From contig NW_027271471.1 of NCBI RefSeq assembly GCF_040938485.1, forward strand, positions 310,001 to 374,000: a DNA stretch of 64,000 bases, written 5' to 3'. The translations under genes were made by a program, and so were the position numbers. Below, piece by piece: positions 1 through 64,000 of the stretch (position 1 is its first letter; each line of letters starts with the position of its first letter). The notes beneath the pieces are model-generated. The model searched no databases, was not told where the DNA came from, and worked only from the letters and a program-made list of their open reading frames with translations. Source of the DNA: Diadema antillarum. Taxonomy: Eukaryota.

Positions 1-12310: not shown

Positions 12311-13694
12311 ACTAGAAAAGCACTCTCAGAGCTTGCTCTTGCTCTTCCCAAAGAGTTTTTACTCCTCTCCACCACTGGGGAAAAGTTCTTTAGGCTCTTC
12401 CATAGAGATCAGTGATTTCCACCCATAGGTATACATGCTGAAAAATCGCCCGATTTCCCAATATAGAAGCCTTTGCTACGTCATAAACCCTCAGCTGCAC
12501 GGCGCGCCTCGCCCTAGCAGATACTAGAGCACGCACTTTAGTGCGCGCATGCAAACCTCAAATACGCGCAGCCTAAACTCCCAAGTTCATTGACCCTACC
12601 TACCAAAATATCAAAAATCCTTCATAAATTTCCCAAAAATTCTCGGATCACTACCACAAAGTTAATCGTTTGGCACTTGTGCCATTCTCAACCTTTCTTG
12701 CAAGTTTCATCCCAATCCGTTAACTACTTTTTGAGTTATTTTGCACACGGACAAACTAACGAACTAACTAACGCACAAACCAACGGTAACGAAAACATAA
12801 TAGTGGGGGCGCAAGGGATTTTTGGTTCAAAATTTTCCGAAAGCACCAAAATTTGGCACACATGTAGCCCAAACCATACTATTTCGATTTTTGATGGGCG
12901 CCAAGAAGGGCGCCCTCTGGGGCGGCCATATTGGCAAAAATCCAACATGGCCGCCATATAGGTTTAAAGGCCACTTGCATTTGAAAACATAAAAGGGTTA
13001 CAGTCATTTAAAAAGTCAGGTTGAGAGGTTTTCTGGGTCAAGGAATTCGAATCTGAAGTTGTTTTTATGGTCTGAAGTCATTTTTTTTCTTGTAAGGTCA
13101 TCTTAAGGTCATTTAGGGGTCAATCCATTGTATTCATAACAGTTTATTGAAAAAAATGGCTTGCCCGTGGTCAATATTCCAGGAATGCCAGCCTTAGTAA
13201 TAGAATTGCATTTGTCGACGGCTGATAAAAGGCGTATTTCTTGTGAAGGGCGCCCTCCGGGGCGGCATATTTGCAAAAATCCAATGCGGTCACCTACGTT
13301 TAAAGGCCAGTATAACAATTAAAAACCTTTAAAGTGTTACAATAATTTGAAAAGTCAGCTTTAGAGGTTTTATGGGTCAAGGAATTCGATTCTGAAGTTG
13401 TTTTTATGGTCTGATGTCAATTTTTCCTTATAAGGTCTCCCTAAAGGTCATTTGGGGTCAAACCATTATATTCACAATAGGTAATTTAGAAAATGCCTTG
13501 CCTATAGTCAATATAGGAGGAATGCCAGCCCTTCTAATAGAATTGCAGTTGTTGAGGGCTGTGGGAGAGGGAGAGGTGGGCTTTCTCACGAGTAACATCA
13601 ATATGCATGCTTTCGTGTTATTAAAGATTTCAAACACTAGGTATACACTCATGAAGTATAATAACAACCCCTTTCTGAGAGTAATTAGGGTTAA

Positions 13695-14694
13695 CCCTAT
13701 AAAGCCCAAGGGGGGGGGGGGGGCACATTGTGCCCCCCCTACCAGATTTTCCTTTACCACTCCTTCGCCCTTAATCCGATTTCACCCAAATTTGGTGACT
13801 TTTCCTAAAATCTTATTGCGAACATTTTGATATATAATTTAGTTATATTTGATGTTGCTGGTTGCCATGGCAACCACAAACTGACAACCATGTCAGTCAG
13901 ATTTTGCATCTTTTTTCTGTTCCCATTTCATTAAACAGCATTACAGTGTATGAAATGGGTGTTTCTTGGCTGATATTTGCTGAAGGAGCAAAATTTTAAG
14001 TAATTATGGTCCTGGAAAGTTTTTCTTATTATTTTCTTTGTTTTTATGTGACAAAGGCATAAAACAATAGATATAATAGAGATAATTGAAAACAATAATA
14101 TTTTCTAAAGATTGCCCTTCTATTTTGTGTTATTTTGATTCCTTCACCCAAGTTATGCCTCTAATATCATTAGTTTATCATATTATCAATTTGCAATCTC
14201 AAAGTTCCACTATTATGCCAATATGAAATGTCATAACTATACATGTACCAATCCCAAACATTTCATCTCAGGTCTCATTATGTATTTCTATATGCTGATA
14301 TGAATAGCGCCCCCATGTGGTGACCTTGAGAAATTTCAATCATAACAAATAATAAGATTCTACTTGCTTATCATTTGTGGCAAATATGAAAATGATTGAT
14401 CTATATTAAAGACATATAGCCTATATATAATGGGGATAAAGAAATTATACAGAAAAATCATGTTTTAAGCATATTTCCTATGTATTTCTTTATATTTTGG
14501 TAAATAGCGCCCTCCATGGGTGACCTTGAGAAAATTCAAATGTATGGTCATGTAGAGTATGAGTTACTCTACCCATGTGCCAAATATGACGATGATACAT
14601 CAAATAATAAAAAAGTTGTATGGGGGGGGCACAATGTGCCCCCCCCCCCCCCCTTGGGCCTGCCAGGGGTCAAAATAGCTTGGGCTTAATAGGG
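13695..14694. mobile_element. piggyBac-like MITE (1000 bp)
   Basis: TTAA|CCCTATAAAGCCCAAG ... CTTGGGCTTAATAGGG|TTAA; TIRs match at 15/16; internal palindromic GGGGGGCACATTGTGCCCCCC motifs near both ends. Confidence 0.8.
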
Positions 14695-16204
14695 TTAAGG
14701 GATCTTACTCAGATCCTTATTTCACAATTAAATTTGAAGACTTGGTAACCTTTCAATTTCATTTTTAATGATTACTTACGGTAATTTTTTTTTCTGCATC
14801 ATTTCAATTATGGCCTGTTATAATATGGCTACACAAGCTTTTAAGTGAGGTTCTGTCCAAAGCTATGGAATATCATAGTTCATGTCACAATCATTCCATT
14901 AATTATTTTTACATTATAGGCGCTAAGAGGAAATGTCCTCACCGACTGGTCATATTTGCGGAATTCTTATTTGCATTTGCTTTAATGATTAGAATTATGG
15001 GTAATGCCCTTTCAAAAAGTTTTCAAGATTTGATTATTGGATTATTATTTTCATCTTCATTTGCAAGGAATGCAATAAAAACGTATATAAGAAATAGAAT
15101 CTTATTGCTACCTAATATATTAGTTTAGCAATAAGGGGGTGGGGGTACTCTCTATATTACCAGCGTCCTTGACGTTGTCACTAAAAAGAGAGGTGTTTTG
15201 ATTTCTCTGTTGCAGTTCAGGGATCCTCAGTTATAATAGATATTCATAATTCAGATTTAAATTCAATGGAATAATAATTATGAAGATCACTCCTAATCTA
15301 GATGAAAAAAGATAAAAATCTGTAGTGTATAAGAGAGTTTTTAGTACATCAGGTTGGCATCAATTTGCTATTTTCGAATTTGTGTTAGAAAGTTCGATTC
15401 TAAAGTCCTTATAGGAAATTTTATGCGCCTCCACAGCTAAAATTCTATGCCGGTCAGAGAACATGACGGTACTGGTGACGCCATGTAGGGAACAAGCATA
15501 TAATTTTATATTTCACAGGTGCCACAGTGGACGCAAATTGGTATGATATCACTAGACTTTATAAGTTGTATCTCGTTGGTCTGAAGACTATAGGTTGCAA
15601 CTCTACTCTCCGCAACATCTCTACGACGCACGTCTCCTGGAGACGAGCCCAATCTCCAGGATTCGCAGGAGAATCGGACATTTTCGATTTTTGCAGAGAC
15701 TACTTCCGTCTTCCAGCTTGTCTCCGAGACGTCTCTGCGAAGTCTCCATCACTGTGGCCATGTCGTGGGGACTAAATTTTGTCTGCAACATCTTCGAGAT
15801 GTCCCCGCATCTTGTGGAGACCGTAATAACATAATGGCGACGAAAGGGAGAAGTTGCTGAGAAAAGACATCTCTGATAAGTCCCTGTGACTGCAAAAGCC
15901 GTGCCAACACCCCCGTGACTTCCAAGCAAATAAGTTGTCCCTTTGTTTGAAGACGTCTTGGACGTCGCCCTAGAAATCGCGTTAGTTGTGACAGCGAAAA
16001 TATTTCTTCGAGACGCTGGCATTGCGACAATGTCTTCCTCCCGTCAGATAGGCCCTCAATCCCCCCCCCCCCCACTTTAAGTTTGCAGCAATATCAAACT
16101 ACTGACCATGGCTCGTCTGACACCTGCTCTACATTGTGCATTTTCACCTTCATTCATTCATTCATTCATTCATTCTTTCATTATTTTTTTTTCCATTTCC
16201 ATGT

Positions 16205-17530
16205 TTTCCACCTCCCAATACATGCCTTGAAACAGCTGTGGTGCAGAAGAATGAAATTTGGTACTGAAGCATTGCGGAGAGTGGCTGATAGTACTACTGT
16301 AGTAATTGCCATGTACCTGTGCCATCTTTCCTCCAACTCCACTCCCTGAAGTCAGGAATCACATCATGACCCATGCTGTCATGATTCCAGTAGAAACTCA
16401 CTTGCAGCAGCACTCATCTTCAAAATGTTGATAGCGTCGCTTGAGCAGATAGAGTGGTTTCTGATGATCTGCTCCCACGTTATGACGAGATGATGCCTAC
16501 CCTCGTTGACGCTGGCTGCCCCATAAAACTTGTTGCTCATCAGTCCTTGCTGGACATGAGCATGATTATTAAAGTAGTTAATGTGTCAGTGCGTTCTGGT
16601 TTGCTGACCCATATTACTTATAGGCAATTTCCATGCCACATCAAAGCAAGTCTGAAGTAATGTCGCATCCTGCCAGTGCCTGATGTTGGGCTCTGGAAGA
16701 GAGGTACGCTGTACAGGAAAGAGCTGAAAAGGCCTTTATCTTTTCAATACCACGACCCAACCGTAACTCCCTCAGATCAAAGGGATTAAAAAAAGCACAC
16801 TATATACCGAAATGTGATGTTATGCTCATCCGTGCGATTGTATACTGTTTTCAGAAAATGCTTTCAGAAGACATTATGTCATCCTTTGTAAGGATATCTT
16901 TGCGTAGATCGCATCTAAGTTGTTGGAAAGCTGAAGGGTTGTGAGATCACAATTCCTGTTGAATATTTCAGTCTCGAATCAGGTGCTCAGGATGAGTTAT
17001 CCGTCTCATTTATTCTTGGATATGTGTGCGCTGATAAATGAGGGCAGTTCTTTATTTTTCAATCTTAATTTTCAGGAAGCCGCTATGCTCTTCCAATCAT
17101 AATTTGAGATTTGAGTGGTGCCATCACCATCACTTGTCAGAGGACTGCACAGTGTTGCAGCGCAAAAATGTTAAGATTATTTTCTTCAGGATCAGTATCC
17201 CATACAACATCAATAGGTGTTCAGTTTCCCTAGTCATTTGCCCTTTCAGTAAAGAAACGGTTTCGTTTGATAAAACGAGAATAAAAAAAGATAAAAAACC
17301 TTCAGCTGAATTGTCTTCACCTACTCTTGTAAGATACTGCCATTAAAGGACTTTAATGATCGAATTTAGTTAACTGCCCCTAGAATACTGGTCTGACCTG
17401 GATTGAGGAGCTCGATTCCCTGGAAGCTTCGGCCATTGCTTCCTTCACTGAAGAAGCAGACGCTGTCTTGTCAAGGGAGAGCAGGCATACACCAATTTCA
17501 CCAGGAGGAGAATCATATCGCTTGCCAGCT
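16205..17530 (-). pseudogene. Academ transposase remnants (frameshifted, internally deleted)
   Basis: Colinear minus-strand motifs recalled from Academ transposases: LNPGQT (17390-17407), WQYxxRVGED, IDVVWD (17197-17214), ALAGCDITS (~16662-16679), SVNEGRHHL (~16496-16513), QVSFYW...EWSWRK, and a degenerate Cys-rich tail SCFKACIGR. Confidence 0.7.
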
Positions 17531-17557
17531 GGAAAGTTATATAATTGACCATGAAAA

Positions 17558-18012
17558 GTGACGAGGTGGCTCAGTCGGTATGGTATGGCTTGCGGTCTAA
17601 AGACTTGTGTTCCGGCGCGGGTTCCGGAATCCCACTTATCTCAAGTCTATTAGCTTAGCAATGGTGTGTGTTGTCATACCGCCCCCTCTAGTAGAGGCAC
17701 AACACGCTACACCTCATCACTTGGATATAAAAAGGGGAAGTCCCTTGTGTGAAAGAATCACAAACCCAGACACATGAAAAGATCCCGAATCGGCATTCCG
17801 TTATCGGAAAACTCAAGGTGCATAAACCGGTAAAGTGGTCCACCCCAAGTATACAACTGACCAGCATACGGGCTATCCAGCTATCTCGTCAGAAGGAAAA
17901 ACGAAGACAAAATAAGATTAGGCGTGTTTATTACCCTCTTTGCCATTGCACCCTGATTTGGCACCTTGGAATAGGATGGCGGCCGTATTTAAGCATGTAT
18001 ATATATATATAT
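17558..18012 (+). mobile_element. tRNA-derived SINE
   Basis: A-box TGGCTCAGTCGG (17567-17578), degenerate B-box GGGTTCCGGAATCCC (17619-17633), central region similar to 58770-58865, (TA)n tail. Confidence 0.6.
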
Positions 18013-18145
18013 AAACAAAGAAAGGAAAAACTGACCAGAAACAATTGATACATAGTGAAAACTTTGAGCAAAGAAAATGAGAAAAGAAAATGAAACCGAT
18101 GGAAGACAGTTTTCTGTGCTCAAAGATTTCAATGTAATTATATAG

Positions 18146-18176
<31 letters not shown>

Positions 18177-19735
18177 CTTAAATATATATTTTTTTCATTT
18201 ATTTGTCATAATTATTATTGATAATATTGTAGAGGAATGGAACCGCTCTTGGCCCTAATTGACCATTGAAGGAGTATGAAAGAGATGACAAATGGGACAA
18301 AATAGGGGTACCAGTGAATTGCAGTTGAATGCTCACAGACGCCATTTCGAAAAATGCACAAAATGCCTGATTTGACCCATATTTGATCTTGAAAGTGACC
18401 ATGAATTGCAGAAATGATATTTAGAATCACATTCTCTGACCCCGTAAAATCTTCCACATGGGATTCATAACATTAATCAACCTGTTCAATTTGTAACTGC
18501 AGTTGACCTTTAACCCTGATGGCGGCCATATTGGATTTCACCAATATGACGGCCCCAAGGGTTTTTAGTCTTGGCGCCCATCAAAAATCGAAAGAGTATC
18601 GTCCAAGGGACCTATGAGCCAAATTTGGTGTTTTTGGAAGAATTTGAACCAAACAACCCATTTTGAGCCCTTAGGCCCCCAACTATAACCTCCTCCCTTG
18701 GCGGAGGTAATAAACATAAATACAGTATGGATGTAGACGGTGATCCGGATTAGTATATCAACATTTAGTTACACTCTACTCTTTGAGCCATTTCTAACTT
18801 TTCCTGAAATTTTAACCAAATCAGTCGAGTTAATTTTAACAAACAAACCAACCAATGCCCACAAAAATGAAAATGACCTCCTTAGCAAAGGTGTGACTAC
18901 AGAATTATAATTGATTAGAATCTATTTATAACAAAATCAATTAATCAATTAATCTAACAATCAATCAATACCAACTTACCCTGTGATAAGGAGAAGGAAG
19001 ATGAATGCTGCAAATTTCTTGTCCATGCTGAATTTCGACACTGCAAATAAAATCCAAGTATAAATGTAGGGCTATAAAAAGGAAATTTCATATTTTCATA
19101 TTTCGCAATAACAAAAGCCCCTAGCTGACTTTGATATCTCCTCCAGAAGACAGGAAAAATATATATCACCCGAAACATAATGGCAGTAACAAGTCTTACC
19201 GTCTGTTTAGACGTACAGGACTAATGATAACAATTCAAATGCCACAATATCACTCTATGTTACTGTTAGATCTATATTTTGGTATACTTACATGATTAAA
19301 ACAGTTGATGTTGCGTATCGCTTTGAACTGATATATAGATTCTTCTCGCTGCACACAGAGCTCTGACTTGCTTGCGATGGTCTTTACAGTTTGTGCGATA
19401 GTCTTTCAAAGAAGCTTGGCATTTAACCAATGAGGTTATGACTTCGTGTCGTAACCTGCAACCACGGAGCTACAACACATTGCAATCTTGCAGTAATGTT
19501 CTATAGAGGCCTTAGTTCTAGCAGGGAGGTGGGAAGAGACCAGCCTAGTATGTGACGAAATCCTACGTGCACAGCGTTTCGTGGTACAGTGTACAGACGC
19601 CCCCAGGGCTCCGCGAGTATTGTGGAATTCCCATGGATGGGAATTCCCCACTACAAACCCATGATGAAAGCCAGACCCAGTATCAGCAGTGCGCATTGAT
19701 GGCCACACCATGATCGGTATTGTTGTTTAGAGAAC

Positions 19736-21701
19736 CAGTGGCGTATCTAGGGAAAACGGCGCCCGGGGCACCCCAACCCCAACCCCATCCCGGTAGGGAC
19801 TTTTAAACAAAGTCCACATGATGCTTTTCAAGCACTTAAAAGGGATCTTTTGAGGGTGATTTAAATGTAATGAATTTTGATAGATTTTAGCGAGCGAGCG
19901 CAGCGAGCGAGCCGAAATTTTTGTATTTCAGCTTACAAAACATGGAATTCTTGTCATTTTTTGCTTACCAAATCATACAATTCTAATCAAGATATAGTGA
20001 CGGCCTTATAGATAACGATTTATACCCAAAAACTGAGGACTTTAGAAAATACTCTAAATTAGTGCGCGCGAGTTAGCTGAAATTTGTATATGTCCTCGTC
20101 ATCATCACGTATTGTTCTTATCTTTTTTTATATATAAATTTTGGCGAGCGAGCGCAGCGAGCGAGCCGAAAATTTTTGTATTTCAGCTTACAAAACATGG
20201 AATTCTTGTCATTTTTTGCGTATTAAATCTCACAATTATAGTGACGACCTTATAGATAACGATTTATACCAACAAACTGAGGACTTGAAAAAATTATCTA
20301 AATTAGTACGAGCGAGTGAGCCGAAATTTGTATATTTCTGCGTCATCATTACTTTTTTTCTTATCTTTTTTGATTTTTTTTTGCGCCCCCCTCCCCCGTA
20401 TGTTCGAAACCGTTGGCGTCCTCTTTTGATCCAATCGGCAATCGCTTCAGAACGAATGAAATTGCAGTCGCTGCTCCGTTTAACATTTTTCCTGCTTAAT
20501 ATAAAATGACATGTGTGAACACAATAGACACTGTCATTTTGTCATCATCACGTTTTGTTCTTACCTTCTTTTTTATACAAATTTTGGCGAGCGAGCGCAG
20601 CGAGCGAGTCGAAAATTTTTGTATTTCAGCTCACAGAACATGGAATTTTTGTGTGAACACAATAAACATTGTCATTTTGTCCGCGTCATCATCATGTTTG
20701 GTTTTTATCTTGTTTGATTTGGTTTTCTCCCCCCCCCCCCCCCCCACCAATTTCCCTCCGCCCTTCCGGGCGAGTTTTTTTTTTTTTCTTCTTCTTCTTC
20801 CTTTCTTCATTTCATCATTCTGTCCGCGTCATCGTCACGTTTTGTTGTTATCTTCTCTTTTTTTAATAAAAATTTTGGCGAGCGAGCGCAGCGAGCGAGC
20901 CGAAAATTTTTGTATTTCTGCTTACAAATCATGAAACTCTTGTCATTTTTTGCTTATTAAATCTTATAATTCTAATCAAGATATAGCGACGGCCTTATAG
21001 ATAACGATTTATATCAACAAACTGAGGACTTGAAAAAATACTCTAAGTCAGTACGAGCGAGCCGACATTTGTATATATTCCGCGTCATCATTACGTTTTG
21101 TTCTTATCTTGTTTGATTTGGGTTTTTTGCGCCCCCCCCCCCCCCCATGTTCGAAACCCTTGGCGCCTTCTTTTGATCCAATTGCCGATCGCTTCTGAAC
21201 GAAAGAAATTGCAGCCGCTGCTCCGTGTAACATTTTGCCTGCTAAATATAAAATGACATGTGTGAACACAATAGACACTGTCATTTTGTCATCATCACGT
21301 TTTGTTCTTACCTTCTTTTTTATATAAATTTTGGCGAGCGAGCGCAGCGAGGGAGCCGAAAATTTTTGTATTTCAGCTCACAGAACATGGAATTTTTGTG
21401 TGAACACAATAAACATTGTCATTTTGTCCGCGTCATCATGTTTTGTCTTTATCTTGTTTGACTTGGTTTTCTTCCCCCGCCCCCCCCCCCCCTCCCCGCC
21501 CCCCACCATTCTCCCTCCGCCCTTCCGGGTGAGTTTTTCTTTTCCTTCTTCTTCTTCTTTTCTTTTTTTTTTCTTCTTCTTCTTCTTCGTTTTTTTCTTT
21601 TTCTTCTTCTTCTTCGTTTTTTTTTTTCGGTTTTTTTTGCGCCCCCAAGGAGTGGCGCCCGGGGCACGTGCCCCCCTTGCCCCCCCTTAGATACGCCACT
21701 G
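19736..21701. mobile_element. hAT-like non-autonomous transposon with modular internal repeats
   Basis: TIRs CAGTGGCGTATCTA / TAGATACGCCACTG and a perfect 8-bp TSD TAGAGAAC (19728-19735, 21702-21709). Five modules start with (GCGA)n near 19890, 20143, 20587, 20877 and 21333. Confidence 0.85.
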
Positions 21702-22723
21702 TAGAGAACTGATGGTTGTTTGTTTGACTAACGCTTGCCGTGAATATAAAAAGAAAGAAAGAAAGAAGGTGAATCGTACATCATTAGCTAAAGAAAAACA
21801 TGATGTGCCTACAGCAATATGCATGCTGAGAATGCACTATCGCGATAATGGGAGCTCATTATACTGCTCTACTTTGGCAAAAGGAAGCAAATGACATCGA
21901 GTACAATTGCTGCAAATGAAGAAAATATGTTTTTGGGTAGGCCCTTCAGCATGGAAATTTGTGATGAGAAATAATGGCGGTATTCGTTGCAAGTCATATG
22001 GTGATGCATTTATGACAATTCGAAGAATTTTGATATTCCCATAGAAACCGATTATGATGTAACTTGCTTCCTTTTGCCAAAGTATTATAGATTTGTAGCA
22101 AACATGAAAAATCTGGCAAAAGGAATCAAGTGACGATCATTATTGGGGATTCCTTTTGCCAAAGTAATATGGATTTGTAGCAAATATAAAAAAGAACTGG
22201 CAAAAGTAAGCAAGTGACAATCATAACATGAGAATGTATATTGCTTCCTTTTGCCAAAGCATCATGGATTTGTAGCAAACATAAGAAATTGGCAAAAGGA
22301 AGCAAGTGACAATCATATCATAAGGATGTCACTTGCTTCCTTTAGCCGAAGTATTTTAAATTGTGTGCAAATATAAATAATTTGGCAAAAAGAAGCAAGT
22401 GACAATCATATCATGAGGTTGTAAAAGTTGCTTCCTTTTGCCAAAGTATTATAGATTTGTAGCAAACATGTAAAATCTGGCAAAATGAAGCAAGTGACAA
22501 TCATAATTGGGGATTATCATGAGTATGTTACTTGCTTCCTTTTGCCAAAGTATTATGGATTTGTAGCAAACATAAAGAATTAGCAAAAGGAAGCAAGAGA
22601 CAATCATATACATGAGAATGTTATTTGCTTCCTTTTGCCAAAGTATCATGGATTTGTAGCAAACATAAGAAATTGGCAAAAGGAAGCAAGTGACAATCAT
22701 ATCATAAGGATGTCACTTGCTTC

Positions 22724-24034
22724 TGTTGGAAGGTAGGCCTCGGGGCGTGTTAATGTGGCAAGATATTATTTTTGTTGTGTAACAAACTACACACCAAACA
22801 CACTCTCATCATACAGCCATATTCCAACGTCTTGAGTTGTGATTCGACTCGATTTACTAATTGTAATAACGGGCGTTGACAACAGAATATTTAAGTTTCA
22901 ATACTATACACGCTTTATTGTCGTGTACATCATTATATCACACGCAGGTGATAATTATAGGGTATTTCCCCCAGAATATGAATCAATCAGTGTATTGGTT
23001 ATTTACGACTCTCCATGAGCAATCACACCAAATTATATTTGGTCAAAACGTTTAAAAGGAGGTCTTAAAATTGAGGGGACATACATATGATTATAATTAT
23101 TAGGAGCGGTAATACAAATAAAAGGGTGCATAAGTTACGAACCACCGCGACAGTCCGAACAGAGTCCCAAGTCGCTTCCAGCGTAAAATAGCGGCCACGT
23201 CACTCTCCAAAGGGGACCTCAATCGCGATCGCGAACTGCAGTGCGCACTGCCACGATGAACTCCGGGTCGAGATGCTGACGTGTACACGTACTGTCTGGA
23301 ACGGGACCGGTGTTCGCCGCCTCGTCGTCGCCCGGCACTCACATCAATAGCGTTGACATCGATTGTTAAGGATGCGATCCCACTTGGAGATTCACAATAA
23401 ATTTACGCTAATTCGTGGTGAGCTGGACATACAGTAGATGAAGTTCATCCTTAGTCATTGACGACGGGGTTGACGATGGGAGGAGATGCGAGATGATGAG
23501 CTTTGATGCAAGCCTCATGCAGCGTCCGCAAATATGACAGGAATTCAACTCCTCTTCATAACAATTGTTCCACAACTATTTAGAATTAATGTTGCTTGAA
23601 AAATGCACCTCACCGATGTGGTGTATTGTATGAACTCCAAGAATTATAGTACAATGTAAAACTGACTCAATACGGGATGGACTTGACTCTGGAAAGTATA
23701 ATATTACATCTCCCCTTTGTATCGGACGCAGGAGATCGATGGTCTATGTCCATCTCCTTTGGAGGTTGAGGAGCCAGAGTGAGAGAAAAAGCTATGTCCA
23801 CGGTTAATGTTAGGGAAAGGGGGCTACGTGGCAGGTATTATGGGATAAGCCTACGTGTACCTTTTTACAGAACCGTGGTCAAAGGACTGGTCAGCAAAAA
23901 TTAGCTCTTTTGATTCTTCTTTTGCCATCGGGGAGCGTCCGGAGAGAGTAACATGATTATATAATACCGATTGAAATAGCTCCCTCTCTCGGCCGGTGAC
24001 TTATAGTCAGACTAACGGGGTACGTGCTGCTACA
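22724..24034 (-). repeat. 3' LTR (1311 bp)
   Basis: Matches 29277-30582 apart from the differences I could see (2 substitutions and a 5-bp indel). AATAAA at 22914-22919 on the minus strand. Confidence 0.95.
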
Positions 24035-24056
24035 AGGAATCCTCCCCCCCCCCCCT
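24035..24056 (-). promoter_or_regulatory. Polypurine tract (plus-strand primer)
   Basis: The minus strand reads a poly-G run then AGGATTCCT immediately before the 3' LTR start TGTAG. Confidence 0.8.
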
Positions 24057-24781
24057 AGTACGTAAGTCCTGACCAGCACTGACGTACGACAAAAGGAAAA
24101 ATAACTGTATGTACACCGTTTTACTACCTGCCAATAACACAATATCAATACGATGGTCATGTAAACCATTGAGGACGGTATGCAGGTTGTTATAAAGCTA
24201 ACAAAACTTATTGTAAAATACTGTACATAATATGCTATGAGGTCGATCTAACTGAACCGTGTGTTGGTTCAACGTCCTCAAGCGCTGTCCATGCATTATA
24301 GCACGGGCTCGATAATAATACAAACAGATGCACATTTGTAACGGAAAGTACAAACAAAGCATATTGTCAAGTATGACACAAAAAAGTGTATGTCATGTTG
24401 CTCGTGTCGTTCTGCGATGGCAGCCCCTAAGCGTTATACAATGTACTACATTTAGAGTATCGCAGAAAGCACACAAAGTAATATACATGTACGATAAAAA
24501 TACGGAAACTTAAATGTATCTGGTTGCAGTGAATCTGCCCGTGGTAAGTTTTCCTTCTACGGGGGCAACTCTGAGATCACGCAAAAGAAACTATTAGATG
24601 ATAACAAATTATCACAAAAAAAATCCTGTACAAACTGTATACGGCCAAGGCGTACACATATAACATACATACTAATTACCTAAGACGGTCGCATAATATC
24701 CACATTAATCAATTAAATCCGCCTTAAAACTTGACATGATTAAGAGTGATGGCAGACGCCTCGTAACTAAATGAAATAACG

Positions 24782-27169
24782 TTATCCTAACGATACCACA
24801 TAACGCGCCGGCCATCTGACGTGGCGCCCCGATCTCGTTTGTCGGACCGGTGGATCCGACTTCGCAGCGGGCGTATCCGACGCCGTCGACATCGCTGGGG
24901 GAGACTCGAGTGAGGAACGCGTTGTGTCGCGAGGTACTACTACATCGTCCGGCGCGCTGCTGCTCTCGACATGCGCGACTTTTAAGCGATCGACGCTCAC
25001 CTGCTCTTTCTTGCCATTGATTTCGAGTGTGTAATGCCTAACGTTGCGTCGTAACACTTTGTAAGGCCCATCGTAGGGCTGTTGCAAGGGCTTACGAACT
25101 CGATCGACACGGACAAAAACATAAGAACAAGTGTGCAGGTCTGTCGGCACGTGAGTAGTCGTGTGTTGGGAGCGAGGCGGAGTAGGTGTGAATTGAGACA
25201 TGTGGTTACGTAATCGAGAAACATAGTCGCTCGGGTCGACAGTGGTCTGCTGAGGAGCAACAAACTGAGCGGGCAAACGCAGTGTCGTGCCGTAGACGAG
25301 TTCGGCTGGGGAGCACTTGAGGTCATCTTTTACAGTAGAGCGAATGCCCAATAAGATGATCGGGATATGCTCAGTCCAGTGGGAGGGGTCGTTCTTTGCT
25401 TTTAGTGCAGCTTTCATCTGGCGGTGAAATCTCTCTATCATCCCGTTTGCTACCGGATGATAGGCGGTAGTGCGAATCCTAGTCGTGCCTAACAACCGCG
25501 TTAATTGCTCAAATAGGCGTGATTCGAATTGAACTCCACGGTCTGTGGTGACCGTTTCCGGCGCGCCGTGCACTGCTACCCATCGTTCGACAAACACTTT
25601 AGCTACCGTCTCGGCTGTTATGTCGGGTATGGGAACTGCCTCGGGCCACCTCGTATATCGATCTATACAAGTGAAAACGTATGAATTGCCCTGTGAAGTA
25701 GGCAGTGGTCCTACTAAATCGATATGAACATGCGCAAATCGTGCGTCAGGTGTACTGAATGTGCCGAGAGGAGCTTTGACGTGTCTATGAACTTTAGACT
25801 TCTGGCAAGGAATGCACTCGCGTGCCCACTTTCGAACATCTTTGTTGATGTTTGGCCACACGAACCGAGAAGTGATAGCTAGTTGGCTGGCTTTAACACC
25901 AGGATGAGATAAGCCATGGACTGAGTCAAATATCGCGCGCCTGTGGGATTGAGGAACGTACGGACGTGGCTTTTGGGTTGACATATCACAAATAATCTCG
26001 CCACCAGTAGAAATGAGAGGCAAACGTTCGAGTTTAAGGCTAGTAAGTGGGTTTCGCAGCTCTGCTTGCAACTCGTCATCGCACTGCTGTGCTTGTGCCA
26101 TCGATGCGTAGTCTACTGTTTCAGTCGTGTGGAGCGCGTTTACCGCAGGGCGGGAGAGCATGTCGGCTACTACATTTTCTGCCCCTTTTACGTGCCGAAT
26201 GTCGGTAGTAAACTGGGATATGTAGTCAAGTTGCCGTACTTCGCGCGGGCTGTGACGGTCTGGCTTAGCATTGAACGCGTAAGTCAGGGGTTTGTGGTCT
26301 GTATATACACAGAAGTCACGGGCATCAAGCATGTAACGAAAATGCTTGATAGTCAAGTAGATAGCAAGTAACTCTCGTCCGAAAGTACTGTACCTCGTCT
26401 CCGCTGCGTTCAACTTGCGAGAGAAAAAGGCGATTGGCTGCCAGGCCCCGTCAGTCAGTTGCTGTACCACGCCCCCGACTGCTCTGTCGGACGCGTCGAC
26501 CATGATACTCAACGCTGATTGGGTAGAAGGGTAAGCCAATAGTGTGGCCTGTGCAACTTTCTCTGTGATTTCGGCAAATGCCACGTCGCATGCTGGTGTC
26601 CAGTGCAGTGGTTTTCGTGAGCGTGTTGCACGATTCCGGAGGAGGTCCGTGAGCGGTGTCAATGTTTCTGCGCAGTTTGGGATAAACCTACGGTAGAAAT
26701 TGACCAGGCCTAAGAATGCACGCAGCTGCTTGACCGAAGTGGGCGTGGCGCATTGACGTATAGCTTCAACCTTTTCGGGCAGTGGGCTCACACCTTCGCT
26801 ATTGATGCGGTGGCCCAAGAAATCGAGCGAATCTCTCCCGAATTCACATTTGCTTGGGTTTACTACTACGCCGTACTCTTGCAGTCTTGCGAAAAGCAAA
26901 CGCAGATGGCGCTCGTGTTCTTCGTGATTCGCGCTTGCCACGAGGAGGTCGTCTATATATGCATAAACGAATGTGAGGCCACGAAGAACTTGGTCAATAA
27001 ACCGCTGAAATGTCTGAGCTGCGTTGCGTAACCCAAATGGCATACGCAAAAACTCGAATAGGCCAAATGGTGTGCTAATCGCAGTTTTGCAAATGTCATC
27101 AGTCTCTACGGGAATCTGATGATACGCCCTTACCAAGTCTATTTTCGAGAAAACGCGCTTGCCGTGCAA
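24782..27169 (-). CDS. pol: Pol 3' part: reverse transcriptase, RNase H, integrase (true frame extends up to ~27222)
   Basis: RT YIDD; RNase H DASD...E...TDH; integrase HHCC (SHPG...CIPC), HIDLVGP, TTDRG, GMIERFH; GPY motif; C-terminal TRSGR. Confidence 0.93.
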
Positions 27170-28038
27170 ATTCGAGGCAAAGTCCTGAATGTGAGGGACG
27201 GGGTAACGGTCGGGGATAGTTGCTTATTCAAGGCGCGATAGTCTCCGCACGGCCGCCAATCCCCTTCAGTGCGTTTGGGCACCATGTGTAAAGGTGATGA
27301 CCACGGGCTGTTGGACGGTCGCACAATGCCGAGCTCGAGCATGTGTTCGAACTCGCGTTTGGCTACGGCTAGTCTGTCAGCTGTCAGTCGTCGTGGTTGT
27401 GCACTAACGGGTGGTCCCTTTGTCTCGATATGGTGTGTGATGTTATGTCGAACGTCGCTCTCTTTGTATACCGGTTTGGTTATGTCACTGAAGTCGGTCG
27501 TAAGCATGCATCGGTATGGGTCGTTGTCATCGTCGGCTGTCTTATGTAAGCCGACGGGGTTGAGTCCGACGTTAACCGCAGTCTGTCCTGTGACATGCAA
27601 GTTTGTTACTGTGTCTATCAGTCGTCGTTGTTGGACATCGACCAAAAAGTGGAAGTGATGCAAAAAATCGGCACCGAGTATCGGTGTAGCCACATCGGCA
27701 ATTATGAAAACCCATCTAAAATTACGGCGCAAACCCAAATCTAATGTTAATGAACGTTGGCCATATGTGGCTATTTGGGAGCTGTTTGCGGCTCGCAAGT
27801 GATAAGAGGATGGATACTTTCGCTCATGTTTGCCGGGTGGGAACACCGACACTGCGGCACCAGTGTCAATCAAAAATTGTTGTTGCGTATTGTTGTCAGT
27901 GACGTAGAAGAGGCGACTGTTGCTAAGGGAACCAGTCGGGGTCGTCGCGCCTACCCGCTGGTCGCGTCGTTTCCCTTGTACGAACAAGGTTGAGTGCATC
28001 GATGTGCGTTTGCACCAAATCGGTAGTGGTAAAAGCAT
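27139..28038 (-). CDS. pol: Pol 5' part: aspartic protease and RT N-terminus (entered by -1 frameshift near 27972; leaves the RT frame near 27223)
   Basis: [10 protein letters not shown] protease motif, [30 protein letters not shown]. Confidence 0.9.
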
Positions 28039-28916
28039 AGCTGCTGTGTATTAGCTCCGGGCTGATCACTTGACGCTGCCGCCGCAGCGTTCGCTCCTTG
28101 GCTTTGCTGGCCGTGCTGGCCGTTGTGTTGCGAGGGGGTCTTAGCGCCCCTGCCTGCCGTGCTACGGCTGCGACTACGTCCTCGCTGCTGCATCTTTTTG
28201 ACGCTAAACGTCAGATCAATCAACGCACGCTTTACTTCGGCAAGCTCGCTCGTTAGCTGTGCCAACGTCGCTGGAGGCGTAACCCCTCTCGAATTTCCCC
28301 CACTACTGCTAACTGGTGCTATTATCGGAGGGCTAGCTGTCATTGTATTGACACCCGGTACGTGGGCATCAACGATCCGATCCGCGAGCTCGGCCAACTC
28401 CTGCAAAGTTAGGGCGTCAGAGGTTGATGCTAAAATTAGCCTGACGTTTTGGGGGAGTCTTTGCAGAAACAGCTGCTTCAGAATACCCTTTTCTAGCGTT
28501 TGATCGCCTACCAGCTGCTCCATTCTCCGCAGAAGCTGAGAAGGTTTACGATCGCCGAGTTCCTCCTCAGTTAGGAGTCGCTTAACGCGGCGCTGTTCAG
28601 ATTCGGACATTCGTGCTATGAGAGTTTGTTTCAGTTTGGTATATTGGTTGGCAGAAGGTGGGTTAACAATCAAGTCACGCACATCCTGCGCCACTTCGGG
28701 TGACAATGCGGCGATAACATAGGCGTATTTTGTCTCCTCTTTAGAAATGCCGCGCGTGCTAAACTGTGCCTCCGCTTGTGCGAACCAAATTTGGGGGTCG
28801 TTTGCCCAAAATGGGGGCAATTTGATAGAAACTGTGCCTATGAGTGAGCGTTCCTCGGGCTCTTTTGCAGGCAAGGCCGCTGGGGATAGAGTTTGCTCCG
28901 CACTTTCGGTAGCCAT
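27951..28916 (-). CDS. gag: Gag (321 aa from ATG 28916)
   Basis: KLPPFW motif, LGDRKPSQLLR, C-terminal [18 protein letters not shown] (C-x2-H-x9-C-x3-C); aaccATGG start context. Confidence 0.92.
   Translation of the reverse strand: MATESAEQTLSPAALPAKEPEERSLIGTVSIKLPPFWANDPQIWFAQAEAQFSTRGISKEETKYAYVIAALSPEVAQDVRDLIVNPPSANQYTKLKQTLIARMSESEQRRVKRLLTEEELGDRKPSQLLRRMEQLVGDQTLEKGILKQLFLQRLPQNVRLILASTSDALTLQELAELADRIVDAHVPGVNTMTASPPIIAPVSSSGGNSRGVTPPATLAQLTSELAEVKRALIDLTFSVKKMQQRGRSRSRSTAGRGAKTPSQHNGQHGQQSQGANAAAAASSDQPGANTQQLCFYHYRFGANAHRCTQPCSYKGNDATSG
27969..27975 (-). promoter_or_regulatory. -1 ribosomal frameshift heptamer G GGA AAC
   Basis: In gag frame TAC AAG GGA AAC; the -1 frame is the protease frame; a stem-loop starts 6 nt downstream (27962-27931). 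Confidence 0.8.
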
Positions 28917-29255
28917 GGTTACAATCTCTTCACGCAAGAATAAAATCGCCTAACGAGGGCGCAAGGTCCTGACCGGAGTGTTATGTGGTATCGGTCACTG
29001 CCGCAGCAATTTGCTACTGAATACGAACTATTAGGCCCACAAACAATGGAGAATAATTTGCAAACTTAACAGACAGCAACATACATATTACGTAAGCATA
29101 ACACAAAAATGCCAACCTATGTGGTATGAACCTATATAGTAGCAAGAATATGCTCAGATAGTATGGTTCACACTAAGTGCGTGTGTGGTTGTCAACTACT
29201 ACATGGGTATTATAAAGTCATATTATCAAATGGAGTGGAATCACACCTCTTTTAG

Positions 29256-29273
29256 ATCACGTCGGGGTCACCA
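29256..29273 (-). promoter_or_regulatory. Primer-binding site complementary to the tRNA-Trp 3' end
   Basis: The + strand ATCACGTCGGGGTCACCA equals the recalled 3' 18 nt of metazoan tRNA-Trp(CCA) including CCA; it lies 3 nt from the 5' LTR. Confidence 0.9.
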
Positions 29274-29276
29274 CTT

Positions 29277-30582
29277 TGTTGGAAGGTAGGCCTCGGGGCG
29301 TGTTAATGTGGCAAGATATTATTTTTGTTGTGTAACAAACTACACACCAAACACACTCTCATCATACAGCCATATTCCAACGTCTTGAGTTGTGATTCGA
29401 CTCGATTTACTAATTGTAATAACTGGCGTTGACAACAGAATATTTAAGTTTCAATACTATACACGCTTGATTGTCGTGTACATCATTATATCACACGCAG
29501 GTGATAATTATAGGGTATTTCCCCCAGAATATGAATCAATCAGTGTATTGGTTATTTACGACTCTCCATGAGCAATCACACCAAATTATATTTGGTCAAA
29601 ACGTTTAAAAGGAGGTCTTAAAATTGAGGGGACATACATATGATTATAATTATTAGGAGCGGTAATACAAATAAAAGGGTGCATAAGTTACGAACCACCG
29701 CGACAGTCCGAACAGAGTCCCAAGTCGCTTCCAGCGTAAAATAGCGGCCACGTCACTCTCCAAAGGGGACCTCAATCGCGATCGCGAACTGCAGTGCGCA
29801 CTGCCACGATGAACTCCGGGTCGAGATGCTGACGTGTACACGTACTGTCTGGAACGGGACCGGTGTTCGCCGCCTCGTCGTCGCCCGGCACTCACATCAA
29901 TAGCGTTGACATCGATTGTTAAGGATGCGATCCCACTTGGAGATTCACAATAAATTTACGCTAATTCGTGGTGAGCTGGACATAGATGAAGTTCATCCTT
30001 AGTCATTGACGACGGGGTTGACGATGGGAGGAGATGCGAGATGATGAGCTTTGATGCAAGCCTCATGCAGCGTCCGCAAATATGACAGGAATTCAACTCC
30101 TCTTCATAACAATTGTTCCACAACTATTTAGAATTAATGTTGCTTGAAAAATGCACCTCACCGATGTGGTGTATTGTATGAACTCCAAGAATTATAGTAC
30201 AATGTAAAACTGACTCAATACGGGATGGACTTGACTCTGGAAAGTATAATATTACATCTCCCCTTTGTATCGGACGCAGGAGATCGATGGTCTATGTCCA
30301 TCTCCTTTGGAGGTTGAGGAGCCAGAGTGAGAGAAAAAGCTATGTCCACGGTTAATGTTAGGGAAAGGGGGCTACGTGGCAGGTATTATGGGATAAGCCT
30401 ACGTGTACCTTTTTACAGAACCGTGGTCAAAGGACTGGTCAGCAAAAATTAGCTCTTTTGATTCTTCTTTTGCCATCGGGGAGCGTCCGGAGAGAGTAAC
30501 ATGATTATATAATACCGATTGAAATAGCTCCCTCTCTCGGCCGGTGACTTATAGTCAGACTAACGGGGTACGTGCTGCTACA
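29277..30582 (-). repeat. 5' LTR (1306 bp)
   Basis: Near-identical to 22724-24034. Confidence 0.95.
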
Positions 30583-31239
30583 CTTCCTTTAGCCGAAGTA
30601 TATAGATTGTGTGCAAATATAAATAATTTGGCAAAAAGAAGCAATTGACAATCATATCATGAGGTTGTATAAGGTGCTTCCTTTTGCCAATTTCAGATTT
30701 TTAGCAAACATGAAAAATCTGGCAAAAGGAAGCAAGTGACAATCATATCATTAGAATGTTACTTGCTCCCTTTTGCAAAGTATTTTAAGTTGTGTGTGAA
30801 CATAACTGATTTGGCAAAGGGAAGCAAGTGACAATCATATCATGAGGTTGTTACTTGCTTCCTTTTGCCATTTTTCAAGCAATTTATTTTGTGCACTTGC
30901 TTCCTTTTGCCACCCGAATATCTCAGAAATGGGCCAAAATTATAACTTTTGGGTTTTTCAGTTAAATAGAGCATGCCTCAAATATGCCAAATCAATAAAA
31001 AAGTCAATATTCATAAAAAAAGTCACTTGCTTCCTTTTGCCAAAGTAGGGCAGTATACCATCAAACATGAAGAAGGGGCGTACTATCAAATACTAAGTAA
31101 TTATTTTTATGTTTAATCCAATTGGCTATAGGCCTTTATAGCCTACAATAAACAAGCAAAATTATGCGATAAGGTTGTTATTCGTCACATGTTTAGGCCG
31201 TAATGGATTATTATGTGGTTATACACCCATGACTATTTC

Positions 31240-31355
31240 ACATGGCACTACTTGTTATTGGGAAAAATATCAAATGCGTTTAAAATCATGAATATATCAT
31301 TTGTGTGATATACTTTTTCTTTAGATCTAACAAAGACATTTGATTGTACAACATA
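31240..31355 (+). pseudogene. Degenerate non-LTR (CR1/L2-like) RT fragment
   Basis: Translates as LLLGKISNAF...LDLTKTFDC, resembling the FLDLSKAFD RT motif. Confidence 0.45.
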
Positions 31356-31606
31356 TTATATGCACAGGCCTACATGACAAAAACTAGAATGTTATAAAAA
31401 AGAGGAAACTTTAAAATTGGGCAAGAATTATCTATCAAATTGTACACAATTTACAGATATATCACCAACTCCTTCTTCGCAACAACTTGTCCTTTGTGTG
31501 TGGTGTCCTTTCGTATTTGTTGATATAGTGTTTACTTTTGTTTCAACCTGTAATAGTAGTCTTCTACTCTGCAAATGTATATCTCTCCTCTGACCAATGC
31601 TGACTA

Positions 31607-32086
31607 TAATAAGCCAGTTCGAAGTTTTGAAAGTTTCGGGCATGAGCAGAAAAAGGTCATTCGTACCAACAGGCATGCTGATTTTGAAATTCGCTGGGAT
31701 AAGCATCTGCATGTGTTGTAGTGATTATTCATGTAATCCTTAGAAATACTGCTTGCCAGCGCATCCACCCGAGAGCAAAAGTGGTATTTGGCAATATCAA
31801 TAGAAAGAGGCTATTGATATATTCAATGCAAAATAATGAAATGGATGCTTTCTCAGGTGTTAATTTGACGGATCATTCTGATCATCTGGTCTTCGCAAGT
31901 TAATTTTTTGTTTGAACAGGATTGATGGATCTCATGAATTGTTACGTGAAGCTTATGCATTATGTCGCTCTGAAAACTAGTGAAGTGCCCCTAACCGACT
32001 GAGAGAGAGAGAGAGAGAGAGAGAGAAAAAAAAAAAGGGTCATTCGTACCATTGTGCCCATGAGCTAACTCCGAACTGGCTTTTAT
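31607..32086. mobile_element. MITE, copy 1 (TIR TAATAAGCCAGTT)
   Basis: Colinear similarity with 32996-33447; the right TIR is degenerate. Confidence 0.65.
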
Positions 32087-32995
32087 CTTGCATCATTACA
32101 ATGAATCAGCCTGAATGATGCATGGGTCTCATGATAATCTCTTTTCCTGATTATTTTTTTCTCCTCTCATTTTCTCTCTTTCATGATTTCCCAGCAAATG
32201 TAATGGGCAAATAATGTGTAAAGATGAATTTGTGTATTCCTTAATTGTAGCATGCGATGTTGTAGGAAATGAATCACATTGGACTTGACTTGAACTATGT
32301 AAATCCATATCAGTTCAGTAGACCGTATACGCAAGACGCAAGACTCCGCAGAACAGGAGTATAGGTCTGCGCGTGGCTTCGGCCAGACATACCCATCACG
32401 TGAATAATAATTTTTTTAATAATCTCCTTCTTTGTGGCTGCACCTTGTAGGGAACATGTAAAGACCTCATAAGGGAGACACAATTTTCGGCAACCGGAGA
32501 GGAAAGTATAGAACGGTGTGTAATCTTTATACCGGAGCCTCGAAATTTTGGACATCGGACATCGTCGACATGCATAAGACGTGATCGAGTGAGATCAAGG
32601 AAGTACAAGGTGTACACGAATGTAGACACCTTCTTAGTGAAATCAATCAAGAAGGTAGACAAGGCGAGCAGTATCTCTCTGACTTTTGGATAGAGCTCTT
32701 ATAGTTTAGGCCTAACCTCCGTGGTTAGATTTAGCACCCAAAATTTGTTGAACCACCAATATTCAGAAATGTGAAATCCACCATTTTGAGTGCTAAATGT
32801 AAGATTTTAAAAGAAAATGTTAGAGGAATGACAACATTCAAAATTTTGATTTACGTACACGTGTATATATAGCCTATAAGCAGTGAGGGAACTGGCAGAA
32901 CAATAAAAGCACATTATACTGCCATACATGCTGACACGTTGACTTGAAACTGCGAATACATCTGCTACTTTAAATCGATGGTAGGAGAGTTGATA

Positions 32996-33447
32996 TAATA
33001 AGCCAGTTCGGAGTTCCACTTTGCGCATGAGCAGAAACAAGGTCATTCGGACCAACAAGCACGTTGGTTTTTAAATTTACTGGGATAAGCATCTGTCATG
33101 TAATGATTATTCATGTAATCCTTATAAATGCCGCTTGCCAGCGCATCCGCCTGACAGCAAAAGTGGTATTTGGCAATATCAATAGAGAGAGATTGTCAGT
33201 ACATCCAATGCAAAATAATGAAATGGATGCTTTCTCAAGTGTGAATTGACAGATCATTCTGCTCATCTGGTCTACGCAAGTTTATTCTTTGTTTGAACGG
33301 GATTGATGAATCCCATAAATTGTTACGTAAAGCTTCAATACGCATTATGTCGCTCTGAAAATGAGTGCAGTGCCCCTAACCAACTGAGAAAAAAGAAAGG
33401 TCATTCGTACCAATGTGCCCATGAGCTAACTCGAAACTGGCTTATTA
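32996..33447. mobile_element. MITE, copy 2 (TIR TAATAAGCCAGTT / AACTGGCTTATTA)
   Basis: Terminal inverted repeats and similarity to copy 1. Confidence 0.7.
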
Positions 33448-34860
33448 ACGAATATGAAGGACCAATGAGGGCGATATTTAAAAAAAGATGGAACACAAGA
33501 AATGTTATATATAGGTGTTTCAAAAAACATTTCCCACTTTTGATTCTTTATAATTCAAAAACTATATATCAGATAACACTGTCATTGATATGAGTGATAG
33601 CTGAATAGTGTACAATTTTGTGGAAGGTGGTTTGAATATGAAAGCACAAATCAGTTTCATGAAATCCATGATTAATTTACACAGTTAGGTTCCAGATTTT
33701 GCTCTATAAGAGAGTCCAGAATCTAGACTATGCCTATTTAGATCAGTTGACGATGATGCAATCTCAATAAAAGATATACCAGTATGCGAAATCCACTGGA
33801 GTTAAATTCAGGGGGGTGTTAATTGAAATCGTAGAAACTAGCTACAGTGAGTATTGCACCCGAATATGTTTTGTTATATTGCTCAAAAAAACCCAAGAAT
33901 TGCAACTGATGCTATACGGATAATAAGTCAAATCAAATCAAATCAAATTTGTACGGTGCTGAATTTAACAATTTATACAAAGGTTTGGAGGAGTGAAAAC
34001 ATTTTAAAATGTTGGTTTATGCACCACACTTTTTTAGCGTGTATATAGCTGCACAATTACTCCGACCAAAAAGCATTCCATGTTGACTATTACTATCACT
34101 TTGGTTTTTTATCTTTCATTTTCGTTAGATCACGGCATGTGTATTATACTTAGATATAAACTGATTATCAAACATTTGCTGAACTGAATTCAACTCCAGT
34201 GGATTTCGCATATATTGTATCTTTTATTAAGATTGTCATCATTGTCCAGGGACCGCGGAACGTTTTTCAGTGTGGGGGGCGGGACCGGGGGGGGGGGGGG
34301 GGGGGGGGGGGTCAAGGTCAAGGCCGAAGGCATTGTTTTCGGGTTGTCCGTCCGTCCGTAATGAATTTGTGAACAGCGTAACTAAAAAACCTTTCGAGGT
34401 ATCCTAATGAAACTTGGCATGTATGTGTATTAGGGGTGAAGTTGTGCCTATTAACTTTTGGGTGCACATGCTCAAGGTCAAAGGTCAAAAGGTCAAGGTC
34501 AAATACGTTAAATTTCATTATTTCCACCATATCTATGCAATGCCTGAAGATATTTTCTTTAAACTTAGTGTATACATGTATTACCCAATTAAAATTCTCT
34601 GGTAAAGGTTTGGGGTCATGGGGTCAAAGGTCAAAAGGTCAAGTAAAAATATTACAAGTCCACTTCTTTCTCCGTAACTTGGAAATTGTTCGAGGTCTCT
34701 TCATGGAACATATACATGTACTGACTGGCAGTAATTATCTAGAGAATTTAGGGTTCATGGGGTCAAAGGTCAGGGGTCAAAGGTCAAGGGCAACACTTCC
34801 CTAAAGTGTACTAACTCTATAGAGGGGACCAATCAATGGGAGGGTGGCAAGATGGTTCGG

Positions 34861-35660
34861 TGTAATAATGTCAGAGGTAAATATGGCAGAGGTAAAAATG
34901 GCAGAGGTAAAAATGTCAGAGGTAAAAATGTCAGAGGTAATAATGTCAGAGGTAATAATGTCAGAGGTAAAAATGTCAGAGGTAAAAATGTCAGAGGTAA
35001 TAATGTCAGAGGTATGATGGCAGAGGTAAAAATGGCAGAGGTAAAAATGGCAGAGGTAAAAATGGCAGAGGTATAATATGGCAGAGGTAAAAATGGCAGA
35101 GGTAAATATGTCAGAGGTAAAAATGCCAGAGATAGAAATGTCAGAGGTAATAATGTCAGAGGTAAATACAATACAATACAATACAATACAATCAGATCAT
35201 TTATATAGCGCCCTTACACAGTCAATGACTGGTTTCACAGCACTTTACACCAACATTCAGTTACAGATTGGCATAAAAAAGGAAAGTCTTAAGATTCTTC
35301 TTGAAGACATCAAGGGATGGGGAAATGCGGACGAACCGAGGTAAATCATTCCACAATCGCGGTGCAGCCGTCACAAAAGCATTGTCCCCCGCTCTACTGA
35401 TTGGTTTGGGTACATGGAGTAAGGTGCTATCTGCACTTGAACGTAGTCCAGGGCGAGCAGAACAGTACGAAATGATCAGAGATCTAAGATAAGTTGGAGC
35501 TTTCCCTTGAAGACACTTGTATACAATTGTTAAGATCTTGAAAGCAATGCGATGTAAATAATTATGTCAGTAAATAATTATGTCAGTGGTAAAAATGTCA
35601 GAGGTAAAGTTGTCAGTGGTCGAAATGGCAGTGGTCAAAATGCCAGAGATAAAAATGTCA
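34861..35660 (+). repeat. 15-bp minisatellite (CAGAGGTAAAAATGT/G), with an inverted copy at ~36575-36690
   Basis: Direct reading; the array is interrupted by the L2 fragment. Confidence 0.85.
35165..35556 (-). mobile_element. 5'-truncated L2-clade LINE (ORF2 C-terminus, 3' UTR, (TATTG)n tail)
   Basis: RIAFKILTIVYKCLQGKAPTYL...LRSS...GDNAFVTAAPRLWNDLP...FKKNLKTFLF, stop at 35257-35259, GCGCTATATAAAT near the 3' end. Confidence 0.85.
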
Positions 35661-37096
35661 TTGATAAAAATTTAGTCGTAGAAATGCAAGAGGACGAGGT
35701 AAAAGTGACAGAGATTTTTTTTTTTTTTTTCGTCATGTTTCTGACACCTTTCTCGCAATACGCGCTTTTCGTGCCTTCTCCTGAAATAAAGCACGGGGGA
35801 GACCGGGGAGAAATGGGACACGGGGAGAAATATGGGACACTCATGTAACTTGAAAAATACTCGTCCAGTCAACAATCCAATTATATCAGTAATAAGATGA
35901 GCCTCGGTACACCTGAAAATGGACATATTAACCACTATACAGCTCTACAGGTATCTTGTCAGTAAAATATCAAACTTACTATAGATCTGGTAGGTCATAT
36001 TAACATGTTAATAGGTATTTTAATAAGTGTGCAAACTTCTGAAAATAGAATTGCTTGATAACAGACATGCAGGTATGAAAAATTGGCAGGGATCTTTTAC
36101 TGTTTCTGTTACCACTGGGAGAAATTTAATAGGGCAGTGTTACATTTCTCCCCGCAGGACATGTAAATCCTACTTTGGTCATGTTGGTTATCCAATTTCT
36201 CTCCAGGTTGTCTCATTTCTCCCCACTTGATGTCCCATTCCCCCCAAATTAGGGGTTAAACAAATCATTAATTACACGAAAATGTTTTATATAATATAGG
36301 GGTATCACTAAGTACTCTACTATAAACTTCAGAACCTATACTACATAATTATGATTATGACCTAGTTTGACAAAATATTTTAAAAGTTACAAGGAATCTT
36401 TCTTTATGATTCAAAAATGTCCCAATCAAACTCAGAATAATGAGAGTGCTCTAATTTTTTTTAAAACATAATTCCATAAATATTCTTCAAATCTGCAGTT
36501 TGGATTTGATAATTCGATAGATACAGTTTGCTCTGGCTAGGTTATTATTCAAAACCTCTTCATACGTTTACCTCTGACGAAATCGCTCTCATTACTTCTG
36601 ACATTTTTACCTCTTGACATTACCTCTGACATTTTTACCTCTGACTTTTTTTTACCTCTGACATTATTACCGCTGACATTATTACGACCGCCCCCCATAC
36701 CCCCCCCCCCCCCCTCCTGCTTTGCTACGCCGGTGCTTAGACGGGAACCAGTATGTAAGGTCGGATTCTTTGGAAATTCAAATTCAAGGGTGTTGTGATT
36801 TTTTCCCCGATTTTTTGCCTTTTTTTTTTTCTACGAACCAAAAGTGTGGGCCGGGCTGCAGCCCCCCAGCCCCCCGGTTCCGCGGCCCCTGTCGTCAACT
36901 GATCTAAATAGGCCTAGAAAATTAACACTCTTTTATAATCATACTGATACACACCTCCATTATGATTATCATACCACGCAACCAGTGCTCGATTTACATT
37001 TTTAAAGAGACATTTTCCCCATCATGAGGCCTATAGAAACGTGCATGGTCATGTGGATTGAGAGAATGCAGCAGATTTAATATCGAACACACATCA

Positions 37097-37289
37097 CAGG
37101 GGCGGATCCAGGGAGGACCGCAACCGGCGCACGCCCCCCCCCCCCCCCCTTTATTTTTTGTTGAAACGAAATAAATATAAAGAAAAAAATGGGGGGAGGG
37201 GTGCGTGCGCCCCCTCCCCTTTAATTTTGTAAACGCCCCCCCCCCCCCCCCCCCCCCCCCTCTTTACGGAATTCCTGGATCCGCCGCTG
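37097..37289. mobile_element. Short CAG-terminated MITE with 5-bp TSD CATCA
   Basis: TIRs CAGGGGCGGATCCAGG / CCTGGATCCGCCGCTG; CATCA at 37092-37096 and 37290-37294. Confidence 0.7.
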
Positions 37290-37715
37290 CATCAGTGAAA
37301 GTTTGAGAGAAATAAAAAATTGGATAATTCGTTCAAAAGTTATGAATATTGAAAGTTTTAGTGCCGGTTGGTTATGTTGATTGAATTCGAACGTTCAAAG
37401 TGCGCGAAGTTGTGTTACTATAAATGAAATTGAAATTGGTAGGTTGGCACGAATTTTTATTTCTGCACTTTCGGAAATTTTCGAGGAGGGGTATCACACA
37501 CCAGGGAAGATGGGAACAACTGACATTGGGAAGAGTGCACACACGACAGCACCACGTAATAACGTAGCGAGCGTCCTTACTACCACCAGTGATAGTCCCG
37601 TGTGTATAATCTTTTGGGTGGAGACTTTGCTGCGCGTTGTGGCAGGCGTATCGTGTCAACATATGCACCCGTTCCTTGTCAAGTTCGATTCGCATCTCTC
37701 TCCGTGCGCCTACAG

Positions 37716-37831
37716 TATATATAAGCACAGTGTAGGTGCAGTGTGTGGTGATGGTAGCAGTCCTGATTACAAAAATTCAAGCCTCTTCGGGACATTCAAA
37801 TTGATGACGAATCAGTGACTGGTGCATCCTG
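37716..37831 (+). promoter_or_regulatory. Candidate TATA promoter and non-coding first exon of the tetraspanin gene
   Basis: TATATATAAG at 37716-37725 in a CpG-richer stretch and a consensus donor CTG|GTGAGT at 37832. Exon 40620-40761 has an acceptor upstream of its ATG, so an earlier exon is required. The assignment is inference. Confidence 0.35.
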
Positions 37832-38569
37832 GTGAGTAATTTGTGAATATTGGTATCTCAGGACATGTATGGCTCAGAATAAACGAAAACATATTGCTTA
37901 CATGCTATTTGATAGTCACGATACGCGATACCAAGTAGGCTACATCTGTAAGTGCACTGAATTATGTTTGTTACGATGGTTGTTTCCGATACGCGATACC
38001 AAGTAGGCTACATCTGTAAGTGCACTGAATTATGTTTGTTACCGCCGGCGCACTACTTTTACAGCGCTGCTTTTACACGTACATGTACGTTACAGCTCCT
38101 GCTTGATACTCGTATAATCTTACTTTACTTACTTTACTTTACTTTTCCGGAACGATGGTGTAGGACAGAGCCTGGTCATCGATCAGGTAGAGTTAGAATC
38201 TATCTCTTGATGCTCTCCTTCCAATCAAGCTTTACACACACAACCGACTGTATTCTACGTGTACTTCCGGTTTTCTCGACTTGAATTACAGCTTTAATAT
38301 GATTTGAAATTTCTCCATTCTTAAGAAATTGCTGTTACTACAACTATTGGTTGTTGCTGCGAAGTTGCCATGTGTTGTTCGCACGACAATAAATGAAAAA
38401 AATCTGCAGAAATAGGACCCTTACTGGCATGCGAGACGTGACGTGGCAGGGTGGGTGAAGTTTGCGGGTGACTCCACAGCGCAGTACGTGCACGCGCGAC
38501 TTACTAGTAGTGGTAGTAGCACTAGGTAGTAGGCCTAGTACAGTGCAGTGCCTACGTACATTGTGTACC

Positions 38570-38705
38570 TACTTACTTGGAAGAAATTGCTTTGGAGACA
38601 GGATAAGTTCGAAATCACTGTTCGTTCCCGATTGTGTTCGCGACATTTCGACAGAGAACAAATAAAGAAAAGAGATGGGCATTCCATGACGATACTGTAT
38701 ATCCA
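38570..38705 (+). pseudogene. THAP zinc-finger domain remnant (probably transposon-derived)
   Basis: TWKKLLWRQDKFEITVRSRLCSRHFDREQ fits the THAP W...CS.HF core; the N-terminal C2 part is absent or decayed. Confidence 0.5.
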
Positions 38706-39539
38706 GGTGGGTGAATATTTTCCAGCATATAATTGTCCAGCGCTGTTACCCTTCTAATACAATTAACAGCAGCTCAACTTCTATTGCGTATTTGTGTTAT
38801 TACCAAAAATGGCCTATGGCAGGAGTTGACAGCTACTGGAGACCAAGAGCATGTATTATGTACCAATACACATACATGTAATGACTATAATCAGTCATAA
38901 TCAAACACAACACCTTTCCAGTGCTTGTCTAGCCTATTCTTAAAGGCATTTATGGAACAAGCAGAGACCACTTCTTCTGGGAGAGAGTTCCACATACCAA
39001 CAACTATAATCTTCTACCTGCCTGCTGGCCTGCGCGGTTCGCTCAGCTCCTGACCAAGCAACGACAAGAAGGTCGCTTTATTGTTTTGGTTTGCGAGACA
39101 ATTAGAAACAATGTATCATTACATGGAATATTAAAGTTGGGAAATCCAAATTTACCCATCAAAGACTATAGTACAGTCCTTGCAAATCATGCACTTTTTA
39201 TAGGCAGAGGGGGGGGGGGGGGGGGGGCACCCCCCCCCCCCACACTTTTGAAAATGTGTTTGGTAGTTCTAACTTTCCTTGAGTTTTACGATTATATTTT
39301 TACATGTTTCAGCTTCTGTACAATAATGTAGGTAAAATGTCTCAGACATATTAAAAACAAGGGGAAAGGTGGTAAAACTACAATATTTGGACAAATATTA
39401 ACACTAAGGTAACAGTTACTGTTAATTGTCAACTTTTGCATTTCCACTTCTTATCTATTTTCACTAATGGTGGTACATGTATTTTTCACCATGCCGGCAC
39501 TTTAACCATGGTCGCATGGAGGTACATTTGTAGAGTTCT

Positions 39540-39972
39540 ACCTGCATGGTCCCGGTGTTTTAGCCAAATGCGTACACGGGCGCATGGCGCAAGTTTCCTA
39601 TAGAGACCTATGCTATCGACTCCTCTTTGGCGCTTACGCTGTGGCCCACTTCCCGGAGTCCGAAGAAGTCCGATCCACTGTAGTCAGTGGTCCGATCGCA
39701 GTTCGGCTCATGATTCGGCTGAGGGAGATGACAGCTTTACAGGCCTGTAGCAAACTTCTTTTGTGATGTCATAATAGGAAGCACATGCAGGCACCCTGGT
39801 ATTGCTACAGACTGCGTGATGCACAGAGAAGACAACGAAGGCAACGTTACATGGCAACACCTACGCGCTTAACTCCTGATTACTGCTAAATTTCGGCAAT
39901 CTTTGTATCAATACTAACGGTGATCGGCAGTATCATCAACAGCGCCCTCTACACTACCGGGACTATGCACCT
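39540..39972. mobile_element. Kolobok-like MITE, left end eroded
   Basis: Right end ACCGGGACTATGCACCT|TTAA; partial left TIR TGCATGGTCCCGGT at 39543. Confidence 0.45.
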
Positions 39973-40095
39973 TTAACCTACAAATGTACATACACGCCTG
40001 TATGATGTGTGTACAGAGTACATACATTGTATACTACAAATACATGTAGTAGCCTACAGGGCTTGACACACACATTTTTTCCAGTAGCCTGTTGG

Positions 40096-40241
40096 NNNNN
40101 NNNNNNNNNNNNNNNNNNNNNNNNNNNNNNNNNNNNNNNNNNNNNNNNNNNNNNNNNNNNNNNNNNNNNNNNNNNNNNNNNNNNNNNNNNNNNNNNNNNN
40201 NNNNNNNNNNNNNNNNNNNNNNNNNNNNNNNNNNNNNNNNN
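40096..40241. other. Assembly gap (146 N)
   Basis: Run of N. Confidence 0.99.
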
Positions 40242-40677
40242 ATTTTGGTTGCCCAAACAAGAAATGTACAGTATGACTGAAGAGTCATGACAATTTTTAC
40301 ACTTTTTTATTCGTAGTTGCCTGAATGTAGGCCTACCACCAATAGAAAAAACTTTCAGTGGAAATTTGGTGGCCTGCTTGACATTCTTTGTTTTGCCACA
40401 TCAGATTACCAGACCACAGCTACGTCTGTACATGTAATGTAGAGTCCTGTAGTATAATCAAACTGACATCGCACATTTGATGGGCAGTAGTGATGATAAA
40501 TGTTGTGTTGACAAATGATTATTATTGTACACCGTATCAACAACAGTGATGCAAATGATACCATGATTCTGCTCTTATCGATATTAACAACTGTATGTAT
40601 GCTCATTTTCTGTTTTCAGATTGTCTGTGCCCTTTTGACCTCTGAAGTGCCATTGACACCTCCTATTACCTCCAGCG

Positions 40678-40761
40678 ATGGGGTCTAATTATGACAAGGA
40701 GCCGTGCTGCGGCATTTCGCTGCTAAAATATGTTCTCTTCATCTTCAATTTCTTTCTCTTG
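40678..40761 (+). CDS. CD151: Tetraspanin coding exon 1 (MGSNYDKEPCCGISLLKYVLFIFNFFLL); exon starts at 40620
   Basis: Acceptor ttttcag|A at 40620, donor TTG|gtgagt. Confidence 0.9.
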
Positions 40762-43700
40762 GTGAGTATTCTTTGTCTGTTAAAGTTATCAATTAAAATC
40801 TCAATTCCTATGATACTGATTTTGGTATTTTTCACATGAAATATGAAGATTTTTACCTGCTGAGGACGAGGTGACTTTGCTGTAACCAGCACTTGGCGGG
40901 TTGAGATGGGGGCACAAGGGATGTGCATCCTCTCTTTTTTGTGAATCACACATCAAACTTTACATTTATACTACAAAATCTAAGAAATTGTCATATCCGT
41001 CCCCGTATTTTCAAATTTGCTTTTTGCGTCCCCTTTTATTTTAAATCCTTGATCTGCCATTGCGATTTCCCATAGACACATCTGCTGAGAGGATACTTGG
41101 GACTTGTCTTTAATGGGTTTACAATAAGTCAGAGAAGAAAACAAGTTGTGTTTCCTCCAAAAAGTTGCAAGGGGAATAGGCTGGCAGCCTGCTGATACAA
41201 TCACAATTGACTGTTTATAGTGTCCTCATACACTGTAATGGTAGCCAAGTTTGCTTTCTGGTTCCTGCATTCATGGTGGATTTGCTGGACTTTGTTAAAT
41301 CTTCGCTACTGATTTAAAGGTTGAATCTGTACCATGTACATGTACAATGTATGTGTACAACATTGTAATATTAAAGGTGAAAGTGTAAATACAGAATTGG
41401 AAATTTGTGAGACAATTTCGAGAGTGATAGAATGCGGTCAAAAACCTAAAGCTCAATGGATGAGGAAAGCATTATTGGGATCCCAGTTCAAAAGAAAAAA
41501 GCCAAACAATTTTCTGTTCTCACCTTGCATTCTCACAGATATGCAGCTGAAATCTGAACCTTCATACTGCATCACTTTTTTTCGTTCGAGTCAGTAAAGC
41601 CCTCTTTGTATTTAATATGAAATATCATTTTCATTTCCTACAGTGTGCATACAGGTACACTATTTAGGCCTACTGAAATACACAAAATTGCATTTTGTAC
41701 AAACTGTTTGTATCGCTGAAGTTATACAATGTACAATGTATTGTATACAATTCATGATTCAGAGAGCCACTGCAAATTTTACATACTTGAACATAATACA
41801 TTTATTGGATAGTACATTTTACCTGGGTAGTTTGTACGTACTGTAATGTACAATACATCTCATACACAGATATTAATGCATGTGAGAAGGAAAGGTTTCA
41901 GTTTCATAGTGTGCTGCATGTGAAGTGATTTTGTTCAGTGGCGACGAGGAAACTGGCATGATTCTTTTTTTTTTTTTATTGTGGCAGTCAGTATCACTTT
42001 GTATCTCCAGTCTCAATTTTAGTCATGTACAACCAGGTAAGCATACATGTTGGTGCATTATAGAATTCAAAGCTACAAAGCTGTACATGTACAGTAGTTA
42101 AATTAATGATTGTGGAGTACAGGAAATAACAGAAATTTGCATTATTCACTCATTTTCAGGAAGCATTTATTAACGATCCTGGACTGAAAACAAATTGCTA
42201 CAAACAAATGGAAAATCTTCTATTCCTGAAATAGTGCCAAGATCATTTGAATTGGGTGCATGCATTCACCGCACAATAGTGCCTGTACTGGTATTAGTGG
42301 TACATGTACATGTACACACATGCACTTGATTCATGTACACAAACAATACAGTTGTACTTGTAATGCGCATTCATGTTTGTGCACTTGTCTAAGCTGCACA
42401 AATGATTTGTACATTTGAAACTCATTTGAGATCAGAGCTCATATTTGCGACTTGTTTGATGATAAATTTATGAATACAATATTTCTTGCTCGTAACTCGC
42501 GAAATTTGGGGAAATAAAAACAAGACAAAAACAAACAAACACTAAATATTGGGTTTACATGGGATATAAAACTCTGTACAGTTTGTACACTATCCCACCA
42601 CAAAGTGGACATACAGTGTAGTACACATTTTGCAGGGCTGCACACTGACACATTTTTTCTACTGGTCCAACCAGTCTCTTGGACCATTACAGTACTGTAG
42701 GTACCAGGGTTTTTCCATTTTTTCTGGTCTATTCCTGAAAAAGTTACTGGTCCAACAGAGATTTTTACTGGTCAGGGACTGTTGTTGTACCACTGCCAGT
42801 GTGCAGCAATGCATTCTAGACTACGGTAATACAATTGTACCTTTACACAATCAGCTGTACGTGTACCATGATGTACTTACCGTTCAGATGCTGGGGTTTG
42901 TGTTGGTAGTGAAAGGTCATCTTATAGTGACCTTTTGTGTTTGTGTGTTGCTTGTCAGTGAGTCACTACCTTGGGATTTCAAACAAGCTACTGTGATGGG
43001 GTGTGATGAGTATCAATGAAGAGTCTAGGGTCATTACCCAGCAAGATTTCAGTCCCCCACACATGGCAGTGTATGCATATTTTAATGCTGTGTGATACAT
43101 GTACAACAATTCTGTTGTATACAATGTTCCTGTGATGTATTTTTGCAGACATTGTACAATTTGTACTGTACACATACAATGTGTACATATGTGTAATGTT
43201 AGCAAGTGCTCAAAAATATACACTGTACTGTACTGTAGGTGTGCCTACAGAAACAGTGAACTTTATGACTGGGCGTACAGCTGTATACACATGCACCAAC
43301 AATGTACACTTGTACAAAATATACAGTACATTGTATGTGTGTATGTACTGGAGTCATATGTTGCTGAGAAAGTGTGTAATGAACAACACATACATTTGTA
43401 TAATGCCAATAGGCCTATCTTTCTGCCAAATGCTGGTATACTATCAACAAAACAATGTACATCCTATACAGTGTACATGTATGCACAGCACAGCGGCATA
43501 ATTTACTGTGCACCATATTTTTGTATTTTGTGTCTTATACAATGTCAGTACATTGTGCAGTGTCATACTACAAGGTGTGCACATGTATAAGATGCATATT
43601 TTTTTTTTTTTTACAAATTATTTCATTATTTTTTAAAATGTTTGTTTTATGTACGTTGTACCAGTATTCATTTATTTATTTTTTGTTCTTCCGCATTTGA

Positions 43701-45988
43701 GACAAAAGACACCAAACAATAGTGACACAGTTGTAATGTCAAATACAACTTTGTACAAAGTTGTACATTGTACATTGTATTTTAACAGCTGTACATGGCA
43801 TACTATACAGTGTATCACATACAAAGTTACTGTATGTGCTTTGTACAGTATCGTCTACAGAAGTGATACATTGTACGTATGTAAATCACTTGTTCTGCAG
43901 TACTGATGTATAGCCTCTGCACGATACAGATGGTACACTGTACATGACCAAGAGATGGACTCTGTGCATACAGTCCCGTGAGCACAGTACGGCTTTGTAC
44001 ATGTACGTGTATGATGAAACCGCATACTGTATGAACAGTCAGAGGGTGTGCAATATCTAATTTTTTTTTTTCTCAATTAAAAAGCTGCTGAGCTGTACAT
44101 GTACACATACATGTAGGCCCTATGTATAATGCATACTGTGGTTAGAACAGTTTAGAGCAAACAGTCCATGTCAATACATAGCAAACATCCGCAAAAATTC
44201 AGTTTGTTGGATCTCTGTGTACTTTGGCAGTCATGCATACACTGTGTAGATCTACATTGTACACTGTACTTGTGTAGCATGAATGTGGGGCTTTGCATTT
44301 ATTTTGTACATTTTCATTGCATTAGAATGGTTTTCAATTACATAATGTACAGTAGTTTGCAGGAATGTGTGGAATGAATTGAAAGCAAAAGAGCTGAACA
44401 CATAAACTTGAAGTTATCTTCCATCTGAAGGGGAATTTACCCCAAATGTATCTTAGGATTGAGTGACTGCAGTGTTAATAGTCACTCAGTGTTTGAGGAA
44501 AATCAGAGTCAGACATTCCCTTCAAAAGTGATCTCTAAGAGAGGGAAAATCTTAAGTGCTGCCATTGCTAGATACACTTCTAATAGACTACATACGAACT
44601 GTACAGTATGTTACGTGTACAAAATGTATGTTTGTAATGTCAAGTGCTATAGAAATTATGGCATTTTAAATGTAGATGCCAATGATGACATTTTTTTAAA
44701 GGCTGGTTAGTGTCACTAATTGTTGAAAGTGTGCATTTTCATTATTCTGAGTTTTTTATTTACATGTATCTTAATTTTATGATTATTGAAAGTATATTTT
44801 TTGTTTATGATTATTCCATTTCTTTATTTAAAAGACAGTTCTGAAATTTTAAAGCTTTCAGTATTTTTGTTCCTCTTTTTTTTGGGCAAACTTTCTCTTT
44901 TTTTATTTTCAATTCTTTGTATCAAAATTAAGTGGATTGTGAACTAGAGCATCCTTCCAAAATCATAACACATGGATGAGTACCGGTATTGCTATCTCAT
45001 GTACAGTACATTCCATAAACACCAGTTGTATATGTACAAGATTGTAATGTCACAATAGGGTCAAAACCTGCAGTGGACCCAACATGCAGCTTGTCTGGCA
45101 GAGCTGTCTCCACCCCATCCCACCCCTCACACCCCACCCCTCACACGCCACCCCTCACCCAACCTCAGCCCACCCTGCATCCCAACCCCATCCTTCACCC
45201 CAACCCCGCCCCACCCTGCACCCCAATCCCATCCCTCATCCCAACCCTCACCCCTCATCCCAACCCTCATCCCAACCCCATCCTCATCCCAAACCCACCC
45301 CTCACCTCACCCCAACCCCACCCCTCAACTCAACCCCACCCCATCCCTCACCCCATCCCAATCCCTTACCCCATCCCACCCCTCACCCCATTCCCACCCC
45401 TCATCCCTTCCCCACCCCTCACCCCATTCCCACCCCTCATCCCTTCTCTACCCCTCTCCCCTCACCCCAACCCTCACCCCCATCCCACCCCTTCCTCAAC
45501 CCCACCCCTTACCCTCAATCCCACCCCTTACCCCAACCCCACCCCTTATCCCAACCCCACGCTTACCCCAACCCTACCCCTTACCCTAACCCCACCCTTA
45601 CCCCAACCCCACTCCCAGAATATATCAACACCACCACCACTACTTCCAGCCACAGCTCTTTACAGGATGAAAATTGTGATGGTCATCCAGCTGTTCTATA
45701 CACGTATTCAAAAGCAGGAATGGCATCATAATCTCGTGGTATCCCTGCCAGCGAGATGCATCCCTGGTGATGTTGTGTCTTCTCTTCGGTCCGTTCCTGT
45801 CGTCCACCGCATACCGCGGATAGTTTATTGCCCAAATCAGGTGTCTATATCGGTCTCGTTATTGCCGCCCTTGAGATAACCAGTGCAGGGTTGGATGCTT
45901 GGAGTGGGAGGTATACATACAGTACAGTACTTAAATACATTCTGGTATTCAATGTACTTGCTACCCTCTCTCTTACTCTCTCCCCCTC

Positions 45989-46031
<43 letters not shown>

Positions 46032-49000
46032 CTCTCCCTCTGTCTCTGGTAAACATACAGAGGTACACCCTGTAAACATACATTTAAAGGGATGGTTGCA
46101 TAGTTTTCAGATTTTAACTTTTTATGAGATCATTAGAAACCATGTAAGAAATAGTAAAGAGCATACAACTCTCAAAGAGGAACTCAAAGTTGATTTGATG
46201 AATATCGGTTTTGAAATGGCAGAGATATCTAAAACAAAGTGGTCCTAATAAAAGGTGGAACCCACTTTTCAGGCCATAATAGGCAGGCATTGCCATAGCC
46301 ATCATGTCCCAAAATGGGCTGTGTGTATTCCAAATGTGCAGGCTTTCAGGAGCTTTCGGTACATTGTACATGTAGTTCCAACTACAGCGCTCAGTTTTTT
46401 AGTTCACAGTGTGAATGGAAATCTCAAGTACTGTAAAAAAATTGGATATTTTCGTGCGACTAATTTTTCGTGCTTGGCCGGGGAAGAAAAGTTTCGCGTG
46501 TTTTTAATTATGCGGAATCAAGACATCAAACTGTACTGGAACATACAATGTATGGCAAGGAAAAATATTTGCGTACTTTCATATTTGCGCTAGTTTCTGG
46601 TTGCGCAAAATGCACGAAAATTTCCACTTTTACAGTATCCCATCTTTAATGACACAATGTGTTTGTAGTGTGAATGAGTTTTTAGATTGGAGCAACACTC
46701 TTTTAAAAAACACTTGTGGGGCCCCATTTTAATAAGGATGGCAAGTCTTGCTAAAATAGCAACTTCCCTTTGAATGGCTACAGCCATTCAGGACGCTGGA
46801 GTTTTGTAGCTACCATGACATTTGCCATTATTCCTGCACAAGTTGCCGTCCTAACATCTCATTATGAAATGGAGCCCTGGACCCAAGACTGGCCAAACAT
46901 ACTGTAATGGGAGAATTATAGATTGCAAAACAGGTTTGATCCAAGTTTACTTTCAGAATTTATAAACCATTGTAGAATACAAAAATAACTTGACTGGAAA
47001 ATTAATTGCATTTTTTGAGTAAGCATATGACAGAGCTGTTTTGTGTAAGCCTACTTGTAAATCTGAAATTCTTGTAGACACCAAACATCTACTATAGCTA
47101 GTCCTTTGTTTACCTTTGCCCCAATAAAAAAGAAACAAAACAAATTGACTAGTACAAAAACAGCATATCAGAAAGTGTGCTTGTGAAAGCCATTCACTTT
47201 TTACTTTGAGACTTGAGGCAAGACTAGACCCAAACGAAGCAGGGAACCCGCAGATCGCAGATCGGCTTAGAAGGAGAAATATGATGCCATTCCAAGGCGT
47301 TACTTATCTGAGATAAACTATGCCATAACTCAGCAATCCCCACCCTCTGGTGGCGAACAGTACAAGGCAGTTATAGCACAGTTGTGCTACAATTCAGAAT
47401 ACGTATCGTAGATGCATGATGTACAGTCTATTCCTGTACTCACAAACTACATGTACGCTGTAAGATACAGTTTGTTTTGTATGGTATCAGAGCTACCAAG
47501 TCTCACGCATTCTGCGTGAGACTCAAGCATTTAGGGGCCGTCTCACGATCTCACGCATGGCACCCATTTTTCTCAAGCATCGGGCGAAGTCTGCAACTTG
47601 GGCCTATAATAAGGAGCATATCTCAAAGGATTAGAGTAATAGTTGCAATTGAAGGTTTATTTTCCTTTTGTCTTTCAAAATAAGTAAAAAAATAGTCACT
47701 TAAGTATGCACCTGATCGCACCATTAAGAGCTAAGAATTGAAGAAGCTCCCTACCGTGGGAGGCCACAGGGGGAAAAACCCCTCCCACACCCTCGCTCGC
47801 GCGCACATTCGCTCGCCGAAATGCCGAGTCATGAAAATCTCACTCATAAATTTTTTTTGAACTTGGCATCCCTGTGGTATGTCTGTGTATACAGTGTACA
47901 CAATGTATGATAAAAGGGTTATGGAGCTGTAGTTTTCCCAATTTGAACTGCATGAAATAGGGCATACATTGTACATAGCCAGTGTGTCCTGGAAGTTGAA
48001 TTTCTGTTAAACATCATCTTACAGCGACAATGTTGAAATGTGTGATAGCACAAGAAATGTGGCAACTCAACTATAAAATGACATTGACATCAGAGGCAAT
48101 AAATTTAATAGACTTTCAGTATTGGAATACTTTGGTATTAGAAATTTGTGACATGACTGCCAAAGTTGGTCACAAACCTCTTTCAGATCCCCAAGGTGCA
48201 GTGATACAAGTACAGTGTACATTGTAAACTGACCCTTTAAATTTGGTTCTTGGGGATGTATTTTATCTATTAAACAAACAGTACAATACATAAGGAAACT
48301 TGTATGTGTATTTGACTTTCTTGCATGTCTTTAACTATTGAGTTAAAAAATATTGCATGATAGACTGAGACATTAGAAAGTACTTTCTTATTCATAATGA
48401 TAACATTATTATTATCATTATCATTATTATTATCATTATTTTGGCGATTGTCATTTGATGGGCAGTCTCCAGTTGGGTACATAATTTTGTAATTAAGTAC
48501 AAATCTTGTTAAGGTGTGTTTTAAATGTTGATGGTCATTTTATAATTGTGTACATATATGAGTAGGCCTATACAGTAAACCCTTTGTGTGCTTCAAGTAC
48601 AAGTACTGATTGGCACGGAAAATGCCATTGGTCAATTCCATTGTGACTTATGGGACAAAGTGACAATTTTTGGCAATTTCAAACCAGTATTTTGAGAAAA
48701 TAGTTGCATCAAATGCATTTTTCTCAGTTCATGGTTAGATCCATCATATCACAGTTTATGAAAACACCATACTTAGTTTGAAAAGTATCATTGCATTACG
48801 TACAGCAACGAAAAATTGCTGTCGTGACTTATGGGACATCTGAGGACCACCGTTTTTCACGTGGGAAAGTAAGTTCTGAAATATTCTTACACACAGAGAC
48901 TCTGGAAAGATATTTTCTTTCCTGAATGTAGCAAAGGGTTGGTGCTTACCCTGAGCCAAGTGGTATGAATATCTACTCATTGGTACAGTAGCAGGATAGG

Positions 49001-52000
49001 GAAACCCAGTGTGACTGATGGGACACAAAAACGTGACTTATGGGACGCTATCAACTACCACATTTTGAGATTGAGAGAATAATATTTACTGATGCCGGAA
49101 CAAGTTCTAGAACATCATAAAACCAATCTATGACCAAAGAACATTCAGAAAATAAGCCATCTGAGAATTACACAAGCTGTATTATGGTCATAATAGTGTA
49201 TTAGAAATGATACATAAATTCTGCAAAAATTGGCAATTTTCATGAAAAATGAAGGTTTTTTCGGACATAACTCCACTCCACGTTCACCGATGTTCACAAA
49301 TGAGGTATCAAAATATCTGTTGTGAAAGGCTGCTTTGAGTAAACAATACCAGATCATCTAATTAAGCTTCATTAATCATCTATACTCAATAGTTTGATTA
49401 TCATAAAATGCAACCTTTCCGTGGAATTGACCCATTGCATTGTTGATTTGCTACACTTGTACAGTCCCTGGCATAGAAGGGTTAATAAGTGGCATACTAT
49501 TTAACGTTTGCTTCTCTTCCAGCTTGGCGGTGCCGGCGTGCTTGGAGTGGGCATCTGGACGATGATTTCCAAGTTTGACTACGCCGAGGTGCTCTGCACC
49601 TACGGCTACACCATCGCCACCTACACCCTCATCGGCTCGGGGGCGGTGGTCATCATCATCGCGGCGACTGGTTGCTATGGAGCTGTGCAGGAGGTCAAGA
49701 ACTGCCTCCTGCTGGTAAGTGACATCATTCTTTAAACATCTCTCACCTCATCTTTGCAGGCCTCCAGTTCCATTTGATTTGGGTCATGGTTATTTGGCCT
49801 AGACCCTCAAATTTTTGAAAGAGGCGGTCATACTGTAGTCAGTTAGGAGGGCATCGAGGCCAAAGTCGAATTTTTCTTGGGGGGGGGGGGGAGTTGGAGG
49901 GAGTGTCAGAAAAAAAATCATCTTGATATTGAATGAATTAACAAACATCTATGAATTTCACCATTTTTACAAAGTGTATATATGATATTCAAGGGGGAGA
50001 AACTACAGCTGTACATGTAGTTCATATTTGATTTGTATTGGATGGAAGTTTGTTGAATCTGCACAAATCAGAAAAAAAAAATAGCCTTAAAAACTTTGCC
50101 AATTTGAGACGAAAACATTAATCAGTATAATGTTTGCCAATTCACTGAGCAGTTACAGTGTATGTTTAGTGATTAAGAGATTTTGATGATTTTTGCAACC
50201 CCAGAATGAACAATGGTACAAATATGGACCCTACCAGTAGGGTCCATGGTACAAAGGACCAGAACTGAGGCATTTTATCTCGTAATGTACGGTAGAGAAT
50301 TCAGCCATTGGCTGCGCATTAGCCATTGGCTGAATTTGCGTAATATGAGAGGCCGTTCCGCGCGCAATCGCCATCTTCGTTCCAGCGCAATGTTCGATCG
50401 CGAAGCGATTTTTATCTGACCGAAAAATCGGAAAATATCATCGAAATCTGCGGAAATACGGAACTGAATTCGTGCTCTCTTACAAGCGTGATTATCGTTC
50501 TCAGCATGGATGAACCAGCTGACAAATCGGAGAAGGCAAAAGCCAAAAAAGATACCGAGCTGTGTGAGCCTAAGGCCAGCCCAGCTCCGGCAGCAAAGAA
50601 GAAGGCTGCAGGCAAAACTCTGTCTAGCGGCGGGAGGCCTAAGGCATCCCGCCCCGCGGCTTCGGGGAAGGCACAGCCGAACCCGCCCGCACCAGCTGCT
50701 ACCGCTCCCAACCCGACTGTGACTACAGCGGAAAATAGCACGGAGGTTATGTCCCGCATTGGGAAACTCGAGTCAATGTTCGAAAAAATGATCGAGACTT
50801 TGAGTACTCCTCATCATGGAGAACAACATGCCAACACGCCGCGGGATTGTTTTAGTGAATATGGCGACTGCGACACACAAAGGGGAAGCAGCTCACCACC
50901 CGTCATAGAATTGGCGGATAATCGCAGCGTGGCTGATTTCCTATCGGCAAACCGCGATGACGCGGTCAGCTTGTTTTCGGACGTAGGCCTACAGGAGGCA
51001 GATAAAGACAAACGGCCAGAATTCAAGATACCACGAATGGCTCAGAAATTCGTGGCTCCGTCCGGGATAGGGGAACCACTAGATGAGGATGTCGCGGACA
51101 CCATTGTGTATATGATGGGACAAAAACTTGACCAGAAATCTCTCGACGAAGCAGCAACTCGCTACCCCTGCCCATCTAACTGCACATGTCTAGAAACCCC
51201 TAAAGTGAACAGCACTATCTGGGAGAACATCTCGACGGGGACGAGACACAGGGATCTGAAACTACAAATGATCCAATCATCCCTCTTGAAAGGGATAAAC
51301 GCGTTTGCTCGTACCCTTCCAGCAACTTTGTCTGAAGCTCAGCAGGATGCTATGGCTTTTCTCTGCGATGCAAACTTCTCCCTCAACTGCATGAGAAAGG
51401 ACAGCATAAAGCCTGACATGAACTCAAATTTCCACCACCTGTGCAAGCCCTCTCACAAAGTGACAAAGTACTTGTTTGGAGATGACCTGGGGCGCCAAGT
51501 GAAAGAGATCCAAGAACAAAGGAAAACAATGTCAGGCATGATGAAATCACGCTTCACACGAGAGCAATCACGGTTCCAGCCGTACAAGAAACCGGATGTG
51601 ACATCTCGCCGTCAATACACGTCGACTGGGTTCACCCGCCCGTTGGGGAGGGGTTATGACCGCCGAACATCACATTCCAACCCCATGGCCGGTTCATCTG
51701 CACAGCCTTTTTTAGGGAAGGCTTGGAGGGGGAGACCTCGAGATCCTCCTCACACTTACACACCGACAGCAGCAAGGGAGGGTGGCAACAAGCAGCCAAC
51801 CTACCACAGGCAGAGCCAAAGCCAGGGGAGGAAATAGAACAGGTAGGTGACTATGAACACAACATAGACAACGATCTAGTTACAACACCAGCTGTCGTCG
51901 GAGGTCGTCTGAAGCCATTTTTCCCTGCTTGGGAAAATATCACGAGAGACTCACACATTATTCAAGCAGTTCAAGGCTATACAATAGAATTTGACCCAGA

Positions 52001-55000
52001 AAAATTTCCCCCTTCTCGAGAAAAACCTCTGCGTTCTTACAAGCGGAATGCTGAAGAAACAGCCAAGATTGACCATGAGATTCTTGTTCTGGAAGAAAAA
52101 CAGGTCATTGAAAAATGTGCCCATGAAGAAGGGGAATTTATTTCAGAGGTTTTCACGAGACCAAAAAAGAACGGAGGAGTTCGATTAATTCTTGACCTGT
52201 CCGAACTCAACAAAAGTGTTCAGTACCAACACTTTAAAATGGATAATATTCAATCTGGTATTCTACTCCTCTCAAAAGGGTGTTATATGGCTTCAGTAGA
52301 CCTCCGTGATGCATACTACACAATTCCCATTCACTTAGACTCTCGTAAATATCTCCGCTTCGTATGGAGAAACCAATTGTGGCAGTTCAAAGCTTTGCCA
52401 AATGGCTTATCTTCCGCCCCAAGACTGTTCACCAAAATACTGAAACCAGTGCTTGCCTTACTAAGACAACAGGGGCACACAGTTTTGTCGTACTTGGACG
52501 ACACACTGATAATTGGGAACAATAAAGCAGACACTCGCTCAGCAGTGCAAGCCACCACTGACCTTTTGACTAGTCTAGGGTTCATTATTCACTCAGAGAA
52601 ATCGGTACTTGAACCATCCCGTGAGATTGAATTTCTGGGTTTCCATTTAAATACATCTGAAATGAGAATCACCCTCCCAGCCAGTAAAAGCAATGACATT
52701 CAAGATGCATGTCGATCCTTGCTTGCTAATAACAAACCTAGTATCCGGGAGGTAGCTAAAGTCATTGGGAAGATTGTGGCTGCCTTACCAGCATCTCAGT
52801 ACGGCCCCTTGCATTACAGGCAGCTGGAAAGGGAAAAAATCAGAGCCCTGAGAAAACAGAAAGGACATTTCGATAGACATATGAGCCTATCAAATAGAGC
52901 CAAGGCGGAACTAGTTTGGTGGTCATCCCATGCACATCTCGTGTCTAAACCCCTGTACCCAGGGAAAGTATCAAAAGAAATAAGAACAGATGCTAGTGGA
53001 CAAGGTTGGGGTGCCACAGACCTGCAATCCAAGACAGGGGGTAGATGGAATGCTCAAGAATTAGCAAGAGCAGCAGGTAATGAAATAAACTATCTGGAAA
53101 TGCTAGCAGCCGGTTTGGGACTCAAAAGCTTCTGTTCAAATGTCAGAGATGCACATATACTGTTGAGATTAGACAACACCACAGCGGTGACATACTTGAA
53201 TAACATGGGCGGCGTCAAGTCTGAAGCATGTAACGAAATGGCGTTGCAAATTTGGGATTGGTGCAGTAGACGACAAATTTGGATAACAGCATCTCACTTG
53301 GCAGGCTCTAAGAACACAGAAGCTGATACGATGTCAAGGAAATTCAATGACAATATAGAATGGATGCTAGACAAGACAATATTCAATGAGATAGTGCAGA
53401 GGTATGGGTTACCAAATGTAGACCTTTTTGCCACCAGACTGAATGCCCAGCTCCCAACATACGTCTCCTGGAGACCAGATCCAGAGGCATGGGCAGTAGA
53501 CGCATTCACTATTGACTGGGGACCCCTAGTATTTTATGCGTTTCCCCCATTTAGCTTGGTTGCAAAGTGTCTCCAAAAAATCAGACAAGATGGCGCTAGG
53601 GGAATTTTGATAGTGCCAAATTGGCCAACACAGCCCTGGTATACCGTACTACGTAACATGCTATTGGAGGAGCCCTGGGTATTGCGAAAACACCAGTTGT
53701 TAACCCAACCCATTACAGGTAGACCCCATCCACTTACACATCTCTCCCTCTTATGTTGCAGGGTTGGAGCAAACATTTCATAGCTCAAGGACTGACGGAG
53801 GAGACTGCTGATATAATGGCAGCGTCTTGGAGGAAATCCACCAAGGAGCAGTATATGGTGTATATTAGGAAGTGGCAAAGGTTTTGTCATGAGCGTCACT
53901 TATGTTGGACCCATACGAAGGTGGGAAATTTGTTTGCGTTTTTTAATTCTATGTACAAAAATGGAGCAAGCTACAGCACCTTGAATACATCAAGGAGCGC
54001 ACTAGCATCAGTTGTTCTTCTACGGGACGAGAAATACACCATTTCTACACATCCTTGGATTTGCCGGTACTTCAGGGGCATTTTTAATCTCCGACCACCC
54101 ACTCCGAGATACAGCTTCATATGGGATGTGGGCAAGGTGCTGAGCTACCTCAGACAAGTAACTCCAGCTCATAAGATTTCGCTGTGTCAACTGACACACA
54201 AAGTATGTTTTTTACTAGCGTTGACTTCTGCCCAAAGAGTGCAAACACTTTCATACCTAACCCTTGACAATGTGAAGGCGTCCAAAGATTGTGTGGAAAT
54301 AGCAGTGGCTGATTTGATAAAGCAGAGTCAACCTGGGAATGTGGGAGTGAAAGTAACACTAAAAGCCTTTCCCGAGGATAAGAAACTCTGTGTTGTACAC
54401 TATGTTAAAGAATACATTAACAGAACAAGCACATTGAGGAAGGAGGTGAATGCACTATTTGTCACCTACAAGCAACCCCATGGGAAGGCATCAAAGCAAA
54501 CCATCGCTCGATGGATAAAAACTGTGTTGAGAGCATCAGGTATCGACACCGATCTCTTCAAAGCACATTCAACGAGATCGGCGGCAACCTCATCTGCCAA
54601 GAGGAATCATTTTCCAATAGCAGACATTCTCAAGCATGCTGGGTGGAAAAATGAATCCACGTTCAGGAATTTTTACCTGAAACCGGCATCCCAGGCAACA
54701 TCTTTTGGACAAGCAGTTCTGGGACAACAGACCTCTAGGAAGGGACAAGATTCAGTCCTGTAAACATAGGTAAAGTTGCCCAAAAACTTTCTCTGACAAT
54801 ATATTCTGTGAAAAATGACTACTGTGAAAATCTTTGAAGTCTCATATTACGCAAATTCAGCCAATGGCTAATGCGCAGCCAATGGCTGAATTCTCTACCG
54901 TACATTACGAGATAAAATAGAAAATTAAATGAAAAACATTGAAATTTAATTTGTATTTTATGAGTAATGGGAGGATAGAGAATTCAGCACCCTCCGCTCC

Positions 55001-58000
55001 CTCCCTTACTCTGAACAGCCTTAAATGTGGCTTATACAAGATCTATTTTATCTCGAAATATTTTTTCACAGTAGTCATCAGCTTTTAAAGATGGCGATTG
55101 CGCGCGGAACGGCCTCTCATATTACGCAAATTCAGCCAATGGCTAATGCGCAGCCAATGGCTAATGCGCAGCCAATGGCTGAATTCTCTATCCTCCCATT
55201 ACTCATAAAATACAAATTAAATTTCAATGTTTTTCATTTAATTTTCTATTATATTCATCTACAGTTGTAGCCATTCCTGTGTCCAAGGGTTTGATCTATA
55301 CATCATGGCCTCTAGTATCAGGACACTGGTTCTGAAACTGAAATTACATTTGTAGCAAATTTTGTCTTTTTATCAAATAACAGAATAATCTTTAATATGA
55401 TATGGTTTTAAAAGTATACATGCCACGTATATTTTTTTTTTTCCAGACAATCATTTTAACTCCACCTCATCCCTGAAATTATTTCATAGTGATGTACAGT
55501 ATGCTCCCTTTTAATAATAGAATGCTCGAATATTAACACGTTGAGGACGAGTCCCAAGTATACTCGGGCAGGTGTCTATAATGGGAAATATGTGTTGTAG
55601 CAAAATCAGTCCATCCGCATTGGGTTATAGTACAATAAAACAATCCCTCCTGTCTGTCTGTGTATTGAACTAGAAATGTATCTTACACCATGAAATTGTG
55701 ACTATGTGTTCCTGTAACACGCACGTGGCCACCATGATATCATTGTCGTACAGAAAGATACAGCATTATTTTTTTTTTCCACAGTGAAGTTCATTTTGTG
55801 GAGAGACCAATGTGGCCAACCTGTGGCAAGCTAAACTGAAAAATTAGAGCTGTTCGGTGTGAAATGGAGTTCTTGATTCCTCATACAGTGTGTGATGTTC
55901 AGACTGTGACACAACATTTGCTCCTGTAACAATTGCTCTGATCTTTTTCTCTCAAAGAACTTTAGGGTTAGGGTTAGGGTTGTGATAGGGTTACAGGTTT
56001 AGTAATAGACATGAGGATAAGGATTGGGTCAGGGTTATGCTCGTGGATATGTTTTATGTTTGGCTAATAGCGTGCAGATTTTCATACGAGCAATTGTCGC
56101 AGGATCAAATGTCATGAGACTGTTTAACACTTTAAGTACCTTTTTCTCCTCTCACACCCCAACAGTATTTTTTCCTGCTTCTCTTCCTCTTCCTGGTCGA
56201 GCTCGGACTTGGAGTCTTTGTCTACTACTACAGAGGGATGGTAGGTTCCATTCATGTGTAGCACTTGCTGCTCCGATAGCTACGTTCACGTGCAGGATTA
56301 ATATAGTTTTTAACATCGTGATGCAAAAATTGAATTTATTTCCCTTTGTTCACACATGGTTAAAAAAAAAAAATTAAAAATCACTTTCTGGCAAATGAAG
56401 CACATTGAATCCAGAATGTGCGTGCCAATTGCAAATGGCCAGAGTGTGACGTGGGACACCTGATTATGCAAACCTAGTGTGAAAAGTTGAAGTTTGGGGT
56501 TTGAAAAATTAATGATTTCTTCATGTGCCTTCATACACTCTGCACAGGACAAATTATCGTGAAAATTGTGACAAAAAAATCAAGCTGGACTGACTTTTGC
56601 AAGGTATTGCATAACACGAGTGTTGGAGTATGCAGAACTTTTGTTGAAAGGGAGGAATATCCTATACCATAATCCATAAAGGGATTGTTAGGTGAAAGGT
56701 GAAAGGTCATGACCAAAGTTCATTGGATTGAAATTGGTTTATGTCATTTTCAATCTCCAAGATATTAAACTAGGCAGCAAGAAATGCAGGTGAGTGTGCG
56801 AAGCAATTATTAGATTCAGCCAGAAATTCACTGGTTAGGGAAGAAGTTGAATCAGTAAGTGAAATGGTGTTCAGGATAGAAATGAATTAGAGATTGTATC
56901 ATGAAAGAAGGAAAGACATTATTCAGATTGTATCATGTATGAGAAGTGTTTTCTTCCTAAAATAGGGACTGAAAGTCAAATGAATGTACCTGATCTTTAA
57001 CCCATGGCAACCATTGTGTCGTCCAGATTGAAACTGAGCTGGAGAACTGTATGACCACCACCCTCGTCGAGGATTACGGTATGGATGGGAAGGAGGCCTA
57101 CAGTGAGACGGTCGACAAGGTCCATGCCACTGTGAGTTCTCTGACCTCTGTCTGCGCTTTATTTTCCAATGACAAAATTCTATCAGGTCTCTGTCAGTCA
57201 ATTCAATTCAAATCAATTCAATGTAATTTTATTTAATTTAATTTGATTCAATCTAATCTAATTCAATTCAATTTAATCTAATTTAATTCAATTCAATTCA
57301 ATTCAGTTAAATTTTAATTGTGCAATAAAAAAGAAAATTACAGAGAATTCTATGCGGGAATTCTACATATGTATTAAAATGGTGGTGCTTGAAAAGTCGA
57401 AAACATGAAAAGCACATGATAAATAAATAAATGGACTTTAAATACAAAGTCAAACTGGAAGAATCAATCATGTAGAATATAGAACTCAATGGACATTATG
57501 TGAAACTCCAGAAATCTGTACCTGTTGCCTACGTAACCGATGCGAATCCCAGTCCCCCCCCCCCCCCCCCCCCCCATGCATATACTGTAGACAAGAACTT
57601 TAATATGCGTGCACTGAAATTTCATGAATCTTGGCTCTCGCAAAATTCGCAAAGTGAAATGCACACAAACATTTCTAGTTTTGTAGGAGTCCCCAAATCC
57701 CTATAATGGGTGTACCCATGGGACTATAAAGGCACATTGCTATTCTTGATTGGACTGACGTGTCTGCAGCTAGTACACATATGTAGGTCCAGGTCAGATG
57801 GATGACTGAACGCCAATAAAAAAAAAAGCTTGGCGAGTTCGGCTGAGTGTGTAGGGACAAAAAGAGTTAAATGAGTATCCCAAACAATTATTGAACATTA
57901 ATTTTGACAAATCTTGTCAGCATTCAAAATTAATTGTAATGCACAACCACATTGACAGAATGAGAAGCAAGTGTTATTCCTTAAAAAAAAAGAAAAGCAA

Positions 58001-60630
58001 AGTTGTTGTTTTTCTAACTTCAAGACAATATACATTGTGTGTGTGTGATGGCAGGCAATATTTGTGGATATTTTGTCATTGCAGGAAAGTGTGCACATCA
58101 CATGGAGAATTTGCGAGAATAAAACCACCACATATTGCGTGGAGGGTGCAGTACATTTGTACATTTGTTGCACTGTGTTTTGTTTTTTTTCCTGTTTGTG
58201 TTGACCCCAGTTGAAGTGCTGTGGAGGCCAGAGCTATGAAGACTGGGCGGAGAGCAAGTGGAAGCTGGAAGGGAAGGCTGGAAACCGGACCACTCCCCCC
58301 AGCTGCTGTAAGACCAGGAGCGAGTACTGCTCTGTTAGGACACACCCATCGAATATCTACCACCGGGTAAGACAGTAGGTGGGACTAAAGAAGTGACGAC
58401 CATTGTTGTACTCTTAGGGCGGTGATTTGTCCCAGTTGGTAGTGCGTGGGTCGAGTCTCACTGAGCAGTGTTGTGTGTATCCCATCCCCTCTAGTAAGAG
58501 CCAAAACACTCTGTCCCTTAGATAGGACATTAAATGGAGGTCCCATGTGTACTGCTCTGTCAGGGCACACCCATCGAATATCTACCACCGGGTGAGACAG
58601 TAGGAGGGACTAAAAGAAGTAAGGGCCATTGTAGTTTGGCAGTGATTTGGTTCAGTTGCTAGTGATGGGTCGAGTCTCACTGAGCAGTGTCATGAGTGTA
58701 GCATTATGTCCCCTCTAGTAAGAGCCAAAACACTCTGTCCTCAGATAGGATGTCAAAGTGGAGGTCTCTTGTGTGAGTTAGCCACGACTCACGCATGTGA
58801 AAGATCCCACTTTATTCATTCATAGCCAGGAGCAGGGTGCTATCTTGGTGAAGTGGTCCCCCTTCCTACTCACACAAGAAAACAGGCAAATGATGCAAAC
58901 CCCTTGTGGTTTGCCCCTGGTCACTAACAATAGTCAGCAAACAGTGTCAACCAATGTTTCAATGAATGAGGACCATTGTAGAAACTTGGATGAAAAACAG
59001 CAATGCAATGCATTCAGGGTATGGTTTATTACATCAGTATTGTAGGCCAATGGCTATTAAGTGTGATTAATGTAATAAATTTTGATGAGTTGAGAATCAT
59101 ACAAACAACTATAGCTAGTACAATATTCACACTGAAAATAAAATAGAGCAAATGGCAGCAGAGTTTGTGTACGACTCTTGAGTTCTTATTTGCAGACTTG
59201 AAAAAAGATTTTGAAATCAATCAATCCCAACTATACAAACATGGTGACTTTTGAAGACAAAAATATCATGTCTCACCCCTCCCCCACCCCCCCCCCCAAA
59301 AAAAAAGAACAACAACAACTGTCACAAACACACAAAACCACCACAAACACACACAAGTGGAAAAAAATATTTATTTTGCATTAATACAGATGATAGATGA
59401 TTGTGTTTGAGAGGAAAGTGTAAATTACAAGTATTTCAGGTGATTGGCTGACTTAAGGGTGCTCTGGTAAATTTGTTCACAAAAACTGAAGGAGGCACAG
59501 TACCTCACTCCTCTATTAATGTCCTCATCTAGTGTGCTCATCTTGGAATCCTTGAATATTGTGACTTTTTGCTTCTCTTTTGCTGGTGACCCATCAATCA
59601 GACCAATTTTACTTTATTTACTACCCAAGCCGCCTGCAACATGGAATAAACTGCTGCTTTAAATATCAATCTCGGTGGTATGATAGACTATGCCCAACTT
59701 CCACCTGCTGTATCACTGCTATCGCTCATCAGAAAGTACCAAAGTTTGATGTCATAGCCATTCATCACCATGGGAACTGCTTCTAAACTGCCTCACGACG
59801 CCAAAATAACTGTTATCGCAACAGTTGCTATATAAACAGAGCGTGTGCCTATTTCCAACCCAGTGCCCAAGCCCTTGTGCAAGTATGTCTTGAACCAGCT
59901 CTAAGCTGTAACAAAAGACTGTGACATCATCACATCGGTACTCTATAGAAGTTGAAGGAATGAATACTTGGTTTACAACCTGTATCTTTTAACTGTTGTC
60001 CATGATTGTTCCCATACAGGGGTGCGTGGCCGGACTGTCGCACACCATAGAGGACCACCTTATTATCCTTGGTGCTGCCTGTTTGGCCATCGCAGGTGTT
60101 GAGGTAAGTCATTCTGGTCTAATCCAGATCATACAGTTTTCATTATCATCTGTGTCTATATGTTCATTTTTTTTTTTTTTTGATATCCCTCACTAATAAG
60201 ATCCTGTATGGTATAATTGGTCATCATAGCATTATGTTACCAAACAATGTTACAATGATGTTGATGTTGTTGAGTACAGAATGCTATAAATGATGAGAAT
60301 GTGCTATTCTGTGAAATCATTTATGGTGTAGTGCACTATACCATGTTATTGATGAGTGGCTTTTCAGCAACAGTGTGTAAAAATCACCATCAGTCTACAT
60401 AGGGTTCAAGGTGTGTGACTTTTGCCCTGTGACAGAGCTTTAGTGAGTGTTTGATATACAAATGGGAATTTGTTGCGCCATTGAAGGAGTCCGGTGTGTG
60501 AGTGCGGCAAGTGCAGAAGAAAATATTGAGTCAATTTTTCTCTTCTTTCTTCCATCTCCAGATCATGGGGCTGATATTTTCCATGTGCCTTTACTGTCAC
60601 CTGCGATACGAGGATGAGGAGCCATTTTGA
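40678..60630 (+). CDS. CD151: Tetraspanin, CD151/TSPAN11-like, 254 aa; join(40678-40761,49523-49714,56166-56240,57027-57131,58211-58366,60020-60103,60562-60630)
   Basis: Four TM segments, CCG, PPSCC, HPSNIY and GC motifs in the large loop, C-terminal YCHL (YxxL). All introns are GT-AG phase 0. Exon sizes 84/192/75/105/156/84/69 parallel those I recall for CD151 (84/192/75/105/159/87/60). The symbol is family-level. Confidence 0.92.
45085..45620. repeat. Degenerate C-rich hexamer-based repeat (CCCCAT/CCCTCA/CCCTTA)
   Basis: Direct reading; the opposite strand is a dense series of G-runs. Confidence 0.85.
45985..46030. repeat. (TTTC)n microsatellite
   Basis: Direct reading. Confidence 0.9.
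46428..46637. mobile_element. Tc1/mariner-type MITE
   Basis: TA|CTGTAAAA ... TTTTACAG|TA ends, with internal inverted TTTTCGTGC / GCACGAAAA. Coordinates approximate. Confidence 0.55.
48628..49434. mobile_element. MITE with TIR GGTCAATTCCA / TGGAATTGACC
   Basis: Terminal inverted repeat and a repeated internal GTGACTTATGGGAC motif. Confidence 0.55.
49523..49714 (+). CDS. CD151: Tetraspanin coding exon 2 (end of TM1, small loop, TM2)
   Basis: cttctcttccag|CTT GGC GGT ... CTG|gtaagt; LGGAGVLGVGIWT...GCYGAVQEVKNCLLL. Confidence 0.93.
50273..50377 (+). repeat. DIRS left terminus and left ITR (core 50293-50377)
   Basis: The core is the reverse complement of 55088-55190 minus one 18-bp unit; 50273-50350 is the exact reverse complement of 54840-54917. 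Confidence 0.93.
50488..51837 (+). CDS. gag: DIRS ORF1, Gag-like (449 aa; first ATG at 50507)
   Basis: Low-complexity N-terminus, then the DIRS Gag core PSNCTCLETPKVNSTIW...RDLKLQ...LFGDDL; position upstream of RT. Confidence 0.85.
   Translation: MIIVLSMDEPADKSEKAKAKKDTELCEPKASPAPAAKKKAAGKTLSSGGRPKASRPAASGKAQPNPPAPAATAPNPTVTTAENSTEVMSRIGKLESMFEKMIETLSTPHHGEQHANTPRDCFSEYGDCDTQRGSSSPPVIELADNRSVADFLSANRDDAVSLFSDVGLQEADKDKRPEFKIPRMAQKFVAPSGIGEPLDEDVADTIVYMMGQKLDQKSLDEAATRYPCPSNCTCLETPKVNSTIWENISTGTRHRDLKLQMIQSSLLKGINAFARTLPATLSEAQQDAMAFLCDANFSLNCMRKDSIKPDMNSNFHHLCKPSHKVTKYLFGDDLGRQVKEIQEQRKTMSGMMKSRFTREQSRFQPYKKPDVTSRRQYTSTGFTRPLGRGYDRRTSHSNPMAGSSAQPFLGKAWRGRPRDPPHTYTPTAAREGGNKQPTYHRQSQSQGRK
51660..53783 (+). 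CDS. DIRS ORF2: reverse transcriptase, RNase H, N6-adenine methyltransferase-like domain
   Basis: GGRL..F..AW, RLILDL..LN, YLDD, RNase H TDASG...E...DN, methylase-like DLFA...DAF...YAFPPF...WPTQPWY. The frame is open from 51660 and has no ATG before the conserved RT sequence. Confidence 0.93.
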   Translation, partial: PPNITFQPHGRFICTAFFREGLEGETSRSSSHLHTDSSKGGWQQAANLPQAEPKPGEEIEQVGDYEHNIDNDLVTTPAVVGGRLKPFFPAWENITRDSHIIQAVQGYTIEFDPEKFPPSREKPLRSYKRNAEETAKIDHEILVLEEKQVIEKCAHEEGEFISEVFTRPKKNGGVRLILDLSELNKSVQYQHFKMDNIQSGILLLSKGCYMASVDLRDAYYTIPIHLDSRKYLRFVWRNQLWQFKALPNGLSSAPRLFTKILKPVLALLRQQGHTVLSYLDDTLIIGNNKADTRSAVQATTDLLTSLGFIIHSEKSVLEPSREIEFLGFHLNTSEMRITLPASKSNDIQDACRSLLANNKPSIREVAKVIGKIVAALPASQYGPLHYRQLEREKIRALRKQKGHFDRHMSLSNRAKAELVWWSSHAHLVSKPLYPGKVSKEIRTDASGQGWGATDLQSKTGGRWNAQELARAAGNEINYLEMLAAGLGLKSFCSNVRDAHILLRLDNTTAVTYLNNMGGVKSEACNEMALQIWDWCSRRQIWITASHLAGSKNTEADTMSRKFNDNIEWMLDKTIFNEIVQRYGLPNVDLFATRLNAQLPTYVSWRPDPEAWAVDAFTIDWGPLVFYAFPPFSLVAKCLQKIRQDGARGILIVPNWPTQPWYTVLRNMLLEEPWVLRKHQLLTQPITGRPHPLTHLSLLCCRVGANIS
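53753..54763 (+). CDS. DIRS ORF3: tyrosine recombinase (336 aa)
   Basis: N-terminal SWRKSTKEQY SAM-like segment; catalytic R (SAQRV), HSTR, AGW and Y (FRNFY). Confidence 0.93.
   Translation: MLQGWSKHFIAQGLTEETADIMAASWRKSTKEQYMVYIRKWQRFCHERHLCWTHTKVGNLFAFFNSMYKNGASYSTLNTSRSALASVVLLRDEKYTISTHPWICRYFRGIFNLRPPTPRYSFIWDVGKVLSYLRQVTPAHKISLCQLTHKVCFLLALTSAQRVQTLSYLTLDNVKASKDCVEIAVADLIKQSQPGNVGVKVTLKAFPEDKKLCVVHYVKEYINRTSTLRKEVNALFVTYKQPHGKASKQTIARWIKTVLRASGIDTDLFKAHSTRSAATSSAKRNHFPIADILKHAGWKNESTFRNFYLKPASQATSFGQAVLGQQTSRKGQDSVL
54840..54988 (+). repeat. DIRS internal complementary region (ICR)
   Basis: 54840-54917 is complementary to the left end 50273-50350; 54918-54988 is complementary to the right end 55178-55248. 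Confidence 0.95.
55088..55250 (+). repeat. DIRS right ITR (55088-55190) plus right-end extension
   Basis: Inverted copy of the left ITR with an extra 18-bp unit; the extension is matched by the ICR. Confidence 0.93.
56166..56240 (+). CDS. CD151: Tetraspanin coding exon 3 (TM3)
   Basis: aacag|TAT ... ATG|gtaggt; YFFLLLFLFLVELGLGVFVYYYRGM. Confidence 0.92.
57027..57131 (+). CDS. CD151: Tetraspanin coding exon 4 (large loop helices)
   Basis: gtccag|ATT ... ACT|gtgagt; IETELENCMTTTLVEDYGMDGKEAYSETVDKVHAT. Confidence 0.9.
57200..57306. repeat. (ATTCA/ATTTA)n pentamer microsatellite
   Basis: Direct reading. Confidence 0.8.
58211..58366 (+). CDS. CD151: Tetraspanin coding exon 5 (CCG, PPSCC, HPSNIY)
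   Basis: ccccag|TTG AAG TGC TGT GGA ... CGG|gtaaga. Confidence 0.95.
58324..58773 (+). repeat. 225-bp tandem duplication covering the exon 5 3' end, its donor and a SINE-like segment
   Basis: Copies start at 58324 and 58549; the second copy continues into SINE-like sequence to ~58870. Confidence 0.85.
60020..60103 (+). CDS. CD151: Tetraspanin coding exon 6 (GC motif, TM4 start)
   Basis: catacag|GGG TGC ... GAG|gtaagt; GCVAGLSHTIEDHLIILGAACLAIAGVE. Confidence 0.93.
60562..60630 (+). CDS. CD151: Tetraspanin coding exon 7 (IMGLIFSMCLYCHLRYEDEEPF*)
   Basis: ttccatctccag|ATC ... TGA. Confidence 0.92.
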   Translation: MMGLIFSMCLYCHLRYEDEEPF

Positions 60631-61210
60631 GCTTCCTGCTGGTCGTCATGGAAACACCATTCTCAACTTTTTGTTTCCTGAATGAGCAGGCAGTTTATGT
60701 ATGCAACTGTTCGACAACTCAACTTCCCCAATGTGCGTCTTCTATATTGCTTTTGTAGCTGTAATCTGTCGTTCAAACATTTGATAAAAATCGTTTGGCC
60801 AGTTACTCTTCAGACTTTGTTTTTCAGAGTTGTGAGATTCGATGCTGACAAGATTCTGCTGTGCTCCTTTGGTACAGAGAAATTGGATGCCAGACTTTGG
60901 AATTTTTGAAGGCGGAAAGCAAGGAAAATACTTTAAAAAAAAAACACACAATTGACACTTGTACAATTTTTATTTTAGGAAATTTGTGTCGAGTGTTGAG
61001 TGTCAAAGAAGGGAAACATATCTGCTTGGACTGTGTAATAGCTGTGTACAGCTTGTGTGAGGAGTATTCATTTGAAGCTAGAAAGACTAGATGTTTATCT
61101 CAACTTATCTTTGAATTCTTTTATATACACATTTTACATTTTTGAATGATTGAAAGCATTTTTAAGCACGTTTGTGTGATTTGTATGAAACAATCTACGC
61201 AGCTCCTTAA

Positions 61211-61567
61211 AGGGGATGGCTAGTAACTGATCAGTGGGAATCAGGGGGAATGCTGGGGGATGATTGCTCCAATTCTTATGGGATTCATTTTAGGGCACAT
61301 TATATATCTATTGTTGTGTGAAAATTATTTGCTTCAGAACAGTCTCATATTCAAGCAATGTGCAGTTCAATGCCCCGTCACTGTATGGGCATGCTAACCT
61401 GGAAACATTAAACTGCACATTACTTGAATATGTGACCATTCTTAAGCAAATAATTTTCACACAACAATAGATATATAGTGTACTCCTAAATGAATCCCAC
61501 AAGGATTGGAACAATCATCCCCCAGCACTCCCACTGATTCCCACTGATCAGTTACTACCCATCCCCT
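61211..61567. mobile_element. Kolobok-like MITE
   Basis: TTAA|AGGGGATGGCTAGTAACTGATCAGTGGGAATCAG and its inverted copy ending CCATCCCCTTAA. Confidence 0.7.
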
Positions 61568-61675
61568 TAAACCCTCCGTGTGTCACATTTATTACCTGTC
61601 CATAGGTTTGTGTGTGAAATTTTTGCACATTTGACTCATTAGCTTAGAAAGGCTTAATGTAAACAGAGGTATTAA

Positions 61676-62098
61676 AGGGATAGGTACAGTTTGGGTTGAG
61701 ACGGGGCTACAGGTTTCTAACATTTTTTGATGATGATATTTTGAGATAATGTGAAACCTATTATGAACATGTTAGAGCATATAATTTGAAGAGGAATTCA
61801 TTTTTTTTTTTTTTCAAAATGAAAATTGGTTTTGAAATGGCTGAGATATCCACAAAAAAAAGCAATCTTAATGAAGATGGGACCCACCTTTTATATGTAT
61901 CGCTTTGTATGGCTTTATTTTTGGATATCTCAGCCATTTCAAAAATGATTTTCATTCTAAAATGAACTTTGAATTCCTCTTAGAATCATATGCTCTTTCA
62001 CATTTTATAAAGTGGTTTCATATCATCTTGCAAAAAAAAAAAAAAAAAAAAAAAATTAAAGGCTGAATCTTCAACTCAACCAATGCTAGAACATCCCT
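61676..62098. mobile_element. Kolobok-like MITE (a partial relative lies at ~46084-46250)
   Basis: TTAA|AGGGAT ... ATCCCT|TTAA; internal inverted GAAATGGCTGAGATATCC / GGATATCTCAGCCATTTC. Confidence 0.65.
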
Positions 62099-64000
62099 TT
62101 AAGTCAGCTAGAATACCCATAAATGTATCCATGAAAAGACTCCGAAGACTCCTTGATTGTCTTTTCTTATACATTCTCTCCAACAACAATAACAAAAAAA
62201 AAAGTTGGTGCTATCTTTTATAAACAATACCTATCATGTCTTTGATAATGCTTTAACACATATGTATTGGGGCAAGTTTGTTTGTTTGGTTTTTTTTTCT
62301 TTCTTTCTAACATGTTGAAAATAATGCCAATAGTAGTACTATGGTAATGGCTAGAAGGTCTTGTTCTCTAGTAACGAAGAGGAATTGTGAGTGATAAGAA
62401 AGTTCATAATGGAAGCAGCATGGGCCACCGTTTTGAAAATTAGGATTATAAGTGAATGATCTTCAGTATTTTATGCACAACATACTTAATTTCAATGAAT
62501 CTTCCAAAATCATGAATATGGGTCTTGTCCTTTAGTATGGATATACACTGTACTTACTAGACATCTAGTGTTCTTTGCAAGCTGTGAACACCAAAGAGTT
62601 TTTAAAGGCTTTTGTTTGCTCAGTTTGTTTGGTTTTTTGATTCGAAGTTGATTATGCTGTGGAGCAATTACTCCACATTTAGATGTTTTTGAACAATTAC
62701 TCCACATTTTTTCCTCTTGCTTGTATGCTTTGATGGGGTTCCCCTCCACCCCCCCCCCCCCCCCAATCTCTTTGTTGTCACTTGCTCTGTCAAGATTGTT
62801 ATGGGCCTGAAATATTGTTTCATTTTCTGCAGAACCAGAAATTTTAATGTGCATTTTAATTTTTGCGAGAGCCAAGTTTCGAGAAATTAAATGCACAGTA
62901 TAAGTAGTTGTCTACTTTATACATCTATGCATTGAATGCCAGTGGCAATTCACATGTTGTCTTATGAACAACATTTTCTTTGATTCATTGTAGAATGCTT
63001 TTTGTCTATAGGATGTTACAATGCCGCTCCAGGGTTTGTTTTTTAATACAGACAGAAGAATACTGTTCTGTATCTAACCTTGTATTTGAAACTATGAAGC
63101 TGTACAGTGTATGTAAGCTTTTTATCCTTTGAATCTGTATTTGTATTGACTCTTCTTTTCAAGTCTACTTCACAATTTGTGTCCATATCAATTGTTTTTA
63201 CATCTAGAAGGGTGCTAACTGTAGACAATGATTCTCATATCTCTGCTGCTTCTCGAAAGATAAGCAGAATACTGTTACAAAGGGAAGTGTTTCAACCAAG
63301 GTAACTCATTGATATTCATCCTGCTTGAATGTCCAGAAACTTGGGTACAGACTGCAAGTTTCTGCAATTAACCGACACCCATTCTCAGAACATGTTAAGT
63401 CCTCATGGAGAATAACTTGTTTACTTGCTAAACACTAACAAAAAATGTGGCATCGTAACCTTTCACAGTGCTCAATTTACACATTGTGGAGTTATTTTGA
63501 CAATTCAATTCTTGTGTTTTCTTAAAAAGTCATTAATTCACTGCTGTTTATAGTGTGTCGGCTTCATGTCACTTAAAGTATTACAAGTGAAGTAAAAACA
63601 ACCAAAAACAAGAGCTGACAATAAAAACAACAGAAAATTCCCTCCTTTCTCCCCCCTCCCCCACCCCCCCCCCCAAAAAAAAAATGTGCCCGAATTTTAG
63701 GTATTTCAAGTGTGATTTCATACCTCTGTGTTATGTTCTTTGCAGTGTTCCATTATTTTATCATTGTTGTTCTCATAGCAGAAGACATGCAATGAATGTG
63801 TATATGAATTCTACCGTAAACATTAATTGCAGTGAATTTTAATACAAACCCCAATGTCCGTCGCCCAAAACCTTTACATGCTGTAGACCCACATGTTTTA
63901 TTCCTCTGCAACTACGTGCAACCAGAGACATTATTATCCCTGTTTTCTTTTTTCCTGAGCATACCAACTCTGAAGAAGTTATCTTAGTGTGGTTTATGTG

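Follow-up and report, generated by a model that had tools for sequence, protein, structure and literature searches.

Located within a 64,000-nucleotide stretch of Diadema antillarum DNA, referred to here as the window, is an intact DIRS1-like element of 4,979 bp (50272 to 55250) with ATT at both ends. The positions of its features are provided in Table 1. Both 29-nt termini are exactly complementary to the two halves of the internal complementary region (ICR), with a 3-bp overlap, AAT. In those sections of PMC3266345 drawn upon here, inverted terminal repeats and an ICR with an AAT circular junction define the DIRS1-like elements, and the Dictyostelium DIRS-1 group is described as having gag, RT/RH/MT, and tyrosine recombinase open reading frames. 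The window element resembles that group, as described there, in its three reading frames, inverted terminal repeats, ICR, ATT termini, and AAT circular junction. On the basis of its RT/RNase H/methyltransferase frame, tyrosine recombinase, terminal repeats, and ICR, it is a DIRS1-like retrotransposon.

Table 1. Features of the DIRS1-like element, in window coordinates.
Feature	Position	Strand	Remarks
Left inverted terminal repeat	50272..50377	+	element begins ATT
gag ORF	50506..51837	+	443 aa, ATG to TAG; FLG island near C-terminus
ORF2 (pol)	51660..53783	+	-1 relative to gag; first ATG 52239
Slippery heptamer U_UUU_UUA (predicted frameshift site)	51708..51714	+	-1 phase
Linker, 43 codons, -1 frame	51714..51842	+	predicted common to Gag-Pol and Gag-recombinase
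Weak stem-loop, possible stimulator	51726..51751	+	8 bp
Intron, GT-AG, 1,919 nt	51843..53761	+	4 reads, 3 starts, run X10
RT in ORF2	~52161-52649	+	RVT_1 6.5e-23 (Pfam)
RNase H-like in ORF2	~52977-53201	+	RT_RNaseH E 0.011, below Pfam cut-off
Dam-like methyltransferase in ORF2	~53361-53645	+	Dam E 0.04, below Pfam cut-off
Tyrosine recombinase exon	53762..54763	+	Phage_integrase 1.5e-11, Phage_int_SAM_1 3e-5
Internal complementary region	54840..54988	+	two halves overlap on AAT circular junction, 54916-54918
Right inverted terminal repeat with right extension	55088..55250	+	element ends ATT

The label gag is based on position and homologs. The frame has no match in Pfam, a protein search returned 19 database hits, and an NCBI protein of 443 aa labelled Diadema antillarum is identical over the searched part. 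The weak RNase H and Dam matches of ORF2 follow the order expected for a DIRS1-like element, and its homologs carry PF05869. The recombinase frame is open from 53723 and contains ATG codons at 53753, which falls within the intron, and at 53816.

Approximately 550 nt upstream of the element lies a host exon (49540-49715) with hydrophobic coding, a GT donor, and coverage by poly(A) reads. This exon looks tetraspanin-like. The element may lie inside a host intron. Elsewhere in the window, near-identical direct repeats at 22724-23734 and 29277-30282, about 6.5 kb apart, flank a GC-richer block (24001-30000) and are possibly those of an LTR element.

The first-pass annotation proposed that the RT-encoding frame is reached from gag by -1 frameshifting at a slippery heptamer. 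The underlying reading proved correct: gag runs CCT TTT TTA GGG AAG, with T TTT TTA in the phase required for -1 tandem slippage, and no other X_XXY_YYZ heptamer with Z other than G occurs in the 178 nt of overlap between 51660 and 51837. Likewise, ORF2 opens after a TGA and has no ATG ahead of the RT, its first being that of the FKMDN sequence within the domain. Near-cognate codons are present in ORF2. In the read data, which are of low depth here, no insertion or deletion is listed in the T run at 51708-51713.

The conservation of this signal was addressed with relatives collected by RT alignment. Ninety-six loci were fetched, the metagenome scan contributing the best 80 of 554. Together with the window these came to 97 loci, from which 18 without the RT N-terminus were dropped, and the remaining 79 fell into 59 clusters at 75% RT identity, hereafter called families. 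Forty-one of these display a -1 overlap (the window and 40 others), seven have gag and pol in one frame, and in 11 gag is broken or missing. An upstream ORF of at least 150 codons overlapping ORF2 by at least 15 nt was found in 54 sampled loci, with the overlap being -1 in 53, the window included, and +1 in one. Fifteen DIRS-like loci of the collection (L082-L096) lie in contigs of bacterial metagenome-assembled genomes and are most likely eukaryotic contamination.

An in-phase X_XXY_YYZ heptamer occurs in the overlap of 39 of the 40 non-window families, a sample that includes the best 80 of 554 metagenome relatives; it is absent only in L034. The other two phases contain one in 12 and three of the 40, respectively, and a gag control window of the same length in five. 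Dinucleotide shuffles predict 11.1 of 40 (P = 1.8e-23 with kinship ignored, a value that is overstated because the families share ancestry). A narrower list of strong heptamers, picked post hoc with the data already in view, gives 39, 3, and 0 of 40 by phase. Even in the 11 clusters with a broken or missing gag, nine have the in-phase heptamer. In four of the 40 families the heptamer is the precise point at which the -1 frame opens, and in 25 there is no ORF2 ATG before the RT, whereas 15 have at least one.

The heptamers of the 39 families are of several types, namely UUUUUUA (12), AAAAAAC (12), UUUUUUG (8), GGGUUUU (4), and UUUUUUU, GGGAAAC, and UUUAAAC (one family each). On a quick RT tree, in which L092 and L081 are long branches, AAAAAAC and UUUUUUA each require seven changes, and well-supported branches force at least four and at least five, respectively. 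In the part of PMC5009743 that deals with heptamers, four are among the most shift-prone on mammalian ribosomes, and all four occur among the DIRS substitutes; the word DIRS is absent from the text of that paper. The Gag residues encoded at the site vary with the heptamer (FL, KN, GF, LN, GN), whereas the phase and the X_XXY_YYZ form are constant. Indeed, the letters and residues change while form and phase are kept, as expected for a frameshift site; polymerase slippage, a constraint on the protein, or use as a splice acceptor would not predict this. Since the heptamer is swapped among slippery types, -1 frameshifting at the gag/ORF2 overlap is very probably the route to Gag-Pol, and the Gag-RT-RH-MT polyprotein of the earlier proposal is supported by the survey across relatives that it had itself called for. 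The first-pass annotation regarded the signal as convergent, and the heptamer type does turn over repeatedly, but the frameshifting could itself descend from a gag-pol ancestor.

A 13-nt identity with the HIV-1 frameshift signal had also been claimed, the last three bases of which we take as presumed. The first ten nucleotides, U UUU UUA followed by GGG, do agree with the HIV-1 signal as given in the portion of PMC4373837 consulted. The special meaning attached to the identity did not survive: none of the other 39 heptamer-bearing families has the 13-mer, and the rates at which the 12 U_UUU_UUA families match at each position (11, 8, 3, 4, 9, and 4 of 12) multiply to about one such family in 80 matching all 13 nt. 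Accordingly, the identity was rejected as meaningful, and on these rates it appears to be a coincidence added to a genuinely shared heptamer. Like HIV-1 gag-pol, the retroviruses, and Ty3/Gypsy elements, the DIRS element has pol in the -1 frame without a start of its own, yet the heptamer varies by family and is not accompanied by a strong conserved stem. Neither the conserved GGG intercodon nor the extended stem-loop of the HIV-1-type element characterizes the group, GGG following the heptamer in three of the 12 U_UUU_UUA families and the window having no comparable stem. As judged from these comparisons, the DIRS signal would work like a retroviral gag-pol frameshift, yet is apparently not an HIV-type element.

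The stem reported to follow the heptamer in the window is present as GAGGGGGA/TCCTCCTC, in which 51726-51733 pairs with 51744-51751 through 8 bp including one G-U. It appears in the predicted fold of three of four downstream windows, with a spacer of 11 nt, or 9 nt with the predicted extension. As a strong stimulator it fared less well, being no more stable than shuffled sequences (z from -0.67 to -1.15). Across the relatives the mean fold z is -1.15 downstream of the heptamer versus -0.01 upstream, with values below -2 in nine of 39, and simple folds of the 39 families revealed no downstream fold common to them.

RNA data were taken from three poly(A) raw-read runs bearing the same species label, with 63, 122, and 419 reads on 49600-55700 when sampled at about 12% of each read, and from one set of 14 contigs. 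A single joint is listed across 49600-55700, namely 51842/53762, in four reads from three starts of run X10, and it removes the RT, RNase H, and methyltransferase regions; the remaining three sets (63 and 122 reads, 14 contigs) do not show it. Unspliced reads cover pol. The donor, CAG/GTAGGT, lies 5 nt past the gag stop and falls between codons of the -1 frame (phase 0 in ORF2); the acceptor, TTGCAG/GGT, falls between codons of the recombinase frame. By its GT-AG ends, pyrimidine tract, and junction in RNA, the removed segment conforms to a spliceosomal intron. CAGG is present on both sides of the junction, a 4-nt microhomology. The reads may stem from other copies because most of these are 95-99% alike. 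A second donor-like GT, in phase 1, is located 4 nt behind the main donor (51847-51852); its equivalent is strong in L002, L003, L004, L006, and L007, and it is weak in the window.

The donor is likewise conserved. A phase-0 donor lies between -6 and +60 of the gag stop in 37 of the 40 families (again a sample including the best 80 of 554) and is absent from that interval in three. Phase-1 donors were found in five families, always beside a phase-0 donor, phase-2 donors in none, and control windows yielded zero to one of 40. When the whole stretch from heptamer to RT is considered, 37 of 38 phase-0 donors fall at -4 to +44, where 12.3 are expected; for the segment between the gag stop and the RT alone, 71% would be expected within 50 nt. 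Ten of the 11 clusters with defective gag also have the phase-0 donor.

Acceptors were scored with a crude ad hoc matrix as the best AG in a 315-nt window. By this score, 42 of 49 families have their top AG in recombinase phase 0, and among the 29 intact families that AG falls within the open recombinase frame in 26. That frame is open for 21-330 nt upstream (median 216) versus 0-189 nt (median 18) for the third frame. In 12 of the 29 intact families the recombinase frame has no ATG as far as 10 codons beyond the anchor, and in the other 17 it has at least one. In 19 of the 29, the predicted acceptor is an AGY serine codon following the methyltransferase PPF motif, so that this commonest site coincides with a coding motif; all 19 have the recombinase frame open from the acceptor for at least 207 nt. 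In the other 10, which lack the PPF-S AG, the site is further down, and four share that of the window. The window itself possesses the upstream AG, but with the recombinase frame closed at that point, and the reads are joined at the lower site. The families with conserved donor and acceptor have RT identities to the window of about 40-57%. Given the reads and this conservation, the pol-skipping splice is real and functional with a likelihood that we regard as high.

From sites equivalent to 53555 of the window downwards, the predicted acceptor is shifted along the methyltransferase-coding region between lineages, with three main positions at about -210, -42 to -78, and 0, which alters the length of the N-terminal extension of the recombinase. 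A search for long recombinase proteins gave 26 hits. Three of these match Gag and eight RT, the remainder being for the most part long overlapping ORFs. There is no clean Gag-recombinase model among the 26, which are automatic models and were not used as evidence. In P0143 and similar proteins, the recombinase ORF is about 900 aa in length and begins with a long N-terminal extension that matches neither Gag nor RT. They fit the "long ORF overlap" class of DIRS elements, and their expression may differ.

The seven families with gag and pol in one frame (L019, L020, L029, L043, L044, L047, and L051) offer a natural control. No heptamer was found at the expected place in L019, L020, and L029, which instead have two donors in tandem, spaced by 5 nt and located some 60-140 nt upstream of the RT start. 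Use of the phase-1 donor would bring a stop one to two codons past the predicted junction, giving Gag alone, and the phase-0 donor would lead into the open recombinase frame. These predicted donors look like a Copia-like replacement of the frameshift. In L043, L047, and L051, T TTT TTA G is retained some 280-300 nt upstream of the RT start, with a donor-like GT right behind it; the -1 frame stops immediately after the heptamer, and there is also a donor pair near the RT. By sequence, Gag could arise in these three through frameshift-termination or through splicing.

In retroviruses the integrase resides within Pol and the major splice donor lies upstream of gag. In the DIRS element, by contrast, the donor is behind the gag stop, and Pfam detected neither a protease nor a DDE integrase in ORF2. 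With the donor in that position the spliced product still requires the frameshift. Ribosomes in the gag frame end before the junction, and thus, of the elongating ribosomes, only those that have shifted reach the recombinase. Since the donor is in the -1 phase and the acceptor in the recombinase phase, one frameshift would serve both enzymes, yielding Gag-RT-RH-MT from the unspliced RNA and Gag-recombinase from the spliced RNA. To this reading we assign a probability of roughly three in four, and the same holds for production of the recombinase as a frameshifted Gag fusion. The first-pass annotation had anticipated the Gag-Pol part of the frameshift route; it did not notice the splice, through which the recombinase, too, is likely reached by that frameshift.

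The scheme would operate as follows. On both RNAs most ribosomes would end at the gag stop and produce Gag (443 aa). A minority would slip by -1 at 51708-51714 and pass the gag stop through the 43-codon linker, thereafter entering pol on the unspliced RNA to give a protein of 1,092 aa, or the recombinase on the spliced RNA to give one of 779 aa. The Gag moiety would carry both enzymes into the particle. Transcripts are generally spared nonsense-mediated decay when the junction is less than 50-55 nt from the stop, and a donor so near the gag stop, under 50 nt away, may spare the spliced RNA in this way.

The main rival accepts both frameshift and splice but has ribosomes that end at the gag stop of the spliced RNA reinitiate at the ATG at 53816, so that the recombinase is produced separately. 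This in-frame codon lies 54 nt inside the exon, ahead of the region that Pfam matches as SAM-like, and a methionine at the equivalent place recurs in many relatives. Reinitiation after an ORF of 443 codons is usually poor. Such a route requires neither a phase-0 donor with respect to the -1 frame, which 37 of the 40 families have, nor the approximately 70 open codons between acceptor and recombinase core that most relatives nevertheless possess, and we consider it unlikely. That the junction is instead a cryptic or host-silencing splice, or a deleted DNA copy, having no role in protein production behind a real frameshift, would accord with its four reads from one of the four runs and with the microhomology at its ends; the conservation of donor and acceptor, in position and phase, across families with only about 40-57% RT identity to the window makes this very improbable.

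Two further proposals concern the heptamer itself. It might be kept for the sake of the FLG sequence in Gag, or for transcriptional slippage on U6 or A6, with translation of pol beginning at a near-cognate codon or at one further downstream. Close Gag homologs do keep FLG, which stands out from an otherwise unalignable gag tail in 15 of the 19 proteins aligned; the remaining four are database models with divergent tails. Moreover, 33 of the 39 heptamers include six identical bases in a row, ORF2 does have near-cognate codons, and 15 of 40 families have an upstream ATG. A constraint on the protein alone was rejected, however, as the encoded residues switch with the heptamer while its phase and form stay, and the base preceding the first codon is likewise constrained. 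Transcriptional slippage needs no particular phase, and the T run shows no listed indel at its low depth; the ORF2 ATGs are scattered and are lacking altogether in 25 of the 40 families. Taken as a whole this proposal seems quite improbable. Alternatively, TTTTTTAG/G could be a 3' splice acceptor, with pol reached from an upstream exon without frameshifting. The window sequence does fit a pyrimidine tract plus AG, but 27 of the 39 heptamer families have something other than UUUUUUA, 12 of these have AAAAAAC, which is not an acceptor, and the UUUUUUA family L028 is without the G. A joint into 51716 is not listed in X10 at a depth of about 16, a weak negative. The non-acceptor heptamers of the relatives largely refute this explanation, and it is scarcely credible.

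Frameshifting in DIRS elements, or splicing that skips pol, does not seem to have been described in the literature searched. The searched text and supplements of PMC3266345 describe the overlaps of the DIRS ORFs without addressing the translation of ORFs 2 and 3, and mention neither a frameshift signal nor a pol-skipping splice; neither do the searched portions of PMC3783388, PMC6681497, PMC7192593, bioRxiv 10.1101/2021.08.05.455354, and PMC8547959 report them. Within the literature searched, the conserved heptamer and its coupling to a splice are provisionally regarded as new. The nearest parallel is provided by short-Gag splicing in Ty1/Copia elements, where, according to the part of PMC5580714 consulted, alternative splicing sets protein stoichiometry. 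Copia splicing releases Gag alone from a fused gag-pol, whereas DIRS splicing would swap the enzyme placed behind the frameshift. To the extent that this source allows, the in-frame relatives L019, L020, L029, L043, L047, and L051 look nearer to the Copia plan.

On balance it is probable, if less so than the individual steps, that this DIRS1-like group has an expression plan of its own, in which a conserved -1 frameshift lies upstream of an alternative splice with the donor pinned behind the gag stop, and in which the in-frame lineages have replaced the frameshift with a second, out-of-phase donor giving Gag alone. The frameshift site, donor, and acceptor are defined to the base, and each is conserved across dozens of divergent families. 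Slippery sites swapped in nature, their downstream structure weak or missing, form a series that provides material for studies of frameshifting in invertebrates. If the scheme is true, annotations that start ORF2 and ORF3 at internal methionine codons need correction, and Gag-Pol and Gag-recombinase would be the real protein forms with which to reconstitute DIRS particles and integration.
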